Source of the DNA: an uncultured Eubacteriales bacterium
GTDB lineage: Bacteria > Bacillota > Clostridia > TANB77 > CAG-508
Assembly (NCBI GenBank): GCA_902492015.1
Contig: CABUJR010000005.1
Span: 9,049-73,048 of the forward strand
DNA: 64,000 nt
Direction: 5' to 3'
The notes beneath the pieces were generated by a model. It saw nothing but the letters and a program-made list of their open reading frames with translations. It was not told the DNA's origin and ran no database searches. Positions 1 to 64,000 of the stretch are shown piece by piece. Within the stretch, counting starts at the first letter, position 1; each line of letters begins with the position of its first letter. Position numbers and translations under genes: made by a program.

Positions 1-19200: not shown

Positions 19201-21335
19201 TCGTTTCTCAATTTTGTTATTATTTCTGCTGTTTCTGCTGAACCATCATATCTAAAATATCTATTTTGTAAAAACATTTTCTTTATTTCTGAATTTGTTA
19301 CTGTTCTTTGACCCTCTCCTGTTTGTACTATATTTCCAGTAGTGGTTAAGTTTACATATATTTTTTCTTTTATTGCCTTATCTTCATCATCTGCTTCTAT
19401 TTCTTCATCAGGATATAATCTTTCATATCCTGTTGATGATTCATCTTCATTTTCTTCATAAGCTGACCAAACTGTATCTGTATTTGCATCCCATCCTAAA
19501 TCTGTTAACTTTTCATTATCTGTAGATTTAATAGTAATAGCTTTTTTACCTAATTTTATTCCTTCTGCATCTGCCTCTTCCTGTGTTCCTTCGTATGGCT
19601 GAGATGCTAAATTTCCATTTTCATCAACTGGATATAATTTATATTCTCCTGCTTTATCTGGCGCTTCCTCATAACTATATGTTTCATATAAAGTCCAGCG
19701 TTCTTTCATCATTGCTTCATATTCATAATCATAATCTACAAATTCTAATTTGTTTTGATTAGGATCATTTCTATTTAATACGAAATATACATCTCTATAC
19801 CAATGATCTGTAACATTTGCTATATACGGTAAATAGGTTTCAAAATCACTGTCATAGTCATTTGTAAGATATGATTTTATCTTACTCAATTTATTTCTAC
19901 AATTTGTACATGTTTCAGTTATTGTGTTTACTTCTTGAACTTCTCCTGTATATGGTTCTCCCGCTTTATCTATTTCAGTATTTTCTTTATCGGCATAAAT
20001 ATAATTATCTTCATCTTTTTCTAAAACATATTCTCCAGAAGAATCAAAATATACAGTTTCAAATCTGCATGAACATCCATTGCTTCCAGGACCAATATCT
20101 ATACCTAAATTTTGAGCAGCAGTTATTTCTGAAGATGATATAATTAAATCATCAAACCAATTTATTAGAGAAGAAAACCAATTATTTCCTTCAAAAACTG
20201 CTGTTTCTTCTTGTAATTTTGTTACATCTACATAGCCTAAATCTGTTTTATATGCAGTCATTGCAGTTCCTTCTATTTCATGTAAATAAATATTTATAAC
20301 TGTATTAAATGATGTTGCCATATCATAAGCTAAATCTGGCATTTGAGTTGCTTTATGTACTGATAGCAGGAACTCTAAAGGCATACCATATCTTCCTGTC
20401 CAACCATCTAAACTAAATTCCATTGCATTATTATTCTTAAATACGCTCTTTTTAGTAATTAAAAGTTTTTTACTGTCTGTATCTATTTCTATTGAATCCC
20501 AATTCCATATAGTACTTGTATTTACTGGTTTTCCTTCAATTCCAACTCCATTATCATAATAAAACATTAAAAGTCCAGATCCCCACTCTTCCATGGCTGC
20601 CTTTGTTATTCCCAAAGTATCTAAAATTGGTGCATATATTGCATTGTAAAGTTTATATATTGCTGTAACTGTTCCCTGCAAAAATTGTTCTAGCCAGTTT
20701 CCCTCTGGATCTCTCGTAGCTAAATTTTTATTTTTTATTGTATATACATAATTATCTGAAACAATATATGCAAATATAAAATCGCTTTCTGCTCCAATTA
20801 TGTTGTCATCATCATTCCTTATAACCCCAACTTCTTCATCGACGTGAACTCCATTAGATTTATCAACTTCGCCATTTAATTGATCTTCAGAAGTTAAATA
20901 ATCTGTTAAAAATCCTTCTCCTTTTAGTTCATATCCCATTTGTTCCAAATAATCTAAAGTTGCATATATCTCATCACTTTCTACCTGTTTTGTTGTATCT
21001 GCTCCGAAAAAAGCTGCAATAAAATTACCAGCTTCTTTAAAAATAGCTTTTAATTGTTCCATAACCATACCTGGCATAGTTACAAAAAACATTATTAGAC
21101 CTATTGCTATTATTAATATTACTAAACCAGCAAAAATACCACCAAGTATTGGAGCTATGGCAGCTAACATTGAGTGTTTTGCTGCTCCACCTTTTTTCAA
21201 AAAGTTTTGTACAGCTTTACTTGTTTTTTCTTTTAATGAACTCTGTTTTTGTTGCTCTGTATTATTTGATGTTGTTGTATCTTCTCCCCCTGCATTATTT
21301 TCTTGTAAGTCTTTTTCTTCATCACTCATACGCAT
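16296..21335 (-). CDS. Giant (1679-aa) membrane-anchored multidomain protein with an NlpC/P60-like cysteine-peptidase core (putative cell-wall hydrolase or surface protein)
   Basis: N-terminal TM (LAAIAPILGGIFAGLVILIIAIGLIMFFV). Central segment: …STVCCATYVSWVLQEVGL…AADAHVEILGENKEG…YYNAGH…, which matches the Cys…His…His arrangement and the C-x-x-x-V-x-W-V signature of NlpC/P60 peptidases. Acidic low-complexity linkers. The C-terminal roughly 250 aa (…GVGATHYFGLTHYNLDLAKKLGYNISNWG…) form a separate conserved-looking domain of unknown type. Confidence 0.75.
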   Translation of the reverse strand: MRMSDEEKDLQENNAGGEDTTTSNNTEQQKQSSLKEKTSKAVQNFLKKGGAAKHSMLAAIAPILGGIFAGLVILIIAIGLIMFFVTMPGMVMEQLKAIFKEAGNFIAAFFGADTTKQVESDEIYATLDYLEQMGYELKGEGFLTDYLTSEDQLNGEVDKSNGVHVDEEVGVIRNDDDNIIGAESDFIFAYIVSDNYVYTIKNKNLATRDPEGNWLEQFLQGTVTAIYKLYNAIYAPILDTLGITKAAMEEWGSGLLMFYYDNGVGIEGKPVNTSTIWNWDSIEIDTDSKKLLITKKSVFKNNNAMEFSLDGWTGRYGMPLEFLLSVHKATQMPDLAYDMATSFNTVINIYLHEIEGTAMTAYKTDLGYVDVTKLQEETAVFEGNNWFSSLINWFDDLIISSSEITAAQNLGIDIGPGSNGCSCRFETVYFDSSGEYVLEKDEDNYIYADKENTEIDKAGEPYTGEVQEVNTITETCTNCRNKLSKIKSYLTNDYDSDFETYLPYIANVTDHWYRDVYFVLNRNDPNQNKLEFVDYDYEYEAMMKERWTLYETYSYEEAPDKAGEYKLYPVDENGNLASQPYEGTQEEADAEGIKLGKKAITIKSTDNEKLTDLGWDANTDTVWSAYEENEDESSTGYERLYPDEEIEADDEDKAIKEKIYVNLTTTGNIVQTGEGQRTVTNSEIKKMFLQNRYFRYDGSAETAEIITKLRNDNKIAYGPLTEEDLKKKTSITKDDKTETYTVKDYSANVTLNQDSLNAFSMLENTHTLDADYIYRDFKELIVELGYFTKEELTDETPRLLQFLVPDIGSGGYPNRVIDKREQEYGTMIHSKGDIKANVKNTLVELMKQVTESQAEANGDLSIVSGTGNTTTVSGMQSNFDIRENVLKGTVGGLEGEKKPSQVSVEELLTKAREMMEEMQAKTYAYCILGGEKNPGFSHTCELKTTYEESKSQAQSTVCCATYVSWVLQEVGLISSAQHSNSAQGIVNLLKDVDGIEVITEWSDLQPGDLLFFSDTDSQAAQNFAADAHVEILGENKEGTTFTYYNAGHYISADRPGIQEKSDWGDSHPYHFAVRLPLTGTSTSEESYEGYEGNEVVVSPVTGILLEYDTYKDKDIDTVSGEEYRTNVDIKYGPASAIPGAEGESEEETPANGEPQAESETEGGEIVTDKVGYAKILVLDAENYQKLESLTENRWKDDSLVRISEAKTSTNNEAALETDKSSARYLEKLETEEQMDEEHENWNNLDKTVYGYKEFAENYEKYGIAGQIIYIDGFVCELPDENLSGGTDGESGEEGETAGGEIAEQLPEGEKLTLESFKKVTAANLTGTEEPEEDAVLESKYEKDDEYKLASKKATNKLNAESAVKDEANSSIYLESEDLIFIKEGTVLGRTMTDREVVEKVRKDSPHPYEYYRPDASTSSSTSEGTGTGEETEAENEDKLIGNYIRIIMRDLDDTVVENVEDYMKLDEGGDVMEELDDEKFLYWMGIYGEGGNLEQQGGKYISVPVDLSDGVGATHYFGLTHYNLDLAKKLGYNISNWGDNQDLEMLTDVYLALIEEQKAQIRQELGEDIEDGYLQAFISILHNYGRLTKRGDEYKSTGKVSESTWTTYEDPSDQYAEALTKRRIGEWILITEGKYMNFYDGNTQEIDFTEGGKYSEETPFTDWCKDHGITNIEVKKPDE

Positions 21336-21416
21336 TTTACCTCATTTTAAAAAAATTATAGTATCCTATTTATATAATACCATAAAAGTGGTATTTTTTC
21401 AATATTTTCAGCTATT

Positions 21417-21676
21417 TTATACCATTTATATACTATCATTATCTTCTTACAATTTCAACAAAATTAGAATTTTGTAATAAAAAAGAAAAATAAATCAAAA
21501 AATGTAATTATATGAAAAATAAACACTCAAATTTACTTTTCTCTTATTATACCATTTATATACTATCATTATCTTCTTACAATTTCAACAAAATTAGAAT
21601 TTTGTAATAAAAAAGAAAAATAAATCAAAAAATGTAATTATATGAAAAATAAACACTCAAATTTACTTTTCTCTTA
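21417..21676. repeat. Perfect tandem direct duplication, 2 x 130 bp, in the 5' region of the giant gene
   Basis: Positions 21417-21546 and 21547-21676 are identical, base for base (ttataccatttatatactatcattatcttcttacaatttcaacaaaattagaattttgtaataaaaaagaaaaataaatcaaaaaatgtaattatatgaaaaataaacactcaaatttacttttctc). Confidence 0.95.
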
Positions 21677-21715
21677 TACTTCATATATTTCATATTTCAC
21701 CTATAATACTTAATA

Positions 21716-21757
21716 TAAAAAAATAAATGTAGATATCATTTGTATCCACATTTATTT
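21716..21757 (-). terminator. Rho-independent terminator of the transketolase operon
   Basis: On the minus strand: an 11-bp stem (taaatgtagat / atccacattta, one mismatch), loop atcatttgt, followed by a U7 run (plus-strand A-run 21716-21723). Confidence 0.55.
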
Positions 21758-21833
21758 AATAATTTCTTTTTATTTCAATATACATCATAATTTTGAATTT
21801 TATTCAAAAACTCTACTTTCTATATATTATATT

Positions 21834-22781
21834 TTAATCTCTTTTTACCTCTTCAATAATTTCTTTACTTGTTAATCCAAAATATTTTAGTAAAGCCATT
21901 GCATTTCCAGATTTTCCAAAGCAATCTTTCATTCCCATTCTTACTAATTTAGATGGATATTTATCAGTTAATACTTCTGATATTGCTGTTCCAAGTCCTC
22001 CTATTATACTATGTTCTTCTATTGATATAAGTTTTTCTGTTTCTTTTGCTGATTTTATTATTATTTCTTCATCTATTGGTTTTATTGTATGAATATCTAT
22101 TACTCTTATGTCTATCCCTTCTTTTTCTAATTCTTCTTTTGCTTTCAAAGCTTCTGCTACCATTATTCCTGTTGCAAATATTGTTGCTTTTTTTCCTTCA
22201 CCAAATTGAACTGCTTTTCCAAGTTCAAATTTTGTATTTTCATCATATATTACAGGTGTTGCTGCTCTACCAAATCTTATATATACAGGTCCTTTAATTT
22301 TTGCAGCTTCTTCTACTGCCCATTTACTCTGAGTATCATCACTTGGTGAAATTACAGTCATATTTGGTAGTCCTCTCATTAAATTTATATCTTCTAACAT
22401 CTGATGTGTTGCCCCATCTTCTCCAACTGTAATACCAGCATGTGTTGCACATATCTTTACATTTAAATTTGGATAACATATACTATTTCTAATTTGGTCA
22501 TATACTCTTCCTGTTGCAAACACCGCAAATGTACTTGCAAATGGAATTTTATTACAAGTTGCAAATCCTGCTGCTGTTGCCATCATATCTTGCTCTGCAA
22601 TTCCCATATCAAAAAATCTTTCTGGAAATTCTTTTGCAAATATATTAGTTTTTGTAGCTCCTGCTAAATCTGCATCTAATACCACTACATCTTTATTTTC
22701 TTTTCCTAATTCTAATAAAGCTTCTCCGTAACTTTGTCTTGTGGCCTTTTTATTTTCAAAATCCATAATATTTTCCTCCAC
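21834..22781 (-). CDS. Transketolase, C-terminal (pyrimidine-binding / C-terminal domain) subunit
   Basis: 315 aa (…GIAEQDMMATAAGFATCNKIPFASTFAVFATGRVYDQIRN…), the two-subunit transketolase form common in Clostridia. Confidence 0.9.
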   Translation of the reverse strand: MEENIMDFENKKATRQSYGEALLELGKENKDVVVLDADLAGATKTNIFAKEFPERFFDMGIAEQDMMATAAGFATCNKIPFASTFAVFATGRVYDQIRNSICYPNLNVKICATHAGITVGEDGATHQMLEDINLMRGLPNMTVISPSDDTQSKWAVEEAAKIKGPVYIRFGRAATPVIYDENTKFELGKAVQFGEGKKATIFATGIMVAEALKAKEELEKEGIDIRVIDIHTIKPIDEEIIIKSAKETEKLISIEEHSIIGGLGTAISEVLTDKYPSKLVRMGMKDCFGKSGNAMALLKYFGLTSKEIIEEVKRD

Positions 22782-22920
22782 TTATTTATTTTAATTGTTT
22801 AATTTTATATTTGTTTATTACTTACTCAATCAATTACATAATTAATTATTTAATTTGTTAACCATTAAATTGTTTAATATTATTTATTTTATCATTTTAC
22901 AAATTATTTATATTTTTTAC

Positions 22921-23742
22921 CTAAACTAATTCTTCTAACGCTATTTTATATTCTTCTTCATTTGGAGCTTTACCATGCCATCCTGCTTTATTTTCCATAT
23001 AAGATACTCCTTTTCCTTTTAGTGTTTTTGCAATTATTACTGATGGCTTTCCTTTTGTTGCTTTTGCTTGTTCAAAAGCTTTTAAGATTTCTTCAAAATT
23101 ATGTCCATCTACTAATATTGTATTAAATCCAAAACTTTCAAATTTTTTATCTATAGGATATGGATTCATTACTTCTCCTACTTTTCCATCAATTTGTAGA
23201 TCATTATTATCTACTATTGCACAAAGATTATCTAATTTATAATGGCTTGAAGTCATTGCTGCTTCCCAAATTTGACCTTCTTCTATTTCTCCATCACCCA
23301 TTATGCAATAAACTCTATAATTTTTTCCATCAAGCTTAGCACTCAATGCCATCCCATTTGCTACTGATAAACCTTGCCCTAAAGACCCAGACGTCATGTC
23401 TACTCCTGGTATTTTTTTCATATCTGGATGTCCTTGAAGATAACTATCTACTTTTCTAAAAGTTTTTAAATCTTCTTTTGGAATAAATCCTTTTTCTGCT
23501 AATACTGAATATAATGCTGGCGAACAGTGACCTTTTGATAAAACAAGTCTGTCTCTATTTTCATCTTTAGGATTATTTATATCTACATTTAATTCTGAAA
23601 AATATAGTGCTGTTAATACATCAGTTATTGATAATGATCCTCCTGGATGTCCTGAAGCTGCTCTATATACCATTTCTACTATATTTTTTCTTACGCTTTT
23701 TGCTTTTGTTTTTAACTCTTCTATTTTTGATGTTTCTAACAT
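22921..23742 (-). CDS. Transketolase, N-terminal (thiamine diphosphate-binding) subunit
   Basis: 273 aa (…ASGHPGGSLSITDVLTALYF…GHCSPALYSVLAEKGF…GSLGQGLSVANGMALS…). Confidence 0.9.
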   Translation of the reverse strand: MLETSKIEELKTKAKSVRKNIVEMVYRAASGHPGGSLSITDVLTALYFSELNVDINNPKDENRDRLVLSKGHCSPALYSVLAEKGFIPKEDLKTFRKVDSYLQGHPDMKKIPGVDMTSGSLGQGLSVANGMALSAKLDGKNYRVYCIMGDGEIEEGQIWEAAMTSSHYKLDNLCAIVDNNDLQIDGKVGEVMNPYPIDKKFESFGFNTILVDGHNFEEILKAFEQAKATKGKPSVIIAKTLKGKGVSYMENKAGWHGKAPNEEEYKIALEELV

Positions 23743-24044
23743 AAATACACACTCCTTTTTTAATGTATTTATTATACATTTATTAATAAAATATTATAAT
23801 CAAACTTATTATATATTATTAATTTTTCTTAAGCAAGAAAAATTATGTCCTATAATTTAATAGCATCTGGAAAAGCACTAATTTAAGGCATTTTCTGTTC
23901 TTTGAATTTTATGTGCTTAAAATATGTCTTTAAAAAGTATTATATTCTAGTAACAAATTTTATTTTATAAAATTCGTGTACAATATTTTGTAAATCCTTT
24001 ATTTAGTAAGAATTGCATAGCACGCAGAGCACCTTCCTACTAAT

Positions 24045-24082
24045 AAAAAAAGATGGTTATCTTCATCACCATCTTTTCTTAT
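24045..24082. terminator. Rho-independent terminator (bidirectional) downstream of the 218-aa membrane-protein gene
   Basis: aaaaaaAGATGGTtatcttcatcACCATCTtttctt, a 7-bp stem with an A-run before and a T-run after. Confidence 0.55.
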
Positions 24083-24168
24083 TATATTTTTTTATAATTT
24101 ATAAAATCATTTGTGTCTAGTAAATTACTTTATTTATTAGACATTTCAAATAATTCAAAAGTTATTAT

Positions 24169-24825
24169 CTAAAATGGGAAAATTCCAAATAAAAATCCTT
24201 TTGGCATATACCAAAGTACTATTCCTGCGCCTATTGCATAACCCCACCAAGGCACTGATGAAAGCAATTGAACAATCCAATTCCAAGCATTTCCACCTAC
24301 TGTTGCTACTCCATTCCAACTAAATAAATCAGTTAATTTTACTCCTAAGAATGTAGCTTGTGATAAATCCATTCCAAATACGTCTGTTAAGTCAATTTCC
24401 CAACCTAATATACTTATAATATTAGCTTTATCAGGCAATTCATCTACCATAGCCATTTCATAGCTTCTAAGCTCACTACCTTTAAATTTTATTTGATATT
24501 CTTTAGTAGTTCCTGGCTCTATATCACTTACTTCTATGTATTTAGTTAATCCAAGTAAACCTCTTTTACTATATAAATCCAATTTTATCCATTTTGTTCC
24601 TGATGGATATTGTGAATTATTTGATACTTTTATTTGTAAATATCCATTTACGTTTGAAGCCTTTCCTGACACTTCATCTATTGATATATCTGAATTTTGA
24701 CTTACTATACTTCCAGTCATCTTTTCATACATATTTTCTAGCAAACTATTTTCTAACACATAAGAAAGAAACATAAAACCAAGTATTGCTAGCAAATATA
24801 AAAAGAAGGTTTTCATTCTATCCAT
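24169..24825 (-). CDS. Hypothetical membrane protein
   Basis: 218 aa with an N-terminal TM and a hydrophobic, Trp/Gly-rich C-terminus. No recognisable motif. Confidence 0.55.
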   Translation of the reverse strand: MDRMKTFFLYLLAILGFMFLSYVLENSLLENMYEKMTGSIVSQNSDISIDEVSGKASNVNGYLQIKVSNNSQYPSGTKWIKLDLYSKRGLLGLTKYIEVSDIEPGTTKEYQIKFKGSELRSYEMAMVDELPDKANIISILGWEIDLTDVFGMDLSQATFLGVKLTDLFSWNGVATVGGNAWNWIVQLLSSVPWWGYAIGAGIVLWYMPKGFLFGIFPF

Positions 24826-24898
24826 AATTTTTCCCCTTTATTTCCATATTACGACATATTTATTATACATCAGAATATTCGATTTGTAAACCTCCATG

Positions 24899-27800
24899 CT
24901 AAATCTTTACTTTTATCTCTTTATCTAAATACAAAGAATATATATATACTTCTGTTACTTTTTTGTCCAAAGCTTCTTCTAAAGCTTCTTTATATATTTT
25001 TAATTGATTTAAATATTTATTTACTAAGCTTAATTCATTTCCGTCTTTAACAAAATCTGTCTTATAATCAATCAGAATTATTTCTCCATTTATTCCTACT
25101 CCATATAAATCTATTATTCCCTGTACTAAAATCGTTTGATCATCGGCTTCTTCAAAAATTTCTTTTGCTAAAACTTTTTTACAAAATGCCTTTTCTTTTT
25201 CTATGCTTTTACAATTTCTTATTTTTTCAAAAATATTTGATTTTGTAAAATTCAAAACTTTACTAAGATTTATATATTCTGCCTCTTCACAAGTTAAAAT
25301 ATTTTTTTCTATAAGTTCTTGTTTTAGATTTTCAAGTTTTTCAAAATTATAATCTTCCTTGAAATTAATTTTTTGCATGAATAGATGCATTAAAGTTCCT
25401 TTTTTGCTTGCTGATATTATCTCTTCTTCCTGAATAAAACTTGGAGTTAAAGTCTCTATTCCTATTTCTTTATGATTTATATTTTCAAAATCTATTTCAT
25501 TTTCAGTAAATTTTTCTTGTTTTATTTCTTTTATTTTACTAACCGTACTTTTTATAGGAAGCATTGTAGAAAGTTTTTCTTTGTATTGCCAATCAAAAAT
25601 CTTCTTTATTTTTTCTGTATCTATTTTTTTATCAAAATCAAATTTTCTAAGTTCTTCTTCTTTTTCTTCAGATTTTAAAAATAACACTTCATTTTTTGAA
25701 TATTTTTTTACTTCTATTAATCCTTCTAAATTACCTGATAAAATTACAAGCTCTATCCAATCTAAATATGAAATATATTTTTTTAATAATATTGGATTTA
25801 TCTTTCCATTTTCTGAAGTATATACATTTAGTAACTCTTGTTTTTTATCTAAATCCTTTTGATATTCTTTTACCGTTCCTGTAATTATTAGTTTTTCTTT
25901 TGCTCTAGTAAGTGCAACATATAAAATTCTCATTTCTTCTGAAATGGTTTCTTCTTTTATAATTATTTTAATAGCATCTTTAGCTGATGTAGAATATTCT
26001 ATCATCTTCTCATAATCTATATATTGTGGTCCTATTCCCATTTTTTGATGTAATAAAATATTAGAATTCAAATCTTGTAAATTAATTTTTTTCGAAGTTC
26101 CTGCTAAAATTACAATAGGAAATTCTAATCCCTTACTTTTATGAATACTCATTATTCTTACTACATTTTCATTTTCTCCAATTACTTTTGCAGCAGACAT
26201 ATCACTATTTCCACTTCTTAGTCTTTCTACAAATTTTATAAAATTAAATAAACCTTTAAAACTTGTTTTTTCATATTCTTTTGCTCTTTCAAATAACATT
26301 TTTAAATTTGCCTGTCTTAAACTTCCATTTGGCATTAGACCAACATAGTTATAAAAATTAGTATCTGTATAAATTTTCCAAATTAATTCTGCTAAACTTA
26401 AATAATCTGTTTGTTCTCTCCAATTCTCGATTTTTTCTATAAAATCATCTAATTTTTTCTTTAACATTCCTTCTAAAGTATTTCTTGCAGTTTTTATACT
26501 TTCATAAAAACTTGTATCTTTATCGCAAAGTCTGATTTTTAATATCTCATTATCTGTGAATCCACCTATTTCTGAACGTAAAACAGATACTAAAGAAATA
26601 TCATCTATTGGATTATCTAAAACTTTTAATACATTAATTATTGTTTGAATTTCTATAGTATCTAAATATTCATTTGATGCTTCTGAATATACTGGTATTC
26701 CTCTTTTTAAAAGTTCTTTCTCATATATTGGAGCTACTTTTGATGTTGCTCTTAATAAAATTACAATATCTTTAAAAGTTGCTTGTCTATAACCTAATTT
26801 TTTATCTTTAACCTTTGCTTTTGAAGATATGATTTCTTCTATTTTATTTGCTACAAGCCTTGCCTCGACTTCTTCTTTTTCTATATATTTATTTTCTTTT
26901 AAAACTTCATCTTGTTCTTCTTCATCATAATCTTCTTTTAATTCTATGATATTTAACTCTGCTTTTCCTAAAATATCTTCTCCTGTTTCTTCAAAATCTG
27001 CACCTAAATTTAAAAATTCTGTTTCATTATACTCAATATCACCTAAATTTTTGCTCATTATGTTTTTAAATACATTATTAGTTATATCTAATACATTTTT
27101 CCTGCTTCTAAAGTTTTTAAATAATTGAATTTTTAAACCTTTTTCATTTCCATCTAATGAATATTTTTCATATTTATCTAAAAATAATTCTGGACAAGCT
27201 TGCCTGAATTTATAAATGCTTTGCTTAACATCACCAACCATGAATAAATTATTGCCTTTTGAAACAGTTTTTAAAATATATTCTTGTACTTCATTACTAT
27301 CTTGATACTCATCTATTGCAATTTCTTCAAATTTTTCCTGATACTTTTTGGCTACTTCTGTTGGTATATAATTTCCATTTTCATCTTTTTTTACTAATAT
27401 TTTTAAAGCATAATGCTCTATATCATTAAAATCTATAATATTTCTTTCTCTTTTTTTCAATTTAAATTTCTCATCAAACTCTAATATTACATCTTTTAAT
27501 ATTTTTAAAATCTCATACATCTGATATATATCTTTATAAGCATTTTCAGAATCATATACTAAAATTTCTTTTACAATTTTCATTAATTTAGCTTTTACAG
27601 TATCTCTTGATTTTTTGGCTTCATCTTTTGCATCTAAAATAATTTTTCTGTCTACTGGCCAAGATTTAAATTTCATTTCATTTGCAAAATTATAAGCTTC
27701 ATCCCAAGATTTTTTGCTTTTTTCGTATAAAGTTTCTAAAATTTCTATATCTGAAACTATAGTTAAATAATATTTTTCTAATTCTGTATATTTTTCTATT

Positions 27801-28501
27801 TTACTTTTGATAATTTTCAAACTATTTATTGCATCTATAATCTCTTCTTTAAGATTTTCAACTAAAACTTCTCCCCAAATACTTTTAGAAAAATCTTTAT
27901 TTTTTTCATCAAATTTGAAAATATTTATTTTTTCTATAAGCCATTCATTTGGAAAAGGAGCACTTTGCATAAATCTATATATCTTAAGTACAATATCTTT
28001 TAAAGCTTCATCTCCTCTATATCCAGTATAAGTATTTACTAATTTTGCAAAATTTTCATCTTCTGCTTCATAAAGTTCTTCAAAAACATCTTCTATCACT
28101 TCTTGTTTTAATAACTCTATTTCTTCTTCTGTCCCTATTCTAAAATTTGCTGATAAATCTATTTCAAAAAAATTATTTTTTATTACTTCTAGACAAAAAG
28201 AATGTATTGTGCAAATATCTGCTTTTCCTAAAAGAATTACTTGTTTTTGAAGCTCTTTATTTTCTGAATCTTCATCTATTTTTTTATATATTGCTTCTAA
28301 AACTCTTTCTCTCATTTCTGAAGCTGCCGCATTTGTAAATGTTACAACTAATAATTTATCTATATCAATTCCATCTTTTAATATTTTTTGAATTATACGT
28401 TCTACTAAAACTGCTGTTTTTCCACTCCCAGCAGCTGCTGCAACTAATATATTAGCATTCTTTTTATAAATTGCATCTTCTTGTTCCTTTGTCCAATTCA
28501 T
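24899..28501 (-). CDS. addA: ATP-dependent helicase/nuclease subunit A (AddA/RexA; UvrD-like helicase plus C-terminal PD-(D/E)XK nuclease)
   Basis: 1200 aa. N-terminal UvrD-type motif I (MNWTKEQEDAIYKKNANILVAAAAGSGKTAVLVERII), helicase motifs throughout, and a C-terminal nuclease region (…GIIDLYGVGINGEIILIDYKTD…). Confidence 0.9.
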   Translation of the reverse strand: MNWTKEQEDAIYKKNANILVAAAAGSGKTAVLVERIIQKILKDGIDIDKLLVVTFTNAAASEMRERVLEAIYKKIDEDSENKELQKQVILLGKADICTIHSFCLEVIKNNFFEIDLSANFRIGTEEEIELLKQEVIEDVFEELYEAEDENFAKLVNTYTGYRGDEALKDIVLKIYRFMQSAPFPNEWLIEKINIFKFDEKNKDFSKSIWGEVLVENLKEEIIDAINSLKIIKSKIEKYTELEKYYLTIVSDIEILETLYEKSKKSWDEAYNFANEMKFKSWPVDRKIILDAKDEAKKSRDTVKAKLMKIVKEILVYDSENAYKDIYQMYEILKILKDVILEFDEKFKLKKRERNIIDFNDIEHYALKILVKKDENGNYIPTEVAKKYQEKFEEIAIDEYQDSNEVQEYILKTVSKGNNLFMVGDVKQSIYKFRQACPELFLDKYEKYSLDGNEKGLKIQLFKNFRSRKNVLDITNNVFKNIMSKNLGDIEYNETEFLNLGADFEETGEDILGKAELNIIELKEDYDEEEQDEVLKENKYIEKEEVEARLVANKIEEIISSKAKVKDKKLGYRQATFKDIVILLRATSKVAPIYEKELLKRGIPVYSEASNEYLDTIEIQTIINVLKVLDNPIDDISLVSVLRSEIGGFTDNEILKIRLCDKDTSFYESIKTARNTLEGMLKKKLDDFIEKIENWREQTDYLSLAELIWKIYTDTNFYNYVGLMPNGSLRQANLKMLFERAKEYEKTSFKGLFNFIKFVERLRSGNSDMSAAKVIGENENVVRIMSIHKSKGLEFPIVILAGTSKKINLQDLNSNILLHQKMGIGPQYIDYEKMIEYSTSAKDAIKIIIKEETISEEMRILYVALTRAKEKLIITGTVKEYQKDLDKKQELLNVYTSENGKINPILLKKYISYLDWIELVILSGNLEGLIEVKKYSKNEVLFLKSEEKEEELRKFDFDKKIDTEKIKKIFDWQYKEKLSTMLPIKSTVSKIKEIKQEKFTENEIDFENINHKEIGIETLTPSFIQEEEIISASKKGTLMHLFMQKINFKEDYNFEKLENLKQELIEKNILTCEEAEYINLSKVLNFTKSNIFEKIRNCKSIEKEKAFCKKVLAKEIFEEADDQTILVQGIIDLYGVGINGEIILIDYKTDFVKDGNELSLVNKYLNQLKIYKEALEEALDKKVTEVYIYSLYLDKEIKVKI

Positions 28502-28557
28502 TTTTCTATCCTTTACATACTTATTTTTATATAAGTATCTTATAATATTTTTTGAAC

Positions 28558-64000: not shown

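Follow-up and report, generated by a model that had tools for sequence, protein, structure and literature searches.

A 1679-aa giant gene in this DNA is preceded by two adjoining, identical blocks of non-coding sequence, which raises the question of whether they are a real variant of the organism and, if so, whether they alter expression of the gene. The window analysed is a stretch of 64,000 nucleotides with a G+C content of 27%. Two 130-bp units, 21417-21546 and 21547-21676, were 100% identical by direct reading, by TRF and by repeat search. TRF reported the repeat at 21417-21677 with a period of 130, 2.0 copies, 100% matches, no indels and a score of 522; base 21677 is one further match beyond the two units. 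At a match probability of about 30% per base, 130 matches in a row are expected by chance with a probability of about 1e-68, and the two units are therefore a duplication. A previous sequence-only reading had described a perfect 130-bp tandem duplication at this position, and both the duplication and its distance from the giant gene were confirmed: a 498-nt spacer separates tktC from the giant gene, and the repeat occupies the part of it that lies 82-341 nt ahead of the giant-gene ATG (21335), whose open reading frame is on the minus strand. Within the 64-kb window no other copy of the unit was found, and TRF gave no second long tandem repeat. An alternative TRF solution of 2.4 copies at 88% places a 'third copy' at 21677-21724; this is a weak AT-rich resemblance and was left uncounted. 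The two copies are as follows.

21417 to 21546, minus strand: proximal 130-bp copy, still joined to the downstream promoter P1 as in the native arrangement.
21547 to 21676, minus strand: distal 130-bp copy, extra relative to the ancestral state and absent from three assemblies of the same species (L001/L011, L003/L012 and L005) and from the sister species L043 and L044.

Nearly all genes in the window, and all genes near the repeat, are on the minus strand. Their order is an addA-like helicase-nuclease, a 218-aa protein, tktN, tktC, the 498-nt spacer, the 1679-aa giant gene, a 195-aa membrane protein, ftsE, ftsX, two PcsB-like M23 peptidases and a tail-specific protease. This order is kept in at least seven related metagenome-assembled species (uncultured Clostridium or Clostridia, and one 'Candidatus Scatovivens'), and a BLAST search of the spacer against phage and plasmid collections returned no match, which together indicate a chromosomal locus rather than a phage or plasmid. 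Read in the sense of the gene, the spacer consists of a terminator-like hairpin with a T-run, 36 nt of flank, the two units, 81 nt that hold a promoter and a GAGG ribosome-binding site, and the ATG at 21335. The neighbouring features are listed here.

21834 to 22766, minus strand: tktC, transketolase C-terminal subunit, the upstream neighbour.
21713 to 21757, minus strand: terminator-like hairpin and T-run after tktC, with arms 21721-21735 and 21743-21757 and a fold z-score of -2.85.
16296 to 21335, minus strand: giant gene, 1679 aa, with an N-terminal membrane helix read from the translation; cell-wall-hydrolase-like family.
15700 to 16287, minus strand: gene of the 195-aa membrane protein, starting 8 nt past the giant-gene stop.

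The site in L043 homologous to the hairpin after tktC also scored as terminator-like. The pairing of the giant gene with the 195-aa gene is kept in L030, L031, L043 and L044, and the 195-aa gene is probably co-transcribed with the giant gene. Two contigs departed from the window near this region. One contig of ERZ825871 (L002/L037) matches the window to 8 nt past the tktC stop (its position 3942, equivalent to 21826 in the window) and continues into higher-G+C DNA with a gene on the opposite strand that has an Apyc1-like metallo-beta-lactamase fold; the contig reflects either a chimeric join or DNA inserted between tktC and the repeat. In L019, 20 mismatches fall within about 100 nt at the contig end (4550-4652, equivalent to 15252-15348) at the start of ftsE, the rest being identical; the probable cause is a misjoin at the contig end or a junction with a divergent strain.

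The giant protein gave no Pfam family at E values up to 0.001. Its weak matches were to CHAP in Pfam (E 0.19) and to RutG in NCBIfam (E 0.079), and sequence and profile searches of the PDB returned a weak T4-lysozyme-like match alone. Homologues number at least 280, are 1500-2000 aa long, come from uncultured gut Clostridia and are almost all unannotated. They carry, at about aa 900-1130, a papain-like peptidase domain (C39-like, NlpC/P60 or CHAP) and, at the C-terminus, a muramidase of the phage tail lysozyme (phage-lysozyme) or SleB type, while the approximately 850 aa that follow the N-terminal membrane helix of the family showed no match to known families. The start of the gene (MRM...) is conserved in relatives, and ftsEX and pcsB-like genes always adjoin it. 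The window species has one giant gene; sister species have two tandem giant paralogues (L043 8006-9115, L044 8106-9217, L023 12246-16893). In L023, a perfect 20-bp tandem repeat of 2.3 copies (12124-12169, GAAAAAACTACTAGAGCCTA) abuts the -35 of the second giant paralogue, and is thus a second, independent tandem repeat just upstream of a giant-family promoter. In L027 (5917-10276) and L029 (5767-8785), the giant open reading frame is broken after 233 and 278 codons and resumes in a different frame, owing either to sequencing error or to decay into a pseudogene.

Predicted promoter elements lie both outside and inside the repeated unit, and a further one is formed where the two copies meet.

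21374 to 21402, minus strand: P1, predicted main promoter of the giant gene, TTGAAA-17-TGgTATTAT, outside the repeat and 15 nt downstream of its end.
21430 to 21458, minus strand: proximal and ancestral P2, promoter-like, TTGAAA-17-TGaTAGTAT.
21560 to 21588, minus strand: distal copy of P2, promoter-like, TTGAAA-17-TGaTAGTAT.
21546 to 21554, minus strand: copy-to-copy junction, TGGTATAAT, a consensus extended -10; the end of a lone unit (21424-21416) reads TGGTATAAA.

The repeat had been assigned to the promoter or 5' region of the giant gene. The first part of that assignment stands, since the repeat is in the promoter region; it lies upstream of the core promoter P1, not in the 5'UTR. The P1 block (TTGAAA, 17 nt, TG-n-TATTAT) is shared by relatives whose giant protein is only 42-50% identical (L021, L026, L027), and P1 together with about 190 nt upstream of it is unchanged by the duplication. 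The spacers of P1 and P2 are 17 nt in every copy. Promoter prediction within the unit gave P2 as a candidate, with hexamers, TG and 17-nt spacing conserved in the sister species while six substitutions fall in the P2 spacer. A promoter scan, however, found 11 promoter-like sites against 7.5 ± 2.6 in shuffles, which is not an enrichment, and the calls of P2 and of the junction promoter are therefore made from conservation and consensus only. On the gene-sense strand TGNTATAAT occurs at three sites in the 64-kb window, a small number, all of them intergenic and upstream of open reading frames.

Conservation was uneven across the region. Identity to the sister species is 96-97% between P1 and the ATG but 86% in the unit, and tktC third codon positions stand at 80-83%, so most of the unit appears weakly constrained and close to neutral. 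Its last 27 nt are nonetheless invariant in this comparison. In both L043 and L044 each giant paralogue is preceded by its own nearly identical P2-P1 region, and the region before the second paralogue begins at about unit position 57. The unit can therefore be divided into about 56 nt of loose spacer and an upstream half of the promoter region that includes the whole of P2.

Neighbours of the window in public assemblies were found by exact-sequence look-up of tktC, tktN, the 195-aa protein and the giant protein. The contigs belong to a highly clonal species, most of them matching the window at 99.9-100% identity over stretches of up to 16.4 kb. The site was spanned with a single unit in JGI 3300029744 (L001/L011), ERZ28616105 (L003/L012) and ERZ27954799 (L005), the flanks of these contigs being 100% identical to the window over 13.5-16.4 kb. 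Between the window and L011, copy number was the sole difference over 16 kb. The flank from 21416 to 21336 was identical in all sister-strain contigs. A SPAdes contig of ERZ825871 (L013/L033) begins with the last 55 nt of a unit, then has two full units and then the flank; the unit-to-unit junction is thus present twice in an independent assembly. Eight Logan contigs (k=31, six runs) ended 29-30 nt (k-1) inside the unit, four on the tktC side and four on the gene side, and none of the Logan contigs found spanned the repeat site. Stops at k-1 from both sides are explained by a de Bruijn segment with two predecessors and two successors, as in a tandem repeat, whereas a mixture of zero-copy and one-copy strains would break at the unit edge. 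The Logan breaks are an indirect repeat signature, in which a fixed two-copy allele and a mixture look alike. An exact 51-mer from the unit gave 0 matches in a metagenome contig collection, and the window species is absent from the GTDB representative genomes, where the best relative is 61% identical. The suggestion that copy number varies at this locus was borne out by the comparison of sister strains: one-copy alleles (three assemblies) and multi-copy alleles (the window and the two-junction ERZ825871 contig) occur on identical flanks in otherwise identical strains, and the six Logan runs show contig breaks of the repeat type.

The age of the duplication was assessed from its ancestry. In L043 and L044, the two closest species (giant protein 75-76% identical), the spacer is 382-383 nt long, holds one unit and aligns end to end with the one-copy allele; in more distant relatives the spacer is 2-215 nt. 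As the sister species are single-copy, one copy is ancestral and the duplication is derived. The repeat junction has 1 nt of microhomology with the flanks, which argues for an illegitimate (non-homologous) founding event and not for slippage between pre-existing repeats. On the window-like SNP background both one copy (the JGI assembly) and two copies (the window) were found. A second background is marked by 10 SNPs in addA and was found in three of the Logan runs with contig breaks inside the unit; no one-copy allele was seen on it. In a four-gamete test one of the four possible combinations was therefore missing, so that a single origin without reversal suffices and recurrent gain and loss are not required. 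Judged from the contigs compared, the duplicated allele segregates in the species: at least two SNP backgrounds and about eight samples carry it, and it is neither private nor newly arisen. The ten addA SNPs are linked within 1 kb (24965-25928) and define a second haplotype seen in several samples, the surrounding 15 kb being otherwise invariant; this pattern suggests that a single tract was brought into a highly clonal species by recombination. Perfect identity of the units had been read as the mark of a very recent duplication. The duplication is derived, but identity says nothing of age here, since strains differ by less than 0.1% and 130 bp would be identical anyway, and the duplicated state on two SNP backgrounds and in many samples marks a segregating allele and not one that has only just appeared.

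We propose that this real, segregating duplication, which repeats the upstream half of a region with two predicted promoters, is a promoter tandem-repeat copy-number variant and would add promoter dosage; from sequence, we give this reading about an even chance. Each unit would hold a complete second promoter, P2, so that the duplicated allele would read P2-P2-P1 instead of P2-P1. The junction would in addition upgrade the near-consensus extended -10 of the lone unit to the consensus form. Transcripts begun at the extra P2 or at the junction would cross the proximal unit and continue into the giant gene and then the 195-aa gene, and the expected result would be more initiation and a modest upward change in expression. 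Because P1 and its upstream sequence are unchanged, any effect would come from the extra P2 and the junction -10. Two 130-bp copies would also allow unequal recombination or slippage, with changes in copy number far more frequent than point mutation, in line with the finding that copy number alone distinguishes the window from L011 over 16 kb. We consider a modest rise in transcription slightly more probable than no effect. Tandem co-directional promoters can interfere with one another, making the sign of the effect uncertain, and P1 may dominate, leaving the extra copy inert.

The last of these possibilities leads to the alternative that survives best. The duplication may be a neutral structural polymorphism upstream of a working promoter, with no meaningful effect on expression, kept by drift or hitch-hiking in a very clonal species. 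We regard this as nearly as likely as added promoter dosage, at somewhat under an even chance. Several observations are in keeping with neutrality: P1 and the approximately 190 nt above it are untouched, the identity of the unit to the sister species is near the third-codon-position baseline, more distant relatives have short and variable spacers, the SNP backgrounds fit one origin without reversal, and promoter-like matches do not exceed those in shuffles. Against it stand the full conservation of the last 27 nt of the unit and of the P2 hexamers, and the retention of the P2-P1 region with the sister-species paralogue. The junction, moreover, makes a consensus extended -10 of a type otherwise found on the sense strand here only in intergenic DNA. 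That an unstable duplication is found in about eight samples and two backgrounds would also be a little less surprising if it were not deleterious.

A stronger form of the dosage proposal would make the unit a hypervariable module, its copies (1, 2 and 3 or more) often gained and lost in populations and acting as a reversible rheostat for the giant, family-specific hydrolase by FtsEX-PcsB, the duplicate kept common in this gut commensal by selection as a long-unit contingency locus. We consider this unlikely.

An origin of the repeat in the assembly of the window, by concatenation of overlapping contig ends or by traversal of a graph loop once too often, is very improbable. Collapse or expansion during assembly had been raised as an explanation, and the perfect identity, the count of exactly two copies, the probable source in a metagenome-derived genome and the single copy in three other assemblies would be compatible with it. 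The same junction, however, occurs twice in the independent SPAdes contig from another sample (L013), and the k-1 breaks in six Logan runs require junction k-mers or a second unit context in the reads. A repeat length of 130/131 does not correspond to the standard assembler k values of 55, 77, 99, 127 and 141, and no other such repeat lies within the 64 kb. The artefact reading is thus already largely refuted. As far as these contigs can tell, one-copy and two-or-more-copy alleles both exist in nature, and the duplication in the window, two copies as assembled and perhaps more in the strain, is no artefact.

We attach equally little probability to a dispersed repeat or small mobile element, in which a unit at a second genome site would explain the Logan breaks without a tandem junction in those runs. 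A k-1 break does show two contexts for the unit and not which ones. No other copy of the unit was present in the 64-kb window or in any fetched locus, however, and phage and plasmid collections gave no match. Terminal inverted repeats and a target-site duplication were not seen by eye at the unit ends, and the tandem junction is directly visible in the window and in L013. The only second copy in the sister species is the paralogue promoter, and the window is without the second paralogue.

The least credible reading is that the duplication matters through the dosage of a cis-regulatory RNA leader or small peptide encoded by the unit: a 22-codon open reading frame (21693-21625) preceded by AGGTGA does run into the unit, and the unit RNA can form a 16-bp AU-rich hairpin, but an Rfam search of 20800-22400 at E values up to 10 gave noise alone, the fold z-score of the leader was -1.8, both sister-species substitutions in the hairpin break pairs (one of them its only G-C pair), the reading frame loses its ribosome-binding site in L043 and is broken there by a 1-nt deletion, and in the one-copy state P1 and P2 both lie downstream of most of the unit, which would stay untranscribed.

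Other candidate elements within the unit were also set aside. A terminator or attenuator hairpin inside the unit was not conserved in the sister species. For curved DNA or an UP-element, the unit ranked at the 52nd percentile among segments of the window in A/T-tract power at a 10-11.3-bp period. An operator was considered for the perfect 18-bp palindrome ACAAAATTCTAATTTTGT that each unit contains; it showed no clear enrichment in the window, with 8 matches at up to 2 mismatches against 3.7 expected (5 of 100 shuffles reached 8), and it is imperfect in the sister species. The Fur-box-like sequence GATAATGATA, which matches at 13 of 19 positions and was compared by eye only, was dropped.

If the extra promoter copy of the dosage proposal changes expression, the strains would form a natural allele series of one, two and perhaps three copies in an otherwise identical background. 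The locus would then be an example of tuning of a 1679-aa, membrane-anchored protein of an uncharacterised family with hydrolase domains, beside ftsEX and pcsB-like genes, and existing pairs of metagenomes and metatranscriptomes would offer a handle on an unstudied gene of an uncultured organism. If the duplication is neutral, it would be a useful strain marker. The locus breaks short-read assemblies, and copy number here is therefore not to be trusted from assemblies alone.

Three known kinds of repeat variation bear comparison with this locus. Simple-sequence contingency loci in promoters, such as the TAAA repeat of Neisseria nadA, the poly-G tract of porA and the TA repeat of Haemophilus hifA/B, have 1-7-nt units and very high slippage rates, and they shift -35/-10 spacing or the number of regulator sites (PMC3899988). 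The likeness lies in promoter-region copy number as heritable, reversible variation able to tune a surface or envelope protein (PMC3899988). Unlike at those loci, the unit here is 130 bp, core-promoter spacing is unchanged, and the first duplication needed an illegitimate event. Classification as a simple-sequence contingency locus, with a 1-9-nt unit altering promoter spacing or frame, was rejected, as the unit is 130 nt and the P1 and P2 spacers are 17 nt throughout.

Unstable bacterial tandem duplications, in the Roth/Andersson model, form rarely at sites of little or no homology and are frequently lost or expanded by recombination. The expected formation and loss of the repeat agree with this model, and it shares with these duplications the little or no homology at its formation and a novel junction that may create expression signals. 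They differ in being kilobase-sized and gene-spanning and in acting by gene dosage or a captured promoter, whereas the repeat here is wholly non-coding and its junction is a single-base improvement of a predicted -10. The patAB duplication of S. pneumoniae is an example of such unstable duplications and amplifications, in which a promoter may be captured or created at the junction (PMC4432121).

The nearest parallel described is the copy-number variation of promoter tandem repeats in M. tuberculosis. Those upstream of dop, lpdA-glpD2 and cysG-efpA have 54-58-bp units whose copy number varies between and within strains (PMC12817950). The present locus differs in its 130-bp unit, in having its main promoter P1 outside the repeat, in showing one versus two or more copies only, with variation known from strain comparison alone, and in its host, an uncultured low-G+C gut Clostridia. 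The two systems have in common head-to-tail units of tens of base pairs or more, here two perfect copies, that lie just upstream of a gene and carry promoter sequence, in the present case the predicted P2 (PMC12817950). In both, copy number differs between very closely related strains and short-read assemblies obscure the repeat, and in both the proposed effect is a graded promoter strength (PMC12817950).
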